Below, piece after piece: positions 1 to 64,000 of a stretch of DNA of 64,000 bases. This DNA comes from Promethearchaeota archaeon. Lineage in GTDB: Archaea; Asgardarchaeota; Lokiarchaeia; Sigyniarchaeales; SOKP01. A program made the translations under genes and the position numbers. A model generated the notes under the pieces. It did no database searches, was not told the origin of the DNA, and saw only the letters and a list, made by a program, of their open reading frames with translations. How positions within the stretch are numbered: position 1 is the first letter of the stretch; the number at the start of each line of letters is the position of its first letter. The DNA lies in assembly GCA_048938855.1 (NCBI GenBank), contig JBHLLT010000009.1:32001-96000 (forward strand), written 5' to 3'.

Positions 1-845
1 CAAATACTAGTTTCAGGTTGCGAAATGTCAGAGTGCGGGTGCCAAGCTTTATGAACTAACCCATCCTTTTTTGAAGCCTCTAATATTGAAAGTGCTTCAT
101 TTTTTGAGATTAACCTTCCAAATCCTTGCTCTGCTACAAATCTAGCAGATTTTCCGAAAGTAAAGCAATTTTCTCTAAGATTAGTTTGTTTGCAAGGATT
201 TGATAGTAGATCTTGATGATGTCTACAAAAACAGTGTCCCACAGCAATATCATCAAACTTATTAATAATTTCTTCTACTTTTTGTGAGATCATTATTTTT
301 TCTATTGGAACGTCTAATTCTTCATTAACAGCGATCTTAATTTCTTCACCACCAATATTATTATCTGAGAAGGAAACAGTTCTATCCATTGGAGGCATAT
401 TCTCAAACAAAGGCAAAATTGTATTGTAATTCATCTGGACGAAATCTCCCATTTCATTAAATAACTTTTCAAATAGTCGCGCCATTTCCTCATTTTCTTT
501 ATTAAACTCAATTTTTTTCATAAAAGAGTACTCGAACGCCCCAACCATAACTAAAGGCATCAATCTGTAGACCATTTTGCCTTTAGAGTTGGGTTGATTA
601 AATATAAATCCCTTTTTAGCTAAAATCTCAACATGAGTCTTTATCTCATTTTCAGACATTTTACTACACTTTTTAAGTTGTTCCATGGTCTGAGATGGTT
701 TATTTTTAAAAGCTAAGATAAAATCTAATTGATCTTCCTTTATCAGCATTTTTAGTAATTGGATCATTGTGTTATTTATAGGAAGTGGAAGAAAGCCAGC
801 TTTAATCAATGTTCTTGCAACCTTTTGATATTTTAAATCTGACAT
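1..845 (-). CDS. 4Fe-4S ferredoxin-domain protein (N-terminal wHTH-like region plus Cys-rich domain), 3' end truncated by window edge
   Basis: Not in ORF track; read manually from ATG at 845: MSDLKYQKVARTLIKAG...AVGHCFCRHHQDLLSNPCKQTNLRENCFTFG...PETSI. The CxCR...C...C motif is shared with 33241..34374 and 48355..49458. Confidence 0.8.
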   Translation of the reverse strand, partial: MSDLKYQKVARTLIKAGFLPLPINNTMIQLLKMLIKEDQLDFILAFKNKPSQTMEQLKKCSKMSENEIKTHVEILAKKGFIFNQPNSKGKMVYRLMPLVMVGAFEYSFMKKIEFNKENEEMARLFEKLFNEMGDFVQMNYNTILPLFENMPPMDRTVSFSDNNIGGEEIKIAVNEELDVPIEKIMISQKVEEIINKFDDIAVGHCFCRHHQDLLSNPCKQTNLRENCFTFGKSARFVAEQGFGRLISKNEALSILEASKKDGLVHKAWHPHSDISQPETSI

Positions 846-869
846 TTTTATCAAAAACTAATCATTATT

Positions 870-1670
870 TTATAATCTTACTAATCTTTTTCCCTTAAAA
901 AACAAAACTACAAGTATTACAATTGTGTAAAATATTATTAGATAGATCAGATCTCCATTATGGGGTACTATGATCATAAAAGTCATGAAATTGTAGACTG
1001 TATGAAAAATAACGGCAATCAAGATACTTCTGTTTGTATTATTATATACCCATGTGTATAATATTGATAAAAATATGACTTCTAATAAAAAAAGAAAGAA
1101 ATCAGGAATTCCTCCTAAACCATGGGGATCACCAGCAATGAACCAGACTGGTAAATGCCACAAACCCCAAATTGCACCTATAATTAAGCTCGAGACAAGG
1201 GCACTCGTTTTTGCTTGAAAACAATCAAGAGCGTATCCCCGCCAACCAAATTCTTCACTAAATCCTCCTGCAAAAAATGCTGTTAATAAATAACTGATAA
1301 TCACCCAAGGTTGAGATACCCAAGGTAAAATTGGAGGAGTTCCTTGAAGTAAGATAATGAGTAGGGATGAAACGACAAATAGAGTTGGGAAAAAGAAAAT
1401 AGTAATTAATAACCATCTGATGTCTATGTTCACATTCCAAAATCTTTTCCATAAAGCTTTTATCCCCCCCTTTCTTTCATTAATGTAAGATATTGAGAAA
1501 GCCCCCACAAATGGACCGTAGCCCCCTATAATAAATAATACAGAAAATAAGGGATTAGAATATCCTGATTGAGATATTACAGATGGTAACCATAATAACC
1601 AAGTCCAAGCAAACGTGATTAGCAAAAATAGCAATACATTACGGATTTCAAATTGTTTAATTTCATTCAT
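870..1670 (-). CDS. CPBP/CAAX-family (Abi) intramembrane glutamic endopeptidase
   Basis: EEFGWRG, WGLWH and HTVYN motifs; multiple TM helices. Confidence 0.9.
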   Translation of the reverse strand: MNEIKQFEIRNVLLFLLITFAWTWLLWLPSVISQSGYSNPLFSVLFIIGGYGPFVGAFSISYINERKGGIKALWKRFWNVNIDIRWLLITIFFFPTLFVVSSLLIILLQGTPPILPWVSQPWVIISYLLTAFFAGGFSEEFGWRGYALDCFQAKTSALVSSLIIGAIWGLWHLPVWFIAGDPHGLGGIPDFFLFLLEVIFLSILYTWVYNNTNRSILIAVIFHTVYNFMTFMIIVPHNGDLIYLIIFYTIVILVVLFFKGKRLVRL

Positions 1671-1880
1671 TTTTAATATATTTTATTTTTCTTATTGCTT
1701 TACAATGCTGATTTTTTAATATTTTGTATCAATACCAGTTAAGTATTAAATTATGGTTTAGAAATATTAATTCATATTTTAATTTGAATATAGGAAAATT
1801 ACATACAATTTTGTTAAAGTAAACTTTTTATAGATAATAGTTTCCATTATGAAGTAATACAAATATAGGTATATATAGAC

Positions 1881-2030
1881 ATGGAAGAATTTAGGAAAAA
1901 ACCAGATTATTCTAATGAAGAAGAAATTAATAAAGCTATAGGGCACATTCTCTGGGGTGATAAAGCTAAACCTTATTCAATGCGACGCTTGATTTTTGGA
2001 TTTATTAAAAAAAAATTAGGAGGAAAGTAA
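1881..2030 (+). CDS. 49-aa small hypothetical protein leading the corrinoid operon
   Basis: Read manually: MEEFRKKPDYSNEEEINKAIGHILWGDKAKPYSMRRLIFGFIKKKLGGK*; stop lies 4 nt before the next ATG, whose GGAGG is inside this ORF. Confidence 0.5.
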   Translation: MEEFRKKPDYSNEEEINKAIGHILWGDKAKPYSMRRLIFGFIKKKLGGK

Positions 2031-2034
2031 GATT

Positions 2035-2679
2035 ATGGGAAATAAGGAGGAATTAATGGAAGCTATAATAGATTTGGATGAGGATAAAGCTTATAGTTTA
2101 GTCAAAAAATTAATTGAAGATGGTGATTCTCCAAGTGATATTATTGAAATTCTTAGGAGGGGAGTAGAAGTAATTGGAGACAAATTTAATAAAAAAGAGT
2201 ATTTTTTAGCTGAATTAGTGATGGCAGGAGAAATTTTTTCTCAATCTACCGAGATTCTTGAGCCATATATGAAAGAAAATACTGAACCTAAAGCTAATTT
2301 AGAAACAATAATTATTGGTACGGTAAAGGGAGATGTTCATGACATTGGAAAAAATATTTTTGTTACTCTTCTAAAATCAGCGGGTTATAATGTAATTGAT
2401 CTAGGAGTGGATATACCTCCTAATAAATTCGTCGAAAAAGTGCGAGAAACTGGAGCCAAAGTAGTTGCTTATTCAGGGCTTTTAACTGTTGCTTTAGAGT
2501 CCATGAATGCAACAACTAGCGCATTAGAAGCTGCTGGTCTTAGGCAGAATTTGAAAATAATAATTGGAGGGCTACCTGTTGATGAACTCTGGATGAAAAA
2601 AGCAGGAGCAGATGCTTTTACTGATAATGCATTTGAAGGTGTGAAGATTGTTAATAATTGGTTAAGAGGTGGAGCATAA
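2035..2679 (+). CDS. Corrinoid (cobalamin-binding) methyltransferase protein, MtaC/MttC-like
   Basis: B12-binding GDVHDIG (DxHxxG), SGLLT, IIGG; N-terminal cap domain; GGAGG RBS. Confidence 0.93.
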   Translation: MGNKEELMEAIIDLDEDKAYSLVKKLIEDGDSPSDIIEILRRGVEVIGDKFNKKEYFLAELVMAGEIFSQSTEILEPYMKENTEPKANLETIIIGTVKGDVHDIGKNIFVTLLKSAGYNVIDLGVDIPPNKFVEKVRETGAKVVAYSGLLTVALESMNATTSALEAAGLRQNLKIIIGGLPVDELWMKKAGADAFTDNAFEGVKIVNNWLRGGA

Positions 2680-2680
2680 C

Positions 2681-3835
2681 ATGGATCAAATAAAAAAGGA
2701 GGCAATGACAAGTGTCGAAAGAATGCTTACTGCTATGGATTTGAAAGAGCCAGATAGGGTTCCAGTTTGGCCATTAATTGACTTTATGCAAACCAAATAT
2801 CTTGATAATATAACAGCCGAAGACATGCTTAATAATCCTGATAAAGCTCAAGAAGCGATGGAATGGATTTACCATAAAATGGGTGGTTTTGATATTGCTA
2901 TGGCAGGAGGGGGAATGTACATGCAATATGTAAATCCTTTTCCTGACATGTTTTCTGTGTATTATCTAGATTGGCAAATGCCTGGTCGACAATTAGATCC
3001 GAATGTACCCCCTCAATTAGCTGAAAGAGCATTATCTAATCCATTTCTTAAGGCTGAAGATTATGATAGGATTCTTAAAGAGGGATTTTTTTGGCTTGCT
3101 AACTTTAATACTTATAAAATGAGTGATATGATGAAACTTCCGAAAATAGCTCCCAAAGTGGTTGAGTATACAATTAAATGGTGGGAGCATTTTCAGGTAC
3201 CAACATTTAATGATGGTGCAGGTAGCACTGTATTTGATTTATTATCTACATTTCGAGGATCAACAAATTTTATGAAAGATATTTATCGGCATAAAGATAA
3301 GATAATTGAAATTTGCGATAAATATACAGATGATTTTATACGTATGGGTGAATATGGGATTACTCAAAGTCACGGAAAAACTTTATTAGTTGGAGCAGTA
3401 CGAGCGAGTGCTGATTTTATATCAATAAAACATTTTGAGGAGTTATTTTGGCCCTACTTTAAAAAAACTGTTAGTACATACGTAAAAAAGGGATATATTA
3501 TTCAAATGCATATGGATACTGATTGGACAGATCGTTTACATTATTTACTTGAGTTACCTAAAGGAAAGCTTTATCTTCATATGGATGAAAGAACAGATAT
3601 ATTTAAAGCTAAAGAAGTGCTTGGAGGACATATTTGTATTGAGGGAAATCTTAAACCATCATTGTTTACCATTGGAACACCAAATATGGTTGAAAAACAA
3701 GTAAAGAAAATTATTGATGAATGTGCTGACGGTGGCGGTCTTATCGTCGGCTCTGAAATTCCAGATAATGCAAAATTGGAAAATCTAAAAGCCATGTGTG
3801 ATACATGTAAATCCTATGGAATGTATAGAAAATAA
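2681..3835 (+). CDS. Uroporphyrinogen decarboxylase-family protein (MtaA/CmuA-like methylcobamide methyltransferase candidate)
   Basis: MTSVERM...EPDRVPV N-terminus, HMD, CIEGNL..LF..GTP..V, EIPDNAKLENL C-terminus; adjacent to corrinoid protein; ATG 2681 preferred over GTG 2669. Confidence 0.8.
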   Translation: MDQIKKEAMTSVERMLTAMDLKEPDRVPVWPLIDFMQTKYLDNITAEDMLNNPDKAQEAMEWIYHKMGGFDIAMAGGGMYMQYVNPFPDMFSVYYLDWQMPGRQLDPNVPPQLAERALSNPFLKAEDYDRILKEGFFWLANFNTYKMSDMMKLPKIAPKVVEYTIKWWEHFQVPTFNDGAGSTVFDLLSTFRGSTNFMKDIYRHKDKIIEICDKYTDDFIRMGEYGITQSHGKTLLVGAVRASADFISIKHFEELFWPYFKKTVSTYVKKGYIIQMHMDTDWTDRLHYLLELPKGKLYLHMDERTDIFKAKEVLGGHICIEGNLKPSLFTIGTPNMVEKQVKKIIDECADGGGLIVGSEIPDNAKLENLKAMCDTCKSYGMYRK

Positions 3836-3838
3836 CTC

Positions 3839-3850
3839 TTTTTTTTTTTT
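3839..3850 (+). terminator. T12 tract, archaeal-type intrinsic terminator
   Basis: Poly-T starting 4 nt after the stop of the corrinoid operon. Confidence 0.55.
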
Positions 3851-3954
3851 AATTTAATTATCTATTAATAAGTATGTTAAAATTGAGTTCCATACAATTT
3901 TAAAAGTAAATAACATTTAATTCTATTCTATATTGTAATTATTGAGGGATTTTC

Positions 3955-5274
3955 GTGGTAAATGTTTTAATAATTGGACATGGTGCAAGAGAACACGTTA
4001 TTGGTGAAACTCTTGTTAAAGGAGGAGCAAAATTATTCGCATTTATGAGTTTTAAAAACGCTGGATTAGAAGATTTGAGTCGTGAAATAAAAATTCACTC
4101 AGAAACAGATTTCATGGAAATAATTAATTTTGCTCAAAACAAAAAAATTGATTTTATCGTAATTGGTCCTGAAGCTCCATTAGTTGTTGGAATTGTTGAT
4201 GCTTTAGAAAAGGGAGGAATCCCATGTGTTGGACCCAAAATTGAAGCTGCACAATTAGAAGGTTCAAAGGTATTTGCTAGGTATTTATTAGATAAATATA
4301 AAATTAAATCAAACGTTAGAAGTAGAGTTTTTGATACTATTAATGGACTTGAGAGTTACGTTAAAGATGTGGGTGAAGAAAATATTGTGATAAAACCAGA
4401 AGGACTTACTGGGGGAAAAGGGGTTAAAGTTTTTGGAGATCACTTATTTTCAAAATCAGATATTTTAAATTATTGTCAAGAGTTAATAAAAAATAAAAGT
4501 CGATTTCTTGTCGAAGAAAAATGTGTAGGAGAAGAATTTACCTTACAAACTTTTGTTGATGGAAAAACTGTAATCGGTTCTCCCTTAGTTCAAGATCATA
4601 AAAGAGCATATGAAGATGATAAAGGCCCAAATACGGGAGGAATGGGATCTTACTCAATGGAAGATCATCTTATGCCATTTATTACTCAAGAAGATGTTGA
4701 TAATGCACTTGAAGATATGAAAAAAACAATAACTGCTGTGAAGGCAGAAACTGGAGTAGAATATAAAGGTTTTCTCTATGGACAATTCATGAAAACGGCC
4801 AATGGCCTAAAATTAATTGAATATAACTCTCGATTTGGGGATCCTGAGGCAATGAATGTATTACCTCTCCTTGAAGGAAATCTAGTAGATATTTGTTGGA
4901 GGATAATAAATGGTAATTTATCTCAAAATTTCAATTTTGAAACGAAAGCTACTGTCTGTAAGTATTTAGCTCCAGAAGGATATCCTGTTACTCCTAAAAA
5001 AGATGAAGAGGTCAGAATAAATAGAGAAGAAATAGATAAATCTGGAGCGAAATACTATTATGCGTCTGTGTATCGTGAAGGTGAAAAAATATTCACTACC
5101 ACATCAAGAGCAATGGGAGTATTAGGGATTGCTGATTCTTTAGAAGATGCTGAAAAAATAGCTGAATCAGGAGTTAATTGTATTGAGGGTAAGTTATTTC
5201 ATAGAAAGGATGTAGGCACTTTAAAGTTATTACAGAAAAGGATTGATAATATGAACTCAATTCTTAATAAATAA
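3955..5274 (+). CDS. purD: Phosphoribosylamine-glycine ligase
   Basis: GHGAREH, IGPEAPL, LEGSK, GGKGV, QDHKR, GPNTGGMG, RFGDPE. Confidence 0.97.
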   Translation: MVNVLIIGHGAREHVIGETLVKGGAKLFAFMSFKNAGLEDLSREIKIHSETDFMEIINFAQNKKIDFIVIGPEAPLVVGIVDALEKGGIPCVGPKIEAAQLEGSKVFARYLLDKYKIKSNVRSRVFDTINGLESYVKDVGEENIVIKPEGLTGGKGVKVFGDHLFSKSDILNYCQELIKNKSRFLVEEKCVGEEFTLQTFVDGKTVIGSPLVQDHKRAYEDDKGPNTGGMGSYSMEDHLMPFITQEDVDNALEDMKKTITAVKAETGVEYKGFLYGQFMKTANGLKLIEYNSRFGDPEAMNVLPLLEGNLVDICWRIINGNLSQNFNFETKATVCKYLAPEGYPVTPKKDEEVRINREEIDKSGAKYYYASVYREGEKIFTTTSRAMGVLGIADSLEDAEKIAESGVNCIEGKLFHRKDVGTLKLLQKRIDNMNSILNK

Positions 5275-5383
5275 GTGAATAGTATTATAGGATGTTTTCT
5301 TATAAAAATTATCCTTATTAAAGAGTTTTATATTCTATAATCATCAAATTCTAATAATTTCTATACAACCGTTTATTTGAATT

Positions 5384-5860
5384 ATGAATTGGCACGAAAA
5401 AAATGCTGAATTTAATACTTTAATTAAAGAATTATTCCATGAAAAAAATTGGCAAAAAAGAGCTGAAGCTGCTAGGCTCCTTGGGTTAAAAAAAGATGGT
5501 AGAGCTACTAATTTATTGTGTAGAGCTCTTCGAGTTGAAAAAGATCATATAGTAGTTAATAAGATCATTGAAGCGTTGGGAAGAATAGGTGATGGAAGAG
5601 CTACTTTAAGGATTATAGAAAAATTAGCAGAAGAACAAGAAAAAAACGAAATTGATAAATTCAGAATAATTTATATAATAGAGAGTTTAACTAAAATAAG
5701 AGATAGAAGAGCATTATCATATTTAGGGCCTTTATTAGACTCTTCAGATGATGATATTAGAGAATTAACATTAATGGCTTTTGATGTAATAGAACCAAAA
5801 TGGAAAGAAATAATAAAAAGAGAAAGAAATAAATCCATACAAGAAATATTTAAGAATTAA
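5384..5860 (+). CDS. HEAT-repeat (PBS lyase-like) protein
   Basis: Repeats RAEAARLLG..KDGRA, IIEALGRIGDGRA, IIESLTKIRDRRA. Confidence 0.8.
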   Translation: MNWHEKNAEFNTLIKELFHEKNWQKRAEAARLLGLKKDGRATNLLCRALRVEKDHIVVNKIIEALGRIGDGRATLRIIEKLAEEQEKNEIDKFRIIYIIESLTKIRDRRALSYLGPLLDSSDDDIRELTLMAFDVIEPKWKEIIKRERNKSIQEIFKN

Positions 5861-6071
5861 AAGTCCTCATTTTTGTTTACTACTAACAACTAAACTCTTA
5901 ATAAAATATTATTTAAGATTTTAAGATTAAATGTTTTATAGAATAGTAATAGATATTATCTCGGGTAAACTCCAAATAGATAAATATTATATTCTTAATC
6001 GTACAATTTTTATATAAGAAAAGAGTAGTTCTCTTTATTAATATATCATCATCTCAATCCAAAAAAATTAA

Positions 6072-9000
6072 ATGGTGGCGTTTTCAAAAATGACACAAAT
6101 ATATGAAAACTACAATAGACTTGGTCGAGTATTTTCTGAAAATATTGATGATCCAATTTTGATCCTTAATGAGAAGTTTCAATGTGAATATTCTAATTCT
6201 CAATTTTTTCCTGTTGATTGTAAACTTGACGAATTCATACATCAGGAGGATCTAAAACGAATAAATAGATTATTGAAAAATATTTTGAAATTAGGATCTG
6301 GAACAGAAGAAGCTCAAATTAAATATAAGGGAAGCCAATCTAAATGGTTTCAACTTAAGGGAAAAAGCTTTGTTGATGATTTAGCCAATGAAAAAAAAAT
6401 ATTTCTTATTTGTAGGGACATTACAAAATTTAAAAAACTTGAATTTGAGATTAAAGAAAGTCAAGCACGTTTTGGTGAACTAGCAGACTATGTACCAGAA
6501 ATACAATTTTGGAAGCTTCTTCAGACTCGAGAAGGAAAAAGTGTTGTGCAAAAGACTCAAGAAATGTTAGAGTTAGTACTAGATAATATTCCTCAGCTCA
6601 TATATTGGAAAGATACGAATTTGACCTATATGGGATGCAACAAGAATTTTGCGATTTTAAACAACATACAAGAGCCTACTAGCATAATAGGTAGAAAAGA
6701 TGAAGATCTTATCTGGCTTAAAAATAATGTAAGTTTGATTCGGGAAAAAGAAAAAGAAGTTATGAAAAATGATGTTGTTGAATATAATGTAATTGAATCT
6801 CTAACTACAATCAATGGTAAAGATACGTGGTTTGAGATTAACAGAATTCCCTTGCATGATTCAAAAGGTAAAGTAGTAGGTATATTAGTTACTTATGAAG
6901 ATATTACAATTCGTAAGATTGCGGAACAAAAATTAAAAGAATCTGAAGAAAAATATCGTGGGATTCTTGAAAATATAAAAGAAGGTTATTTTGAAGTTGA
7001 TTTATTTGGAAATTTCACCTTTTTTAATGATGCCATATGTGAATTGCAGGGATGTTCGAGAGAAGAATTGTTAAAGACTAATTATGCAAATTTTGTCGAT
7101 GAAGATAATAAAAAGAAAATTACTGAAGTTTATAATAATGTTTTCGAAACAGGTATTCCAAAGAGTAATTTCCAATATGAATTTATTAGAAAAAATGGTG
7201 AAAAAATAACATGTGAATCTTCGGTATATCTGAGGTGTGATCCAGATGGACACCGAATAGGATTCAATGGTTTAGCAAGAAATATTACTGAAAAATATTC
7301 TCTTGAACAAAAAATAAAAGATTCTGAAGAAAAATATCGTACAATTTTCAATTCGAGTCCAGATTATATTTTTATAACTGACATTAAAGGAGATATATTA
7401 GATATGAATCCCGCATTACTAGAACGAATAGGAATAACTCTAGAAGAAGCACGAAATAAGAATTTTTTAGACATTTATGCTGGTGAGAATATTGACAATT
7501 TAAAAACTGTAGGTAACTTAATTATTTCTGGAAACGAGATAAAAGGTGTTGAAATTAAAGGAAAAACAACCAATGGAGAAATTTTTGAATATGAAGTGAA
7601 TGCAGTTCCATTAATGGAAGATGGGCATGTAACCCGAGTTTTAAATTTAGCAAGAGATATAACCCGACGAAAACTGACGGAACAAAAACTGAAAGAGTCG
7701 GAGAAAAGATATCGTCATTTATTTGAGAATTCTCCGTATGCTATATGGCTTATGGATGAAGAAGGTACCATAGTTGATTGTAATTCAACCATGACAAATC
7801 TTCTTTCAGTTTTAGAAATAAAAGATTTGATTGGAAAGAAATTTTCTGAAGTATTATCAGTTTTAAAAAGATCAGATTATCTCGTAAATATATTAAAAGA
7901 CCGATTTAAAAGATTTCTTAAAGGAGAGAAACTAGGACCTTTAGAATTTCAAATTACTCGGATGGATGAAACTAAAGTATGGTTATCAATAACAAGCTCA
8001 TTAGTAAAAATCGGAGATAGAACTCTGACCCAGGCAATCATTAGAGATATAACTGAAAAGAAGAATGCTGAACAGAAATTAAAAGATTCAGAAGTCAAAT
8101 ATCGCCATTTATTCGAAAGTACACCATATTCAATTATTTTAATTGACAGAAAAGGAAAGATAATTGATTGCAATCCCGCTACTAAAAAATTCTTCAATAG
8201 AGAAATTGACACTTTAATAAATAAAAATTTCTTAGACGTTGGAATAAAACCTGGAAAGGTATTGCCTTTATTTAAAGATAGATATCAATCTATCTTAAAA
8301 GGAGTAATTCCAGGACCATTAGAAGTTCAAATTACCAGATCCAAAGATGGAAGTTTAATGTGGATCAGCATTGATGATTCTCTTGTAGAGGTTGGAGGAG
8401 AGGTTATTTTTCAGGTAATAATACAGGATATAACTGAGAAAAAAAATGCTGAGCAAGAATTAAAGAAATCTCAAGAAGAATTAAAGACATTAAATAGAGA
8501 ATTAGAACAAAATATATTGGAAAGAACTAAAGATTTAATTGAATCTGAGCAACAATACCGTACAACAATTAATTCATTAAATGATCCACTTCACGTTGTA
8601 GATAAAGACCTAAGAATTATATTATTAAACTCTGCATTTGATAATTGGCTCGGAGAATTAGGGCTTGAAAAGGATATTGTAGGAAGAACTGTTTTTGAAG
8701 CTTTTCCATTTTTACCCAGCGAAGTTCGTAAAGAATATCAAGAGGTTTTTAATAGTGGAAAAATGGTTATTACAGAAGGAAGCCTTTTTTTAAATAATAG
8801 AGAAGTTTTCACTGAAACGAGGAAATTTCCTATCTTTAGTGAAAATCAAGTTAACCAAGTAATCACTATAATTAGAGATATAACTGAAAGTAAAAAAATG
8901 GAAAATCAATTAATTGAATCTGAAAAAAATTTTCGAAATATGATAACTAATTTAGATGAAGGGTATTATAAAGTTATGTGGAGGGGAAATATATTGTATC

Positions 9001-10037
9001 ATAATCCAGCATTTAGTAAAATCGCAGGGTATGATCCACTTGAAAATTTAATAGGTCAAGAAATCCCTTTCTTCTGGAAAAATCCTGAAGATCAAAATAA
9101 ATATCAAGAAGAATTAAGTAAAAATAGATTTATTCGAAATTATATTGTACCTGTTAGAAAGAAAAATGGAGAAGAAATTGTAGTTCAAGTGAATGCACAT
9201 CTAATAAAAGATGAAAATAACAATCCATTTGCTGTTGAGGGTACTTTTTCTGATATCACAGAAAAATTCAGATTAGAGCAGGAATTATTAGAATCTGAAC
9301 AGAAATTAAGACATCAAAATATTGAATTGAAAAAACTTGATAAAGTTAAAAATGATTTTATTACAATGGCGGCACACGAATTAAAAACACCCTTAATATC
9401 AATTTCTGGATATACTGATTACATTTTGATGAAACATAGAAATAATCTTAATCCAGAAATTACTACCGACTTAACAACTGTTCAAAGAAATGTGAATCGA
9501 TTAGAAGAATTAATGGACCAGCTTTTAGATGTATTAAAGATTGATGAAAACGAATTAAAACTGCAAAAGGAGCAAATAAATGTTAGTACAATAATCAATA
9601 ATTGCCTTGATGAATTAAGTTATTTAATTAATGAAAAATTTCTCGAGATTATATTGAATATTGAACCAGACATTATCATAAATGCAGATCCTAATCGTAT
9701 TTTCACAGTCTTTACCAATCTAATTTCAAACGCCATCAAGTTCACTCCTGATTATGGATGGATTGAAATAAATGTTAAAAAGGAAACCGATCAATATGTT
9801 TTTGAAATAAAAGATAATGGTATTGGATTAGTTGGAGATGAATTTGAAAGATTGTTTAAAAAGTTTGAAAGAATCAAACCCCCTATTATAAATGATCATG
9901 TAAATATCAAAGATTCTGGGACTGGACTTGGGCTCTATATTACAAAAGGTATAATTAATGCACATGAAGGGGAAATTTGGGCTAGTTCAGAGGGAGAAAA
10001 TAAAGGCTCTACTTTCTCTTTCACGTTACCAATATGA
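6072..10037 (+). CDS. Soluble multi-PAS (about 8) sensor histidine kinase
   Basis: Repeated ESE(E/K)KYR..F(E/N)..P...DITE linkers; H-box AAHELKTPL, N-box NLISNAIKF, DNGIG, GTGLGL; no TM. Confidence 0.95.
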   Translation: MVAFSKMTQIYENYNRLGRVFSENIDDPILILNEKFQCEYSNSQFFPVDCKLDEFIHQEDLKRINRLLKNILKLGSGTEEAQIKYKGSQSKWFQLKGKSFVDDLANEKKIFLICRDITKFKKLEFEIKESQARFGELADYVPEIQFWKLLQTREGKSVVQKTQEMLELVLDNIPQLIYWKDTNLTYMGCNKNFAILNNIQEPTSIIGRKDEDLIWLKNNVSLIREKEKEVMKNDVVEYNVIESLTTINGKDTWFEINRIPLHDSKGKVVGILVTYEDITIRKIAEQKLKESEEKYRGILENIKEGYFEVDLFGNFTFFNDAICELQGCSREELLKTNYANFVDEDNKKKITEVYNNVFETGIPKSNFQYEFIRKNGEKITCESSVYLRCDPDGHRIGFNGLARNITEKYSLEQKIKDSEEKYRTIFNSSPDYIFITDIKGDILDMNPALLERIGITLEEARNKNFLDIYAGENIDNLKTVGNLIISGNEIKGVEIKGKTTNGEIFEYEVNAVPLMEDGHVTRVLNLARDITRRKLTEQKLKESEKRYRHLFENSPYAIWLMDEEGTIVDCNSTMTNLLSVLEIKDLIGKKFSEVLSVLKRSDYLVNILKDRFKRFLKGEKLGPLEFQITRMDETKVWLSITSSLVKIGDRTLTQAIIRDITEKKNAEQKLKDSEVKYRHLFESTPYSIILIDRKGKIIDCNPATKKFFNREIDTLINKNFLDVGIKPGKVLPLFKDRYQSILKGVIPGPLEVQITRSKDGSLMWISIDDSLVEVGGEVIFQVIIQDITEKKNAEQELKKSQEELKTLNRELEQNILERTKDLIESEQQYRTTINSLNDPLHVVDKDLRIILLNSAFDNWLGELGLEKDIVGRTVFEAFPFLPSEVRKEYQEVFNSGKMVITEGSLFLNNREVFTETRKFPIFSENQVNQVITIIRDITESKKMENQLIESEKNFRNMITNLDEGYYKVMWRGNILYHNPAFSKIAGYDPLENLIGQEIPFFWKNPEDQNKYQEELSKNRFIRNYIVPVRKKNGEEIVVQVNAHLIKDENNNPFAVEGTFSDITEKFRLEQELLESEQKLRHQNIELKKLDKVKNDFITMAAHELKTPLISISGYTDYILMKHRNNLNPEITTDLTTVQRNVNRLEELMDQLLDVLKIDENELKLQKEQINVSTIINNCLDELSYLINEKFLEIILNIEPDIIINADPNRIFTVFTNLISNAIKFTPDYGWIEINVKKETDQYVFEIKDNGIGLVGDEFERLFKKFERIKPPIINDHVNIKDSGTGLGLYITKGIINAHEGEIWASSEGENKGSTFSFTLPI

Positions 10038-10181
10038 TTCCTTCTGGTTATAATACACCAATTAAAATTCATTTTCAATTAATTTTTCTTTTATAATAAC
10101 AGAAATTTATTTAACTGTCATGCAATATTATGAATTTTTCATACGAAAAATAGTTTAAAGAAATTTACTTTTAAGACTGAT

Positions 10182-12326
10182 ATGGCTACATTAATCATAA
10201 CAGAAAAAAAAAAAGCTGCAGAAGCAATTTCAAATGCGTTAGGTCCAGCCACGAAACTAAAAATTACTAATAGGTTGGAAACTTATTTCATTTCATCAAA
10301 AGACCTTTATGTTATACCTTTACGTGGTCATCTCCTTGAATATAGAAATACAGACGCATACAAGAGTTGGGCAACTCCACCTCCCAGAGAAATCATAACC
10401 AATGAGAAGGCAATTAAAAAATTTCAAATCAGAGGATCAGGACCATATGTTAAGGTAGTTAAGGATTATGCAAAAAAATGTGACCATGTTATTGTCTCAA
10501 CTGATGCGGATATTGAAGGATGCAATATTGGTTTATTTGATGCACTTCCTTTTGTAAAACAAGTAAACTCTAATATAAAAATATCACAATTATGGCTAAG
10601 TTCACTTCAGAAAAGTGAAATTATTAATAAGTTTAACAACCTTATAATACCAAAATATAGTTGGGGTGAATCAGGAGAAGCACGAGCAATTATAGATGCT
10701 TTCATTGGTTTTTCTGCCACTAGAGAAGTTACAAATACATTGCGTCCATTATTAAACAAATTTAGGGTTAGATTTACATCAATTGGGCGAGTTCAGACTA
10801 GCTTACTCTATTTAATATATCTCAGAGAAAAAGAAATTTTGGATTTTGTTCCAGAACCATACTTTTTAATTGATGCTGATTTAATTCATTCAAAAGGAGT
10901 ATTTAAAGCACACCATCATGAAAATCCCTTCAGCAAAGATCAAGGAACCAAAGCAAAACAAATATATGATAAAATAAAAGATGAAAAAATAGGAAATATT
11001 ATAGATAATTCTAAGAAAGTGACTAAAAGATCTCCACCATCCCCATTGAATACTTCAAAAGCTTTAGTACTTTTAACAAAGAATTTAAAGATTTCTGCTA
11101 ACCGGGCTATGCAAACAATGAACGCCTTATACTTAAATCAAATAATTTCTTACCCTCGAACAGACAGTGATGTTTACAAATTAAATTTTAATCATAAAGA
11201 AATTATACAAAAATTTTCCTCGCATACTCTATTTAAAAGTTATAGTATAGAGTTATTAAAACAAAATAGGGTAATTCCAAGCAAAGGAAAAAAAGATATG
11301 GGAGATCATCCACCAATTACACCCCTTGAAAGTTTGAATACCAATAGTCCTAAATTAGAGAATGATTTACAAAAGAAAGTTTATGATCTACTTGCCCGTC
11401 ATTATCTTGCTCTTTTTGGAGAAGATGCTCTGGAATCTAAACAATCCTTAAAAATTTTGATTAAAGATGAACAATTTAATGCTCAGATTGTTTCTTTAAT
11501 TTCTCCTGGTTTCTTAGAAATTGCTCCTTTTCTCAAACCAAAATATGATACAGAAATCCAAATTGTTGGTGATAAAATACCGATAAAAGAGGTAATATTT
11601 AGTGAAAAAGAAACTACACCACCACCTAACTATACTGATACAACATTACTTAAATTAATGGAAAAAAACCATTTAGGCACGAAATCAACAAGACCAGTTA
11701 TAATAAAATTATTACAAACTCGTAAATTAACTGAACGAATTAGAGGTCATTATAAAATAACTGAATTAGGTATTTTTTTAATTGAAAATTTAATGAAGAT
11801 ATGGCTTCCTTTTTTAAAACCCGAATTTACCAAGAAAGTAGAAATTAAACTTGAAGAGATCAAAGAAAAAACACGACTTATGAAAGATGTTATAAATGAA
11901 ATAAGAAATGAGTTTTTACAACTATTTGATAAGTTTTTAGTAAATAAACATAAATTAGTCTCTACAATAGATAATTACAAAATCGAATACACGATTCCAC
12001 TTACTACTTCAAACTGCCCCTTTTGTAATTCACATCCAATGAAATTCATAAATGCAAAGACTAAAAGATTTTTAGTCTGTTCTGATGATAACTGTAAGCA
12101 GTTTCTATCATTACCTAAAAATGGAAAATTAGAATTACTAGATTCAACTTGCTCAATTTGTAGCTTTAATCTATTTAGAGTATCTCTAAAAAGAAATAAT
12201 AAACTTTATAATTATTATTTATGCCCTAAATGCTGGAATGAGGGTTTGAATGATAAGTCAGGAAAGGGATTTTGTTCAAATTGTGAAGAATTTAAAATTT
12301 TTAAGGGCAAATGTATAAGAAAATAA
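10182..12326 (+). CDS. topA: Type IA DNA topoisomerase (TopA/Topo III) with C-terminal Zn-finger region
   Basis: Toprim ITEK and TDADIEG, SIGRVQT, catalytic ISYPRTDS, DHPPITP, LGTKSTR; Cys-rich C-terminus. Confidence 0.93.
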   Translation: MATLIITEKKKAAEAISNALGPATKLKITNRLETYFISSKDLYVIPLRGHLLEYRNTDAYKSWATPPPREIITNEKAIKKFQIRGSGPYVKVVKDYAKKCDHVIVSTDADIEGCNIGLFDALPFVKQVNSNIKISQLWLSSLQKSEIINKFNNLIIPKYSWGESGEARAIIDAFIGFSATREVTNTLRPLLNKFRVRFTSIGRVQTSLLYLIYLREKEILDFVPEPYFLIDADLIHSKGVFKAHHHENPFSKDQGTKAKQIYDKIKDEKIGNIIDNSKKVTKRSPPSPLNTSKALVLLTKNLKISANRAMQTMNALYLNQIISYPRTDSDVYKLNFNHKEIIQKFSSHTLFKSYSIELLKQNRVIPSKGKKDMGDHPPITPLESLNTNSPKLENDLQKKVYDLLARHYLALFGEDALESKQSLKILIKDEQFNAQIVSLISPGFLEIAPFLKPKYDTEIQIVGDKIPIKEVIFSEKETTPPPNYTDTTLLKLMEKNHLGTKSTRPVIIKLLQTRKLTERIRGHYKITELGIFLIENLMKIWLPFLKPEFTKKVEIKLEEIKEKTRLMKDVINEIRNEFLQLFDKFLVNKHKLVSTIDNYKIEYTIPLTTSNCPFCNSHPMKFINAKTKRFLVCSDDNCKQFLSLPKNGKLELLDSTCSICSFNLFRVSLKRNNKLYNYYLCPKCWNEGLNDKSGKGFCSNCEEFKIFKGKCIRK

Positions 12327-12335
12327 AATAGTCTT

Positions 12336-12674
12336 CTAAAAGTAATATTTTGAATCAAAACGGTATGCTGCTCTTGTTAATCCCACGTAATTATCATTTA
12401 GTTTATAAAGCATTTTTCCATTTACAATCTTTTTTTGTAGATAATTGTTTTTTATATAATGATTCAATGATGAAACCATGGTACCCAAAGTAACAGCCCC
12501 TATAAATTCATGTTGCTTTTTTGTAACTCTTATCAATTCTAACTCAGAATGCCACTGTCCATCTAGAAGTGCCATTAATATTTCATTTTTTATAGGAGTT
12601 GTGATATCTTTTATTTTATTAAATAAGTTAGAGTAGTTGGGTTTATAGAATGGATTTTCTTCAAAATCTTCCAT
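12336..12674 (-). CDS. Hypothetical winged-helix-like protein
   Basis: 112 aa; IKNEILMALLDGQWHSELEL...YLQKKIVNGKMLYKL pattern; third gene of the co-oriented actin cluster. Confidence 0.6.
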   Translation of the reverse strand: MEDFEENPFYKPNYSNLFNKIKDITTPIKNEILMALLDGQWHSELELIRVTKKQHEFIGAVTLGTMVSSLNHYIKNNYLQKKIVNGKMLYKLNDNYVGLTRAAYRFDSKYYF

Positions 12675-12792
12675 ATTTTTTTATCTCTTCATATATGATG
12701 AATATAATATGAAATAATATTGAGATTTTTTATTTAACAAAATGTATGATCTCTGTATTATTAAGATATTTTCTCAGTAATACAAAGTAAAA

Positions 12793-13914
12793 TTATAGTA
12801 AATTTGGTGGTATTCCTTCATTATAATATTTCGCACGTGTGATCCAATTTTGAGAAAATTCAGGGATCATTGCTAATATTGAACCACCAATCCAGACAGA
12901 AAAAGTTCGCTCCATTGGAGCAATAATCCGGACTCCAAGATTTTTCTTTTTCCTTCTAGCAAGTTCTAATTCTAACTCCTGATAAATACGAGCTTTTAAA
13001 TTCGGAAACATGGAGGAACCTCCTGAAAGAAAAATGTTGTTTAACAGTTCTGGACGAATGTCCAAATCACATGATTCAATTACATCCATGATTGCGACAT
13101 GTAATGAATCTTCTTCTAACTCAGAGGATGGTTTAAACAATAGTTCTGGAACAACAAATCGCTCTTTATTAAGTGAAATTGTAGAACCATCAGGTAAAGA
13201 ATATTCTTTTTCATATTGTTCACTGCGTTTTAAATCTTCATTATAATCTAATGAAACAAAGCATGCTTTTTCTTTTAAAACTCTAACCAATTCTCTGCGT
13301 ATTGAAGAATCAACAGACCATCCAATTGATTCCAACACTTGTTCCATATAACGAGTTAATACTCTTCCCCCTGTATCTAAGATCCTAACGGCATGCCCTA
13401 ATTTATATCCCTCATATAATGGAACTATTCTTGTATTACTATCCCCAATCTCTACAATTAGGCCAGTTTGGAAACCCCCAGAATATAATGTTAACATTGA
13501 ATCTAACACCGGATAAAAAGCCATACATTGATATCGTTCTAAAAATAATTCAAATATTTTTTCTAAATCTTTATGCGGAAATAACGGATGTACAGCAAAT
13601 AATACATTAACAAGTGTTGGATCCACTCTTAAATTATAAAAGATATAGTCAATTATATTTGCCAAATGAGTCCAATCTACTACAATTCCTTTCTCAATTG
13701 GATGGAAAATCTTATACAATCCGATTGATTGAATCTCATCTCCTACATAAGTCTCATCTTCACGAGACGCTTTACCACTATAATTAACACCAACATCTTG
13801 ATATTTAGGTTTACCAACCATTGTCAGGAATACTTGAGAGGGCGTATCTTCGCCTGCAAATCCAATTTTTGTTGAAAACTGCCCAATATCAAGAACAACT
13901 GTAAGATTTCCCAT
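12793..13914 (-). CDS. Actin-family protein (Asgard actin-related protein)
   Basis: VVLDIG..STKIGFAGEDTP, YVGDE, PIEKGIVVDW, IVPLYEGY, KEKACFVSLDY, YSLPDG, ERFVVPELLFKPS, CDLDIR, LSGGSSMFP, FSVWIGGSILA. Confidence 0.95.
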   Translation of the reverse strand: MGNLTVVLDIGQFSTKIGFAGEDTPSQVFLTMVGKPKYQDVGVNYSGKASREDETYVGDEIQSIGLYKIFHPIEKGIVVDWTHLANIIDYIFYNLRVDPTLVNVLFAVHPLFPHKDLEKIFELFLERYQCMAFYPVLDSMLTLYSGGFQTGLIVEIGDSNTRIVPLYEGYKLGHAVRILDTGGRVLTRYMEQVLESIGWSVDSSIRRELVRVLKEKACFVSLDYNEDLKRSEQYEKEYSLPDGSTISLNKERFVVPELLFKPSSELEEDSLHVAIMDVIESCDLDIRPELLNNIFLSGGSSMFPNLKARIYQELELELARRKKKNLGVRIIAPMERTFSVWIGGSILAMIPEFSQNWITRAKYYNEGIPPNLL

Positions 13915-14043
13915 GCCTAAAGATTTCAGAATTTAATTTATGATAATTACCCTAAATAACTATATCTAATATACTATTTTAATTTTTAAAAAATACTAAT
14001 AAAGCTTTGGGTAAAAATAAAAAGAATAAAAATCTTTAGGTTT

Positions 14044-14736
14044 TTATTCTCCTCTCATGATCTTCTTCAAACGATTTAACTCATCTAACATTTCATCTCG
14101 AAGAGAACTCAATCCTCCACCGGCTTTTGGAGCAACTCCGCCTGTTGCAGGTGCAGGAGCTGGTGCAGGAGGTCCGGGTCGTTTTGCAAATGCTGGCGCT
14201 GCTGGTGGTCCAGCACTTGGAGCTTTAGGGGGACCCGCGCCAGGAGGTGCACTGGGAAGCCCACCACTAGGTGGCAATTTTGGAGCCGGAGGTAAAGTAG
14301 GTTTTTTAGGTGGTCCACCACCACTTGGGGGCGCAGTAGGAGGCATTGCTTTTATCGGAGGCCCTGTACCAGGAGGTTTAGGAGCAGAAGGAGGCCCACC
14401 ACTTGGAGGTGCTGGGGCTGCGGGAATAGAAACAGTAGGCGCTGCAGTAGGAGTTGAAGTAGGTGTTCCACTACTTAATAAAGAGAATAAAGTACTAGCT
14501 GCGGCAGTCTTGGCAGTATCACTGCTTGGGGTGACTATTTTTTTAGAGGAAGTACTCACAGTTTGAACCTCTTCAACAACAGAGACTTCTTTCAAATCTT
14601 TTTGAGCTTTTGCCAATGATTTGATAAAATCATTTATTCCTTTTATTGTGTCCTCTAAATCATCAGATAGACTCGTGAGTCCTTTTTTCATAAAATTAAT
14701 TACGCGTTCAATCTTTTTCTGTTCTTTTGAAACCAC
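14044..14736 (-). CDS. Proline-rich protein with N-terminal coiled coil and C-terminal amphipathic (WH2-like) helix
   Basis: GTG start with upstream GAGGA; Lys/Glu-rich helical N-terminus, P/A/G-rich middle, C-terminus GGGLSSLRDEMLDELNRLKKIMRGE. Confidence 0.8.
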   Translation of the reverse strand: MVSKEQKKIERVINFMKKGLTSLSDDLEDTIKGINDFIKSLAKAQKDLKEVSVVEEVQTVSTSSKKIVTPSSDTAKTAAASTLFSLLSSGTPTSTPTAAPTVSIPAAPAPPSGGPPSAPKPPGTGPPIKAMPPTAPPSGGGPPKKPTLPPAPKLPPSGGLPSAPPGAGPPKAPSAGPPAAPAFAKRPGPPAPAPAPATGGVAPKAGGGLSSLRDEMLDELNRLKKIMRGE

Positions 14737-15000
14737 GTTCTTCTCAATTCCTCTAATGTTATTAAATAATTGATTAAAGTAAAAATTACTATTTATAATC
14801 TTTATATTTTTATTATATTAATATGTATTTATAATTTTATTCCATTCTTAATCAAGTCTATAAATCTAAATATTACGTAGATCTAGAAAAAACGTTAATT
14901 ATTAAAAAACCTAAACTAATAATATTATATAACATATTTCATTAGTAAGTTTAAAATTATTAATATTTCAATTTTAAGAAATTAAAAAGGTTTGTATAAA

Positions 15001-15267
15001 ATGCCTAAGCGTGAACTGTTCATTAAACGGGTTTATGAAATTGTTAATGAGCTTAAAATCCCCCTAATCGATGAAAGAGTTTATGACAGTGTTAAATTCA
15101 ATACAGGGGCAGCTGTTGCAGCTGTAATTTTCAGGTTTGAGGAAGATGAATCTGTAATCCGTGGATTTCTTGGTCTTGCTGAATATTTTCATACAGTTGT
15201 AATAAAGCGTAAGGATGAATTCTATATTCCCCACGCTTCCATTCTCTTCAGACTTATAAGTGCTTAG
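15001..15267 (+). CDS. Small hypothetical protein, divergent from the actin cluster
   Basis: 88 aa from ATG 15001, globular-looking composition. Confidence 0.7.
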   Translation: MPKRELFIKRVYEIVNELKIPLIDERVYDSVKFNTGAAVAAVIFRFEEDESVIRGFLGLAEYFHTVVIKRKDEFYIPHASILFRLISA

Positions 15268-15386
15268 GGTGAAGCTTTATCAATTATTAATCCTCCCTTT
15301 CTTTTAAAAAATCTTTTTTTTACTTTTCTTTAATGTAACTATATAATCTATTTATTTTGAGTCAAAAAAGAATGTTTATCTTTATT

Positions 15387-16751
15387 CTATCCTAAAATTC
15401 GCCCTTTATCCTCAATCAATTCATTCATTTTTAAATTTTTATATATCATGGTAATTACAATTGCCCAGATGAATAGTAAATAGAAATTCCGAGGTATTAA
15501 AAGAACTAGAATAGTTCCTATTATGAAATAAAGAAACCATCTTATCCTGACACTTCTATTCTCATCTAGTTGATCCTTGAAATGAAAACTTAGCCATAAA
15601 ATTATAATTGGCACATGAAATGTAAAATAATACTTATAAACACCCCTCGGAAAGAATATGTGAGAAAAAAAAGCGATATATACGATAATATCTAATAGTT
15701 TTAACCAATCCAATGAATTTTGGTAATACCAGCGATGTATCAAAAAAATAACTATAATTTCAATTACAATTATTCCCATCGTAGAGAAACTCAAAAATCC
15801 AATAATATAGAGTATCCAATATGGGAGATTTAACCCTACCAAAAAACTATACCAATGTATCGGAGAATTAAAATTAGGGATATAAAAATCGGGGAGAAAT
15901 GAGAATCCTTGGGAGACGAATATACATTTTATATAACCATAAGGATTAATAATAATCCATGGTAAAGAGCCTAAAAGAATCACTCCAAAAATTATAGCAG
16001 AGTAGATTAATAAATTTTTCAAATATTTAATAATGAATTTTCCATTTCTATTTTTACTAGACTCAATAACCATGTAAGCTAGTATTGGTAAAATAAAGAA
16101 AATAGTAATTTGTTTAAATAAAAAAGAAATTGCCAGTACAATACAAGCAAGGTTGAATCTCTTAATGAATGTTAAGTATAGTGCTGTCATGAAAAATAGA
16201 GTTACAAGCGAAGTGTTTAACAGTAAGCCACCGTTATAAAAGACCAACAACGGGGAAAAGACTGTAGCCAGAAATCCCCATTCCGCAACTTTTTCACTAA
16301 ATTGTGTTGATAGAAATTTATAAATAATAATCGGGAGTAAATTTGTCGAGAATAAAAGAGGAATAAAGATAAGATTAATGTCAATTAAACCTGGCAAGGT
16401 TATACTGTATAGAAAAAATGGGGGATAAATATAATAATACTGGCTAATCCCAACAAATAGATCCCATACAAAAGAAGTCCAATTAGTGTAATTTCCAAAA
16501 TCTGGAAAGAAAGCGGTATATGGTATCCAATTTTCATGTATAAATTTTTGTACAAATGACTGATACCAAAATTGATAATCTTGATAAGGTTCAAGAGAAT
16601 ATCTAAAAAACTCATATAAAACGGAGTTTTGAGAAATTTTGGATAACCAATTGAAATAATTAAATCCTAAAATTAGTATAATCTGGATTGCCAATGAAAC
16701 TGAAAAAGCTAAAATTAACTTTTTGTGCGTTTTAAGATTGCTTAATCTCAT
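15387..16751 (-). CDS. Polytopic membrane glycosyltransferase, GT-C fold (GT87/PIG-M-like)
   Basis: First loop with YQDY and YIYPPFF; FLFKQ motif; about 11 TM helices. Confidence 0.65.
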   Translation of the reverse strand: MRLSNLKTHKKLILAFSVSLAIQIILILGFNYFNWLSKISQNSVLYEFFRYSLEPYQDYQFWYQSFVQKFIHENWIPYTAFFPDFGNYTNWTSFVWDLFVGISQYYYIYPPFFLYSITLPGLIDINLIFIPLLFSTNLLPIIIYKFLSTQFSEKVAEWGFLATVFSPLLVFYNGGLLLNTSLVTLFFMTALYLTFIKRFNLACIVLAISFLFKQITIFFILPILAYMVIESSKNRNGKFIIKYLKNLLIYSAIIFGVILLGSLPWIIINPYGYIKCIFVSQGFSFLPDFYIPNFNSPIHWYSFLVGLNLPYWILYIIGFLSFSTMGIIVIEIIVIFLIHRWYYQNSLDWLKLLDIIVYIAFFSHIFFPRGVYKYYFTFHVPIIILWLSFHFKDQLDENRSVRIRWFLYFIIGTILVLLIPRNFYLLFIWAIVITMIYKNLKMNELIEDKGRILG

Positions 16752-16786
16752 TTTTTAGTTATTTATTATCATGACTCATTTATGTT

Positions 16787-17500
16787 TTAAATGTTTACTA
16801 TATAGTGTTTCGATTTACTTATCATCTCTAGTACTTCAGATTCTGGTACGTCATACCAATGTTGATAGGCATCTGCGACAGCAAACCATAATGTATTCCT
16901 TATATCAGGGCAAAAAATCTCATTTACCTCATTTTCTAATCTTTTTATTGTCCTTAAGGGAGCCGTCGGTACAGCAATATAAATTTTTTTAGGATTATAG
17001 GATTTGATCATTTTTATCCCCGCTAACATAGTAAATCCAGAGGCTAATCCATCATCAAGTAGGATGATATTCTTGTTTTGTATGTTTTTGACATATAGTT
17101 TATATATATCTAATTCTCTACTATAATACTTGATTCGATTTTGTATTTCTTCTTTTGTAGTCTCAATAGAATTTTGTATTTCTTTTTGGGTTAGATTTAA
17201 TTGATTCAATAGTAAGTGATTGAATAACACTGTACCATCTGTTGTCATTGCACCAAATCCAGCTTCCGTATTAGATGGGATCTTTAACTTTCTCACAATT
17301 AATATATCATAATAAATATTTAATTGGGAACAGAATCCTTCTGATACTGGAACTCCTCCATTGGGTATGGCATAGCAAAAAAACTCATTAGGAGATTGTG
17401 AGATTTGAATATACAAATCTTTATTCTTATCTTTAATATATTCAGAGAGGATCGTCCCCGCTTCTACTCTAGATTCATATTTCATTAATTTTACCATCAA
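16787..17500 (-). CDS. Phosphoribosyltransferase-family protein
   Basis: IPNGGVPV, VRKLKIP, PRPP-binding IILLDDGLASGFT, IAVPTAP; start may be ATG 17485. Confidence 0.9.
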   Translation of the reverse strand: MMVKLMKYESRVEAGTILSEYIKDKNKDLYIQISQSPNEFFCYAIPNGGVPVSEGFCSQLNIYYDILIVRKLKIPSNTEAGFGAMTTDGTVLFNHLLLNQLNLTQKEIQNSIETTKEEIQNRIKYYSRELDIYKLYVKNIQNKNIILLDDGLASGFTMLAGIKMIKSYNPKKIYIAVPTAPLRTIKRLENEVNEIFCPDIRNTLWFAVADAYQHWYDVPESEVLEMISKSKHYIVNI

Positions 17501-17670
17501 ACGCCACTTTATTATAATATTATAATTAGCGGTGTTGAGTTTGTATTAATTTTATACTGTAAACAATATTCTTGTTATTCATAATAAAGACATTATCTGA
17601 TATATTTATATATGTGAAATTGGATTACTATTATAACTATTCTTTAACGTATAATAACAGATGAGAATAT

Positions 17671-18492
17671 ATGAGGAAATCTATCCCAATCTTAATATGT
17701 TTATTAGGGATCTTTTTCTTTGTACCATTTATAAATTTCTCTAGAGCTGCCCCTCCAGATTACATTGGTGTTCAAGTTGGTGAAGAATATTCATGGACAT
17801 TAAATATAAATGCAAATACATTTGCACAATTTGCGACTGATATGGGTCAAACTGTTCCACCGGAACTCTCTATGTTTGCAACCATGGGGGGAATTCAAAT
17901 GAAAGGACAGATCGCTTGGATTAGTAATGAACTTACAAATGCATCTTATAATTATGTTATAGTCAATGTGTCATTCTCAATGTTGGTTCCGGGATACGGA
18001 TGGACGCCATATCCGGCTCCAGGAGAGTATCTCCCCGTTTTTGTTTTGAGTAATGAGACTTCTAATTATTTTAATAATACTATGAACGCAATGAATGATG
18101 TTACTTTAGAACCTCCTTTATATTATGCTTTCCCTTTTTTGATCGTTCCTTATAATCTTAATTGGACCTTAGCTGTCAATGGTTTATTGGACCTTATGAC
18201 CGGTTTTACAGGAGGAATGACTGGAATCACTCTAGAAACGCTAACACACGGATTTAAAATAACAGTACCAGAACAATTGGTAAATGGCTCTACTGTAAGA
18301 CAAACTACATATTCAGCTGAATGGAATGAAAAGGGAGTTTTTGGAGCAGGTTTAATAACATATGGAGGCGCTCCACTGATGTCTGTGAATATTCCTATCG
18401 GAGAAATTCCAGGTTATGAAATCGGTATTTTATTTGGTGTACTTGGAGTCAGTACAGTTGGTATTATCTATTATATAAAGAAAAGGAAATAG
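17671..18492 (+). CDS. Secreted surface glycoprotein with C-terminal IPGY-TM-basic (Loki-CTERM-type) sorting signal
   Basis: N-terminal signal peptide; C-terminus EIPGYEIGILFGVLGVSTVGIIYYIKKRK; six N-x-S/T sequons in the mature part (NAS, NVS, NET, NNT, NWT, NGS). Confidence 0.85.
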   Translation: MRKSIPILICLLGIFFFVPFINFSRAAPPDYIGVQVGEEYSWTLNINANTFAQFATDMGQTVPPELSMFATMGGIQMKGQIAWISNELTNASYNYVIVNVSFSMLVPGYGWTPYPAPGEYLPVFVLSNETSNYFNNTMNAMNDVTLEPPLYYAFPFLIVPYNLNWTLAVNGLLDLMTGFTGGMTGITLETLTHGFKITVPEQLVNGSTVRQTTYSAEWNEKGVFGAGLITYGGAPLMSVNIPIGEIPGYEIGILFGVLGVSTVGIIYYIKKRK

Positions 18493-18506
18493 ACCCCTAA
18501 ATTAAA

Positions 18507-18518
18507 TTTTTTTTTTTT
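18507..18518 (+). terminator. T12 tract terminator
   Basis: Poly-T shortly after the stop of 17671..18492. Confidence 0.5.
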
Positions 18519-18560
18519 ATTATTTTGATTTAAATTAAATAATATACTAATCAGTATTAT

Positions 18561-18830
18561 ATGAACCTTAATGAATCAATTCTGTTTGTATTTTTTATAT
18601 TAATCTTGTTATGGATTATCAAGGCAGATTTTCTTTTCATAATTTTAGGAATTGCTGCATTTTTGTTTTTTCTAATAATTCTTTTCTCAGAAGATCCGTT
18701 AGAAATAACGTTTGCTATTTTAAATTTTTTATTCCTAAATCCCTTGGGATTATTAATAATTTTTATTCCATTGATTTTATATCTCATAAAAGAAGGATTG
18801 AAAAAGAGAAAAAATCAAAAAAGAGAATAA
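18561..18830 (+). CDS. Small hydrophobic membrane protein
   Basis: 89 aa, about 3 TM helices plus basic tail; fills the gap between neighbouring genes. Confidence 0.5.
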   Translation: MNLNESILFVFFILILLWIIKADFLFIILGIAAFLFFLIILFSEDPLEITFAILNFLFLNPLGLLIIFIPLILYLIKEGLKKRKNQKRE

Positions 18831-18836
18831 TTCAAT

Positions 18837-20489
18837 TTATTCAAGTTGATTTAGTTTTCTAATACCCAAATATAACATTAATGCTGCAATTATTCCAGAT
18901 ATTCCTAGATTAGATAATAAAATAAGAATTATACCAATTGAAGCAGCAATGTTAGCAGAAAGAATTGGCATTACAATAAAAAGAGATATCAATAGTGATA
19001 AAACTTGGACTATGAGAATCAAGTACATATTAAAGAATACATCCTTACCTCTTTCCTCAAATAAAGGTTTAAAACATTGAATTGCTATTGCTTCTAATAA
19101 AATTTCTACACAATATAACATAAATGTAAAGAAAAAAACTAAAATTAATATGATATCAATTTGAAATAAAAAAGAAAAAAATGTAGATAAGCCAATATCT
19201 AAAAATAAAATTAAGATGAACATGACATATGCATAAGAGAAAACTAATGAGTTAATTCCACGTGGAGATTTCTTATATATAAATAGTAATTCTTTTGATC
19301 TAATCAGAATTGATATTCCAATTAAAACGCTAAAAATTAAAGCACCTATCCAGGCAATTATCAACACTAATAAAAATTTGTGTTGTAGAATTTCTAAGAT
19401 TAAACTTATACCTAAAGGATTGTCTTCGAGAATTATTGTAGACTGAGATAAGGAAATAGCCAAAAAAACACCTATGAATCCAATAAAAACAGTACTATAA
19501 ATAAGCTTAGCGTAGTTTTCCTTTTTTCTGAGAAAATCTTTAAAATGAATAATTACTAGTCCCTTCCATTTGTTAGGAGTAATTTTAGCTATATAGTGAT
19601 AAAATTTCTTTTCCTTTTGAATAATTTTTGATTTTTTTTCAATAGTTCTTTCTAAATTGTAAAAAATATTAGCCCTTTTATAAGATATATAAAATAACAA
19701 TAGAGGAATAAAAATTGCAAGACCAACATTTAGCCAAATATTCAAGATATATGAAGATACCAAAGCTGGATTTATCAGATATAAAGTAATATTAGAATAC
19801 CAATAAGATGGAAAAAAAATCATCCAAACCTTTAAATTTGGAAAGCTTGATATAAACTCAAATAGAAAGTGGAAAATATAAAAAATTGAAATTACTATAA
19901 AAGATAATATTACAAATACCCAATTTTGTAGTTCCCTTACCCTTTTACTTTTATAGATCCTACTTTCAATCCAATTAGATAATATAGTCCCGAGCAATAG
20001 AGCAAATATAGAAAGAGTAAATGTAATAGCATAAAATCCAATATAGTGAAGGAATCCCATATTAGGGTTTATTTGTCTTAATAAACTTGTACCTAATGGC
20101 CCAATTCCTAATAAAAAGAGAAAGTAAAATGGTAATTGACCAATAAATTCACCTGTGAAAATATCTCCTGGTTTTATAGGAGAAGCAAGGATTATATCTT
20201 TAATTCCGATTTCCATTCTTCTATATAATAGGAATAAAGGATAGATTGTATACATAACAAATAACATCATAAAAGAATATTCTAAGATAAGAGTTATCAG
20301 AGCTTCAAATTGCTCAGTGAAAACCTTTAAAATTTCAGGTAATATCTCATCGAAAATTACAGGCCCCAAAAAAGCAGCCCATAGTAATAATAATGTATAA
20401 ATTATAATGAAAAAAAGTCTGCGATTTTTTCTCACTCTAAATGTTTTAAGGCGAATTTCTTTTTTTGCAATGATTTTCCAAAGAGACAA
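18837..20489 (-). CDS. Polytopic membrane protein, duplicated ABC-2-type permease-like
   Basis: IAKKEIR and IIHFKDFLRKK half-starts; ILASPIKPGDI and YKKSPRG loops; about 13 TM. Confidence 0.65.
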   Translation of the reverse strand: MSLWKIIAKKEIRLKTFRVRKNRRLFFIIIYTLLLLWAAFLGPVIFDEILPEILKVFTEQFEALITLILEYSFMMLFVMYTIYPLFLLYRRMEIGIKDIILASPIKPGDIFTGEFIGQLPFYFLFLLGIGPLGTSLLRQINPNMGFLHYIGFYAITFTLSIFALLLGTILSNWIESRIYKSKRVRELQNWVFVILSFIVISIFYIFHFLFEFISSFPNLKVWMIFFPSYWYSNITLYLINPALVSSYILNIWLNVGLAIFIPLLLFYISYKRANIFYNLERTIEKKSKIIQKEKKFYHYIAKITPNKWKGLVIIHFKDFLRKKENYAKLIYSTVFIGFIGVFLAISLSQSTIILEDNPLGISLILEILQHKFLLVLIIAWIGALIFSVLIGISILIRSKELLFIYKKSPRGINSLVFSYAYVMFILILFLDIGLSTFFSFLFQIDIILILVFFFTFMLYCVEILLEAIAIQCFKPLFEERGKDVFFNMYLILIVQVLSLLISLFIVMPILSANIAASIGIILILLSNLGISGIIAALMLYLGIRKLNQLE

Positions 20490-20895
20490 TTAATTTATTC
20501 TCGTTTGCTTTAATTCTCTTCTATTTTAAAATTAATATTGATTAAGAATAAATTGTAATAAATAAATTTGATTAACATATTAGTTCTATAAATTTACTTA
20601 TTTTTAAACTATTGGTGTTATCTGAGTGAAGAATTATTGGTTTATTAATATAAATAATCTTCATCTCAAAATTAACTTCTATCTCTGAAAATTTAAACAT
20701 TTAATTAGATTGATAACTAAATTTTTAAAATAAAATTGTCTAATCTAGTCACAACTAAATATTTATATTATGTATACTTTCCCTATCTTAATTAAAGATT
20801 AACAAATTTTAATTAAAATACAACCTTAAAATATTAACAAAAGAAATGGCTCAAAATAATATCTCTGAAAAAGAAGATTCTGAGGAGGATGGTAT

Positions 20896-21450
20896 ATGGA
20901 GATTCAAGACTCTAAAGGTAAAATTATTAAAGAAACGTTCCCCTCAGAACTCATATCTATTATTGGAGATATCCTAGCAGGGATCCTACTCTCTCTTTTA
21001 ATTTTACCATTTCATAGTTTTCCTATTTTAATCTTAATGGTTCCAGCGCTTCTCTCTTTGAGAGGAAATCTGAGTGGTCCATTCATAGCCAGAACTTCTC
21101 GCGATTTAATTGTAGGAGACTTTAGTAAAAGAACTTGGATTGAAAATGTACTAGCTACTTATTCATTATCAATAATAACAGCAATCTTTATAGGGCTCTT
21201 TTCTATAATTTTAAATTTTATATTCTTTAGACTGTTCATACTTCCAATTGTATATTTTATTCTAATTCCAATGATATCCATTGTTTTAGCACTATTAATT
21301 TCTATTCCTTGCTCAACTGGACTAAATTATTTAGCTTTCAAGAGAGGCTTGAACCCAAATAATATTGTAAATCCTGTTATGACAGCTATTGATGATTTTT
21401 CTACAACATTTTGTTTCCTTTTAACAATAATTATGTTGGGGGTGCCGTAA
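20896..21450 (+). CDS. MgtE/SLC41-type Mg2+ transporter membrane domain (first half)
   Basis: PALLSLRGN (PxxxxxxGN) and LNPNNIVNPVMTAIDD (PxxxxxxD) motifs. Confidence 0.85.
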   Translation: MEIQDSKGKIIKETFPSELISIIGDILAGILLSLLILPFHSFPILILMVPALLSLRGNLSGPFIARTSRDLIVGDFSKRTWIENVLATYSLSIITAIFIGLFSIILNFIFFRLFILPIVYFILIPMISIVLALLISIPCSTGLNYLAFKRGLNPNNIVNPVMTAIDDFSTTFCFLLTIIMLGVP

Positions 21451-22002
21451 ATTAAATATTATTTTAAAATTTTCAAAGAGTCAATAATTATTGTGATTAT
21501 TTCTTCAATTGCAGGATTAATCTCAGGTACAGTCCTTTCATTTAGTAGAGATCTATTATATACCATTCCATTGATGCTTTTAATAATTCCTGCATTAAAT
21601 TCATTAATAGGTGATATGGCAACAGTTTTGGTTTCAAGATTAACTACACATCTATATATCGGAACCATACCTCCAAAAATTCAGAAATCGAAAAGACTAC
21701 TAGAAGATTTTTATGGTTTAATTATAACTCTTTTGTTGAGTCTGGCAGCTCTGCTAGTAATAGGTTATGTAGTTGGTATTATCTCTGGTATTAGCATTAT
21801 CCATCCATTATTAATGATTTTTATTATTACATTTACTATTTTATTAATCTTTTTTATTATGTTTGTTACAATGTTTATAGGTGCTATATTCTTATTTAAA
21901 CGAGGAAAAGATCCTAATAATTTTTTAATTCCATTTGTTACCTCCTTATCTGATTTTCTTACGCCATTTTTCTTAATTCTATTTATAATAATATTTATAT
22001 AA
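21451..22002 (+). CDS. MgtE/SLC41-type membrane domain (second half), in frame with the first half after a single TAA
   Basis: IKYYFKIFKES N-terminus, PALNSLIGD, KDPNNFLIPFVTSLSD; ORF track start GTG 21493 cuts into the first TM. Confidence 0.8.
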   Translation: MKYYFKIFKESIIIVIISSIAGLISGTVLSFSRDLLYTIPLMLLIIPALNSLIGDMATVLVSRLTTHLYIGTIPPKIQKSKRLLEDFYGLIITLLLSLAALLVIGYVVGIISGISIIHPLLMIFIITFTILLIFFIMFVTMFIGAIFLFKRGKDPNNFLIPFVTSLSDFLTPFFLILFIIIFI

Positions 22003-22021
22003 AATCATAATTATACCAAAA

Positions 22022-23293
22022 GTGAGTGAAAAAAACAATATGACTAAGCTTAGTAAAAAATTTAAATATAAGCCACTTTCTCTTAAAGATATAATCCGTG
22101 AAATGAAGCAAACTATTGATTTAATGATAGATCTGGCTTATAGCGCTATTAAATTTGGAATTAAGGAACTTGCTGATGAAGCATATAAAATGGAACAAAG
22201 AGTTCATGAACTTACTTTTTTACTCAATTTTCAAATTATCCAAGCACATCCCATAGGATTAGATGAAGCAAAAGAGCTAGAACCCATAGTAGTTATGGGA
22301 TATGCAATTGATAAAATTTCTGATGCTCTATCTGACATTGCAAGAGTAGTGTACATTAATACTGATATATCTTATTTTAGTCAGTTATTTAGTGATATTA
22401 GCTATGTACCCGAACCAATAGTAAAAATAACTGTAAGCAAAGGCTGTGAGTTTATTGGACAAAATAGAAAAGAGATCCATTTCAGATCCAAACATGGCGT
22501 TGATTTAATAGCAATACGGAGAGGAGATAAATGGCTTTTTGACAGAGATGAAGAGGTATTAAAAGATGATATATTAATTGTTAAGGGGGAGATACAACCG
22601 ATTATAGATTTAAAAAAAATGAGTATGGATTTAGAGCCTTTTTCCTTTGATATCGAAGAAAAGGAGAAAGAAGACCTACTCGATCTTGAAAATCCCGAAA
22701 TTTGTGAAAAGGTGGAGGAAATTCAGAGAAATTATGTTTTAGTAACAGACATATCAGAGACTATGATTGAACTAGCATTAGCAGCTTTATTTTTTAATAA
22801 TGAAGAAGTTGCTGAAGATGTATTAGAGATGGAGGAACTTATGGATGGGTTAAATATAGCTTTTGAAAAAGATCTCCTTGATTTAGCAAAACTAGTAGAA
22901 GCTCCTCGAGATCTTACGGGTATTATGAGAATTGTGTTCAGTTGTGAACTTATAGCTGACTCTGCAGCTCATATTGCTGAAATAATTATTAAAGGATTTG
23001 AGCCACATAGAATATTACAACAAGCAATTCGAGAGACTGCAGAAATAGTAGTTCGAGAAACATTATCCGAAGATTCTTATTTTAAAGATAAAACATATAA
23101 GGAATTGCAAGATAAACGATACAAGAGAGGATTTCACATAATCGCTTTGAAACGAAAAGACAAATGGATATATCGATTCAAAGATGATTTTATTTTTGAA
23201 GAAAATGATCTCCTTATAGGATTGGGACCTCTAGAAACAGTTATGCAATGGAGGCGATGTGTAAATCCCGAAAAATATAAAGATGAATCTTAA
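22022..23293 (+). CDS. Duplicated PhoU + TrkA_C (RCK_C) domain protein
   Basis: Two repeats of MI(D/E)LA..A...MEE helical bundle followed by GVDLIAIRRG / GFHIIALKRK RCK_C; MgtE neighbour. Confidence 0.85.
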   Translation: MSEKNNMTKLSKKFKYKPLSLKDIIREMKQTIDLMIDLAYSAIKFGIKELADEAYKMEQRVHELTFLLNFQIIQAHPIGLDEAKELEPIVVMGYAIDKISDALSDIARVVYINTDISYFSQLFSDISYVPEPIVKITVSKGCEFIGQNRKEIHFRSKHGVDLIAIRRGDKWLFDRDEEVLKDDILIVKGEIQPIIDLKKMSMDLEPFSFDIEEKEKEDLLDLENPEICEKVEEIQRNYVLVTDISETMIELALAALFFNNEEVAEDVLEMEELMDGLNIAFEKDLLDLAKLVEAPRDLTGIMRIVFSCELIADSAAHIAEIIIKGFEPHRILQQAIRETAEIVVRETLSEDSYFKDKTYKELQDKRYKRGFHIIALKRKDKWIYRFKDDFIFEENDLLIGLGPLETVMQWRRCVNPEKYKDES

Positions 23294-23307
23294 CTGGAGA
23301 GTTTGAA

Positions 23308-23703
23308 TTGAATGATTTATTAGAAGTTAGACATATTTCTGAGAAAAAAGGTAGAGGGGTATTTGCGAAAATTGACATTCAAAAAGATACTATTATCGAC
23401 ATTGCCTATGTTGTCCCAATTCCAAATAAAGATTATAATAAGATTAGAAAAACAATTTTATATAATTATTGTTATATTTGGGAAGATCCTGAACATATGC
23501 CTGCATTTAGAAATGCTATAACTTTAAGTATAAGTCAATTTATCAATCATTCATTTGAACCAAATGTTAAATATCTTTATGATTATGAGAATAAAGCAAT
23601 TGAATTTTCAGCTATAAGAGATATTACTAAAGGCGAAGAAATCTTAGTAAATTATAATGGACTCGTAGAAGATCAAAGTCCTATGTGGTTTGAAGTAGAA
23701 TAA
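23308..23703 (+). CDS. SET-domain protein-lysine methyltransferase
   Basis: KGRGVFA, FINHSFEPN, RDITKGEEILVNY. Confidence 0.92.
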   Translation: MNDLLEVRHISEKKGRGVFAKIDIQKDTIIDIAYVVPIPNKDYNKIRKTILYNYCYIWEDPEHMPAFRNAITLSISQFINHSFEPNVKYLYDYENKAIEFSAIRDITKGEEILVNYNGLVEDQSPMWFEVE

Positions 23704-23809
23704 TAAATTCTTGAATCTTAAATACTATAGATTACTTTTCTTTATAGAAAAAATTAATTAAAATACATATTTAATTTCAGAATCGATAAGTACTCGATCA
23801 GTTAATTCA

Positions 23810-24205
23810 ATGGATAATCTAATAGAAGTAAGATTTATCTCAGAACATAAAGGAAGAGGAGTTTTTGCAAAAATTGATATAAAAAAAGGAAAAATAATTG
23901 ATATAGCTCACATAATCCAAATTTCTGACCATGATTGGGATTTACTCGAAGATACAGTCTTAGCAAATTATTCTTTTGAATGGGACGATCCTAAAGATAA
24001 AGGAGAATATGACTCTGCAATCTCACTAAGTATTAGTCAGTTCATAAATCATTCTTATAACCCTAATGTTAAGTATCGTTATAATTATAGAGAAAAAACA
24101 ATTGAATATATTTCAATTCGAGATATAACTAAAGGGGAGGAAATTACTGTAAATTACAATGGAAGCCCTTTTGATGAATCTCCCGTATGGTTTAAGATAG
24201 AATAA
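23810..24205 (+). CDS. SET-domain protein-lysine methyltransferase (tandem paralogue)
   Basis: KGRGVFA, FINHSYNPN, RDITKGEEITVNY. Confidence 0.92.
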   Translation: MDNLIEVRFISEHKGRGVFAKIDIKKGKIIDIAHIIQISDHDWDLLEDTVLANYSFEWDDPKDKGEYDSAISLSISQFINHSYNPNVKYRYNYREKTIEYISIRDITKGEEITVNYNGSPFDESPVWFKIE

Positions 24206-24206
24206 T

Positions 24207-25076
24207 TCACTTTTTCCTCAAGGATTTTAGTATTTTTAGGTTCATTATATCTTCTTTCATATCTTTACCTTTCGGCGTTTCTAAAATCCCTGGCATATCC
24301 TTAAACCGATCATCATTAATAAAAAAACCAAATGCTTTTTTTCCTATTTTTCCTTGGTCAATATGAGTATGTCTATCTACTCTCGACCCACACTCTTTAT
24401 CTGTATCATTTAAATGGAAAGCGAACAGGTATTTTAAACCAACAATATCATCAAATTCCCTCCACATTTCTTCATATCCTTTTTTAGTTGTAAAATCATA
24501 TCCAGCTGCAAAAGAATGAGCTGTATCAAAACAGATTCCAATTCGACTTTTGTTTTGTATTTTATCTATTATAGTTTTAAAATGATGGAACTTATTTCCT
24601 AATCCTTTCCCTTGTCCTGCAGTGGTTTCAAGTAATATAACTGCCTTTGATGATTTTGTAGCTTCCATTAATTTATTCAAATAATCTGCAATTTGAGTAA
24701 ATGCCTCTAATTTTGTGATTTCATTCTTATCGCTTACTGGGATTACTCCAGGGTGCATATTTTCATATTCAATTTGTAATTGGTCTACTTTGGTAAGCTC
24801 ATCTAGCATAGCATCATATGATTTCTCTAACTTTTCTTTATCTAAGCTCGCTAAATTTACCAGATAACTGTTATGGGAGATTACAGGCCAAATTTCATAT
24901 TTTAGTTCTTCTTTTTTATTTATAAAATTATCAATTTCTTCTTGTTTTAAAGGTCCAGAAGACCAACCTCGGACATTTCGGACAAAAACTTGAATTGCTT
25001 CACATCCTAAATCTCTAGCGCTCTCAAACGCTAAATATTTGCCACCAGAAACACTCATATGAGCTCCGATTCTCAA
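24207..25076 (-). CDS. nfo: Endonuclease IV
   Basis: IGAHMS, HNSYLVNL, HPG, LETTAGQG, CFDTAH, HLND, DRH, ILETP. Confidence 0.95.
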   Translation of the reverse strand: MRIGAHMSVSGGKYLAFESARDLGCEAIQVFVRNVRGWSSGPLKQEEIDNFINKKEELKYEIWPVISHNSYLVNLASLDKEKLEKSYDAMLDELTKVDQLQIEYENMHPGVIPVSDKNEITKLEAFTQIADYLNKLMEATKSSKAVILLETTAGQGKGLGNKFHHFKTIIDKIQNKSRIGICFDTAHSFAAGYDFTTKKGYEEMWREFDDIVGLKYLFAFHLNDTDKECGSRVDRHTHIDQGKIGKKAFGFFINDDRFKDMPGILETPKGKDMKEDIMNLKILKSLRKK

Positions 25077-25217
25077 TGAAATCTCCTAAATAATTTATAG
25101 TAAAACATTATATATAAAAATGAAAAAAAAAAGAATACTTTATCCATTATAAAGTAAATATTTCAAGTTTTAAAAAAAAATTTGAAATTTCATAATTAAA
25201 AATTAAAAGGTTTTACT

Positions 25218-25793
25218 TTAGATTTCTTTTTGCAACAGTTTAGTTGTCTTTAGAATATTAAATCCAAGAATTTCTGCATGTTTTAACCAGATCTCTTGCT
25301 TTAAAACATCACCTGGCTTACTAGCTACAGCTTTTACTCCACATAATTCCCCAGGGACACAAATAATTCCACACGAAAGCATCCATGCGTAAATAGCATT
25401 AATTGCTAATGTTTGACCTCCTGATGTTCCACCACCAACCGCAATAGCTCCACCTACTTTCCCTTCTAAAGGTTTTTCAGCATCTACTGCGTAATGTCTA
25501 TTTAGTAAAGTAAGCAATTGGGCACTTATATTTAGGAAATGAACAGGACTCGAGATAATAATCGCATTACACCAGCGAAATGCATCGTAAATCCCTTGCA
25601 TATCATCATTAATAATGCATGTACCCGTTTCTCGACATGAATTACATGCCTCACACGGTTTGATTTTTAATTCACTTAAAAGATATGTTTTGATTTTCCA
25701 TCCGTCATTTTCAAAAGGTGTGAGAGCATATCTTAAAAGAAGTTCACTATTCCCTTTCTTTCTTGGTGTTCCTGATATTCCAATAACATTCAT
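25218..25793 (-). CDS. Iron-sulfur flavoprotein / flavodoxin-family (FMN reductase-like) protein
   Basis: GTPRKKGNS, CEACNSC-x4-TC, SPVHF, GGGTSGGQ. Confidence 0.88.
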   Translation of the reverse strand: MNVIGISGTPRKKGNSELLLRYALTPFENDGWKIKTYLLSELKIKPCEACNSCRETGTCIINDDMQGIYDAFRWCNAIIISSPVHFLNISAQLLTLLNRHYAVDAEKPLEGKVGGAIAVGGGTSGGQTLAINAIYAWMLSCGIICVPGELCGVKAVASKPGDVLKQEIWLKHAEILGFNILKTTKLLQKEI

Positions 25794-25886
25794 ACTTTTT
25801 TTACTTTCTTTTCAGCTCATGGCTATATTATATTTCTATCATTAACAAAAGAGATCTTATCTAGTTTGAGTCAAAGTTCCTTTATA

Positions 25887-25970
25887 TTAACAACATGAAC
25901 TTTTAGATTCATTATCTTCTTTTTCTTCCTTTGTACTTTTTGCACAACAATCTGAATCGTTATCTTCCAT
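25887..25970 (-). CDS. 27-aa acidic micropeptide with two vicinal Cys pairs
   Basis: Read manually: MEDNDSDCCAKSTKEEKEDNESKSSCC*; GAGGT RBS 7 nt upstream of ATG. Confidence 0.65.
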   Translation of the reverse strand: MEDNDSDCCAKSTKEEKEDNESKSSCC

Positions 25971-26020
25971 TTTATTTACCTCTATTTTAGAAATTTTTTT
26001 TTATGATTATTAGTTGTTTG

Positions 26021-26040
26021 ATAGTTAGGAACCTAACTAT
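26021..26040. promoter_or_regulatory. Perfect palindromic operator ATAGTTAGG-AA-CCTAACTAT (probable MarR site)
   Basis: 9-2-9 inverted repeat upstream of the micropeptide; degenerate copies at 26059-26078, 26602-26621 and 26617-26636. Confidence 0.75.
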
Positions 26041-26127
26041 TTAAAGGTTTCGTCCCTAATTATTATGATCCTAACTATTAAGAAAAATCGAATTTGAAAT
26101 AAAACTACCAGATTCTAAAAAAAATTA

Positions 26128-26589
26128 TTACAATCTTAGAGAATTTAACAATTTCTGTAATAGTTCGGCTAACTTCTCTATTTCATCTTGATTAATTTCT
26201 GGACAGCAACCATTTACTATTGAGTTTATTGGAGGGGTAGTATTTTTCAATTTTTTGCCTTTTTCTGTAAGTTTAACGAGAGTACTTCTTCTATCTGCTG
26301 GATTTTTTTCTCGTTTTACTAATTTATGTTCTTCCATAGTATCAACAACCCCAGTGATTGTGGATCTTGTGCAATCACATGAATCTGCTAACTCTTTAAA
26401 TTGCTTTCCATTATTCCTCCATAATTCTCTCAAGATTAAATGCTGAGTAGGAGTTAAATTTAGTTCTTTAATATTTTTGCGTTGTAGTTTTTCATATTTC
26501 TTATTTATCTTGCTAATTAGTTCAAAAACATCTGCAGTCTTTTCAGGACAACATTGGGAATTGTTGCTGTTCTCAGAATTTTCTTTCAT
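26128..26589 (-). CDS. MarR-family transcriptional regulator with N- and C-terminal CCP motifs
   Basis: LTPTQHLIL, TRSTITGVVDTME, NPADRRSTLVKLTEKGK; SQCCPE and NGCCPE. Confidence 0.92.
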   Translation of the reverse strand: MKENSENSNNSQCCPEKTADVFELISKINKKYEKLQRKNIKELNLTPTQHLILRELWRNNGKQFKELADSCDCTRSTITGVVDTMEEHKLVKREKNPADRRSTLVKLTEKGKKLKNTTPPINSIVNGCCPEINQDEIEKLAELLQKLLNSLRL

Positions 26590-26601
26590 TTTAACAACTT
26601 T

Positions 26602-26636
26602 ATTATTAGGTACTTAATAGTTAATACCCTTATTAA
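26602..26636. promoter_or_regulatory. Two overlapping degenerate operator copies upstream of marR (autoregulation)
   Basis: ATTATTAGG-TA-CTTAATAGT and ATAGTTAAT-AC-CCTTATTAA resemble the 26021 palindrome. Confidence 0.5.
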
Positions 26637-26752
26637 AGATATGGTTATAGTGCTATATTAAGTTTTCAATCCATACATTGAAGAATCTTTAGAAAATATT
26701 TTATATATTTTGATGTCTTCTTTATTGAGTGATTATTATTAATTAATCCAAA

Positions 26753-27418
26753 TTGAAATATCAATTCAAAGCTATTATGAGTGAACTGCCTCAAGTTCAA
26801 AAATTACATGAAGAACAAATTGAAGAAGCAAGTAGAGTACTTGGTCGAGCTTTTCAAGATGATCCCTTATTTGCTTACTGCATTCCAGATCCTACTGAAA
26901 GAAAGAAAAAATGTGCTATTCATTGCAAATGGCTTATTTTACTTGGGTTTTTGACTGGTGAAGTATATTCTTCATCCAATGATATTGAAGGTGTTGCTAT
27001 TTGGCATCCATATGATATAAAAGAAAAAAATGTAGAAGAACAACCTAAGGAACTCTTGATAAAATTGCGAAAAGTGAGAAAAGAACTATTCTCTGATGCT
27101 TTATACTTAGAAAGAGTAACTAATTTTGAAGAAATAGCAAATTCTTTTCAAAAAGAATGTGTGGATTTTCCTCATTGGTATCTAACTATGGTGGGAGTAG
27201 ACTCTAATCATCAAGGTAATGGATACGGCAGTAAGTTAATAGAAATTAGATTAAATAAATTTGATAATAATAACTTACCGTGCTACTTACATACAGAAAA
27301 CGAAAAAAATATTAAATTTTATGAACAATTTGGATTTGAACTTATTGGAAAAATCAAAATCCCTGATTCAAATGTTGTTTTTCACCCAATGCTCCGAAAT
27401 AAGAAAAAAGAAAATTAA
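26753..27418 (+). CDS. GNAT-family N-acetyltransferase
   Basis: WYLTMVGVDSNHQGNGYGSKL, YLHT, NIKFYEQFGF; start may be ATG 26777. Confidence 0.9.
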   Translation: MKYQFKAIMSELPQVQKLHEEQIEEASRVLGRAFQDDPLFAYCIPDPTERKKKCAIHCKWLILLGFLTGEVYSSSNDIEGVAIWHPYDIKEKNVEEQPKELLIKLRKVRKELFSDALYLERVTNFEEIANSFQKECVDFPHWYLTMVGVDSNHQGNGYGSKLIEIRLNKFDNNNLPCYLHTENEKNIKFYEQFGFELIGKIKIPDSNVVFHPMLRNKKKEN

Positions 27419-27421
27419 TAA

Positions 27422-29152
27422 TCAAAATTCGTGGCTATCTAATCTTTTCCAAAACGTCTTTAATTCATCAATTTCAAAGGAGTATTTTAACTCTACAGGG
27501 TGTGAGGGTTCTTCCCTGAAAAATTTTGGTAAGGTATTCATTTCTTGAGTAATTCCTGCTTTCTTATTAAAATCAAGTTCAGTTCTAATAATATCAATAC
27601 CCATTTTAATTATATCCTCTCTTGTTAGAGTTAAATCATACATAGCATTAATTGCTTTTGTTATAATTTCCATGTTTTCATAACTAGGACCAATAAAATA
27701 GCAACAACCCATTAAATCCATTACAGCTGTATAAATCTGTAGTTCGAAAGATAAATCTAGTTTGTTATCGTTTTTAGTTAATTCTCCATAGTCCTTATGA
27801 AGACTTGGAACACGGTTAGCGATAGCTGCTCCTGCTGTATGGTCCGCACCCATAGGTGAAGTAGCATAAGTAACCCCCATTGCTTTAAAAACTCTACTAT
27901 CATACGCTGAGATTCCTTGACCTTTTACTTGTGGAATTCGATCGGCATTGAGGTTTTCTCCTATTATTTTAACACCATTTCCATAAAACTGTCCAACTTC
28001 AGTATTATATCGAATTTCTTTATCTAAAATTTCAAAAACTTTTTCAGCATCTCCCCAATCTATTCTTCCACACTCCATAGCTACACCTACTGTTCCACCA
28101 AATTCAATAGTATCAATGCCTAAATCATCACATAAGTGATCTATTTTCGCTATACTATCTAAATCATCAATCATCAAGTTGCTACCGTTTAACGCCATAG
28201 TTTCATATTCTAAACTTGATGTTATATGATTCCCTTGTTCATCAACCACTAAATTTGAGCATTTAATTACACATGTTGGAGAACAAGCTAGTCTCTTTTT
28301 ACCTCCTCTCGCAACTACAAGTTCATGTAATTTCTCTCCTGAGATGTTTTCAATCTTATCATAGGAACCCATTCTAAAATTCTTTGTTGGTATCCCTCCA
28401 TATCCACTCATGGGTGCCATCATCATAGGTGTACCGAATATTGAAAACTTCTCTTTAGCTTGAGCTAATTCTTTCGCAAAAGGGGTTGAAACTTCTCTAA
28501 ATTTTTTTAAGTCATAAATATTAGCTTTTGATGTTTTTGGAGGTTTGATTACAATTGCTTTGATGTTCTTTGAACCCATAATAGCCCCTAATCCCCCTCT
28601 CGCAGCATGTCTACTTGGATATCCTTCTAAATCATTTGCTCCTACAGTAGCAGATTTCATTAAGTATTGCCCAGCAGGACCAATAGAATAAATTCCAATT
28701 TTTTTACCATATTTTTGTTGTAATATCGAATGGAGTTTATAATTACCTATATTATTATATTCCTCAGCGTTTTCTAAACTAATACCATTATCATCAATTA
28801 AAATAAGTTTTAATGAAGGTGAAATACTTTCTAAAATTAATGCTCGTATACCATGTCTAGCTAACATCATAGCAGGTTTTCCTCCTAAATTAGCTTCCTT
28901 TATTCCATTTGTTAATGGACTTTTCGCTCCAACTGATGTACGAGCAGAACATGGAAATGGAGATCCGGCGAGAAGACCATTTGTAATTATTAATTTATTT
29001 TCCTCTCCCAAAGGATCGCAAAGAGGGGCGACTTCACTATAGATTATAAAAGAACTTAATCCTCTTCCACCAAGTAAGAAATATTTCGAATCTGGAGTAA
29101 TTTCTTCATTTTGAATATTTTGACTCTCAACGTTTATTCTTACTATTTTCAT
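27422..29152 (-). CDS. Aldehyde:ferredoxin oxidoreductase-family (tungsten) enzyme
   Basis: LGGRGL, KSPLTNGIKEAN, IGPAG, RGGLGAIMGSKNIKAI, CSPTCVIKC, EYET, CDDLGIDTI, GADHTAG. Confidence 0.92.
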   Translation of the reverse strand: MKIVRINVESQNIQNEEITPDSKYFLLGGRGLSSFIIYSEVAPLCDPLGEENKLIITNGLLAGSPFPCSARTSVGAKSPLTNGIKEANLGGKPAMMLARHGIRALILESISPSLKLILIDDNGISLENAEEYNNIGNYKLHSILQQKYGKKIGIYSIGPAGQYLMKSATVGANDLEGYPSRHAARGGLGAIMGSKNIKAIVIKPPKTSKANIYDLKKFREVSTPFAKELAQAKEKFSIFGTPMMMAPMSGYGGIPTKNFRMGSYDKIENISGEKLHELVVARGGKKRLACSPTCVIKCSNLVVDEQGNHITSSLEYETMALNGSNLMIDDLDSIAKIDHLCDDLGIDTIEFGGTVGVAMECGRIDWGDAEKVFEILDKEIRYNTEVGQFYGNGVKIIGENLNADRIPQVKGQGISAYDSRVFKAMGVTYATSPMGADHTAGAAIANRVPSLHKDYGELTKNDNKLDLSFELQIYTAVMDLMGCCYFIGPSYENMEIITKAINAMYDLTLTREDIIKMGIDIIRTELDFNKKAGITQEMNTLPKFFREEPSHPVELKYSFEIDELKTFWKRLDSHEF

Positions 29153-29304
29153 AGTTGAATTATAGTAGCTAAATTTATTTTATCTTTACCTTTATATCGT
29201 TTATAATATTTTAAAATATTAATCTACCTTCTAGTAAATATAATAAGTCAAAAATACTATTAAATTTCTGAACTTGTTATAAAATTATTGGTGCTTTCTT
29301 TAAA

Positions 29305-29592
29305 TTGATTATTTATGGTCGAAAATCAAAGAATGGTGAATCAAAGCAGAAAAAAAGAGAAATCCTTAAATTTGTCGAAGAATGTGAATTGTTCATTAAT
29401 TTCTTCTTAGGAAAAAATAGAGGGAATGCATTTACAACAAATGTTTTAATGAAAAAAACAGAAATTATTGTTCAAAATCCCGAATTAATGGAATATTTAT
29501 CAAAAAATATAAAGGAAATACTGGAACGAATGGTTAAAAAGGATTTTGCCAACCACATTGAAAAAAATGGGGTATTCTTCTTCCTTCTTTAA
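29305..29592 (+). CDS. Small hypothetical protein (winged-helix-like)
   Basis: 95-aa ORF filling the gap; helix-rich with a C-terminal beta hairpin. Confidence 0.5.
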   Translation: MIIYGRKSKNGESKQKKREILKFVEECELFINFFLGKNRGNAFTTNVLMKKTEIIVQNPELMEYLSKNIKEILERMVKKDFANHIEKNGVFFFLL

Positions 29593-29610
29593 TATTAAAT
29601 ATATTTAATC

Positions 29611-30474
29611 TTAATATTTTCGATTATTATTCTTTTTTTTAGGGATACCATTAGAACATGAAACTCCTACTTGACAAAGACCACAAGCATAAATATCTAT
29701 TCCATAAGTTTGATTTATGAACGGGATCGTACTTATCAAATGTGAAGAGCATTTCATTTTATCATGACCTTTTTCAAATGTTATAGCATTAACCGGGCAT
29801 CTAGAAATACAATCAACACATTCAAAGCAAAATTGATAAGGATCTTTTGGGCGATTAACTGCATCAGATGGTAGTTTTAAATCAATTATCATGCTTCCAC
29901 ACCTCATCGCTTTTCCGCGTGGATTTATAAATCCATCGGATAAGCCAAATGAGCCCATTCCTGCGGCATAACAATTATGTCTATGAGACCAATTTGAGGC
30001 CCAAATCTCTTTGTTAACTTTAAATAATCTTCTATCAAGAGTAGGAGCGAAAGCATTAATTTTTAGTTTATTTAACTCATCTACTAAAAATACTTGGATT
30101 TTCTTATTACATTCTTCACCAAAAAGTCTTGTATTAGCCCATCTTTCTGATGGCATAGTTTTAGAAAAAACTAAATTTTCCTTTTTAGTTTTTTGGTTGA
30201 TTGGAAGAATATAAGCAACCACACTTAGATTTTTATTTTCAAATTTGATATGATTCATTTTACAATACCATCTATAAGCCTCAGAAGGAGTTAAATGAAA
30301 TTCACCAATAATTTTTTTATAATCATAATAAATTGTATCATTTCCATCAGCAATGCCAACAAGCACATTCGGTTCGTATATAAATGAGCCATCGACTTTA
30401 TTCATTCTATTACTCTCATCATCTTTTAAGAATCCATTGATTTTGTCAATAAACCATTCTTTATTTATATCCAT
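29611..30474 (-). CDS. Epoxyqueuosine reductase (QueG)-like 4Fe-4S protein
   Basis: WSHRH..YAAGMGSFGL, RCGS, CFECVDCISRCP, CGLCQ...C. Confidence 0.8.
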   Translation of the reverse strand: MDINKEWFIDKINGFLKDDESNRMNKVDGSFIYEPNVLVGIADGNDTIYYDYKKIIGEFHLTPSEAYRWYCKMNHIKFENKNLSVVAYILPINQKTKKENLVFSKTMPSERWANTRLFGEECNKKIQVFLVDELNKLKINAFAPTLDRRLFKVNKEIWASNWSHRHNCYAAGMGSFGLSDGFINPRGKAMRCGSMIIDLKLPSDAVNRPKDPYQFCFECVDCISRCPVNAITFEKGHDKMKCSSHLISTIPFINQTYGIDIYACGLCQVGVSCSNGIPKKKNNNRKY

Positions 30475-30615
30475 ATTCTTAATCTCTATGGATTTCTTGA
30501 TATTAGTTTAAATCTCAAGTTTTTAATTATTAATTAATTTTGTTCTTAAACTAAAAATTATTTAAAATATTGGACTAACTAAAGAAATTTAATCTTAATT
30601 TAATTTTATAGAATT

Positions 30616-31527
30616 ATGGATGAAATCGATCTCAAAATCATTCTACTCTTAATGAATAATTCAAGACTAACATATAGAGAGATATCAGACCATTTAGCTT
30701 TATCTGTTAATGCTGTATATAAGCGGGTACAAATTCTTATCGATCTAAAAATTATACAAAAATTTACTGCCAGATTGAAGCCTTATGCCATCAATGCTAT
30801 TTATGCGTTCATATTTGGTCAAAGTAATGCTCAAAATATAGATAACGCAATATTAGAATTAGGAAAACACGATAATACTTGGCAAATAATATTGTCTAGT
30901 AGAAATTATGTTTATATTGGGTCAATGTTAGAAAACATTCATCAATTAGATGATTTTTCTTCATATGTGTCTCAAATTCTCGAAATTCAATCTCCAAAAA
31001 TTGGACTTCTTTCAGGCGTACAATATACGACTCCAATACGATATGTTGTTCCTAAGTCAAGATCAATGAACTATGACAAACTTGATTTAGAAATTATTCG
31101 ATCGTTACAAGGAGATTCCCGAAAACCCATATCTGAGATCGCAGATGATGTTAATAGCACAGCAAATACAATTCGACGTCGTTTAGCCAGAATGATTGAG
31201 GAGGGCATAATCGATTTATCTATTAATTTTAATCCTGAAGACTCTAATGATATTTTTTCTTTATTTCAAATAACTTTGAACCCTTCAGTCGATAAAAGTG
31301 AATTTGCTAAGTATCTGAATGAGAAATATGAACCTAATCTCTTCTATTGTTGGACTTTTAGTAATTTGCCAAATCTAGTAGTATGCTGGGTATGGTCAAA
31401 TACAATGAAAGAATTGACTGATTTAGTTGATAGTATAAAACAAGAAAATATTGATTCAATTGTTTTTGATATCATGTATAAAGTGTATTACTTTGATACT
31501 TGGAAAGAAAAATTGTTATATGAATAA
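30616..31527 (+). CDS. Tandem-duplicated Lrp/AsnC-family transcriptional regulator
   Basis: Two HTH units: MDEIDLKII..L..NSRLTY and DKLDLEIIRSLQGDSRKP. Confidence 0.88.
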   Translation: MDEIDLKIILLLMNNSRLTYREISDHLALSVNAVYKRVQILIDLKIIQKFTARLKPYAINAIYAFIFGQSNAQNIDNAILELGKHDNTWQIILSSRNYVYIGSMLENIHQLDDFSSYVSQILEIQSPKIGLLSGVQYTTPIRYVVPKSRSMNYDKLDLEIIRSLQGDSRKPISEIADDVNSTANTIRRRLARMIEEGIIDLSINFNPEDSNDIFSLFQITLNPSVDKSEFAKYLNEKYEPNLFYCWTFSNLPNLVVCWVWSNTMKELTDLVDSIKQENIDSIVFDIMYKVYYFDTWKEKLLYE

Positions 31528-31560
31528 AAAAATGTTATTTGTATTTGAGATAACTATGAA

Positions 31561-32403
31561 TTAAATTACGCATAGACTTATCCAAATAGTAACTCTTACA
31601 AAATGTATAATATAAGTAGTAATACCTCCAATTAAAATAATCTTCTGTAAATTTTGTTTTTTAAGAGCACCGATTTGATTTATCTCTAATTTCCATAATA
31701 TTAAAGTTGAAATTCCTATAATTCCTACTACTCCTGATAAACATATTTCTGAAAAGAGAAGAAACCATGAAAAAATTGGATTAATTGTACCAAAACAATC
31801 ACCACCCGTACTTGCAAGATAAATTGCTCGAATAAAGAAAAAAATTGGCCCCCCACCTAAAAGAATCCATTTTAATCGATTTAGGTATAAGTGAAAACTT
31901 GAATTTATTAAGTTAATACTATTTTGATTAATCTCTTTTTTAATTTTATGATTATTTACCTCATCTGAGATACTTAAACCAACTTGTTCCATTAATTCTA
32001 AAGATTTTTCCAGTAATGGACCTTCTTTATCGAGTACTATTCCCGTAATGGGTGAATGGATTATCTTCAAGTTCATCTTTTTTAGGTATCTTATAATTCG
32101 TTTGGCAGCAGAACCAGCTAATCGAAAATCTCCCTTTGTTTCAAAAGCAAAACCATATTTTCCATCCATTTTGAATAGTTTAATTCTGTTTAGGAATAAT
32201 TTTATCTCTTTTGAGGCTCCATGAAAGTGTGTTGGACCTCCAATTCCAATAATATCATAGTTTTTAACTTCTTTTGTATCAATATTCTGTATTGACTTAC
32301 AGTCTACATAAATCCCTCCCGCTTCTAATCCGCGGCTTAATGACATTGCTACTCTTTTTGTATTTCCATATACAGAATCATACAATACTAATGCTTTTTT
32401 CAT
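31561..32403 (-). CDS. Flavodoxin domain fused to a 3-TM C-terminal domain
   Basis: YDSVYGNTKRVA, IGGPT, AFET; three hydrophobic segments at the C-terminus. Confidence 0.8.
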   Translation of the reverse strand: MKKALVLYDSVYGNTKRVAMSLSRGLEAGGIYVDCKSIQNIDTKEVKNYDIIGIGGPTHFHGASKEIKLFLNRIKLFKMDGKYGFAFETKGDFRLAGSAAKRIIRYLKKMNLKIIHSPITGIVLDKEGPLLEKSLELMEQVGLSISDEVNNHKIKKEINQNSINLINSSFHLYLNRLKWILLGGGPIFFFIRAIYLASTGGDCFGTINPIFSWFLLFSEICLSGVVGIIGISTLILWKLEINQIGALKKQNLQKIILIGGITTYIIHFVRVTIWISLCVI

Positions 32404-32621
32404 ATTTTTCCCTCACTTTTTAATGTCTGAAGCATTGCGTAATTTTTTCGATAGAATAATTTTGTAAACCAACCATGTTCTCTTTCACAAAAAGGTACGC
32501 TATTTGATGCGGAATGATTTTTTTTGCATTGTTCACACTTTCCGTGATTAGAACATTCTGTTTTTGGACAAGGGCAATTAACGTTTATAAAAATCACCTC
32601 ATTTATATTTAATTTATGCAT
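32400..32621 (-). CDS. Small Cys-rich protein
   Basis: CPCPKTECSNHGKCEQC..NH...PFC; 4-nt ATGA overlap with the flavodoxin gene. Confidence 0.7.
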   Translation of the reverse strand: MHKLNINEVIFINVNCPCPKTECSNHGKCEQCKKNHSASNSVPFCEREHGWFTKLFYRKNYAMLQTLKSEGKI

Positions 32622-32697
32622 AGAATACTTCTAGATATAAATCCGAGTTCAGAGATGAGTATGCAAAACTCCTAATTTCCATATCAAATTTAATTAG

Positions 32698-32721
32698 ATT
32701 TTCAACGAGTTGGTTGAAAAT
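32698..32721. promoter_or_regulatory. Inverted repeat ATTTTCAAC-N6-GTTGAAAAT between divergent genes
   Basis: Perfect 9-bp arms; a further GTTGAAAA half-site near 32756. Confidence 0.45.
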
Positions 32722-32869
32722 TCCACACTAAAATCTGTGTTATTTTTTGAATTTAGTTGAAAAAACTCATCATATAATACTCTAATTTTGATATTTTGTC
32801 CAACTTTCATCATACATGGAAATATATGAGAATTATCGCTGTTAACAAATTAACTCAAAATTATATGAG

Positions 32870-33205
32870 GTGAAAAGTTTGGAAAAAAATATAAAAACAT
32901 TGAAGAAAGTAATGAAAAGTGTTATAAAATCAATTCTATTGCTATTTTACATAATTTTTGTAGTGTCTTTAATAGGTGGAGGAATTTCAGCAGGTATTAT
33001 GACTTTAATTCCTGATGATGCGAGTAAATTGTGTTATTTAGGTTATTATGCACATTGTTCATTTACTCCATTTAGTACATTGATTTTATTTGTTATGGCA
33101 TTTGTAGGAACAATTCTTTTAACAAAATTCATAAAATATTCTAGAAGAAAATATCGCGAGATAATAGAAACTAGGCCAATTTTAAAAAATGTGATCAGAA
33201 GATGA
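32870..33205 (+). CDS. Small 2-TM membrane protein with C-x7-C loop
   Basis: Two TM helices flanking ASKLCYLGYYAHCSFTPFST. Confidence 0.65.
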   Translation: MKSLEKNIKTLKKVMKSVIKSILLLFYIIFVVSLIGGGISAGIMTLIPDDASKLCYLGYYAHCSFTPFSTLILFVMAFVGTILLTKFIKYSRRKYREIIETRPILKNVIRR

Positions 33206-33240
33206 AAATTAAATCCTTTTTTTTTAAAATTTTATTCTAT

Positions 33241-34374
33241 TTATTTAATCCTTTTAATTCTTCTAAAGTTTTTATCTTCTTTCCTTTTTTCTTGAAGTAT
33301 CAATTTACTTTTTGCAATAGCTTGATATAAATCTGAAAAACTTTCAGGTGGTATTGATTCTTTTGACTTTTTAACTAAATTACGAGCATTCTCAGGACAA
33401 ACTGGAATACATACACCGCATCCTATGCAATAACCAAGATTAACTTCACATATTCCTTCATCATTGATAATGTTTGCTTCCATATGGCAACTAGTAATGC
33501 ATTCGACACAACCTGTACATAAATCACTGTCAACTTCTACAAAAAAATTTGAATTAATATATTGAGCAGGATTTGCATATTTCTTAAGATTACTAAGGAC
33601 TATACAAGAACATCCGCAGCAAGAGCATATCATAAATGGTTTTTGGGCGTTACTGGGGCAAATTACCATTCCTTTATCTTGTGTCTGTTGTAAAATTTCA
33701 AGTGCTTCCTCTTTTGTAATCTCACGACCTTGTTCAAGAAATATCCTAGGATTCACACCAATTGAAATACATGTTTCTATCGGATGATCACATCCTTTTC
33801 CTTGAATTTTTTTTGATTGTCTACATATGCAAGGACATAAATATAAAGTTTTATCAACATTTTCTATAATAGTTTTAATTTCATCGAAATTTGATACATT
33901 AAATTCCAAATTAATGCTCTTTTCTATGGGAATAGTTCTTACCTGTAAAATGCCATTCTCTAACATTGCTGAAGTGAAACCCTCGTCCATATATCTATCA
34001 CAATCTTCTGCAAATTCTCTAGTTAACTTATCTACTTGGTAATCATAAAATCCCACCATTAAAAATGCTATAGAATAATAATTTGTTCCATCTCTTCTTC
34101 GAATCCAGTTTATTGAACCTTTTTTAGCCATTTCTAGAAGGGCTTCAGAAAATTGCTCGAATGTCCAGCCTTTTTTCTTGAAAGGTCTAAACATTGCTTT
34201 TGGCTCTTGAGGAATAACTTTTAGATTTAAAGCTATCTCTGCTTCTTGAGGTGTAAATAGATGTTTTAATATCTTTATTTCTACACCTGATTCTGTCTCA
34301 GGATAATCAACTGGAAGAGAATCTAGGTATTGCTGGAGTTTTCGATAAATCAAATCTTTACTATTGGAACTCAT
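33241..34374 (-). CDS. 4Fe-4S dicluster-domain protein
   Basis: CPCICRQ, ICSCCGCSC, CTGCVECITSC, CIGCGVCIPVCP. Confidence 0.88.
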   Translation of the reverse strand: MSSNSKDLIYRKLQQYLDSLPVDYPETESGVEIKILKHLFTPQEAEIALNLKVIPQEPKAMFRPFKKKGWTFEQFSEALLEMAKKGSINWIRRRDGTNYYSIAFLMVGFYDYQVDKLTREFAEDCDRYMDEGFTSAMLENGILQVRTIPIEKSINLEFNVSNFDEIKTIIENVDKTLYLCPCICRQSKKIQGKGCDHPIETCISIGVNPRIFLEQGREITKEEALEILQQTQDKGMVICPSNAQKPFMICSCCGCSCIVLSNLKKYANPAQYINSNFFVEVDSDLCTGCVECITSCHMEANIINDEGICEVNLGYCIGCGVCIPVCPENARNLVKKSKESIPPESFSDLYQAIAKSKLILQEKRKEDKNFRRIKRIK

Positions 34375-34695
34375 AGACTTTATTTATTTTTTATTTTATA
34401 AAAATTTGACATTTAGATTTACTTTGATTTTATATTCTTATAACTGAAATTATTTTATCATAAGTTCAATTTTAGGACAATAATTTCCCATTATATTCCC
34501 CTAATTAATAAAATTGAGGTAGAATTTGTATACATTTTTTAAAAAATGATTAAAAATTTTCAATTTGCCCAATAGATTTAAATATCCAACTTTCGTATAT
34601 AAGCATATCACGTATATTAAGTATTTATTGAATTTTTAATAACCGTGATTTTTGTAGTTAACGCTTTTCTAACAACTTATTATTTGTGAACAACT

Positions 34696-35622
34696 ATGAA
34701 TGAGCAGTTCCGTACTTTTCTGAAAAATAACAAAATCGATGAAGATACACTCCCTCGTAAAAATTGTTGTAACAATCCATTTATTGAATCTAGGGATGGG
34801 AATAAGGTTTGTTTGAACTGTGGGGTAATCTTCGAAAGAACTTATGTTGGAAATGAGAGAAGGGCATATACAATTGAAGAGATACAGAATCGGCGTAGAA
34901 CAGAGCCACGTTGGCGGGATTTTGGCCCTCGAACAATGCTTCCAACAACTAAAACCGATAGTAAAGGTAAAAGTATTGGTGCAAAAGAACAAGCGCTTTT
35001 CTCTCGTCTTTCAAAAATTCAGAATTCACTAATATCAAGCATCGAAAGAAACTTTTGGGAAGCAAAACCAAAATTGAAGATGCTTACGTCAAAACTTAAT
35101 GTGCCAGAATATATTGCAGAAACAGCATGGAAAATATATAGTTTAGTAGCTAAAAAGAAATTAACTATGGGAAGATCAATAAATGGTTTTATTTCGGGAT
35201 CACTATATGCTGCTATTCGTGTTCATGATTTTCCACGGCTTTTAGATGAAATTTGTGAAGCATCACTAACACCTAGAAGAACTGTTCATAGAAGTCTAGC
35301 AATGATTATTCGTGAAGTATTACCTGAACTCAAGTTAAGATACCAGCCAATTACGGCTGAAAGTTTAGTATTTCGTTTTGGTAATGAATTAGATTTACCA
35401 ATTTCGATACAAAAAAATGCTATAAATATGTTAAAAGATGCTTCTAAAAATGGTTTGAAGCGAACTGGGAAAGATCCTAAAGGATTAGCCGCTGCATGTA
35501 TATATATCGCTGCAAAAAATGGTGCAATTCGTAAAACTCAATCCAAAGTTGCTGATGTAGCAAAGATTACCGAGGTCACGTTGAGATCTCGTGCTAAACA
35601 AATAAAAAGCAAATTAACTTAA
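34696..35622 (+). CDS. tfb: Transcription initiation factor IIB (TFB) family protein
   Basis: Zn ribbon CC...CLNCG, IERN, GRSING, GKDPKGLAAACIY, TQSKVADVAKITEVTLRSR. Confidence 0.9.
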   Translation: MNEQFRTFLKNNKIDEDTLPRKNCCNNPFIESRDGNKVCLNCGVIFERTYVGNERRAYTIEEIQNRRRTEPRWRDFGPRTMLPTTKTDSKGKSIGAKEQALFSRLSKIQNSLISSIERNFWEAKPKLKMLTSKLNVPEYIAETAWKIYSLVAKKKLTMGRSINGFISGSLYAAIRVHDFPRLLDEICEASLTPRRTVHRSLAMIIREVLPELKLRYQPITAESLVFRFGNELDLPISIQKNAINMLKDASKNGLKRTGKDPKGLAAACIYIAAKNGAIRKTQSKVADVAKITEVTLRSRAKQIKSKLT

Positions 35623-35628
35623 AACTTT

Positions 35629-36204
35629 TTAATCTTTTACATTTTTTTCTTGTTTTTCAGCTTCTTCTTGTAAGAGAGACCATTTTATACCAACAGCAGT
35701 GATACATAATCCAAGTAGTAAATAAAACGTATTCACTGAAAGAAAGAAAATCCAAAATAACGCAGCACTGTAGGAAGTAATTGTAGGACTGTAAAGAGCA
35801 GATTGAAACCGAATGGTGGTAAAAGTGGATGTGATTTTAGTCTTTCCTAACAACACTAAAAAATCCATTTTAACTAAACCAGCCAATAAAGCAACCATAC
35901 CGATGATTATTATAAGTTTAGCTAATGCACTGCTTTCAATTTTCTTTTTTGAGGAGATTTTAAAAATGAAAATACCCAAAATTAAAAAACATACCATAGA
36001 AATAATCACAAATAACCATAATAATGTTCCCGAAAATGGAAATATAGTAGAGGAGTATACAAATTCAGATAACATTAAAATGTTCCCATCAAGAATAAAG
36101 GGAGTAAAATTCAATATTACTATATATGCTAATTCGATTATTGAAATAATGATAAATGTAGAACCTACAATTTCAAGAAATTTAAGAACTTTTTCGTATT
36201 TCAT
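35629..36204 (-). CDS. Hypothetical 4-TM membrane protein
   Basis: Four hydrophobic segments; ATG 36204 (MKYEKV) more plausible than the AT-rich extension to 36315. Confidence 0.7.
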   Translation of the reverse strand: MKYEKVLKFLEIVGSTFIIISIIELAYIVILNFTPFILDGNILMLSEFVYSSTIFPFSGTLLWLFVIISMVCFLILGIFIFKISSKKKIESSALAKLIIIIGMVALLAGLVKMDFLVLLGKTKITSTFTTIRFQSALYSPTITSYSAALFWIFFLSVNTFYLLLGLCITAVGIKWSLLQEEAEKQEKNVKD

Positions 36205-36355
36205 ATTTAACACGTTGAAATTTTGTAAAAAAGCAAGAAAATTTTTTATGCAATTATACTTATTATTGTTTTTGAAATTAATAAAAATTTTTAATATTAA
36301 TGTTTTTTTTATCAATTTTATTTAAAAATAATTAATCTCCCATAATGATTTTATA

Positions 36356-37321
36356 TTGAAAAAGCAAAAAAAGCTAGACACAGAAATAGCAAGCTGTTCT
36401 CATAAAAATATCAAACAAGATAGTGGATTTATCGTTTGCCAAGATTGTGGATTGATCATGGAAGAAAATGTAGCATTTGAAAATACAGTATCAAGCAGTG
36501 AATACTTTGACGATTCACAGAGAGACTATGAGAGAAGAATTAAGATAGGTGATTCAAAAGCACTCCAAGATCCTATCATAAAAGAGAAATATGATCGTAT
36601 TAAAACTCTAGAAAAATGGTTTAGAGATTATGAGTCTGATTTTACTGAACAGAAAAAGACAATTGAATTACTTAAAAGTCATGGAATCGGATTAAACATT
36701 GATAACGTTAGATATAAAGAGATTAAGGATAGATACCTGAAGTACAATAAATATCATCGACATAATTATCAAAACATGGTGATAATTTTTCTTGCAATTG
36801 TATGGATGCAAATAAAAGATACTACAAACATTAGAATCGAGGATTTCATTAATACTTCAAGAAGTCTAGGACACAAAATAAATAAAAAAATGTTAAACAA
36901 TGCTATGTTAAAAATTAAGCGAACTGAAAAAATCTTCAAAGAAAAAAAAGGAACTGTAGAATTAGAAAGAGAAATTAAAGGAAAAATTAAAATTGTCTTT
37001 CAAAAAGATTTAAACAACATTCCATATGAAAAAGTGCAAGAATTTTTTAATAATCAGGTCGAATTTGAAAAAATAAAAATCGAAATGCAATTATTGGCAG
37101 ATAAAATATTAAATAAAATAACATATCAGCAGATTCAGAGTCTTAATTATAAAGCCTTTACAGCGGGTTTAATCTATTATATATCGCAAACTTTGTCCAA
37201 TAGAAAGATTTTTACGCAAAGTTTAGTTGAAAGTACTAGTAAATTTTCAAGTACTACAATTAGAAAAAAATATCATTTCCTAAAAGATTTATTGGGAGAT
37301 CCCCAGAATCTTAACCTCTGA
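36356..37321 (+). CDS. Divergent TFB-like protein (Zn ribbon plus cyclin-fold repeats)
   Basis: CSH...IVCQDCGL; C-terminal FTAGLIYY...FTQSLV...FSSTTIRKKY resembles the second TFB cyclin repeat/HTH. Confidence 0.7.
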   Translation: MKKQKKLDTEIASCSHKNIKQDSGFIVCQDCGLIMEENVAFENTVSSSEYFDDSQRDYERRIKIGDSKALQDPIIKEKYDRIKTLEKWFRDYESDFTEQKKTIELLKSHGIGLNIDNVRYKEIKDRYLKYNKYHRHNYQNMVIIFLAIVWMQIKDTTNIRIEDFINTSRSLGHKINKKMLNNAMLKIKRTEKIFKEKKGTVELEREIKGKIKIVFQKDLNNIPYEKVQEFFNNQVEFEKIKIEMQLLADKILNKITYQQIQSLNYKAFTAGLIYYISQTLSNRKIFTQSLVESTSKFSSTTIRKKYHFLKDLLGDPQNLNL

Positions 37322-37376
37322 TTTTCAAGTCTATATTAAATAATATTTATTTAGAATTATAGTTTTAATAAATAAA

Positions 37377-40253
37377 ATGTCATTATCTCAGAAACGAAAT
37401 GAAATCTATTATTACAATCAACCAATAGAGGAAATTGTAAAAGATTTAAATACAAATATAGAGGTTGGATTAAATTCCTCTGAATTAGATGAACGCTATC
37501 AAAAATCGGGCTTTAATGAATTACCAAAAATTAAAAAGTCTATTTGGAGAATATATCTTGCCCCAATTTTTAATTTTTTAATAATGATCCTTCTGATTGC
37601 AAGTATTATAATTGTAATATTAGGATCTCCAGGAGAAACTCTTATTACGTTCACAGTCGTAATAATTAACTCAGTTACAGCAATAGTTCAACAATATCGT
37701 GCTCAGAAAGCCCTAGAGTCTTTAAGAGAAATATCCGCTTTAAAAACAACTGTTCTACGAGATGGAAAACGGATTGAAATAAAGACGAAAGATATTGTTC
37801 CTGGAGATATTGTTATTTTAAATCAAGGAGATAAAATACCTGCAGACGGTAGAATATGTGAATTCACAAATTTTACTGTTGATGAAGCTCCTCTCACTGG
37901 AGAAAGTGAACCTGTTGAAAAAAATAGTTTTATTTTAGATAGTATAAATATTCCTCTTCAGAATCAATCGAATATGGCATTTATGGGAACATATGTACGA
38001 ACGGGAAGAGCAAAAGAATTAGTTACTAGAACAGGTATTAATACAGAAATTGGAAAAATTTCCCAAACTCTAAACGAGATGGGAAGTATTGAAGATATTC
38101 CATTAACTAGAAAATTAAATCATTTAGGACATATCCTTGGAATCCTTGTAATTATAAATCTTTTCATTTTGTTAGGATCGAAACTTGTAATACTAGCCAT
38201 TCAGGGAAATCTTATTCAAAATTTTGTTATTGAGGCAATTACGGATTCAGTAATAAGATCAATGAACATTGTTCCTATAAATCTACCTTTACTATCAACT
38301 TTAGTTCTTATCACTGGTGTTTTAACAATGGCTCAAAGTGGTGTAATTATCAAGAACTTGTCCGCAATTGAATCTCTTGGAAGAGTTTCGGTAATTTGTT
38401 CAGATAAAACAGGTACAATTACCAAAAATGAAATGACCGTAGAAAATTTTTGGATAAATGAACAAGAATATGAGGTAACCGGATCTGGATATAATGCAGA
38501 TGGTCAAATCTTTAAAGATCATACTCCAATAAATTTAAACTCTAATAGTACATTCATAAAATTTCTTAATTCTATTGTTATAAATAATACTGCTACTTTA
38601 GAATTTGAAGATGTTAAAGTTAAGTTAAAGGAGGTTAAAGAGAAGGCAATAAGAAGAGCATTAGGCTCACCTACGGAAGCAGCATTACTAGTCTTAACTG
38701 AAAAAGCTAAGATATATCCTTATGACATTGAAAAGCAATTTACTAAGATTGATGAATTTTCATTTAGTTCAGAAGAAAAACTAATGACAACGCTAGCTAA
38801 AAATTTAAGAAATAATGATGAAATATTTGCATTTTCGAAAGGTGCTCCAGAAAAAATACTTTCACTATCCTCCCAAATTGAAATTGATGGAGAATTGAAA
38901 GATTTTGATTATGGTTATAAAAACATAATTCTTGATCTTATCAATAAACGTGCAGAACAAGGATTTAGAACTTTAGGAATTGCTTATAGAATTTTAGGTA
39001 AAATTAATGGATTAAAAAGAGAAGAAATTGAGAAAAACTTAATTTTCCTAGGTTTTGTATCTATTATGGATCCTCCACGTCCAGATGTTAAAAAAGCTGT
39101 TGAAGAGTGCCAAGCAGGAGGTATAAAAGTAATTATGATAACTGGAGATCATCCAGCAACAGCAAAAACCATTGCCTCACAAATGGGCATTTTTAGAGAA
39201 GGTGATTTTGTAGCTACTGGCAACCAAATCGAAAATCTACCTATGAAAGATTTTAATAAAACAACAGTATTTGCTCGAGTTGAACCTAATGATAAAGAAA
39301 TAATAGTTAAAAATTATCAGAACCAGAATTATATTTGTGCTATGACTGGAGATGGTATCAATGATGCTCCTGCTCTTAAATTAGCTAACGCGGGGATTGC
39401 TATGGGAATTACAGGAACCGATTTAGCTAAAGAAACTTCTGATATGGTAATTACAGATGACAATTTCTCTTCTATTAAACAGGGGGTCAAAACAGGAAGA
39501 GGAATCTTTGCCAAAATAAGAACTATTATTTTCTTCTTTATATGTATTAACATTGTAGAAGGGATAATATTTTTTACTTTCGAACTAATAAAGCCTTTCA
39601 TAGGATTCGCACTTTTTGCATCAAACTGGCAGCATATCTATATATTTGGAATTGTTCATTCCCTTCCCTCATTAGCTTTAGTAATTGATACTCATCCAAA
39701 AGATATAATGAATGAACCACCTAGAGATGAAGAACAATTATTAAACAAGAATATGTGGATCATGCTATTAGTCCAGGCTTTTCTAATTGGTTTAGGTTTA
39801 ATTCTCGCCTTACAATTAACATTAAACGGATTAATTCCTTTAAATGAATGGAATTTAAATCCAATTTTAAGTTATATTCCATCATCCATTCCTTTAGATC
39901 TTGTAGCTCAAAAAGCAAGAACAATGTTTATTACTACAATATTCATTGTTGAGACTAATTTCATATGGACATTTAGAAGACCTAATAAATCTATGTACAA
40001 AAGTTTCAAAGAAGAACTTAGCTATTCATTATTAGTAGTATGTTTATTTACTTTGGCATTACATGTTTTATATATTTTGTTCTCCTATACCGTTAATCAT
40101 TATGTAAATGATGTATTTGGTTGGCATCTAAATATTAATTTCATGTTTCTTAGTGGAACAGATTGGCTAATTTGTATTTTACTAGCATTACCGGGATTTA
40201 TTGGAGTTGAAATTTTTAAATATTTTGCCCGAGAGAGAAATATTCATTTTTAG
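37377..40253 (+). CDS. P-type ATPase, P2-like scaffold with atypical transport site
   Basis: TGES, CSDKTGT, KGAPE, DPPR, MITGD, TGDGINDAPAL; M4 VPINLP. Confidence 0.95.
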   Translation: MSLSQKRNEIYYYNQPIEEIVKDLNTNIEVGLNSSELDERYQKSGFNELPKIKKSIWRIYLAPIFNFLIMILLIASIIIVILGSPGETLITFTVVIINSVTAIVQQYRAQKALESLREISALKTTVLRDGKRIEIKTKDIVPGDIVILNQGDKIPADGRICEFTNFTVDEAPLTGESEPVEKNSFILDSINIPLQNQSNMAFMGTYVRTGRAKELVTRTGINTEIGKISQTLNEMGSIEDIPLTRKLNHLGHILGILVIINLFILLGSKLVILAIQGNLIQNFVIEAITDSVIRSMNIVPINLPLLSTLVLITGVLTMAQSGVIIKNLSAIESLGRVSVICSDKTGTITKNEMTVENFWINEQEYEVTGSGYNADGQIFKDHTPINLNSNSTFIKFLNSIVINNTATLEFEDVKVKLKEVKEKAIRRALGSPTEAALLVLTEKAKIYPYDIEKQFTKIDEFSFSSEEKLMTTLAKNLRNNDEIFAFSKGAPEKILSLSSQIEIDGELKDFDYGYKNIILDLINKRAEQGFRTLGIAYRILGKINGLKREEIEKNLIFLGFVSIMDPPRPDVKKAVEECQAGGIKVIMITGDHPATAKTIASQMGIFREGDFVATGNQIENLPMKDFNKTTVFARVEPNDKEIIVKNYQNQNYICAMTGDGINDAPALKLANAGIAMGITGTDLAKETSDMVITDDNFSSIKQGVKTGRGIFAKIRTIIFFFICINIVEGIIFFTFELIKPFIGFALFASNWQHIYIFGIVHSLPSLALVIDTHPKDIMNEPPRDEEQLLNKNMWIMLLVQAFLIGLGLILALQLTLNGLIPLNEWNLNPILSYIPSSIPLDLVAQKARTMFITTIFIVETNFIWTFRRPNKSMYKSFKEELSYSLLVVCLFTLALHVLYILFSYTVNHYVNDVFGWHLNINFMFLSGTDWLICILLALPGFIGVEIFKYFARERNIHF

Positions 40254-40370
40254 ATTTCTCTTAAATCTTTAATTTTTTAAATCATGATTATTATAGGTTA
40301 TTTATTATATTGATTAGATATTTTTAGTCAATTTTTTTTTAATCACACAAAAAATTGTGGATGAGCCACT

Positions 40371-43262
40371 ATGGAATCAACACAGAAAAATTATTATAAT
40401 CTCGAATTAGGACAAATCTATAAAGAACTTGAGACTGACCCTGAAGAGGGATTGAGTGAAAAGGAAGTTAAAATACGGCAAGAAAAATATGGTTATAATG
40501 AGATCCCTAAAGTATCTAAAGGTTTTGTTAAAATATATTTGGCTCCGCTGTTTAACTGGCTGATCGTGATATATTTGATTGGTGCTGTTATTTTGTTTTT
40601 AGCAGCTGTCTTCGGAGGACAGGGATCTCTAATGTTTATTGGTTTAACATTAGGGATAGTTTTTCTAAATTGTCTAGTCGCCATTGTTCAACAATATAGA
40701 GCAACAAAGAAGCTTAAAGCTTTACGCGAATTAACAGCACCTACATCAACTATTATTAGAGATAGTCAAAAACAAGAGATCCCCACTAGAGAAATCGTAA
40801 GTGGAGATTTATTAGTTTTAAATCAAGGGGATAAAATTCCCGCTGACTCTCGTATAATTGAATCATATAATATGGTAGTGAATGAAGCTTCGTTAACAGG
40901 TGAGTCTGAACCAGTAAGAAAATTAGAAAAGGGTGATGCTTTACAAAAGAAAGATATTTCTATTGGAGAACGAAGTAATATGGTGTTTTATGGAACCTTT
41001 ATAAGTCAAGGGAATGGTAAAGCAATTGCTGTAAAAATTGGTGGTGATACCGAAATTGGAAAAATTTCTCATGGTTTAGAAGAGGCGGGTACAAGTGAGA
41101 TTCCAATACGTCAGAAAATGAATCATTTTGGAAAATGGTTAGGATTGACTATTTTAGTTTTTTGGTTTATAACATTAATAATTTTATGGGTAGCAAGAGG
41201 ATCTGCTGATATTGTAGGAAGTATGAATTCTGCCCTAGATCTAATGCCTCTTAACATTCCGTTATTATCAACTATTATTTTGATTACAGGGGTTTTAGCT
41301 ATGGCACGGTATGGTGTTATTATACGAAATCTTGCTTCTGTTGATAGTTTAGGACGAGTAAGTGTGGTTTGTTCCGATAAAACCGGTACATTAACCAAAA
41401 ACCAGATGTCAATACAACATGTCTGGACAAATGGTTCTATTTTTAGAGTAACTGGAAGCGGTTATACTCCCGAAGGGGATATAATTCTTATGGATAACCC
41501 CAAAAACCCCACATATATTAAACATATCGATGAATATCAATACTTGAAGTTATTATTAACTGCGGGTTTTCTGAACAATAATTCAGCATTAATAAAAAAT
41601 GAATTAGAGGTTGGGGGTAAAATAATTCCAAAATGGGATGTTATTGGTTCTCCTACAGAAGGAGCTCTAATGGTTTTATTTCAAAAAGGTATGGGTGATT
41701 ACCTTCTCGATGATTTTGAAGCAATTACAGAATACCCTTTTGATTCAACAGTTAAGAGAATGACCAAATTATACAAACGAGGACTTGAATATTATTCGTT
41801 TACTAAAGGTGCTAGTGAAATTCTGATTCCACTTTGTACAAAAATAATTTATAATGATGCTGAAATCGAATTCAGTCAGGAAATTAAAAATAAGGTAATG
41901 GAAATTGTAAATATTTATGCTAATCAGGGCTATCGAATATTAAGCCTTTGTTATAAAGTAATGGATATAGTACCACCTGAAGGAGATGAGGGAAGAAAAT
42001 TAAGTGAATCTGATATGGTATACATTGGTTTTGTAACCATTCTTGACCCACCAAGAGAAGGAGTTAAAGATTCAGTGAAGGAATGCCATGAAGCTGGAGT
42101 AGACGTTGTAATGATCACAGGAGATTCTCCTGCTACTGCCCGTGCAATTGCTTCTCAAATTGATATTATAACTGATGAGAATGAAACAGCTAAAGAGGGT
42201 AGAATGGTAAAAGATATTGAAAGTTTTAAAGAATTTAATTCAATTAAAGTATTTGCGAGAGTCTCGCCAGAACATAAAGAGGATATTGTGGAAAAATATC
42301 AAGAAGAAAGAAAAGTGGTTGCCATGACGGGAGATGGAGTAAACGATGCTTTAGCGCTAAATATGGCTGATGTTGGAATTGCTATGGGTATAACGGGTAC
42401 TGATGTAGCTAAAGAAGCCTCTGATATGGTTATTTCTGACGATTCTTTTAACTCAATTGTTACAGGTATTCATCAAGGAAGAGGAATATTTGCTAGAATC
42501 CGTGCTATGGTTTTCTTTTATATTTGTATAAATATTTTTGAAGGTTTAGTGCAATTCATTTTGTTTGTAATATTGGAATTACCTTATTTCCTAACTACAG
42601 AATTTTACCTTCAATGGATATTTCTCACTATAACAGTTCATACATTTCCGGGATTAATCCTTACTTTTGACACTACCTCTAAAGATGTAATGAAAGAAAA
42701 ACCACGAGATTCTGAAGAAATACTCTCAAAAAATACATTCATTCTAATGTTTGTATTTGGTGTTTTGATGTCTGTGAGCATGGTATTGGTTTATTTTATA
42801 ATCTTTAGTGGGTTATATCCAGTTTTTCCTGAAAACTTAGTTCCTGGATACCTCTATTATGATGGTAGTTTACTACCAACAGAAATTAATGGAGTACCAG
42901 TAACTCTACAACAGATTCAAGTTATTGGCAAAACTTTAACAATGTTGATGTGTACACTCTTTATCTGTGAATCTACTCTTGTATTTCAGATAAGACGGCC
43001 AAATAAATCATTAATTAAGAGTCTAATTGAAGATAGAAATAAATTTATGTTTATCCTTATCGGTCTAGTGTTTTTCATCTTTATTGCAGTTTTATATATA
43101 CCTGGTGTTCAAATTTTCTTAGCACAAGAAATAGGCATAAATTTTATGTTTATGTATTTAACTGGATTTGATTGGTTAGTGTGTTTCTTAATTTCTTTAA
43201 TCTGTATTGCGGGTTTTGAGATTGTCAAATTTATTGCTCGTAAGATGGATATCAAATTTTAA
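40371..43262 (+). CDS. P-type ATPase, P2-like scaffold with atypical transport site (tandem paralogue)
   Basis: TGES, CSDKTGT, KGASE, DPPR, MITGD, TGDGVNDALAL; M4 MPLNIP. Confidence 0.95.
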   Translation: MESTQKNYYNLELGQIYKELETDPEEGLSEKEVKIRQEKYGYNEIPKVSKGFVKIYLAPLFNWLIVIYLIGAVILFLAAVFGGQGSLMFIGLTLGIVFLNCLVAIVQQYRATKKLKALRELTAPTSTIIRDSQKQEIPTREIVSGDLLVLNQGDKIPADSRIIESYNMVVNEASLTGESEPVRKLEKGDALQKKDISIGERSNMVFYGTFISQGNGKAIAVKIGGDTEIGKISHGLEEAGTSEIPIRQKMNHFGKWLGLTILVFWFITLIILWVARGSADIVGSMNSALDLMPLNIPLLSTIILITGVLAMARYGVIIRNLASVDSLGRVSVVCSDKTGTLTKNQMSIQHVWTNGSIFRVTGSGYTPEGDIILMDNPKNPTYIKHIDEYQYLKLLLTAGFLNNNSALIKNELEVGGKIIPKWDVIGSPTEGALMVLFQKGMGDYLLDDFEAITEYPFDSTVKRMTKLYKRGLEYYSFTKGASEILIPLCTKIIYNDAEIEFSQEIKNKVMEIVNIYANQGYRILSLCYKVMDIVPPEGDEGRKLSESDMVYIGFVTILDPPREGVKDSVKECHEAGVDVVMITGDSPATARAIASQIDIITDENETAKEGRMVKDIESFKEFNSIKVFARVSPEHKEDIVEKYQEERKVVAMTGDGVNDALALNMADVGIAMGITGTDVAKEASDMVISDDSFNSIVTGIHQGRGIFARIRAMVFFYICINIFEGLVQFILFVILELPYFLTTEFYLQWIFLTITVHTFPGLILTFDTTSKDVMKEKPRDSEEILSKNTFILMFVFGVLMSVSMVLVYFIIFSGLYPVFPENLVPGYLYYDGSLLPTEINGVPVTLQQIQVIGKTLTMLMCTLFICESTLVFQIRRPNKSLIKSLIEDRNKFMFILIGLVFFIFIAVLYIPGVQIFLAQEIGINFMFMYLTGFDWLVCFLISLICIAGFEIVKFIARKMDIKF

Positions 43263-43341
43263 AATTCTCATAATTTATTTTCTTCTCTTAAATTTTGTAA
43301 TTATACATAATTTTTTATTTAAATATTAATTAACTCATTCT

Positions 43342-43890
43342 ATGTTAGAGGGTAAGAGAGTCAGACTAGGTCCTATTAAAAGAGAATACATAGATTCCTT
43401 TCTCAAATGGTTTAATGATCCTGAGATAACTCAATATCTAGCGGCCTATCTGCCAATGACTCGAATGGCTGAAGAAGCATGGATGGAGAATCTAAAAGAT
43501 CGCGATAATACAATTCGGTTCTCTATAGTACTTCCTCAAGAAGATGGATCCGAAAAACTAATTGGTAATTGTGGAATCCATAATATTGACTGGAAAAATC
43601 GAGTTGCTGAAGTAGGAATAGTTATCGGAGATAAAGAATATCAGAATAAAGGACTTGGAACTGAAGCAATGGAACTTTTGTTAGAATATGCTTTTAATAC
43701 TGTAAATTTACACAGAATCGAATTATTTACCTATGAATATAATATAGGCGCTCTAAAAAGTTATAATAAAGTTGGATTCGTTGAAGAGGGAAGAAGAAGG
43801 CAATTTATGTATTTTAAAGGGAAATATTATGATGCAATCTTGATGGGTATTTTAGCAGAAGAATGGAATGATAAAAAAAATAAGGATTAA
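43342..43890 (+). CDS. GNAT acetyltransferase, RimJ/RimL type
   Basis: LIGNCG, AEVGIVIG, YQNKGLGTEA, YNKVGFVEEG. Confidence 0.9.
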   Translation: MLEGKRVRLGPIKREYIDSFLKWFNDPEITQYLAAYLPMTRMAEEAWMENLKDRDNTIRFSIVLPQEDGSEKLIGNCGIHNIDWKNRVAEVGIVIGDKEYQNKGLGTEAMELLLEYAFNTVNLHRIELFTYEYNIGALKSYNKVGFVEEGRRRQFMYFKGKYYDAILMGILAEEWNDKKNKD

Positions 43891-43893
43891 TAT

Positions 43894-44940
43894 TTATTTA
43901 TCCAATTCTTTAAAATAGGGGATAATCTTATCTCGAAAGATTTCATAAACTTGATTAACATCAGGTCCTCGATTCATAAGTATCATTGATGTTGCCCCTG
44001 CTTCTTTATATTTTTCTATACTTGATATAACATCATCAGTAGAACCCAAACAATTGGTATCTTCGAGTACAGTCTCAGGAAGATTATCCACGCATGATAA
44101 TTGTTCATTAGCATCTTTTACTTGCATATCAAAATTATGAATTGTATAATCAGTTGGAAGACATAGGTCAGGATAAATTTGATTAGTTTTTGTTGGATTC
44201 AGTACATAAGTCGCTCTAAAAAACTCACAACGCTTAACAGCATTTCCTGGATTATCATCATCAATAGCTACAAAACAATTATAAGTATAATCAATTTCTT
44301 CTGGATTACGACCGGCATTTTTTGCAGCTTCAACGATTTCTCTCTTGTTTTCTCTAAAAGATTCTGGAGATTCTACAAAAGGATACCATCCATCACCTAA
44401 TTCTCCTGTCATTTTTCGTGTTTTGGTACCATTTGCAGCTATATATATGGGAGGTGTTTTTTGAATCGGCTTAACTTGGATATAAGCCCTATTAATATTA
44501 CCCCAAAAATCACTTTTTTTACTTACTTTACGTTTTGTCCAAAAATCTCTTAATAACTCAATATATTCTCTTAATTTTAATATAGATCTGTCGCGATTTA
44601 ATCCATACATATCAACATTCATTTTTTCACCAGCACCTAACCCTATCATCGCTCGTCCATTCGAGATTTGATCTAAAGTAGCTACCTTTTGAGCCATTAA
44701 TGCAGGATGAAACCGGTGAGGATCTGAAACACCTGTACATAACTTAGCGTTATTAGTGACCATCGCTATTGATGTGAGAAACATAAATGCGTCATAACAA
44801 GTTCCAGGTCCTGGAGGTAGCATTACAGTATGATCAGCATAAAAAACGTATTCAAAACCGCATTTCTCTGCCTTTTTAGCTCCATCATACATATAATCAA
44901 GCCGAGGAGTAGGAACTGGGATTGAAAATCCAAACTTCAT
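43894..44940 (-). CDS. LLM-class (luciferase-like, probably F420-dependent) oxidoreductase
   Basis: YADH, HPALMAQKVATLDQISNGR, LGAGE, PPIYIAA, GDGW; ATG 44940 preferred. Confidence 0.9.
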   Translation of the reverse strand: MKFGFSIPVPTPRLDYMYDGAKKAEKCGFEYVFYADHTVMLPPGPGTCYDAFMFLTSIAMVTNNAKLCTGVSDPHRFHPALMAQKVATLDQISNGRAMIGLGAGEKMNVDMYGLNRDRSILKLREYIELLRDFWTKRKVSKKSDFWGNINRAYIQVKPIQKTPPIYIAANGTKTRKMTGELGDGWYPFVESPESFRENKREIVEAAKNAGRNPEEIDYTYNCFVAIDDDNPGNAVKRCEFFRATYVLNPTKTNQIYPDLCLPTDYTIHNFDMQVKDANEQLSCVDNLPETVLEDTNCLGSTDDVISSIEKYKEAGATSMILMNRGPDVNQVYEIFRDKIIPYFKELDK

Positions 44941-45075
44941 AATAACAAAAATCATTTGAATCTTAAAAACTTCCATATTCTCCTTTAATTTCAGTTAGTT
45001 TACAAACTAAAAGAATAAGCTATAAATTATTTTTAGATGATATATTTTTAGAATTAAATTTTAGAAAGTGATTTT

Positions 45076-46206
45076 ATGGATATTAGTGATATAAAAATCG
45101 GTACGGAAGGGAGTTTTATCGGTCCATTTGAAAATGGAATTGCTCAAGTCAAGAGGATAGAAGAAAATGGGTACGATTCGGTATGGTTTGCAGACCATTT
45201 AATGGGCTGGACACCAGAAAGTATATGGACCCCGGATATTCTAAGAGCTGCTGAATTCATACATAGTCCACACATATTTCAAGAAGTTTATTCTGTTATG
45301 GCTGTAGCCGCTTGGAATACAAATATGATAAAATTAGGAACAAGTGTAACTGAAACATTTCGAAGACATCCTGCTGTTTTAGCGCAAACCCTATTAACTC
45401 AAGATCATATCTCCAAGGGCAGAGTTATATTGGGTATTGGAACAGGAGAAGGTGAAAATGTAATACCTTATGGGATTAAATGGGAGAATCCGGTTGGTAG
45501 ATTAGAAGAATCTATTAATGTTATTAAGTTATTATGGGAGAGCGATAAGAAAGTAAATTTTGATGGAAAATTCTGGAATTTAAAAAATGCGGTTCTTACT
45601 TTAAAACCGTTCAAAAAAGGAAAATATCCTCCAATTTGGATCGCTGCACATGGGCCCAAGATGCTTGATTTAACAGGAAGATTAGGGGATGGTTGGTTTC
45701 CTGCTTATTCTGATCCTGAATCATATAAATATAGACTAGACCAAATCAAAAAATCAGCTAAAAAAGCAAATAGAGATCCTGAGAAAATAGTTCCAGCACT
45801 TTTTAGTTATCTTTTAATTGATGAAGAACATAACGTTTGCGATGATATGCTTGAACACCCTGTAATAAAAAATCAATTCTTAACAATGCCTCCATCCATG
45901 TATAAAAAATATGATGCTATTCATCCTTTTGGAGAAGATTTTTATGGATTACTCGAATACATTCCCTCTGAATATGATAAAGAAACAATATTAGAAGCTA
46001 TAAACAAGATCCCTACAAAGATGTGCGATGATAATACTTTACATGGAACCCCTGATGAGGTTATTAGCAGAATTGAAGAATATGCTAAAGTGGGTTTAAA
46101 ACATATTGTAATTTATAATACAACATATTTAGCAGATATTACTAAAATAAAAAGTTCCTTTGGCTTAATGAAAAAAGTATTACAATATTTTCACGATGAG
46201 AAATAG
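45076..46206 (+). CDS. LLM-class (luciferase-like, probably F420-dependent) oxidoreductase
   Basis: WFADH, RRHPAVLAQ, LGIGTGEGEN, PPIWIAAHGPKML, GDGW. Confidence 0.9.
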   Translation: MDISDIKIGTEGSFIGPFENGIAQVKRIEENGYDSVWFADHLMGWTPESIWTPDILRAAEFIHSPHIFQEVYSVMAVAAWNTNMIKLGTSVTETFRRHPAVLAQTLLTQDHISKGRVILGIGTGEGENVIPYGIKWENPVGRLEESINVIKLLWESDKKVNFDGKFWNLKNAVLTLKPFKKGKYPPIWIAAHGPKMLDLTGRLGDGWFPAYSDPESYKYRLDQIKKSAKKANRDPEKIVPALFSYLLIDEEHNVCDDMLEHPVIKNQFLTMPPSMYKKYDAIHPFGEDFYGLLEYIPSEYDKETILEAINKIPTKMCDDNTLHGTPDEVISRIEEYAKVGLKHIVIYNTTYLADITKIKSSFGLMKKVLQYFHDEK

Positions 46207-46212
46207 AAAGGA

Positions 46213-47058
46213 TTGATGGATTTGTACATTGATTGTCATGCCCACCTATTTTTTAGCCCGATTCCTAAAGAAGCTATAGATAAAGATATTGAAGGTGAAA
46301 TACCAGAACCTACTATAGAATTTATAAATAGAATGATATCTAGTGCAAAAGAAAAAGAAGTAAGCCATATTGTTGGAGTTATTAGTAATCCAGATGATTT
46401 TCCAAGATATAAGGAACAGTTGGAGTTTGAAAATGTTGTTAATGTTATTGGAATCTCAAGAAATCATTCGCTTGAAAACCATTCTTTTCTAATTTCTCAA
46501 TTAAAAAAAGAAATTGAAAGAAAAATACCTCATGGAATAGGAGAGATTGGTTTAGATTATTCTTATGGTTTTGATAAGTTAAATGAGGACGAAAAGATTA
46601 ATATTAGGAAAAAGCAGCAGGAATTATTTAGAAGACAAATACAACTTGCTAAAGAAATTGATATACCAGTTGTTGTTCATGCGGGATATGGTACAGATAA
46701 AGATATTGTGAAAATCTTAAAACAAGAGAAAGCTCATAATATAGGAGGTCAAATACATGGATATATGTCTAAAGAGAATTTAGTTTCTGAACTCCTTGAA
46801 GAGGGTTACTATTTTTCTTTTGGCTATATCCATTCAAGAGAAGAGGAATTGAAAAGAATTATTGAAATAACTCCCCCAGAAAAGATGCTTATTGAAACTG
46901 ATTCTCCATATCATCTAATGGAATACCCTAAACGTTTTATTCTTCCAGAAAATGTAATTCTAATAACTAAAGAGATTGCTAAATTTAAGGAAATTAAAAC
47001 CCAAGACCTTGCTAATCAAGTTATGAAAAACTGTAGAGCACTTTTTAATTTCAATTGA
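46213..47058 (+). CDS. TatD-family hydrolase
   Basis: IDCHAH, IGEIGLDY, PVVVH, QIH, ETDSPY. Confidence 0.9.
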   Translation: MMDLYIDCHAHLFFSPIPKEAIDKDIEGEIPEPTIEFINRMISSAKEKEVSHIVGVISNPDDFPRYKEQLEFENVVNVIGISRNHSLENHSFLISQLKKEIERKIPHGIGEIGLDYSYGFDKLNEDEKINIRKKQQELFRRQIQLAKEIDIPVVVHAGYGTDKDIVKILKQEKAHNIGGQIHGYMSKENLVSELLEEGYYFSFGYIHSREEELKRIIEITPPEKMLIETDSPYHLMEYPKRFILPENVILITKEIAKFKEIKTQDLANQVMKNCRALFNFN

Positions 47059-47061
47059 AAT

Positions 47062-47394
47062 TTAGAAAATTTCAGTGTTTTGCAAAAACACATTTTTTAT
47101 CCTTCTCAACATTGATCCTTCAGCACCATAAGTTACTCCTAATAACCCATGTTTGCCTCCTGCAACAATAATATCAATTTGATATCGATTTTTATCAATA
47201 GGATCAATTATTATTGTTGCTGCTAAATTTGATTCAATTCTAAAGTAAAATCTTTCAGCGATTAGGATAATTGTCTTTCCCTCATTGGAGTTATATTGAT
47301 ATAAAGTATCAGTCTCTTGATTAATACCCATAATTATGTTATTTAAGTCCACTCGGTTAATTTTAAATCTATCACTTTCCATTTTTAAACTCAA
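47062..47394 (-). CDS. Small alpha/beta hypothetical protein (DUF6054-like)
   Basis: ERFYFRIESNLAATIII...IIVAGGKHGLLGVTYGAE. Confidence 0.6.
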   Translation of the reverse strand: MSLKMESDRFKINRVDLNNIIMGINQETDTLYQYNSNEGKTIILIAERFYFRIESNLAATIIIDPIDKNRYQIDIIVAGGKHGLLGVTYGAEGSMLRRIKNVFLQNTEIF

Positions 47395-47495
47395 TTTAAT
47401 TGTTTAAGCCCTTTGGTTAAAATATAATGTTTTGCAATTAAAAATTTAATGGTTGTTTGATAGGACAGATTCAGAATTAAATAATAAAAAAAAAT

Positions 47496-48266
47496 CTATT
47501 TAAATCCCTGACAGAAAGAATCTACATTTTTAGGTAATACTGAATGATTGTATCCTCCCTCCAGTAATGCATAACGTCTTCCTTTACATAATTTTTCTGA
47601 ATATTCCTTCATTAATTTGCCTAATTCTGTATAATCTTCTGGATATAAGAGATGACCCCAATCATCGATACCTTGATCAAATCCTGCGCTTGCTACAAAA
47701 ATATCAATCTCCCCTAAATTTTTCATATATGATTTAACTTCTTTAATATAACCAGTTCTGCCACTAGAATCAGGATTAAGAATTTTTACTTTGAAGTTAT
47801 CATTTCTATTTGTTAAAATGTTTATATTACCGTCACCCGTGTGAAGGTCAAAATCCAAGATAAACGCAGAATCAATTTTTTTTTCAGAATAGAGCTTTAA
47901 AAGACTGATACTAATATTATTGAAATAACAGAATCCCCAACAAGAATCAGCTGAAGCATGATGACCTGGAGGTCTTATTACAGCAAATGTAGGATTAGCT
48001 TTAAATCCTTCTTCAGCAGCCATTATTGCACCTCCAGCTGCTAATGAGGCTAATTCATATAGTAAAGAATTACTTTTTATATTTTGAAGGTGCCTTTTGG
48101 TGTGAGCTCTTAGAATATCCTCATCCGTTGCCGGATTAGGGGTAATAATTTCATATTCTTTTTTTTCTGAAATTACTTTCATAATACCTTCTAAACGTCC
48201 TACTGCCGCAGCTGGATCCCATGCATACTCAGAATTGTAATATTTCTCATGAAATACGATTTTCAT
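47496..48266 (-). CDS. Histone deacetylase-family (Zn-dependent) deacetylase
   Basis: RPPGHHA, GFCYFNN, DFDLHTGDG, SAGFD, LEGGY. Confidence 0.93.
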   Translation of the reverse strand: MKIVFHEKYYNSEYAWDPAAAVGRLEGIMKVISEKKEYEIITPNPATDEDILRAHTKRHLQNIKSNSLLYELASLAAGGAIMAAEEGFKANPTFAVIRPPGHHASADSCWGFCYFNNISISLLKLYSEKKIDSAFILDFDLHTGDGNINILTNRNDNFKVKILNPDSSGRTGYIKEVKSYMKNLGEIDIFVASAGFDQGIDDWGHLLYPEDYTELGKLMKEYSEKLCKGRRYALLEGGYNHSVLPKNVDSFCQGFK

Positions 48267-48354
48267 TGTTTTTTCACCATTATTTAATTACATTTAAAAA
48301 ACCATATGATGAATATTATTTTAATCATTTTAATAGATTTATTGACTCTTATCA

Positions 48355-49458
48355 TTGAGTAAGAAAATGTCTAATGAAAATGAAATATTTCGTAATTTAC
48401 AGATACATTTAGATCAATTTCCTATAGGATTACCTGCAACTCCGACTGGAATTGAAATAAAAGTTCTAAAACATCTCTTTACAGATGAAGAAGCATTTAT
48501 TGCAACAAAATTAACTTGGGAATATGATCCTCTCGAAAAAATCTATAAGCGTTTAGAAGGAGAAAATTTCTCTCCGGAATCTTTAGAACTTTTACTTGAT
48601 ACTATGATTAAAAAAGGAACTATAAAATACAAGAAAGTGAAGAGTAAAAAGCTGTATGCAAATCTTCCACTTGTGGTCGGAATTTTTGAATATCAGGTAA
48701 ATAAGCTCACAAAGGAGTTTTTTGAGGATTTTGATGAATATTTGATAACTGCATTTGGAGCAGAATTATTAGGTACCAAAATTTCTCAATTTCGAACCAT
48801 TCCAGTAGATAAAAGTGTTACTTCTGATACTGTTATTTCAAATTATGATGAGATAAGGAAAGTGATTCAAAATTCTGAGGAACCAATAACTGTGACAAAT
48901 TGTGTTTGTCGTCAGAGTCAAGACCTGTATGATAAGCATTGTAAACAAACTACTCTTAGAGAGACTTGTTTCTATTTTGGAACCACGGGACAATTATTCC
49001 TAGATCAAGGATGGGCGCGCCAAATTAGTAGAGATGAAGCTTTTGAAATATTATATCAAGCTGAAATAGATGGATTAGTTTTACAATCTGGAAATACCGA
49101 GCAACCAGAATTTATTTGTAGTTGTTGTGGCTGTTGTTGTGCTATTCTCACTAAATTACAGAAGCTTCCAAGGCCCTCGAGAGTAATATCCGCTAATTTT
49201 CATGCCAACATTAATGCTGATTTATGTGCTGGTTGTGGGACGTGTGTCGATCGATGCCAAGTAAATGCAATAAAAATAACTGACAATAAATCAAAAGTTA
49301 TATTAAAAAGATGTATTGGATGTGGTGTGTGTATTCCATCTTGTCCTGAGGGAGCAATTCAACTTATAAGGAATGCAAATGAAACAATCCCACCATCTTC
49401 AAAACAGCATTTATATTCTCAAATTATGGCAAAAAAGCAAGAATTAAGAAAAAAATAG
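48355..49458 (+). CDS. 4Fe-4S dicluster-domain protein
   Basis: NCVCRQ, ICSCCGCCC, CAGCGTCVDRC, CIGCGVCIPSCP; paralogue of 33241..34374. Confidence 0.88.
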   Translation: MSKKMSNENEIFRNLQIHLDQFPIGLPATPTGIEIKVLKHLFTDEEAFIATKLTWEYDPLEKIYKRLEGENFSPESLELLLDTMIKKGTIKYKKVKSKKLYANLPLVVGIFEYQVNKLTKEFFEDFDEYLITAFGAELLGTKISQFRTIPVDKSVTSDTVISNYDEIRKVIQNSEEPITVTNCVCRQSQDLYDKHCKQTTLRETCFYFGTTGQLFLDQGWARQISRDEAFEILYQAEIDGLVLQSGNTEQPEFICSCCGCCCAILTKLQKLPRPSRVISANFHANINADLCAGCGTCVDRCQVNAIKITDNKSKVILKRCIGCGVCIPSCPEGAIQLIRNANETIPPSSKQHLYSQIMAKKQELRKK

Positions 49459-49492
49459 TGAATAGAAAATGATTAATACATCATTTTAAGAA

Positions 49493-50326
49493 TTATTTGG
49501 ATCCATAAGCGAATATAACGGATTTCTGAAAAGTGTATCCTCCTTTATTTTTAAAATTTGACAGTCCTTGTGGTAACATATTGTTTTTAAGATCAATAAG
49601 TTTATTTGAATCGTTATTTAAGGTATATCTCATTATCCAAGCAACATATTTCATGATATCCCACCACTCCTCCATTGATGAATATACAATATTAAAATCC
49701 TTTTTAGAAACTTTAATATTTTTAAAGCCTGCATCTCCCATAATCATATTAAAACCATCGATTGATTCCTTACTATAACTAATAGATAAATTTTCGATTT
49801 GATTTTTTGTTTTTAAATTTTTTAATTTGAGATATTTTTGTAATAAGGCTCTAGCGGTTTCAATATCTTGTTGTAATGCCCAGGTACTAAAAGCGGCTTC
49901 TCCCGCTGGTTTTAGCACTCTGAAAATTTCTTTCATTTTTGCATTATTAATAAGTTTGTTTGTTTCAAAATCATAAGAATCACCAAACCCAATAAATCCG
50001 CATAAAACATTATCAAAGCTATTATCATCAAACTTTAGATCACTAGCTTCCATAATATGAAATTGTACATCTCTCGCATGGATATTTTTAAAATTATCAC
50101 GTGCTTGAGAAATTTTAGTAGCATTCTGATCAATCCCAACTAAATGACAATTCCCTTCTAATTTATCAGTAGCGGCAACTAAACAAGCTCCGCTTCCTGT
50201 CCCTACATCTAGAATCTTTCCATTAAATTTTAGATTTGCAAATTTAACTAATTCTTTGGCAAAATCTGACCAATAATCTAAACTTATATTTGGTAGATTG
50301 TTAGTAGGATTATCCATTGATTTCAC
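49493..50326 (-). CDS. Class I SAM-dependent methyltransferase
   Basis: ILDVGTGSG, FDDNSFD, RVLKPAG. Confidence 0.9.
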   Translation of the reverse strand: MKSMDNPTNNLPNISLDYWSDFAKELVKFANLKFNGKILDVGTGSGACLVAATDKLEGNCHLVGIDQNATKISQARDNFKNIHARDVQFHIMEASDLKFDDNSFDNVLCGFIGFGDSYDFETNKLINNAKMKEIFRVLKPAGEAAFSTWALQQDIETARALLQKYLKLKNLKTKNQIENLSISYSKESIDGFNMIMGDAGFKNIKVSKKDFNIVYSSMEEWWDIMKYVAWIMRYTLNNDSNKLIDLKNNMLPQGLSNFKNKGGYTFQKSVIFAYGSK

Positions 50327-50363
50327 CTTTTCTTATAATTTGTAAAATAAAATCAAAAAAAAG

Positions 50364-51317
50364 TTATTTAAGCCGTTTGGTTAAGATTTCTATCATATCT
50401 TTCGTCATAGAAGCTAGATCATAGGAAGGATTCCAATTCCATTCTTCTCGTGCTAAAGAGTCATCTATTGATTTTGGCCAGGAATTAGCAATTTCTTGCC
50501 TAAAATCAGGGACATATTCGATTTGAAAGTCTGGAATGTGTTTTTTAATCTCAGTAGCTATTTCTCCAGCGGAAAAACTCATGCCAGTAATATTATACAC
50601 TCGGCGTTTTAATTTTGAATCATCTGCTTCTAAAATATCGATCATGCACTTAAGACAATCAGGCATATACATCATTGGTAATACTGTATCTTCTCTCAGA
50701 AAGCATGTGTATTTTTTATTCTTTATGGCTTCATAGAAAATTTCGACAGCATAGTCAGTAGTCCCCCCTCCAGGAAGAGTTTCACTACTTATTATTCCCG
50801 GGAGCCGCATTGATCGAATATCAAGGCTATATTTTTTGTAATAGTATTCTGCTAAGAGTTCTCCCGCAACTTTGGTAATTCCATACATTGTGGTTGGTTG
50901 TAATACTGTTATGTTAGGCGTATTATCTCGCGGAGTTGTAGGGCCAAATGCGGCAATGGAGCTAGGCCAAATTACATTTTTAATGTTATATTTTCTGCTA
51001 GCTTCAAGGACATTGATTAAACCATTTATATTTATATCCCACGCAGTTTGAGGCATTTTTTCCCCTGTGGCAGAGAGAATTGAAGCCATATGAAAAACTG
51101 TATCTATTTCGTATTCATAAAAAACTTTAGATAGACTCTTAGCTTCCAAGGCATCAAGATAAATTACTGGCCCTGAATTTTTTATTACTTCTGGAAGAGG
51201 AGTTTTTCTTCCTGTAGCGATTACATTATCGTTTCCATATTTTTCCCTCATAAAGGGTACTAATTCACTCCCAATTTGTCCCGCTGATCCGATCACAAGG
51301 ATTTTTCTTTTAATCAT
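50364..51317 (-). CDS. tdh: L-threonine 3-dehydrogenase (SDR/NAD-epimerase type)
   Basis: GSAGQIG, LSATGE, PSSIAAFG, YGITK, PGGGTTDY, MMYMPD; divergent from kbl. Confidence 0.9.
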   Translation of the reverse strand: MIKRKILVIGSAGQIGSELVPFMREKYGNDNVIATGRKTPLPEVIKNSGPVIYLDALEAKSLSKVFYEYEIDTVFHMASILSATGEKMPQTAWDININGLINVLEASRKYNIKNVIWPSSIAAFGPTTPRDNTPNITVLQPTTMYGITKVAGELLAEYYYKKYSLDIRSMRLPGIISSETLPGGGTTDYAVEIFYEAIKNKKYTCFLREDTVLPMMYMPDCLKCMIDILEADDSKLKRRVYNITGMSFSAGEIATEIKKHIPDFQIEYVPDFRQEIANSWPKSIDDSLAREEWNWNPSYDLASMTKDMIEILTKRLK

Positions 51318-51487
51318 AAACTATCTCATTTGTGTGTTTAATTATTAGTATAATTCATAATTAACTCCATAAAAAAAGGTTTATTCATATATGTCCCATC
51401 TTAAGACTCCTAAAATAGGATGAGTAAAACTCAAATACTTTTCAAAATACACATAATCACTTATTCGAAAAAAATTATGGTGATATT

Positions 51488-52675
51488 ATGAAAAGAGATC
51501 CGGTTGCTTTTCTTAAGGAAGAAATGACTGAATTAAGAAATAACAACCTTGAATGGATAATAAGATATCTTGAACAAGGGTCTAAACCACATTCTGTAGT
51601 TGATGGAAAAGAAGTTTTAATGCTCAATACAAATAATTATCTAGGTTTAGCTACTCATCCAAGAATAATACAAGCATCTATTGAAGCTACAAAGAAATAT
51701 GGGGCAGGTGCCGGAGCAGTACCTGTTATTGCAGGTTCATTTGATTTAACAAAACAATTTGAGAAAAAATTTGCCGAATTCAAAGAAGTAGAAGCCTCAA
51801 TTCTTTGTCAAACAGGATTTGCAGTAAATTCAGGATTAATCCCTATGCTGGTTGGGAAACCTGATATTGTAGTATCAGATGAATTAAATCATGGTTCTAT
51901 AATTGATGGAGTAAGACTGTCCGGGGCTAAGAGAATTATTTATAAACACCGTGATATAGGGGATTTAGAAAGACAATTGAAAGAAGCTGAAAAAGAAGAA
52001 GCTAGAAGAATCTGTATTATTACTGATGGTGTTTTCAGCATGGATGGAGATATGGCACCTCTCGATAAAATTGCGAAAGTTGCTGAGGAATTCGGAGCTA
52101 TGATTTTCGTTGATGATTGTCATGGAGAAGGAGTACTTGGGGAAGGTAGAGGTATTGTAGCTCACTTTAAATTACAAGGAAAGGTTCATGTTGAAGGTGG
52201 TTCCATGAGTAAAGGTTTTGGAGTATTTGGAGGTACAGTCGCGGGTTCAAAAGATTTAATCGAATTTTGTGCTAATAAAAGTAGAACATATCTTTTAAGT
52301 ACAGCTCATCCTCCTGGGGTCGTAGCTGCAAATAAGGCTTCAATAGAAGTTGTTGAAAGTGAACCTGAACATGTTAAAAAAGTCTGGGACCATACAAATT
52401 ATTTTAAAAAAGAAGTTCAAAGTATGGGTTATAATACTGGAAATTCCCAAACACCAATCATTCCATTGATAATTGGCGATCCTGGCAAGGCCCAAGAGCT
52501 TGCAAGAATTCTTTTTGAGGAAGAGAATATTTATGGTACTCCAATTGTATTTCCCATGGTTGCTAGAGAACTTTCTCGAATTAGAGTTCAAATGAACGCG
52601 CTACTTACTAAAGAAGACCTAAATATGGCTTTAAGTGCTATAGAAAAAGTTGGAAAAAAATTAACCATTATTTAA
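51488..52675 (+). CDS. kbl: Glycine C-acetyltransferase (2-amino-3-ketobutyrate CoA ligase)
   Basis: NNYLGL, SDELNHGSIIDG, TDGVFSMDG, DDCH, PLP Lys in SMSK, RIRVQ; next to tdh. Confidence 0.88.
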   Translation: MKRDPVAFLKEEMTELRNNNLEWIIRYLEQGSKPHSVVDGKEVLMLNTNNYLGLATHPRIIQASIEATKKYGAGAGAVPVIAGSFDLTKQFEKKFAEFKEVEASILCQTGFAVNSGLIPMLVGKPDIVVSDELNHGSIIDGVRLSGAKRIIYKHRDIGDLERQLKEAEKEEARRICIITDGVFSMDGDMAPLDKIAKVAEEFGAMIFVDDCHGEGVLGEGRGIVAHFKLQGKVHVEGGSMSKGFGVFGGTVAGSKDLIEFCANKSRTYLLSTAHPPGVVAANKASIEVVESEPEHVKKVWDHTNYFKKEVQSMGYNTGNSQTPIIPLIIGDPGKAQELARILFEEENIYGTPIVFPMVARELSRIRVQMNALLTKEDLNMALSAIEKVGKKLTII

Positions 52676-52704
52676 TTTATAATATTTTTTATCTTTTTTT
52701 TGGT

Positions 52705-53289
52705 TTATAAGGGTTTAGCTAAAATAGCTTTAACTCGGAGCTGATCAAATAAACTTGTCGGCATTGCTTTTATCAAACAAACTGTATCCACACCACGGCC
52801 AGTACCACCTAAACAAATAACATCCTTTTCGATATCTTTAATTAATCCCGCATCAGCAGCCATACATGCAATCTCCATACATACTTTTACACCTTGGCTG
52901 AAAATAGTTCTAAGATATTTTGCTAGAATCTCTATAGGAAGCCATTGTTTTAATGATATTCGCACACTTCTTTCAAGGCCCGCCATTGCATGAGTTCCAG
53001 AAAAAACTGTTAACCCTTGTTCTCTTAAGTTTTCCATCAAATCTTCTGAAAATTCTTGACGGCGTTCAGGTCCACCAAAATAGTATGAGTGTGTAATAAT
53101 TACAATATTATACTTTTTTGGATTGAAAAATTCTAATGCATTGGAAGCAGTACTTCCAGTAGTACTTGCGATAATAATATCTCGAATTTCGAATTGATCA
53201 GCATATTTTTTTGCAATTTCTAAAGTTTTTCTTGTGTTTTGAATTCCACCTTTCTCAAAATATGTGACTTCAATATTTAAATCAGTCAT
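52705..53289 (-). CDS. Pyruvate kinase C-terminal-like archaeal protein (DUF1867/MTH1675 type)
   Basis: YFEKGG..NT, IASTTG, SQGVKVCMEI..MAADAG, GGTGRGVDT. Confidence 0.85.
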   Translation of the reverse strand: MTDLNIEVTYFEKGGIQNTRKTLEIAKKYADQFEIRDIIIASTTGSTASNALEFFNPKKYNIVIITHSYYFGGPERRQEFSEDLMENLREQGLTVFSGTHAMAGLERSVRISLKQWLPIEILAKYLRTIFSQGVKVCMEIACMAADAGLIKDIEKDVICLGGTGRGVDTVCLIKAMPTSLFDQLRVKAILAKPL

Positions 53290-53484
53290 ATTACATCAAA
53301 TTTCTTAATTTTTAATATTAAAAAGAATATTTCCTTTATTACTTTAAAATTATTATTGCTTATTTAATGAATTTTCTGAGATTTTAGATATTTTAAATAA
53401 GTTTGATATAGTTTTATAAAGATTAAAATTTAAATACATTTAATCAATTTTTTTGTTTTTATAATGAAAAATTAGGGATAGATT

Positions 53485-54891
53485 ATGAGTGAAAGAACTG
53501 TATCATTAAAAGAGAAAATATTGTTCGGATTAAGTGGTTTTCCTGATCAGTTGACGTATCAAGCATTTACGATTTATGTATTTACATTTTATTTCGCAGT
53601 TGTCGGTCTTTCAATAATAGAAATGTGGACTGGATTTGTAATATGGGGTATTTGGAATATGTTTAATGATCCTCTTCTGGGGACTTTAAGTGAAAGAACT
53701 AAACAAAAAGGTAAATTAGGAAAACGGAAATTTTATTTGATAATTTCATTTGTTCCATTATCATTAATAATGATCCTTTTATATACAACGCCATCTAATT
53801 TTAAATTCTGGTATTTCTTGATTATAATTTTTGCCTTTGAATTGTTCTATACAATGTTTTCAGTAAATACAAATGCTATCTTTCCTGAAATGTTTCCAAC
53901 TCAAAAACAAAGGGGGGATGTAAATGTGTTCTTAAAGATTTTTACATTGATTGCAATAATCCTTGCTTCATTACTTCCGACATTAGTTATTAAACCTTTA
54001 GTACCGACTACTTATCCTCCTGATCCATTGGAAGCTGCAGCAATTCAATTTAATTATATCATTTCAGGTATAATTTTAGGTTCAATTGTTCTTATTATGG
54101 CAATATTATTTATTTTCTTTGGAGTAAGGGAAAAAGAGGAACGAGCAATTGATCATGCTAAAAGACCAGGTTTTTTTAAATCTTTGAAAATAACTTTTTC
54201 AAACAGAACATTTTTAAAATTTACTTTTGGAAATATGCTCATTTGGTATTGCCTAAATATCTTATTAACAGGATTCCCATTGTTTTCTGTTTTTGTTCTT
54301 GGGAGAACTCAAGATTCATTCTTGATAGGAGTTACATTGGCAATAGTACTTATATCAGCAGCAATATTTATACCATTACAATCTCGAATTGCATCAAAAT
54401 ATGGAACCCGTAAAGGGTTAATATTCGGATTAGCAATGTGGATTGTTTCTTTGTTTCCATTAGTCTTTTTGTCAAATAATGAAATTAGCAGGATATTATC
54501 AATGGTAATATTCTTTGCAGCAGGATATGGATTGTCTGCAGCATTGTTTTATATTGATTTAATTCATGGTGATGTGATAGATCAAGATGCCCTTAAATTT
54601 GGTGTAAAAAGAGCAGCTAGTTATTATGGTGTAAATGCTTTCATACACAGATTTTCAATAATACTAGTAATTTCTACTATTGCAATTGTTTTTAGTGGGA
54701 CCGGATGGAGCAGTTATACACCAATTCCATTAGATCCATTTTTAATTGAACTTGGATTAAAATCAATAATGTTTCTATTTCCCGCTATAGCACTTGTAGG
54801 CTCAATTCTTTTTTGGAAATATTACGATTTACACGGTGAAAAACTCAGATTAATGAGAGAGGAGTTAGAAAAACATCCTGAATTACAATAA
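53485..54891 (+). CDS. MFS transporter, GPH/MelB-like
   Basis: WNMFNDPLLG..S, GKRK, PEMF...R, DVID.D; 12 TM. Confidence 0.88.
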   Translation: MSERTVSLKEKILFGLSGFPDQLTYQAFTIYVFTFYFAVVGLSIIEMWTGFVIWGIWNMFNDPLLGTLSERTKQKGKLGKRKFYLIISFVPLSLIMILLYTTPSNFKFWYFLIIIFAFELFYTMFSVNTNAIFPEMFPTQKQRGDVNVFLKIFTLIAIILASLLPTLVIKPLVPTTYPPDPLEAAAIQFNYIISGIILGSIVLIMAILFIFFGVREKEERAIDHAKRPGFFKSLKITFSNRTFLKFTFGNMLIWYCLNILLTGFPLFSVFVLGRTQDSFLIGVTLAIVLISAAIFIPLQSRIASKYGTRKGLIFGLAMWIVSLFPLVFLSNNEISRILSMVIFFAAGYGLSAALFYIDLIHGDVIDQDALKFGVKRAASYYGVNAFIHRFSIILVISTIAIVFSGTGWSSYTPIPLDPFLIELGLKSIMFLFPAIALVGSILFWKYYDLHGEKLRLMREELEKHPELQ

Positions 54892-54893
54892 AA

Positions 54894-54906
54894 TTTTTTT
54901 TTTTTT
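54894..54906 (+). terminator. T13 tract terminator
   Basis: Poly-T right after the MFS stop, between convergent genes. Confidence 0.55.
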
Positions 54907-54919
54907 AAATAATTTAAAA

Positions 54920-55849
54920 TTATCTCAATCCTAACATTTTTCTCGCTTCATCAATATTAGCTGGCTCTCTTCCTATTTCTTTAGCCAAACGAACCATTCT
55001 TTCTACTAATTGGGCATTACTTTTAACAAGCTCACCTTTACGATAGTAAACTGTATCTTCTAGCCCAGTTCTAATATTACCACCCATGCACATTGCAATC
55101 ATGGTCGTTCTTAAACAATATCTTCCAATAGTCACCACTTGCCATGTAGAACCTTCAGGAAGTAAATCAACCATATTCAAAAGATTTCTAATAGATGCAG
55201 GAGCACCACCTTTTATTCCTAACACAATGCTAAAATGAAGTTTTTCATTTGGTTTGAATACACCCATATCAATTAGTTCTATGATATTTGCAATATGACT
55301 TGTGTCATAAACTTCAATCTCAATTCCAACTCCTATTCTTTTACATCCCGTAACATATTTTTTATTGAAATTTATTGGGTTATTGAAAATTGAGTTTGTT
55401 TCCATACCTCTCATATTGGTTCTGAACTCAAATGTACCCGCATTTATAGTAAACATATCCGGTTGAGGATTAATATTCAATAAATTTAATCTCTCCTCTA
55501 GAGTCGCCATTTTAAGGGCTTGACCATATCTTCTCCCAGATTTACTTACTTTAACTCCATATTCTACCCTTGCTCCTATTCCATTACCGATTTGGGTAAT
55601 AATAGGGCACTTTTCCTTGATTAAACTTACGGTTTTATTATAAACATTAAGATCTGCTGTTGCTAAGCCATCTTTACCCCTCACATGTATATGACAAACT
55701 GTAGCCCCAACTTCATAACACTCTAAGGCATCTTTAGCTTGTTCTTCAGGTGTAATCGGTAAGTTGGGATTTGACCATTTTCCGTGAGCTCCTCCTGTAA
55801 TAGCAGCAGTTATTATTACTTTTTCTTCAGATAAAAGATTTGGTTTCAT
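54920..55849 (-). CDS. Beta-keto acid cleavage enzyme (BKACE/Kce family)
   Basis: ITAAITG, PITPEE, HIHVR, EIEVYD, RTGLED, SNAQLV. Confidence 0.9.
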   Translation of the reverse strand: MKPNLLSEEKVIITAAITGGAHGKWSNPNLPITPEEQAKDALECYEVGATVCHIHVRGKDGLATADLNVYNKTVSLIKEKCPIITQIGNGIGARVEYGVKVSKSGRRYGQALKMATLEERLNLLNINPQPDMFTINAGTFEFRTNMRGMETNSIFNNPINFNKKYVTGCKRIGVGIEIEVYDTSHIANIIELIDMGVFKPNEKLHFSIVLGIKGGAPASIRNLLNMVDLLPEGSTWQVVTIGRYCLRTTMIAMCMGGNIRTGLEDTVYYRKGELVKSNAQLVERMVRLAKEIGREPANIDEARKMLGLR

Positions 55850-56063
55850 AATTATCCTAGTCCTTTCATATTATTTAGCTTTAAATTATAAAATGATCTT
55901 ATGATAGATTTATAATTATCTTTTTCATATAATCCTCATGTATTAATTTATTACTAAATTGTCGAGGATAAAGAACTTCTATTTCTAAATTTTTTATTAT
56001 AAAATCAATTTTTCCTTTTTTTCTTTGTCGGATCAATGACTAATAGAAAAATTTAGTTACTAT

Positions 56064-56825
56064 TTAATCAATAGGGTTCTTAAGAGAACAGGGAACTCCG
56101 CAAGCGCATTTTCCACATACATCTGATAAACCTATATGAGAATAAATTCGATTATTTGCTAAACAAACTTTATAACATTTATGTCGATCAAATGAATCGA
56201 GATTTAAAATGCCGTAAACACATTTATCAATGCATTTTCTACAAGATTTATTATAAAAGTATAAACAATATTCTTTATCTTGTCTTTTTGTGACCTCAAC
56301 TTTAGCAGAAGTTATTAAGCTTCCTAATCTACCACAACATCCTTTCTCTGTTATTATCATTTTGTGCAATCCAAATTTTCCTAATCCGGCAATATAAGCA
56401 ACATGTTTATGAGACCAATAGCTTATTAGCTTAGTTTCGTCAAAATTGTGAGTTGCTGGGATTTTTGCTGAATCAAATTTTTCTTTTTTTAAAAATTTCG
56501 CTAAAGTTTTATTTAATTCTGTTATTAAATCATTTGTTTCAATATAAGCAATTGCCCATTCTTTTGAAGCGAGTTTACCATTAGAATTGCTTGAAACAAC
56601 TTCTTGATTAAAAGGAATAAAATATGAAATGACTGTTTTAGCATTACTTAGTATTTCATTTGGTAATTTATGGTTTTCATCAACAACATGTTTTAATTGT
56701 ATAAAACCGGGATCATTTGCTTCCGCAAATCCTATTATTGGATCCTCCCATTTAGTCTGAGAAGTAGTAGATTCTTTATAAGTATGGATAAATTTATTAA
56801 CCAGATCCGCAATTATCTCCTTCAT
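56064..56825 (-). CDS. Epoxyqueuosine reductase (QueG)-like 4Fe-4S protein
   Basis: WSHKHVAYIAGLGKFGL, GRLGS, C...CRKCIDKC, CGKCACGVPC; paralogue of 29611..30474. Confidence 0.82.
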   Translation of the reverse strand: MKEIIADLVNKFIHTYKESTTSQTKWEDPIIGFAEANDPGFIQLKHVVDENHKLPNEILSNAKTVISYFIPFNQEVVSSNSNGKLASKEWAIAYIETNDLITELNKTLAKFLKKEKFDSAKIPATHNFDETKLISYWSHKHVAYIAGLGKFGLHKMIITEKGCCGRLGSLITSAKVEVTKRQDKEYCLYFYNKSCRKCIDKCVYGILNLDSFDRHKCYKVCLANNRIYSHIGLSDVCGKCACGVPCSLKNPID

Positions 56826-56852
56826 AATCCTTTAAATAAAAAATGTATTAAT

Positions 56853-57707
56853 TTATTTTTTTTTTATCCAAGTGTAAAAGCCTTTCCCAGATTTCATTCC
56901 TAGATCTCCATGATCAATCATTTCTTTAAGTTTATCAGGAGGTTTATCTCTGGGATCATCACTTTCATAATAATAACTCATTTGAACTGCATATACTGTA
57001 TCTAACCCAATTCCATCCATTAGAACAAATGGACCCATTTTCATACCTGTAAATGTCTTCCATGCTAAATCTATGGTTTCAATATCAGAATAACCTCCTG
57101 CCCATAGTTTTAATGCTTCTCTCCTTGCAGCATGCCACATTCTATTGAAAACAAATCCATGGGATTCTTTTTTTAATATAATTGGATGGCATCCGATACT
57201 TTCTATCCATTTTTTACCACTTTCAAAAGTTTCATCACTAGTTTCTGAGCCTCGCATTATATCAGCCATAGGGCGTGTGGGAATTGGAGGATAAAAGTGA
57301 ATGTTTAGGACTCTATCTTTATTACTCACGGCATCTTCAATCTTAGAGACTGGAATTGAGGAGCTGTTGGTGGCGATTATAACATTTTTTGGGGCATATT
57401 GTTCTATTTGTGAGAAAACTTCTTTTTTCAATTCTATGTTCTCCGGGATTGCCTCGATAACTAAATCCGCTTCTTTAACTGCTAATTCCATTTCACTGTG
57501 AAATTTAACGTTATTGAATAAATTAAGTTTTCTGTTTCGTTTCAGTACTCCATTAATGTATTTTTTTGCTACTTCTAATATTTCTAAGTTAATATCGAAA
57601 ACCCCCACATCATAATTATATAATGCGGCGGTTGCGGCTATCTGCTTTCCTGTAAAACCAGCTCCTATAACTGAGACCTTTTTAATTTCACGCATATAAT
57701 CATTCAC
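56853..57707 (-). CDS. 3-hydroxyacyl-CoA dehydrogenase family protein
   Basis: GAGFTG, EAIPENIELK, ATNSSS, HF, GFVFNR, MGPF..MD.IGLD, LGMKSGKGFY. Confidence 0.92.
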   Translation of the reverse strand: MNDYMREIKKVSVIGAGFTGKQIAATAALYNYDVGVFDINLEILEVAKKYINGVLKRNRKLNLFNNVKFHSEMELAVKEADLVIEAIPENIELKKEVFSQIEQYAPKNVIIATNSSSIPVSKIEDAVSNKDRVLNIHFYPPIPTRPMADIMRGSETSDETFESGKKWIESIGCHPIILKKESHGFVFNRMWHAARREALKLWAGGYSDIETIDLAWKTFTGMKMGPFVLMDGIGLDTVYAVQMSYYYESDDPRDKPPDKLKEMIDHGDLGMKSGKGFYTWIKKK

Positions 57708-57970
57708 ATAATTTTTACATTATTCAAAGCATATTATTGATAAAATAATAAGATTTGTAAATGCTACTTAGTTAATGGCAGATTTCACACATTCAAGAAT
57801 TTAAAAATTTCAAAAGAAATTCTAGATTTCCTCCTGATTCTTTTAGCTTTTTTATGTATGCTGTAAGGATTGAAATAATAATTATTTGACTGGAAAATTT
57901 AAAATAAAACATTTTTAAACTTATAGAGCAATATTTAATTAAGATATATTTAATAAAGAGATGTAGAAAA

Positions 57971-58204
57971 TTGACTATATGTTTTGTTTTAATGAATACG
58001 CAAGCAGGTTACGTAGAAACCGTTGTCCATGGTTTGAGAGAGATAGAAGAAGTTAAAGAAGTTTACCCTGTAACAGGGGGTATTGATATAATTGTTAAGG
58101 TTGAAGGTAAGGATGTAGAAACTATCGCTAAAACTATTCTGGCTAAAATCCATAATATAGATGGAGTCTCTCGTACAGAAACTCATATTGTTGTCCCACT
58201 TTGA
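57971..58204 (+). CDS. Stand-alone Lrp/AsnC ligand-binding (RAM) domain protein
   Basis: FVLMN...EVYPVTGGIDIIVKV...IDGVSRTET; no HTH. Confidence 0.85.
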   Translation: MTICFVLMNTQAGYVETVVHGLREIEEVKEVYPVTGGIDIIVKVEGKDVETIAKTILAKIHNIDGVSRTETHIVVPL

Positions 58205-58430
58205 ATAATAGATAAAGAATTAGGCAAACAGGAATTACTTAAAAACTCTAAAATACAATTTTTTTTACTATTCAACTCTCTTGTATATTATAAGCTATTT
58301 TCTTGATAAAGATTTTAATACTTTTTATACAATATTGTAACTTCTGAATTTTTCTAATATAACCTTTATATCTCAATTTGATATTCATATTTAAGAGTAA
58401 ATTTGAATCCAAATTTAACATAACAAAAAC

Positions 58431-59006
58431 TCAGAAGATTCTAAAAATTATTTCATCTAAAGGCCGCTTTGGAACATGCATCTGGCCATCAGGTGTTTTC
58501 CAATACTTAAAAGAGTCTTTATAGATTTCTATTTTAGATTCTTCATCTGGGTAACCTAAACTAATAACATGCTTTATCTCATAATAATCAGGCACATTGA
58601 GCAATTCCCTTATTTTATTTCTATTTATAGAGCCCATCCAACAACTTCCTATTCCATAATAAACAGCACCTAGTAATAAGTTTTCTACTGCGGCTCCAAC
58701 ATCAAAATCTACATAAGTTGATTTGATATTAGTGTTTAATAAAACCACAATATATGCTGTAGGTTCTCTCCCTTTTTCAGGTGTTCGTTGCTCTGATGGT
58801 AATGATCCTGCCCAATTAACTAATGGAAACAGACTTTCTCTTATCTCAGAATTTTGGACAATAATAAATTCAAGAGCTTGAATGTTTCTAGCCATAGGAG
58901 CAACTCTGGCAAAATCTATTAATTTCTTTAAGATGTTTAAATCAATAGATTCTTGTCTAAATCTACGGATGGTTCGCCTTTTATAAACAATCTCCTCAAA
59001 ATCCAT
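58431..59006 (-). CDS. Nitroreductase-family protein
   Basis: RRTIRRF, AP.A.N.Q, DVGAAVENL, GIGSCW, SLGYP. Confidence 0.92.
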   Translation of the reverse strand: MDFEEIVYKRRTIRRFRQESIDLNILKKLIDFARVAPMARNIQALEFIIVQNSEIRESLFPLVNWAGSLPSEQRTPEKGREPTAYIVVLLNTNIKSTYVDFDVGAAVENLLLGAVYYGIGSCWMGSINRNKIRELLNVPDYYEIKHVISLGYPDEESKIEIYKDSFKYWKTPDGQMHVPKRPLDEIIFRIF

Positions 59007-59026
59007 ATTTAAAATCCAAAAATTAA

Positions 59027-60070
59027 TTATTCATTTAATTTAAGTAAAGTTTCAGTTAATTTAAAGAAAGATTCTTCCACATTTTTTCCTGTTAAAGCGG
59101 ATGTTTCTACATATTCAAGATTAAGTCTTTGTGCCATTAGTGATGATTCTTCAAAACTAATAGCTCTCTGATCGCTTAAATCTTCCTTGTTACCTAAGAT
59201 AAAACCTAATATTTCATCTTGAATGTGAATAATATTTCTTTCAACATCTTTGTACCAATTTAGGATACTTTCAAAAGATTTTCGATTAGTGAGGTCAAAA
59301 ATAAAGATTACAGCTTCTGCGCCTTTATAAAAATGTCTACGCATAGCTTCAAATTTAATTTGTCCGGCAATATCCCAAATGATAAGTTTGATTTTTATTT
59401 TGTTAATTTCTACATTTTTCTCTGAGATGTTCACCCCTAGAGTAGGGATGTAGGTTCTCGTGAAAGCATCCTCAGTATATCTTAGAATTGTTGAAGTTTT
59501 TCCTACACCAGGATCTCCGCAAACCACAACTTTAAAATTATATTCAACTAGTGATTCTCCATCAATCTCCTCTTCGGGAAAAGCTTCTGAATCTAGAATT
59601 GATTTCTCTTTTTTTTGTAAATCACTTAATATTTCTGAAATTTTAAGGTTGAGTTTATTTATTTCGTAAAAAATGTCATCAGTATTAGCACCTTTATATT
59701 TTAATTCAATGATCCTTTCGGCAGTGACATTAAAAGCAGACTCAAGATAGTTTATATATTTGTAAAAAATGAGATCATCTGCTTCATCAAACAGTAGAGT
59801 TATCGTTGATATTGCTGTGCCTCCTTTAAATTTATCTGTTTCCCTCTCAATATACTTTACAATTCCTTTTAAATTGAATGAGGGAAAAGGTAATACAACT
59901 GTAGATTTAGGTACAACTCCCTGATCGGTTGTTAACATTGTAATAGATTTAATTGCTACTGACATGCGAAGCTTTTCTGATAAATCAAGAGGATTCCATA
60001 GTACTGGGATTGGCCCTGATCTTTCATTAAGTTCAGTGTAAACGATAGCTTTAATTATATCTGTAGTCAT
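59027..60070 (-). CDS. Longin-like domain fused to a Rab-like small GTPase
   Basis: G1 GDPGVGKT, G2 PTLG, G3 WDIAGQ, G4 NKED, G5 ETSAL; N-terminal YTELNERSGPIP longin-like start; ATG 60070 preferred by alignment with the paralogue. Confidence 0.9.
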   Translation of the reverse strand: MTTDIIKAIVYTELNERSGPIPVLWNPLDLSEKLRMSVAIKSITMLTTDQGVVPKSTVVLPFPSFNLKGIVKYIERETDKFKGGTAISTITLLFDEADDLIFYKYINYLESAFNVTAERIIELKYKGANTDDIFYEINKLNLKISEILSDLQKKEKSILDSEAFPEEEIDGESLVEYNFKVVVCGDPGVGKTSTILRYTEDAFTRTYIPTLGVNISEKNVEINKIKIKLIIWDIAGQIKFEAMRRHFYKGAEAVIFIFDLTNRKSFESILNWYKDVERNIIHIQDEILGFILGNKEDLSDQRAISFEESSLMAQRLNLEYVETSALTGKNVEESFFKLTETLLKLNE

Positions 60071-60379
60071 TATTAGGAAAACAAATGGGTATGTATTAGA
60101 CAAAAACAGTTTAATAAATAAAAAAACTTCAAGTTATTAAAAATTTGGAAATCCAATTTTTTACCTTTCGTATTAGAAAAAATACATGAAACTCAGTTTA
60201 GCTTAGAAAAGGTATAAAGTTTATACTTTGAATATAATATTCACACAAGTAGTTTAGTTTCAGAAATTCAACTAATTCTTTAAAAGAAAAATTAATAATT
60301 TATAATCCCTAGACTTAACTTTTTTATATTTCTCCCTATAATATCTAAATTCAGTTTAATTATCATGAAGTTGTGAAGA

Positions 60380-61618
60380 ATTATAAACGTAGAGCCTAAA
60401 TTTTCAGAAAAAAAATTTGAAAAAAGGCTTATAATTATTTTTATAATTCAATTTACAGAAGTTTTAGGTTTTAGTAGTGTTTTACCAGTAATCCCCTTTC
60501 TTGGGTTATCTTTAGGCCTGAACACTCTTGAAATAGGATTGATCCTTAGCATTTTTAGTATATGTCAACTTTTTGCCAGTCCAATTACTGGCAAACTTAG
60601 CGACAGATACGGAAGAAAGCCATTGTTGTTATTCAGTCAAACAAGTACTTTTATTGGATTTATATTACTTGGTTTAGCAAGTAATGTTTGGATATTAATT
60701 GCTGCAAGATTAGTAGATGGGCTTTTAGGAAGTAATATGACAGTTAGTCAAGCATACATTAGCGATGTTACCAATCCTAAGTATCGAACTAAAACATTTG
60801 GGTATTCAAGTGCAGTCTTCGGTGCAGGCCTAATATTTGGTCCAGTTATTGGAGGTTTTTTATTATCAATTAATTTTTCGGCTCCTTTTTTCTTTGCTGC
60901 TGGAATAAGTCTTCTTTCAATCATTTTGGTATTTATTTTATTACCTGAATCATTAAAAAGAAGAGAAGACAAACTAGAGTTTAAGTTTAGAGATATAATT
61001 CCAATTAAAGAAACTAAATATTTCTTTAAATCTACTGCGATAAGGGGCCTAATCTTAGTTTTTTTCATATATAATTTTGGTTTTTTTCTTTTTATTAACA
61101 CCTTTCCTCTTTTTGCTAAAATGCAAATTAACGCTACACCCCAACAAGTAAGTTTTTATATGGCTTGGATTGGTGTTCTTAGGGTGATTTTTCAGAGTGT
61201 TCTAATAAATTCCATACTGAAAAAACTAAGTGAAAATAAAACGCTTATAATTGGTATTTTCGCAATGATATTTGCTATGATCTTTCTTATATTCTCTACT
61301 AGTTACTGGATAGTTTATCTTCCATTTTTTTTCTTAGCATTTGGGACAGGTGTAGCACGCCCCATTCTTACAAGCAAATTAACTAATATTGTTAAAAAAG
61401 AGGAAACAGGCAGTTTATTAGGAGTAAATAACGCTTTAACCAGTATTGGTCAAATAATAACTCCAATTCTAGGAGGAATAATGCTACAATTTCTTCCTAC
61501 ACAAATATTACCAGCTGTATCAGCAGCGATATTTGTGCTTATAATTATCCTTTGGAATCGGATGATTATTTCCCCGAATGAAGAAATAAAAGAGCCCATA
61601 ATAGAGATTAAAGCATAA
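60380..61618 (+). CDS. MFS drug:H+ antiporter (TetA/DHA1-like)
   Basis: Motif A GKLSDRYGRKP, motif C GLIFGPVIGG; TM1 (IIQFTEVLGFSSVLP) is encoded upstream of the ORF-track start 60539. Confidence 0.88.
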   Translation: MINVEPKFSEKKFEKRLIIIFIIQFTEVLGFSSVLPVIPFLGLSLGLNTLEIGLILSIFSICQLFASPITGKLSDRYGRKPLLLFSQTSTFIGFILLGLASNVWILIAARLVDGLLGSNMTVSQAYISDVTNPKYRTKTFGYSSAVFGAGLIFGPVIGGFLLSINFSAPFFFAAGISLLSIILVFILLPESLKRREDKLEFKFRDIIPIKETKYFFKSTAIRGLILVFFIYNFGFFLFINTFPLFAKMQINATPQQVSFYMAWIGVLRVIFQSVLINSILKKLSENKTLIIGIFAMIFAMIFLIFSTSYWIVYLPFFFLAFGTGVARPILTSKLTNIVKKEETGSLLGVNNALTSIGQIITPILGGIMLQFLPTQILPAVSAAIFVLIIILWNRMIISPNEEIKEPIIEIKA

Positions 61619-61706
61619 AATATTGATTTCTATTGTAACCTTATTTCGCTTCAAAATTGAGTAATATTGCATTATTTCTAAATTATTATTCTAGGATTAG
61701 GATTTA

Positions 61707-61730
61707 TTCGTGAAACTCAACTTTCACGAA
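61707..61730. terminator. Hairpin TTCGTGAAA-N6-TTTCACGAA between convergent genes
   Basis: Perfect 9-bp stem 17 nt beyond the GTPase stop codon. Confidence 0.35.
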
Positions 61731-61747
61731 GATATATAATCGAGTTA

Positions 61748-62788
61748 TTATAATCGTGATTTGAAAAGTAAATTAGCAATTGTAGAAAAAGCATAGTCAA
61801 CATTTTTACCTAGAAGTGCTGAAGTCTCAATATAACCAAGACTTAATCTTTCTATCATTTGATCTACCATTTCTTGAGTTATAAATATTTGATCTTTCAG
61901 ATCATTTTTATTTCCAATAATAAATCCTATTAATTCTTCGGGAACTTTAACTTGTTCAATCACATCAGAATACCAATTAGGAATAGTATTAAAAGTCTCT
62001 GGTCTTGTCAAATCAAATATTAAAAATACTGCATCAGTTCCTCTATAAAACTGTTGTCTCATGGTTTGGAATTTTTGTTGACCACCAATGTCCCATAAGG
62101 TTAACTGGACAACATTGTCTTCTATCTTAAATATCTTGTCTGAAACCATCACTCCTAGGGTAGGTACGTAATTTCTCCTAAAAGCATTGTTTGTATATCG
62201 TAGAATTAATGACGTTTTACCGACATTTGGGTCTCCTACTAAAATTACTTTGAATTGGTAATCAATCAAGGTTCGATCCACAATTTTTTGACTTGGAAAC
62301 GCCTCACTCTCTTGTTCAGTAGTTTCTTGTAATTTTAATTCCTCTAAAAGGGTGGAAATATTAAAATCAAGATGTTCGAGAACTTCAATATATTCTTTTC
62401 TTGTTGATCTTAATTTTTCTAACTTTGTTATTGATGGAGCGAGATTATTGAAAGGAATTGAAAGCTCATTAATATATTTGTAAAAAATTACATCATGTTG
62501 CTCCTGAAAAAGCAAAACTAAAGCAGATTGTCCTATCCCTCCCCTCCTAGATTCATCATTCCATTTTATGTACTTAATCAATCCTTTTAAATTCATTGAA
62601 GTAAAGGGAAGAATAACTAATGATTCTGGAATAAGTCCTTGTTCTCCTGTTAACACGGTTAAGGTTTTTATGCTAATATGCATTAGTTCCATTTGAGTAA
62701 ATGTAGCGGGTACCCAAGCAAATGGATTAGGTCCAACTTCATCATCCATCTGAATGTAAGCAATACCTTTTACTATCGGGTGCGTCAT
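61748..62788 (-). CDS. Longin-like domain fused to a Rab-like small GTPase (paralogue)
   Basis: GDPNVGKT, PTLG, WDIGGQ, NKND, ETSAL; N-terminal YIQMDDEVGPNP and NDESRRGG. Confidence 0.9.
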   Translation of the reverse strand: MTHPIVKGIAYIQMDDEVGPNPFAWVPATFTQMELMHISIKTLTVLTGEQGLIPESLVILPFTSMNLKGLIKYIKWNDESRRGGIGQSALVLLFQEQHDVIFYKYINELSIPFNNLAPSITKLEKLRSTRKEYIEVLEHLDFNISTLLEELKLQETTEQESEAFPSQKIVDRTLIDYQFKVILVGDPNVGKTSLILRYTNNAFRRNYVPTLGVMVSDKIFKIEDNVVQLTLWDIGGQQKFQTMRQQFYRGTDAVFLIFDLTRPETFNTIPNWYSDVIEQVKVPEELIGFIIGNKNDLKDQIFITQEMVDQMIERLSLGYIETSALLGKNVDYAFSTIANLLFKSRL

Positions 62789-62910
62789 AATTACATGAAA
62801 TTTTTCCAGTAGATCAAGTTTTGTTTTGATATACTGTAAATTTTTCGGTTTTAACTAATAATATAATTTTTTTAAATAAATAATAATTGCTGAAAAAAAA
62901 AGATTTTAGA

Positions 62911-63621
62911 TTATGATTTTAATCCAAAATACATAAACCAAAAGCTACTTAAATACCCAATTCTTACGAATATAACCCAAATTCCAGGAACTGTTAAGCC
63001 CTCTAATAACCCAAATATGCAAAAGCAAAGAGATCCTAATGAGAGATAAAGAAAATTTTTACGGATCGCTCCTGTCGATTGAAATGCTTTATAAATAAAT
63101 CCCAAACCCAAGAATATAATAACCGATATCAATAGACCTCCCATTAAGTACCCGGCGATAGTATTTAGATTAACATTATAATCAATTAAATTATTTATTG
63201 GAACCGCTGGTGGAGGCGGATTGAAATTGAAAGATTGTATAGGAAATATAATTACAATAATTTCAAAGAAAATTGAGATCCCTAAATAAATAATAACAAT
63301 ATACAATTTCAATTTAGGAGTCAACAATTTAGCACCTATGAACATTGCTGTAACTATTACGGGAGCAAACCATATGTAGGATAATATGGCAACACTACCA
63401 TTATTAGGCATATTCTGTTGAACAATAAGAACCGAAAGAAAGTCCAAAAATACACCAAAGAACATAAGCCCCGCAAGAATGTTTGCTAGTCCTAAATATG
63501 ATAATAACTTAGCTTCTGTTTTTCTTGATCGATATATAAAAAATGAACCAAATATTATACCGAAAATTACCACCCCTGAAGCAGTTATTCCATCTATCCA
63601 ACCATTAATATCTAATGGCAA
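62911..63621 (-). CDS. Stand-alone seven-transmembrane protein
   Basis: Seven hydrophobic segments counted by eye; no soluble output domain. Confidence 0.7.
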   Translation of the reverse strand: MPLDINGWIDGITASGVVIFGIIFGSFFIYRSRKTEAKLLSYLGLANILAGLMFFGVFLDFLSVLIVQQNMPNNGSVAILSYIWFAPVIVTAMFIGAKLLTPKLKLYIVIIYLGISIFFEIIVIIFPIQSFNFNPPPPAVPINNLIDYNVNLNTIAGYLMGGLLISVIIFLGLGFIYKAFQSTGAIRKNFLYLSLGSLCFCIFGLLEGLTVPGIWVIFVRIGYLSSFWFMYFGLKS

Positions 63622-63776
63622 AATTAAGACTCACCATATATAATATGTAATATTTCTAAATAATACTATTACTATTTGTTCATTATATGGTCTTCTACTC
63701 TAATAAATAAGACTGAAGATTGCAGAAATTGGTTGATTATATTTAAATAGCAAAGTAAAAAATATTTTCAGTGAAA

Positions 63777-64000
63777 TTAATCTTTAACTTTTTCTAAAAC
63801 AGAGATGATTCGGTAAATTGTAGTTCGCGCGTGGAAGGGGATATTCGGATCCTGGCTCAGATCATCCACCATATACATTACATTGCTAGCAAGGACTCCG
63901 GGAGTTTCATCTTCCCTATGAAGTTCATTAATACCCCTTTGTGCAATTCTTTTAATATTTCGAGGAACACTTCTGTCTTGCATCATTCCATTTAAAAGAT
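63777..64000 (-). CDS. UPF0147-family archaeal protein, 5' end truncated by window edge
   Basis: DRSVPRNIK, DPNIPFHARTTIY..IS.LE; frame stays open to the window end. Confidence 0.85.
   Translation of the reverse strand, partial: LLNGMMQDRSVPRNIKRIAQRGINELHREDETPGVLASNVMYMVDDLSQDPNIPFHARTTIYRIISVLEKVKD

Follow-up and report, generated by a model that had tools for sequence, protein, structure and literature searches.

An undescribed Asgard protein family ending in a near-invariant amphipathic helix, a candidate docking peptide for Lokiactin

Gene X, located on the reverse strand of the window (the whole stretch of DNA that was analysed, 64,000 nucleotides), encodes a member of a previously undescribed protein family that is present in most Asgard archaea. 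The family's architecture, the portability of its C-terminal helix among anchors, its distribution and the linkage of X to a small neighbouring gene, c1, are direct observations. Actin binding by the end helix is the leading single hypothesis for its role: X would be the soluble, Lokiarchaeial form of a pan-Asgard and approximately single-copy adaptor, the helix of which docks on the hydrophobic (barbed-end) groove of Lokiactin, a reading that is possible and still short of probable.

The eukaryote-like actin of Asgard archaea is regulated mainly through profilins and gelsolins, and cultured Asgard species form actin-filled protrusions. To our knowledge, Asgard archaea have no identified nucleator, elongation factor or linker between membrane and actin. 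A near-universal, single-copy family that carries an invariant helix on soluble or membrane anchors, with a distribution matching that of Lokiactin, is thus a concrete candidate for the missing actin link. Should the partner be Vps4, the family would constitute the first archaeal set of MIM-bearing adaptors outside ESCRT-III; either outcome would inform how the membrane and cytoskeleton machinery of eukaryotes came to be wired together ahead of eukaryogenesis.

Gene model and architecture of X

X has at least 198 homologues, every one annotated as 'hypothetical' and without a name, and their alignment combines invariant N- and C-terminal blocks with a variable middle, a pattern that identifies X as a real gene. 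The start codon is a GTG at 14736, an assignment that follows from the conservation of residues 2 to 15 among homologues. The AlphaFold2 model, computed with 42 homologues, contains a helix over residues 4 to 49 (pLDDT >90), a weak helix over residues 72 to 88, disorder over residues 89 to 208 and a terminal helix over residues 209 to 227 (pLDDT about 90). Sequence and model together bear out the layout described in the first-pass annotation, namely an N-terminal helix, a Pro/Ala/Gly tract with three PPSGG and several GPP units, and a C-terminal helix, the protein finishing in GGGLSSLRDEMLDELNRLKKIMRGE; its caveat that no run of three or more prolines occurs likewise holds for the X sequence. 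The coordinates of all features are collected in Table 1.

Table 1. Features of the X locus, with positions in the window
Feature	Positions	Strand	Description
Gene X	14044..14736	-	230-aa putative proline-arm adaptor; soluble 'type A' form of a pan-Asgard family; identified from ORF, homologues and conserved blocks
X N-terminal long helix, residues 4-49	14590..14727	-	AlphaFold2 pLDDT >90; invariant residues
X short conserved motif AKTAAASTLFSLLS, residues 72-88	14473..14523	-	Helix, low confidence
X disordered Pro/Ala/Gly arm, residues 89-205	14122..14472	-	pLDDT about 45-60; variable GGPPxAP repeats
X C-terminal helix LSSLRDEMLDELNRLKKIM, residues 209-227	14056..14112	-	Candidate docking helix; amphipathic, 19 residues
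X-Arp spacer, 129 bp	13915..14043	-	AT-rich; read from the sequence
Actin paralogue (Arp-like), 373 aa	12793..13914	-	Pfam Actin 299 bits, residues 5-367
c1, 91-aa alpha/beta protein	14992..15267	+	Divergent to X here; steady neighbour of soluble X

The N-terminal helix, probably an assembly or anchoring module, has invariant residues along most of its length (K7, K8, R11, V12, F15, K18, G19, L20, L23, D25, L27, F37, S40, L41, K43, A44, D47 and L48). Those of the short motif that follows are K76, A79, A80, T82, L83, F84, L86 and L87, and its counterparts in other classes read LFDFLEG, DLWSVLMG and DVFGMFS. The arm differs in length and sequence between homologues except for two fixed islands, LPPAPKLPP (residues 148 to 156, 14269..14295) and FAKRP (residues 183 to 187). 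Its Pro/Ala/Gly codons account for the abrupt rise in GC to 0.50 at 14000-14499.

Pfam searches with X, its ends, its membrane-anchored relatives and c1 gave nothing above the cut-off; the weak matches to CCDC53, SHOCT and Phage_Gp19 were rejected as insignificant. In the membrane-anchored forms, Pfam at E <= 1 revealed neither a steadiness box nor a CdvA-like hairpin. An ESM Atlas search with X returned solely its own unnamed Asgard cluster, and a literature search with the motif strings of X found no match.

The C-terminal helix across Asgard archaea

The C-terminal helix is unchanged in 120 close homologues, and its core (L7, E10, M11, E14, R17, L18 and K19 of the helix) is preserved over 15 lineages with differing anchors. 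Of 251 Asgard genomes, 214 contain a match to the helix profile (A2), with about one match each; among high-quality genomes the figure is 83 of 89, and most have a single copy. Helices of this type terminate soluble proteins (about 230 aa), single-pass proteins (270-356 aa) and polytopic proteins (564 aa), a transmembrane segment and a coiled coil taking the place of the X N-terminal helix in other Asgard families. Because the same helix is portable among anchors, its partner is expected to be external and pan-Asgard. Hydrophobic and charged residues occur side by side on the conserved face of the helix, a mixture seen in many helix-groove and coiled-coil interfaces. A search for longer fused proteins with an X-type C-terminus yielded one weak match (E = 1.1), and the helix profile, run against PDB sequences (chains of at least 20 residues), produced chance matches alone (best E = 0.35). 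The genes beside the membrane-anchored forms are housekeeping genes (RpiA, PIN-ATPase-KH and tRNA endonuclease) that carry no functional hint.

Genomic context

As the first-pass annotation had noted, X lies 129 bp upstream of an actin-family gene on the same strand. By its sequence, the product of this gene (Arp) is a divergent actin paralogue and not the canonical Lokiactin, from which high identity, conserved catalytic residues and a conserved groove would be expected: its best PDB sequence matches are actins (E about 1e-85), its identity to this genome's Lokiactin (contig C79, 23378-24490) is 41%, it departs from yeast actin by S14Q, G15F, Q137D, D154E and H161R, and its hydrophobic groove is altered at 9 positions relative to Lokiactin. 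The spacer carries oligo-T runs right after the X stop and TATA-like stretches ahead of the Arp ATG, and we infer that X and Arp are separate transcription units.

Arp is order-specific, its orthologues having been found in families f1 and f2 alone. In f1, about 45 of 49 genomes have X and the Arp orthologue on one contig, with X upstream, and a block of about 10 kb that is confined to this family (kinase, topoisomerase, wHTH, Arp, optional PIG-L, X, c1 and PRTase) is collinear at 13 loci from 7 genera. Because the whole block is collinear, the X-Arp adjacency is inherited context. One or two unrelated genes, often PIG-L, lie between X and Arp in most genera, and the linkage, present only in f1, is lost in the sister family f2, where 43-70 kb separate X from Arp or the two lie on different contigs. 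Relatives of X also occur in lineages that lack this Arp, a neighbour by inheritance and probably not the target of X.

These observations bear directly on the earlier proposal of a cognate pair, in which X would be a nucleation-promoting factor that carries a WH2 motif and serves the adjacent Arp specifically, and possibly a precursor of NPF/Arp systems. Co-orientation, the short gap and the gene order kept in f1 speak for it; the inherited adjacency, the interposed genes, the loss of linkage in f2, the occurrence of X without Arp, the altered groove of Arp and the missing WH2 features (see below) speak against it, and nothing links X to Arp activation. The proposal is largely refuted and must be considered highly improbable.

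The other neighbour, c1, adjoins X or lies near it in families f1, f3, f4, f13, f20 and f22; its paralogues elsewhere do not adjoin X-like genes. Its AlphaFold2 model (pLDDT 92.5, pTM 0.83) is a confident predicted fold that is unmatched among solved structures: Foldseek returned no match at E <= 0.001, the best VIA-align Z was 4.3, and the protein has neither a Pfam family nor a PDB sequence match. Among families with membrane-anchored forms, c1 was found in 0 of 26 (f6), 0 of 16 (f23) and 3 of 59 cases (f8, one genus).

Lokiactin as the candidate partner

In the proposed mechanism, the N-terminal module would localise or assemble the protein; in X this would be the 45-residue helix, probably together with c1, and in other Asgard families a transmembrane anchor plus coiled coil. 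A disordered, proline-rich arm of 100-130 residues would join this module to the near-invariant, 19-residue amphipathic helix, the putative docking peptide. The helix would insert into the barbed-end groove of Lokiactin in the manner of arcadin-2 on crenactin, ParR on ParM or a WH2 helix, so that actin monomers or filament ends would be tethered where the module sits. The neighbouring Arp would not be the cognate target.

The phyletic distribution is consistent with this mechanism. In each representative genome in which both X and an actin were found, the actin shares 67-99% identity with the Lokiactin of this genome, and groove residues 143-148, 167-169 and 340-356 show essentially no variation across those X-bearing families. 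No X was detected in four families (f12, f18, f21 and f24), in which the best actins reach 51-55% identity and have groove changes in common (T148V, K350P, T351A/E and W356V/L); two of them, f21 and f24, retain ESCRT-III and Vps4, and strong two-domain gelsolins follow the same split. Where Lokiactin conservation is 96-99%, the helix core does not vary; in the same genomes the Vps4 MIT domains are only 29-69% identical and the ESCRT-III tails variable.

Several observations run counter to a Lokiactin partner. The families without X are divergent in general; if they amount to one or two clades, as they may, very few events would underlie the phyletic correlation. In f7, f10 and f27 the helix has diverged, and the actin groove is unchanged. 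Neither Pfam nor PDB searches (chains of at least 20 residues) matched the helix with WH2, with arcadin-2 or with any actin-binding peptide of solved structure, and the register-specific pattern E-hydrophobic-x-x-E-hydrophobic-x-[RK]-L-K is common to the helix and the C-terminal tails of Asgard ESCRT-III. In a published Lokiactin co-immunoprecipitation, the proteins named as significantly enriched are profilin, gelsolins and an Arf GTPase (bioRxiv 10.1101/2025.11.30.690169).

A broader extension of the Lokiactin reading, quite unlikely in its full extent, would make X and its membrane-anchored relatives the missing Asgard factors for actin assembly or anchoring. Lokiactin would be held at its barbed-end groove by the helix, the arm would serve as a flexible and possibly profilin-recruiting spacer, and interchangeable N-terminal modules (c1-bound helix or TM anchors) would fix actin monomers or filament ends to membranes. 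Such a system would be a pre-eukaryotic functional counterpart of VASP/formin/WASP-type tethers that arose with canonical actin and independently of WH2.

Alternative partners of the helix

The resemblance of the helix to an ESCRT MIM1, raised as a caveat in the first-pass annotation, remains a live rival as regards spacing and likeness to ESCRT-III tails, while the low scores and the absence of an ESCRT-III core from X tell against it. The Vps4 MIT domain would then bind the helix as a MIM1-type ligand, and X, like its relatives with membrane anchors, would bring in the ESCRT ATPase or regulate it where the N-terminal module sits; we regard this as unlikely. Vps4 MIT domains bind the MIM1 tails of Vps2/24/46-class ESCRT-III proteins (CHMP1/2/3, IST1), with the consensus (D/E)xxLxxRLxxL(K/R). 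As MIM1 requires, the X helix lies at the extreme C-terminus (209-227 of 230) after a 120-residue disordered arm, and the spacing of M11, L15, L18 and K19 reproduces the L..L..LK of MIM1, with R/K/Q and Glu at the acidic and Arg positions, respectively; Asgard ESCRT-III tails also have Glu where eukaryotic MIM1 has Arg. Both ESCRT-III proteins of this genome finish in similar helices (...KIAELEKELNRLKSDE and ...LKDEIDKLRKELEG), and one of the two genes adjoins the gene for a Vps4 with an MIT domain. In hhalign comparisons with two ESCRT-III class alignments, the helix profile falls on the C-terminal helices (P = 0.0027 and 0.011), with probabilities of only 4-11%. Scored with a helix PSSM, 65% of the 31 Asgard ESCRT-III tails exceed the 95th percentile of a background of 6208 C-termini (Mann-Whitney p about 1e-17), but only about one tail in three outscores shuffled versions of itself, so E/K/L amphipathic composition accounts for much of this signal. 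Absolute scores are low (at most 10 bits, versus about 50 for family members), and in the whole-genome HMM scan, where ESCRT-III ranks 8th among 6208 ORFs and 2nd among C-terminal matches, unrelated proteins score equally. MIM1-like tails have been predicted in Asgard Vps2/24/46 by Lu et al. 2020 (PMC7240154). X has no Snf7 Pfam match and aligns with the ESCRT-III alignments at 2.5-7.7% hhalign probability, no X gene lies near ESCRT genes by coordinates, and the PDB search with the helix profile retrieved no MIM peptide. Presence and absence point both ways: family f18 lacks ESCRT-III as well as X, but f21 and f24 have ESCRT-III and Vps4 without X (in f21 the ESCRT-III tails are still present), and f11 and f25, with one incomplete genome each, have the helix without a Snf7 match. 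Over 251 genomes, ESCRT-III presence or absence does not cleanly separate the actin and Vps4 readings. MIT domains vary widely between families with an identical X helix core, and no clear covariation emerged when they were compared between families with a canonical helix, a diverged helix or none.

Alternatively, the helix could dock on another highly conserved Asgard protein or self-associate, for example as a VASP-like oligomerisation helix, making X a scaffold unrelated to actin and ESCRT. This is somewhat unlikely. It would accord with the lack of significant similarity of X to any known motif, family or structure, with the mixed hydrophobic and charged face of the helix, with the unmatched fold of c1 and with the uninformative neighbours of the membrane forms. 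Set against it, c1 cannot be the partner of the helix because it is not found in most families with membrane-anchored forms, the phyletic profile fits the Lokiactin system, and a 19-residue helix after a long disordered arm on swappable anchors is a layout seen more typically in recruitment peptides than in oligomerisation domains.

Comparison with known systems

The closest archaeal precedent for docking on Lokiactin is arcadin-2 of Pyrobaculum calidifontis (PDB 5LY3), the C-terminal helix of which sits in the groove of crenactin, much like ParR on ParM (PMC5173319). This short helix is the sole actin-contacting element of arcadin-2, and X also finishes in a conserved amphipathic helix; the arcadin-2 gene sits beside an actin-family gene, and X beside an actin paralogue in one family. 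Unlike arcadin-2, which relies on tryptophan, X has L/M/I and invariant Glu, as well as a long Pro-rich arm, interchangeable anchors and a pan-Asgard spread that is not tied to an actin gene cluster. No sequence similarity between the two was detectable in the PDB search (chains of at least 20 residues), and actin binding by X is putative.

WH2 proteins (WASP/WAVE, WIP and the VASP GAB; PF02205) share with X the combination of a targeting or oligomerisation module with a Pro-rich region and a short helix that leads into L-K-K-hydrophobic. The WH2 consensus comprises a short amphipathic helix, a non-helical linker of about 5-6 residues and LKK[T/V]. In X, residues 209-227 are predicted as a single continuous helix, and L15 and L18 are spaced by 3, which agrees with the earlier caveat that the helix-to-LK spacer (3 residues versus about 6) is shorter than in canonical WH2. 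The claim of a WH2-like motif did not survive: whole X and its last 35 and 85 residues gave no Pfam WH2 match at E <= 10, nor did the PDB profile search return one. The LKKI element itself varies across the X family (LKKL, LKTL, IKEI, LKAL, LKSL, LKRL, LKKY, LKAF, LREI and LKEI); L18 and K19 are conserved, and the next two positions are K/E/T/A/S/R and I/L/Y/F over 15 lineages. Furthermore, the invariant acidic E10 and E14 are not a WH2 feature, and X lacks the PPP runs of classical profilin binding. The sole Asgard WH2-like motifs described so far are within gelsolins (LVDV, LKDV and LRRV; PMC9433394; bioRxiv 10.1101/2025.11.30.690169).

With MIM1 tails, X shares the extreme C-terminal placement after a flexible linker, the hydrophobic-xxx-L-xx-L-K spacing and, with this genome's ESCRT-III, the hexamer ELNRLK. 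It differs from them in lacking an ESCRT-III core (a weak N-terminal hhalign alignment reaches 7.7% probability), in being basic or neutral at the Asp/Glu position with Glu at the Arg position, and in its additional conserved hydrophobics (L7, L12 and positions 21-22). The X helix is also far more conserved than either the ESCRT-III tails or the MIT domains.

Architecture and family of X

X, the soluble protein encoded next to the window's actin-family gene (Arp), is the product of a real gene, with at least 198 homologues, each from an Asgard (Promethearchaeota) assembly and all unnamed; their N- and C-termini are near-invariant, while the middle varies in sequence and length. Conservation of residues 2-15 places the start at the GTG codon at 14736. 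Coordinates and strands of the two co-oriented genes are as the first-pass annotation described them, and its motif details also hold: three PPSGG units, GPP units, no PPP run anywhere in the protein, and a C-terminal GGGLSSLRDEMLDELNRLKKIMRGE. The AlphaFold2 model, built on a 42-sequence alignment, contains confident helices at residues 4-49 and 209-227, a weak helix at 72-88 and disorder over 89-208. The ORF antisense to the Pro-rich arm was rejected as a by-product of GC-rich CCN/GCN/GGN codons.

Features in and around the X locus
Feature	Coordinates	Strand	Description
112-aa ORF	12336..12674	-	directly downstream of Arp
Arp	12793..13914	-	actin-family gene, 373 aa; 129 bp downstream of X, same strand
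X	14044..14736	-	230 aa, GTG start
Antisense ORF	14057..14566	+	169 aa; not a gene
c1	14992..15267	+	91-aa ORF; AF2 model

Profile searches across the Asgard families compared (f1, which includes the window's genome, f2 and so on) recovered full-length relatives in other classes (f2, f3, f4, f13, f20, f22), with a common plan of N-terminal helix, LFxxL-type motif, Pro-rich arm and end helix. This helix is likewise the last element of proteins in which a coiled coil and a Pro-rich arm follow an N-terminal transmembrane segment (f6, f8, f14, f16, f17, f27), and of a 564-aa polytopic membrane protein in f23. Four helix positions, L7, E10, M11 and E14, do not vary across 15 lineages, while R17, L18 and K19 are near-invariant. 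Searched with a 25-column helix profile, 214 of 251 Asgard genomes give a match, mostly one each; among the high-quality genomes the figure is 83 of 89. This recurrence on varied architectures, about once per genome, identifies the end helix as a putative portable docking peptide, whose predicted partner is pan-Asgard and lies outside the N-terminal module. X belongs to a previously undescribed family of adaptors that is pan-Asgard.

Many f1 genomes carry a second, weaker match to the helix profile. In the window's own genome (G000), the second-best match of the helix HMM is a 151-aa Cys-rich (zinc-ribbon-like) protein outside the window (contig C6:130478-130933, + strand) with an internal motif copy, FLRDEMINELNNLREIIRNN. 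Membrane-anchored relatives (loci L044, L045, L046, L047, L049, L050, L053) share a conserved G-x-I-[ST]-x-x-x-F/Y...Y-x-x-R-L-x-x-I segment in the cytoplasmic coiled coil, with a weak SHOCT-like Pfam match (E = 0.19); ABC ATPases and polytopic proteins of f21 and f24 end in the same segment.

Genomic neighborhood

The steady gene partner of X is c1. In f1, 39 of 49 genomes have it no more than 550 bp from X. It adjoins X in f3, f20 and f22 and in 12 or more f13 genomes, and is adjoining or at most 1.7 kb away in all four f4 genomes, with a relative orientation that differs between lineages. Most families that have membrane-anchored forms yielded no c1, so c1 probably serves the soluble N-terminal module of X rather than the end helix; the exception is f8, where c1 occurs in one genus only and does not adjoin an X-like gene. 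AF2 predicts a confident small alpha/beta fold (pLDDT 92.5); sequence searches of Pfam and the PDB gave no match, and structure searches no clear one. The c1 family is small and Asgard-only (23 representative clusters); some f1 genomes have two to four paralogues, none adjoining X-like genes.

A genome scan found three actin-family genes, among them the canonical Lokiactin (441 bits, contig C79). Arp scores 294 bits in that scan and 299 bits in a direct Pfam scan. Its mere 41% identity to Lokiactin, its changes relative to yeast actin (S14Q, G15F, Q137D, D154E, H161R) and nine hydrophobic-groove substitutions (A144S, S145G, R147F, T148Q, S348M, L349I, K350P, T351E, M355N) mark it as a divergent, Arp-like paralogue. 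Within the sampled phylum, its orthologues (≥48% identity) were found in f1 and f2 only. Its steadier neighbor is the 112-aa ORF rather than X: this ORF, a putative wHTH with no Pfam match, lies directly downstream in 13 of 13 f1 loci compared.

Candidate partners of the end helix

The C-terminal segment had been annotated as a compact WH2-like motif. X has no WH2 profile match at E ≤ 10, and a PDB search with the helix profile retrieved no WH2 chain. The segment is predicted by AlphaFold2 as a single continuous helix, in which the spacing from the hydrophobic triad to L-K is three residues. LKKI, on whose conservation among homologues the WH2 reading had been staked, has ten variant counterparts across the family (LKKL, LKTL, IKEI, LKAL, LKSL, LKRL, LKKY, LKAF, LREI, LKEI). 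The WH2 identity fails on every testable point (profile, helix continuity, spacing, LKKI variability), and X is not a nucleation-promoting factor of the WH2 kind for the Arp next to it. WH2-like motifs described so far in Asgard lie within gelsolins only (PMC9433394; bioRxiv 10.1101/2025.11.30.690169).

A model in which X acts specifically on Arp, as a cognate pair, is highly improbable. It draws on synteny that holds within f1, where about 45 of 49 genomes have X upstream of Arp on one contig; however, the two adjoin directly in only about 15, and most genera have a PIG-L-family deacetylase gene between them, at times with a second unrelated gene. In the sister family f2 both are present but unlinked, 43-70 kb apart or on separate contigs. 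Since a block of about 10 kb (histidine kinase, topoisomerase, putative wHTH, Arp, optional PIG-L, X, c1, PRTase) is collinear in 13 f1 loci from 7 genera, the adjacency is inherited context. Oligo-T runs at the start of the 129-bp spacer and TATA-like stretches within it suggest separate transcription units. In relatives, the intervening PIG-L/LmbE gene encodes 242-248 aa (L005:2321-3067, L019:2342-3070); it has no counterpart at 13915-14043 of the window and was lost or never inserted here and in some congeners.

We tentatively propose that the end helix would bind the Lokiactin groove, functionally resembling the actin-groove ligands arcadin-2 and ParR (PMC5173319). That it binds another partner or self-associates is rather doubtful; binding to the Vps4 MIT domain, through the MIM1 resemblance raised in the first-pass annotation, is unlikely. 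This resemblance is to be taken seriously. ESCRT-III proteins of the window's genome end in ...KIAELEKELNRLKSDE and ...LKDEIDKLRKELEG, and the tails of 16 other genomes fit the pattern E-hydrophobic-x-x-E-hydrophobic-x-[KR]-L-K, in register with six of the seven conserved helix positions. In hhalign, the helix profile aligns with the C-terminal helix in each of the two ESCRT-III classes (P = 0.0027, 0.011), and 65% of 31 tails have helix-PSSM scores beyond the 95th percentile for 6208 background C-termini (p about 1e-17). Asgard ESCRT-III tails had been predicted to be MIM1-like by Lu et al. (PMC7240154). In absolute terms, however, the signal is weak: only about a third of tails outscore their own shuffles, and unrelated proteins score as high.

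On balance, phyletic distribution and conservation favor actin over Vps4. Of 251 Asgard genomes, 237 have ESCRT-III; f18 and f12 lack it. The helix profile has no match in f7, f10, f12, f18, f21, f24 and f27; a full-length membrane-form profile recovers diverged versions in f27, f10 and f7, and nothing in f21, f24, f18 and f12. These four X-less families, whose lack of X may reflect one or two evolutionary events, are exactly those in which the best-matching actin reaches only 51-55% identity to Lokiactin, with common groove changes (T148V, K350P, T351A/E, W356V/L). In X-bearing families, actin is 67-99% identical (representative genomes where actin was found), and the groove is essentially invariant in those sampled, unchanged where the helix has diverged. 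Strong two-domain gelsolins split between families as X does. Against Vps4, f21 and f24 keep it, and ESCRT-III with MIM1-like tails, without X. The MIT domain is also far less conserved than the helix: the helix is identical throughout f1, where Lokiactin is 96-99% conserved, whereas MIT identity across the same genomes is 58-69% (29% in f2), and MIT alpha2/alpha3 vary between families with a common helix core.

Genomes G021, G032, G051, G078 and G100 (f18) and G010 (f12) give no match to ESCRT-III (Snf7). Three of them (G021, G100, G010) were checked for Vps4: they have no orthologue, only Cdc48-like ATPases, and encode an actin that is 51-53% identical to Lokiactin.
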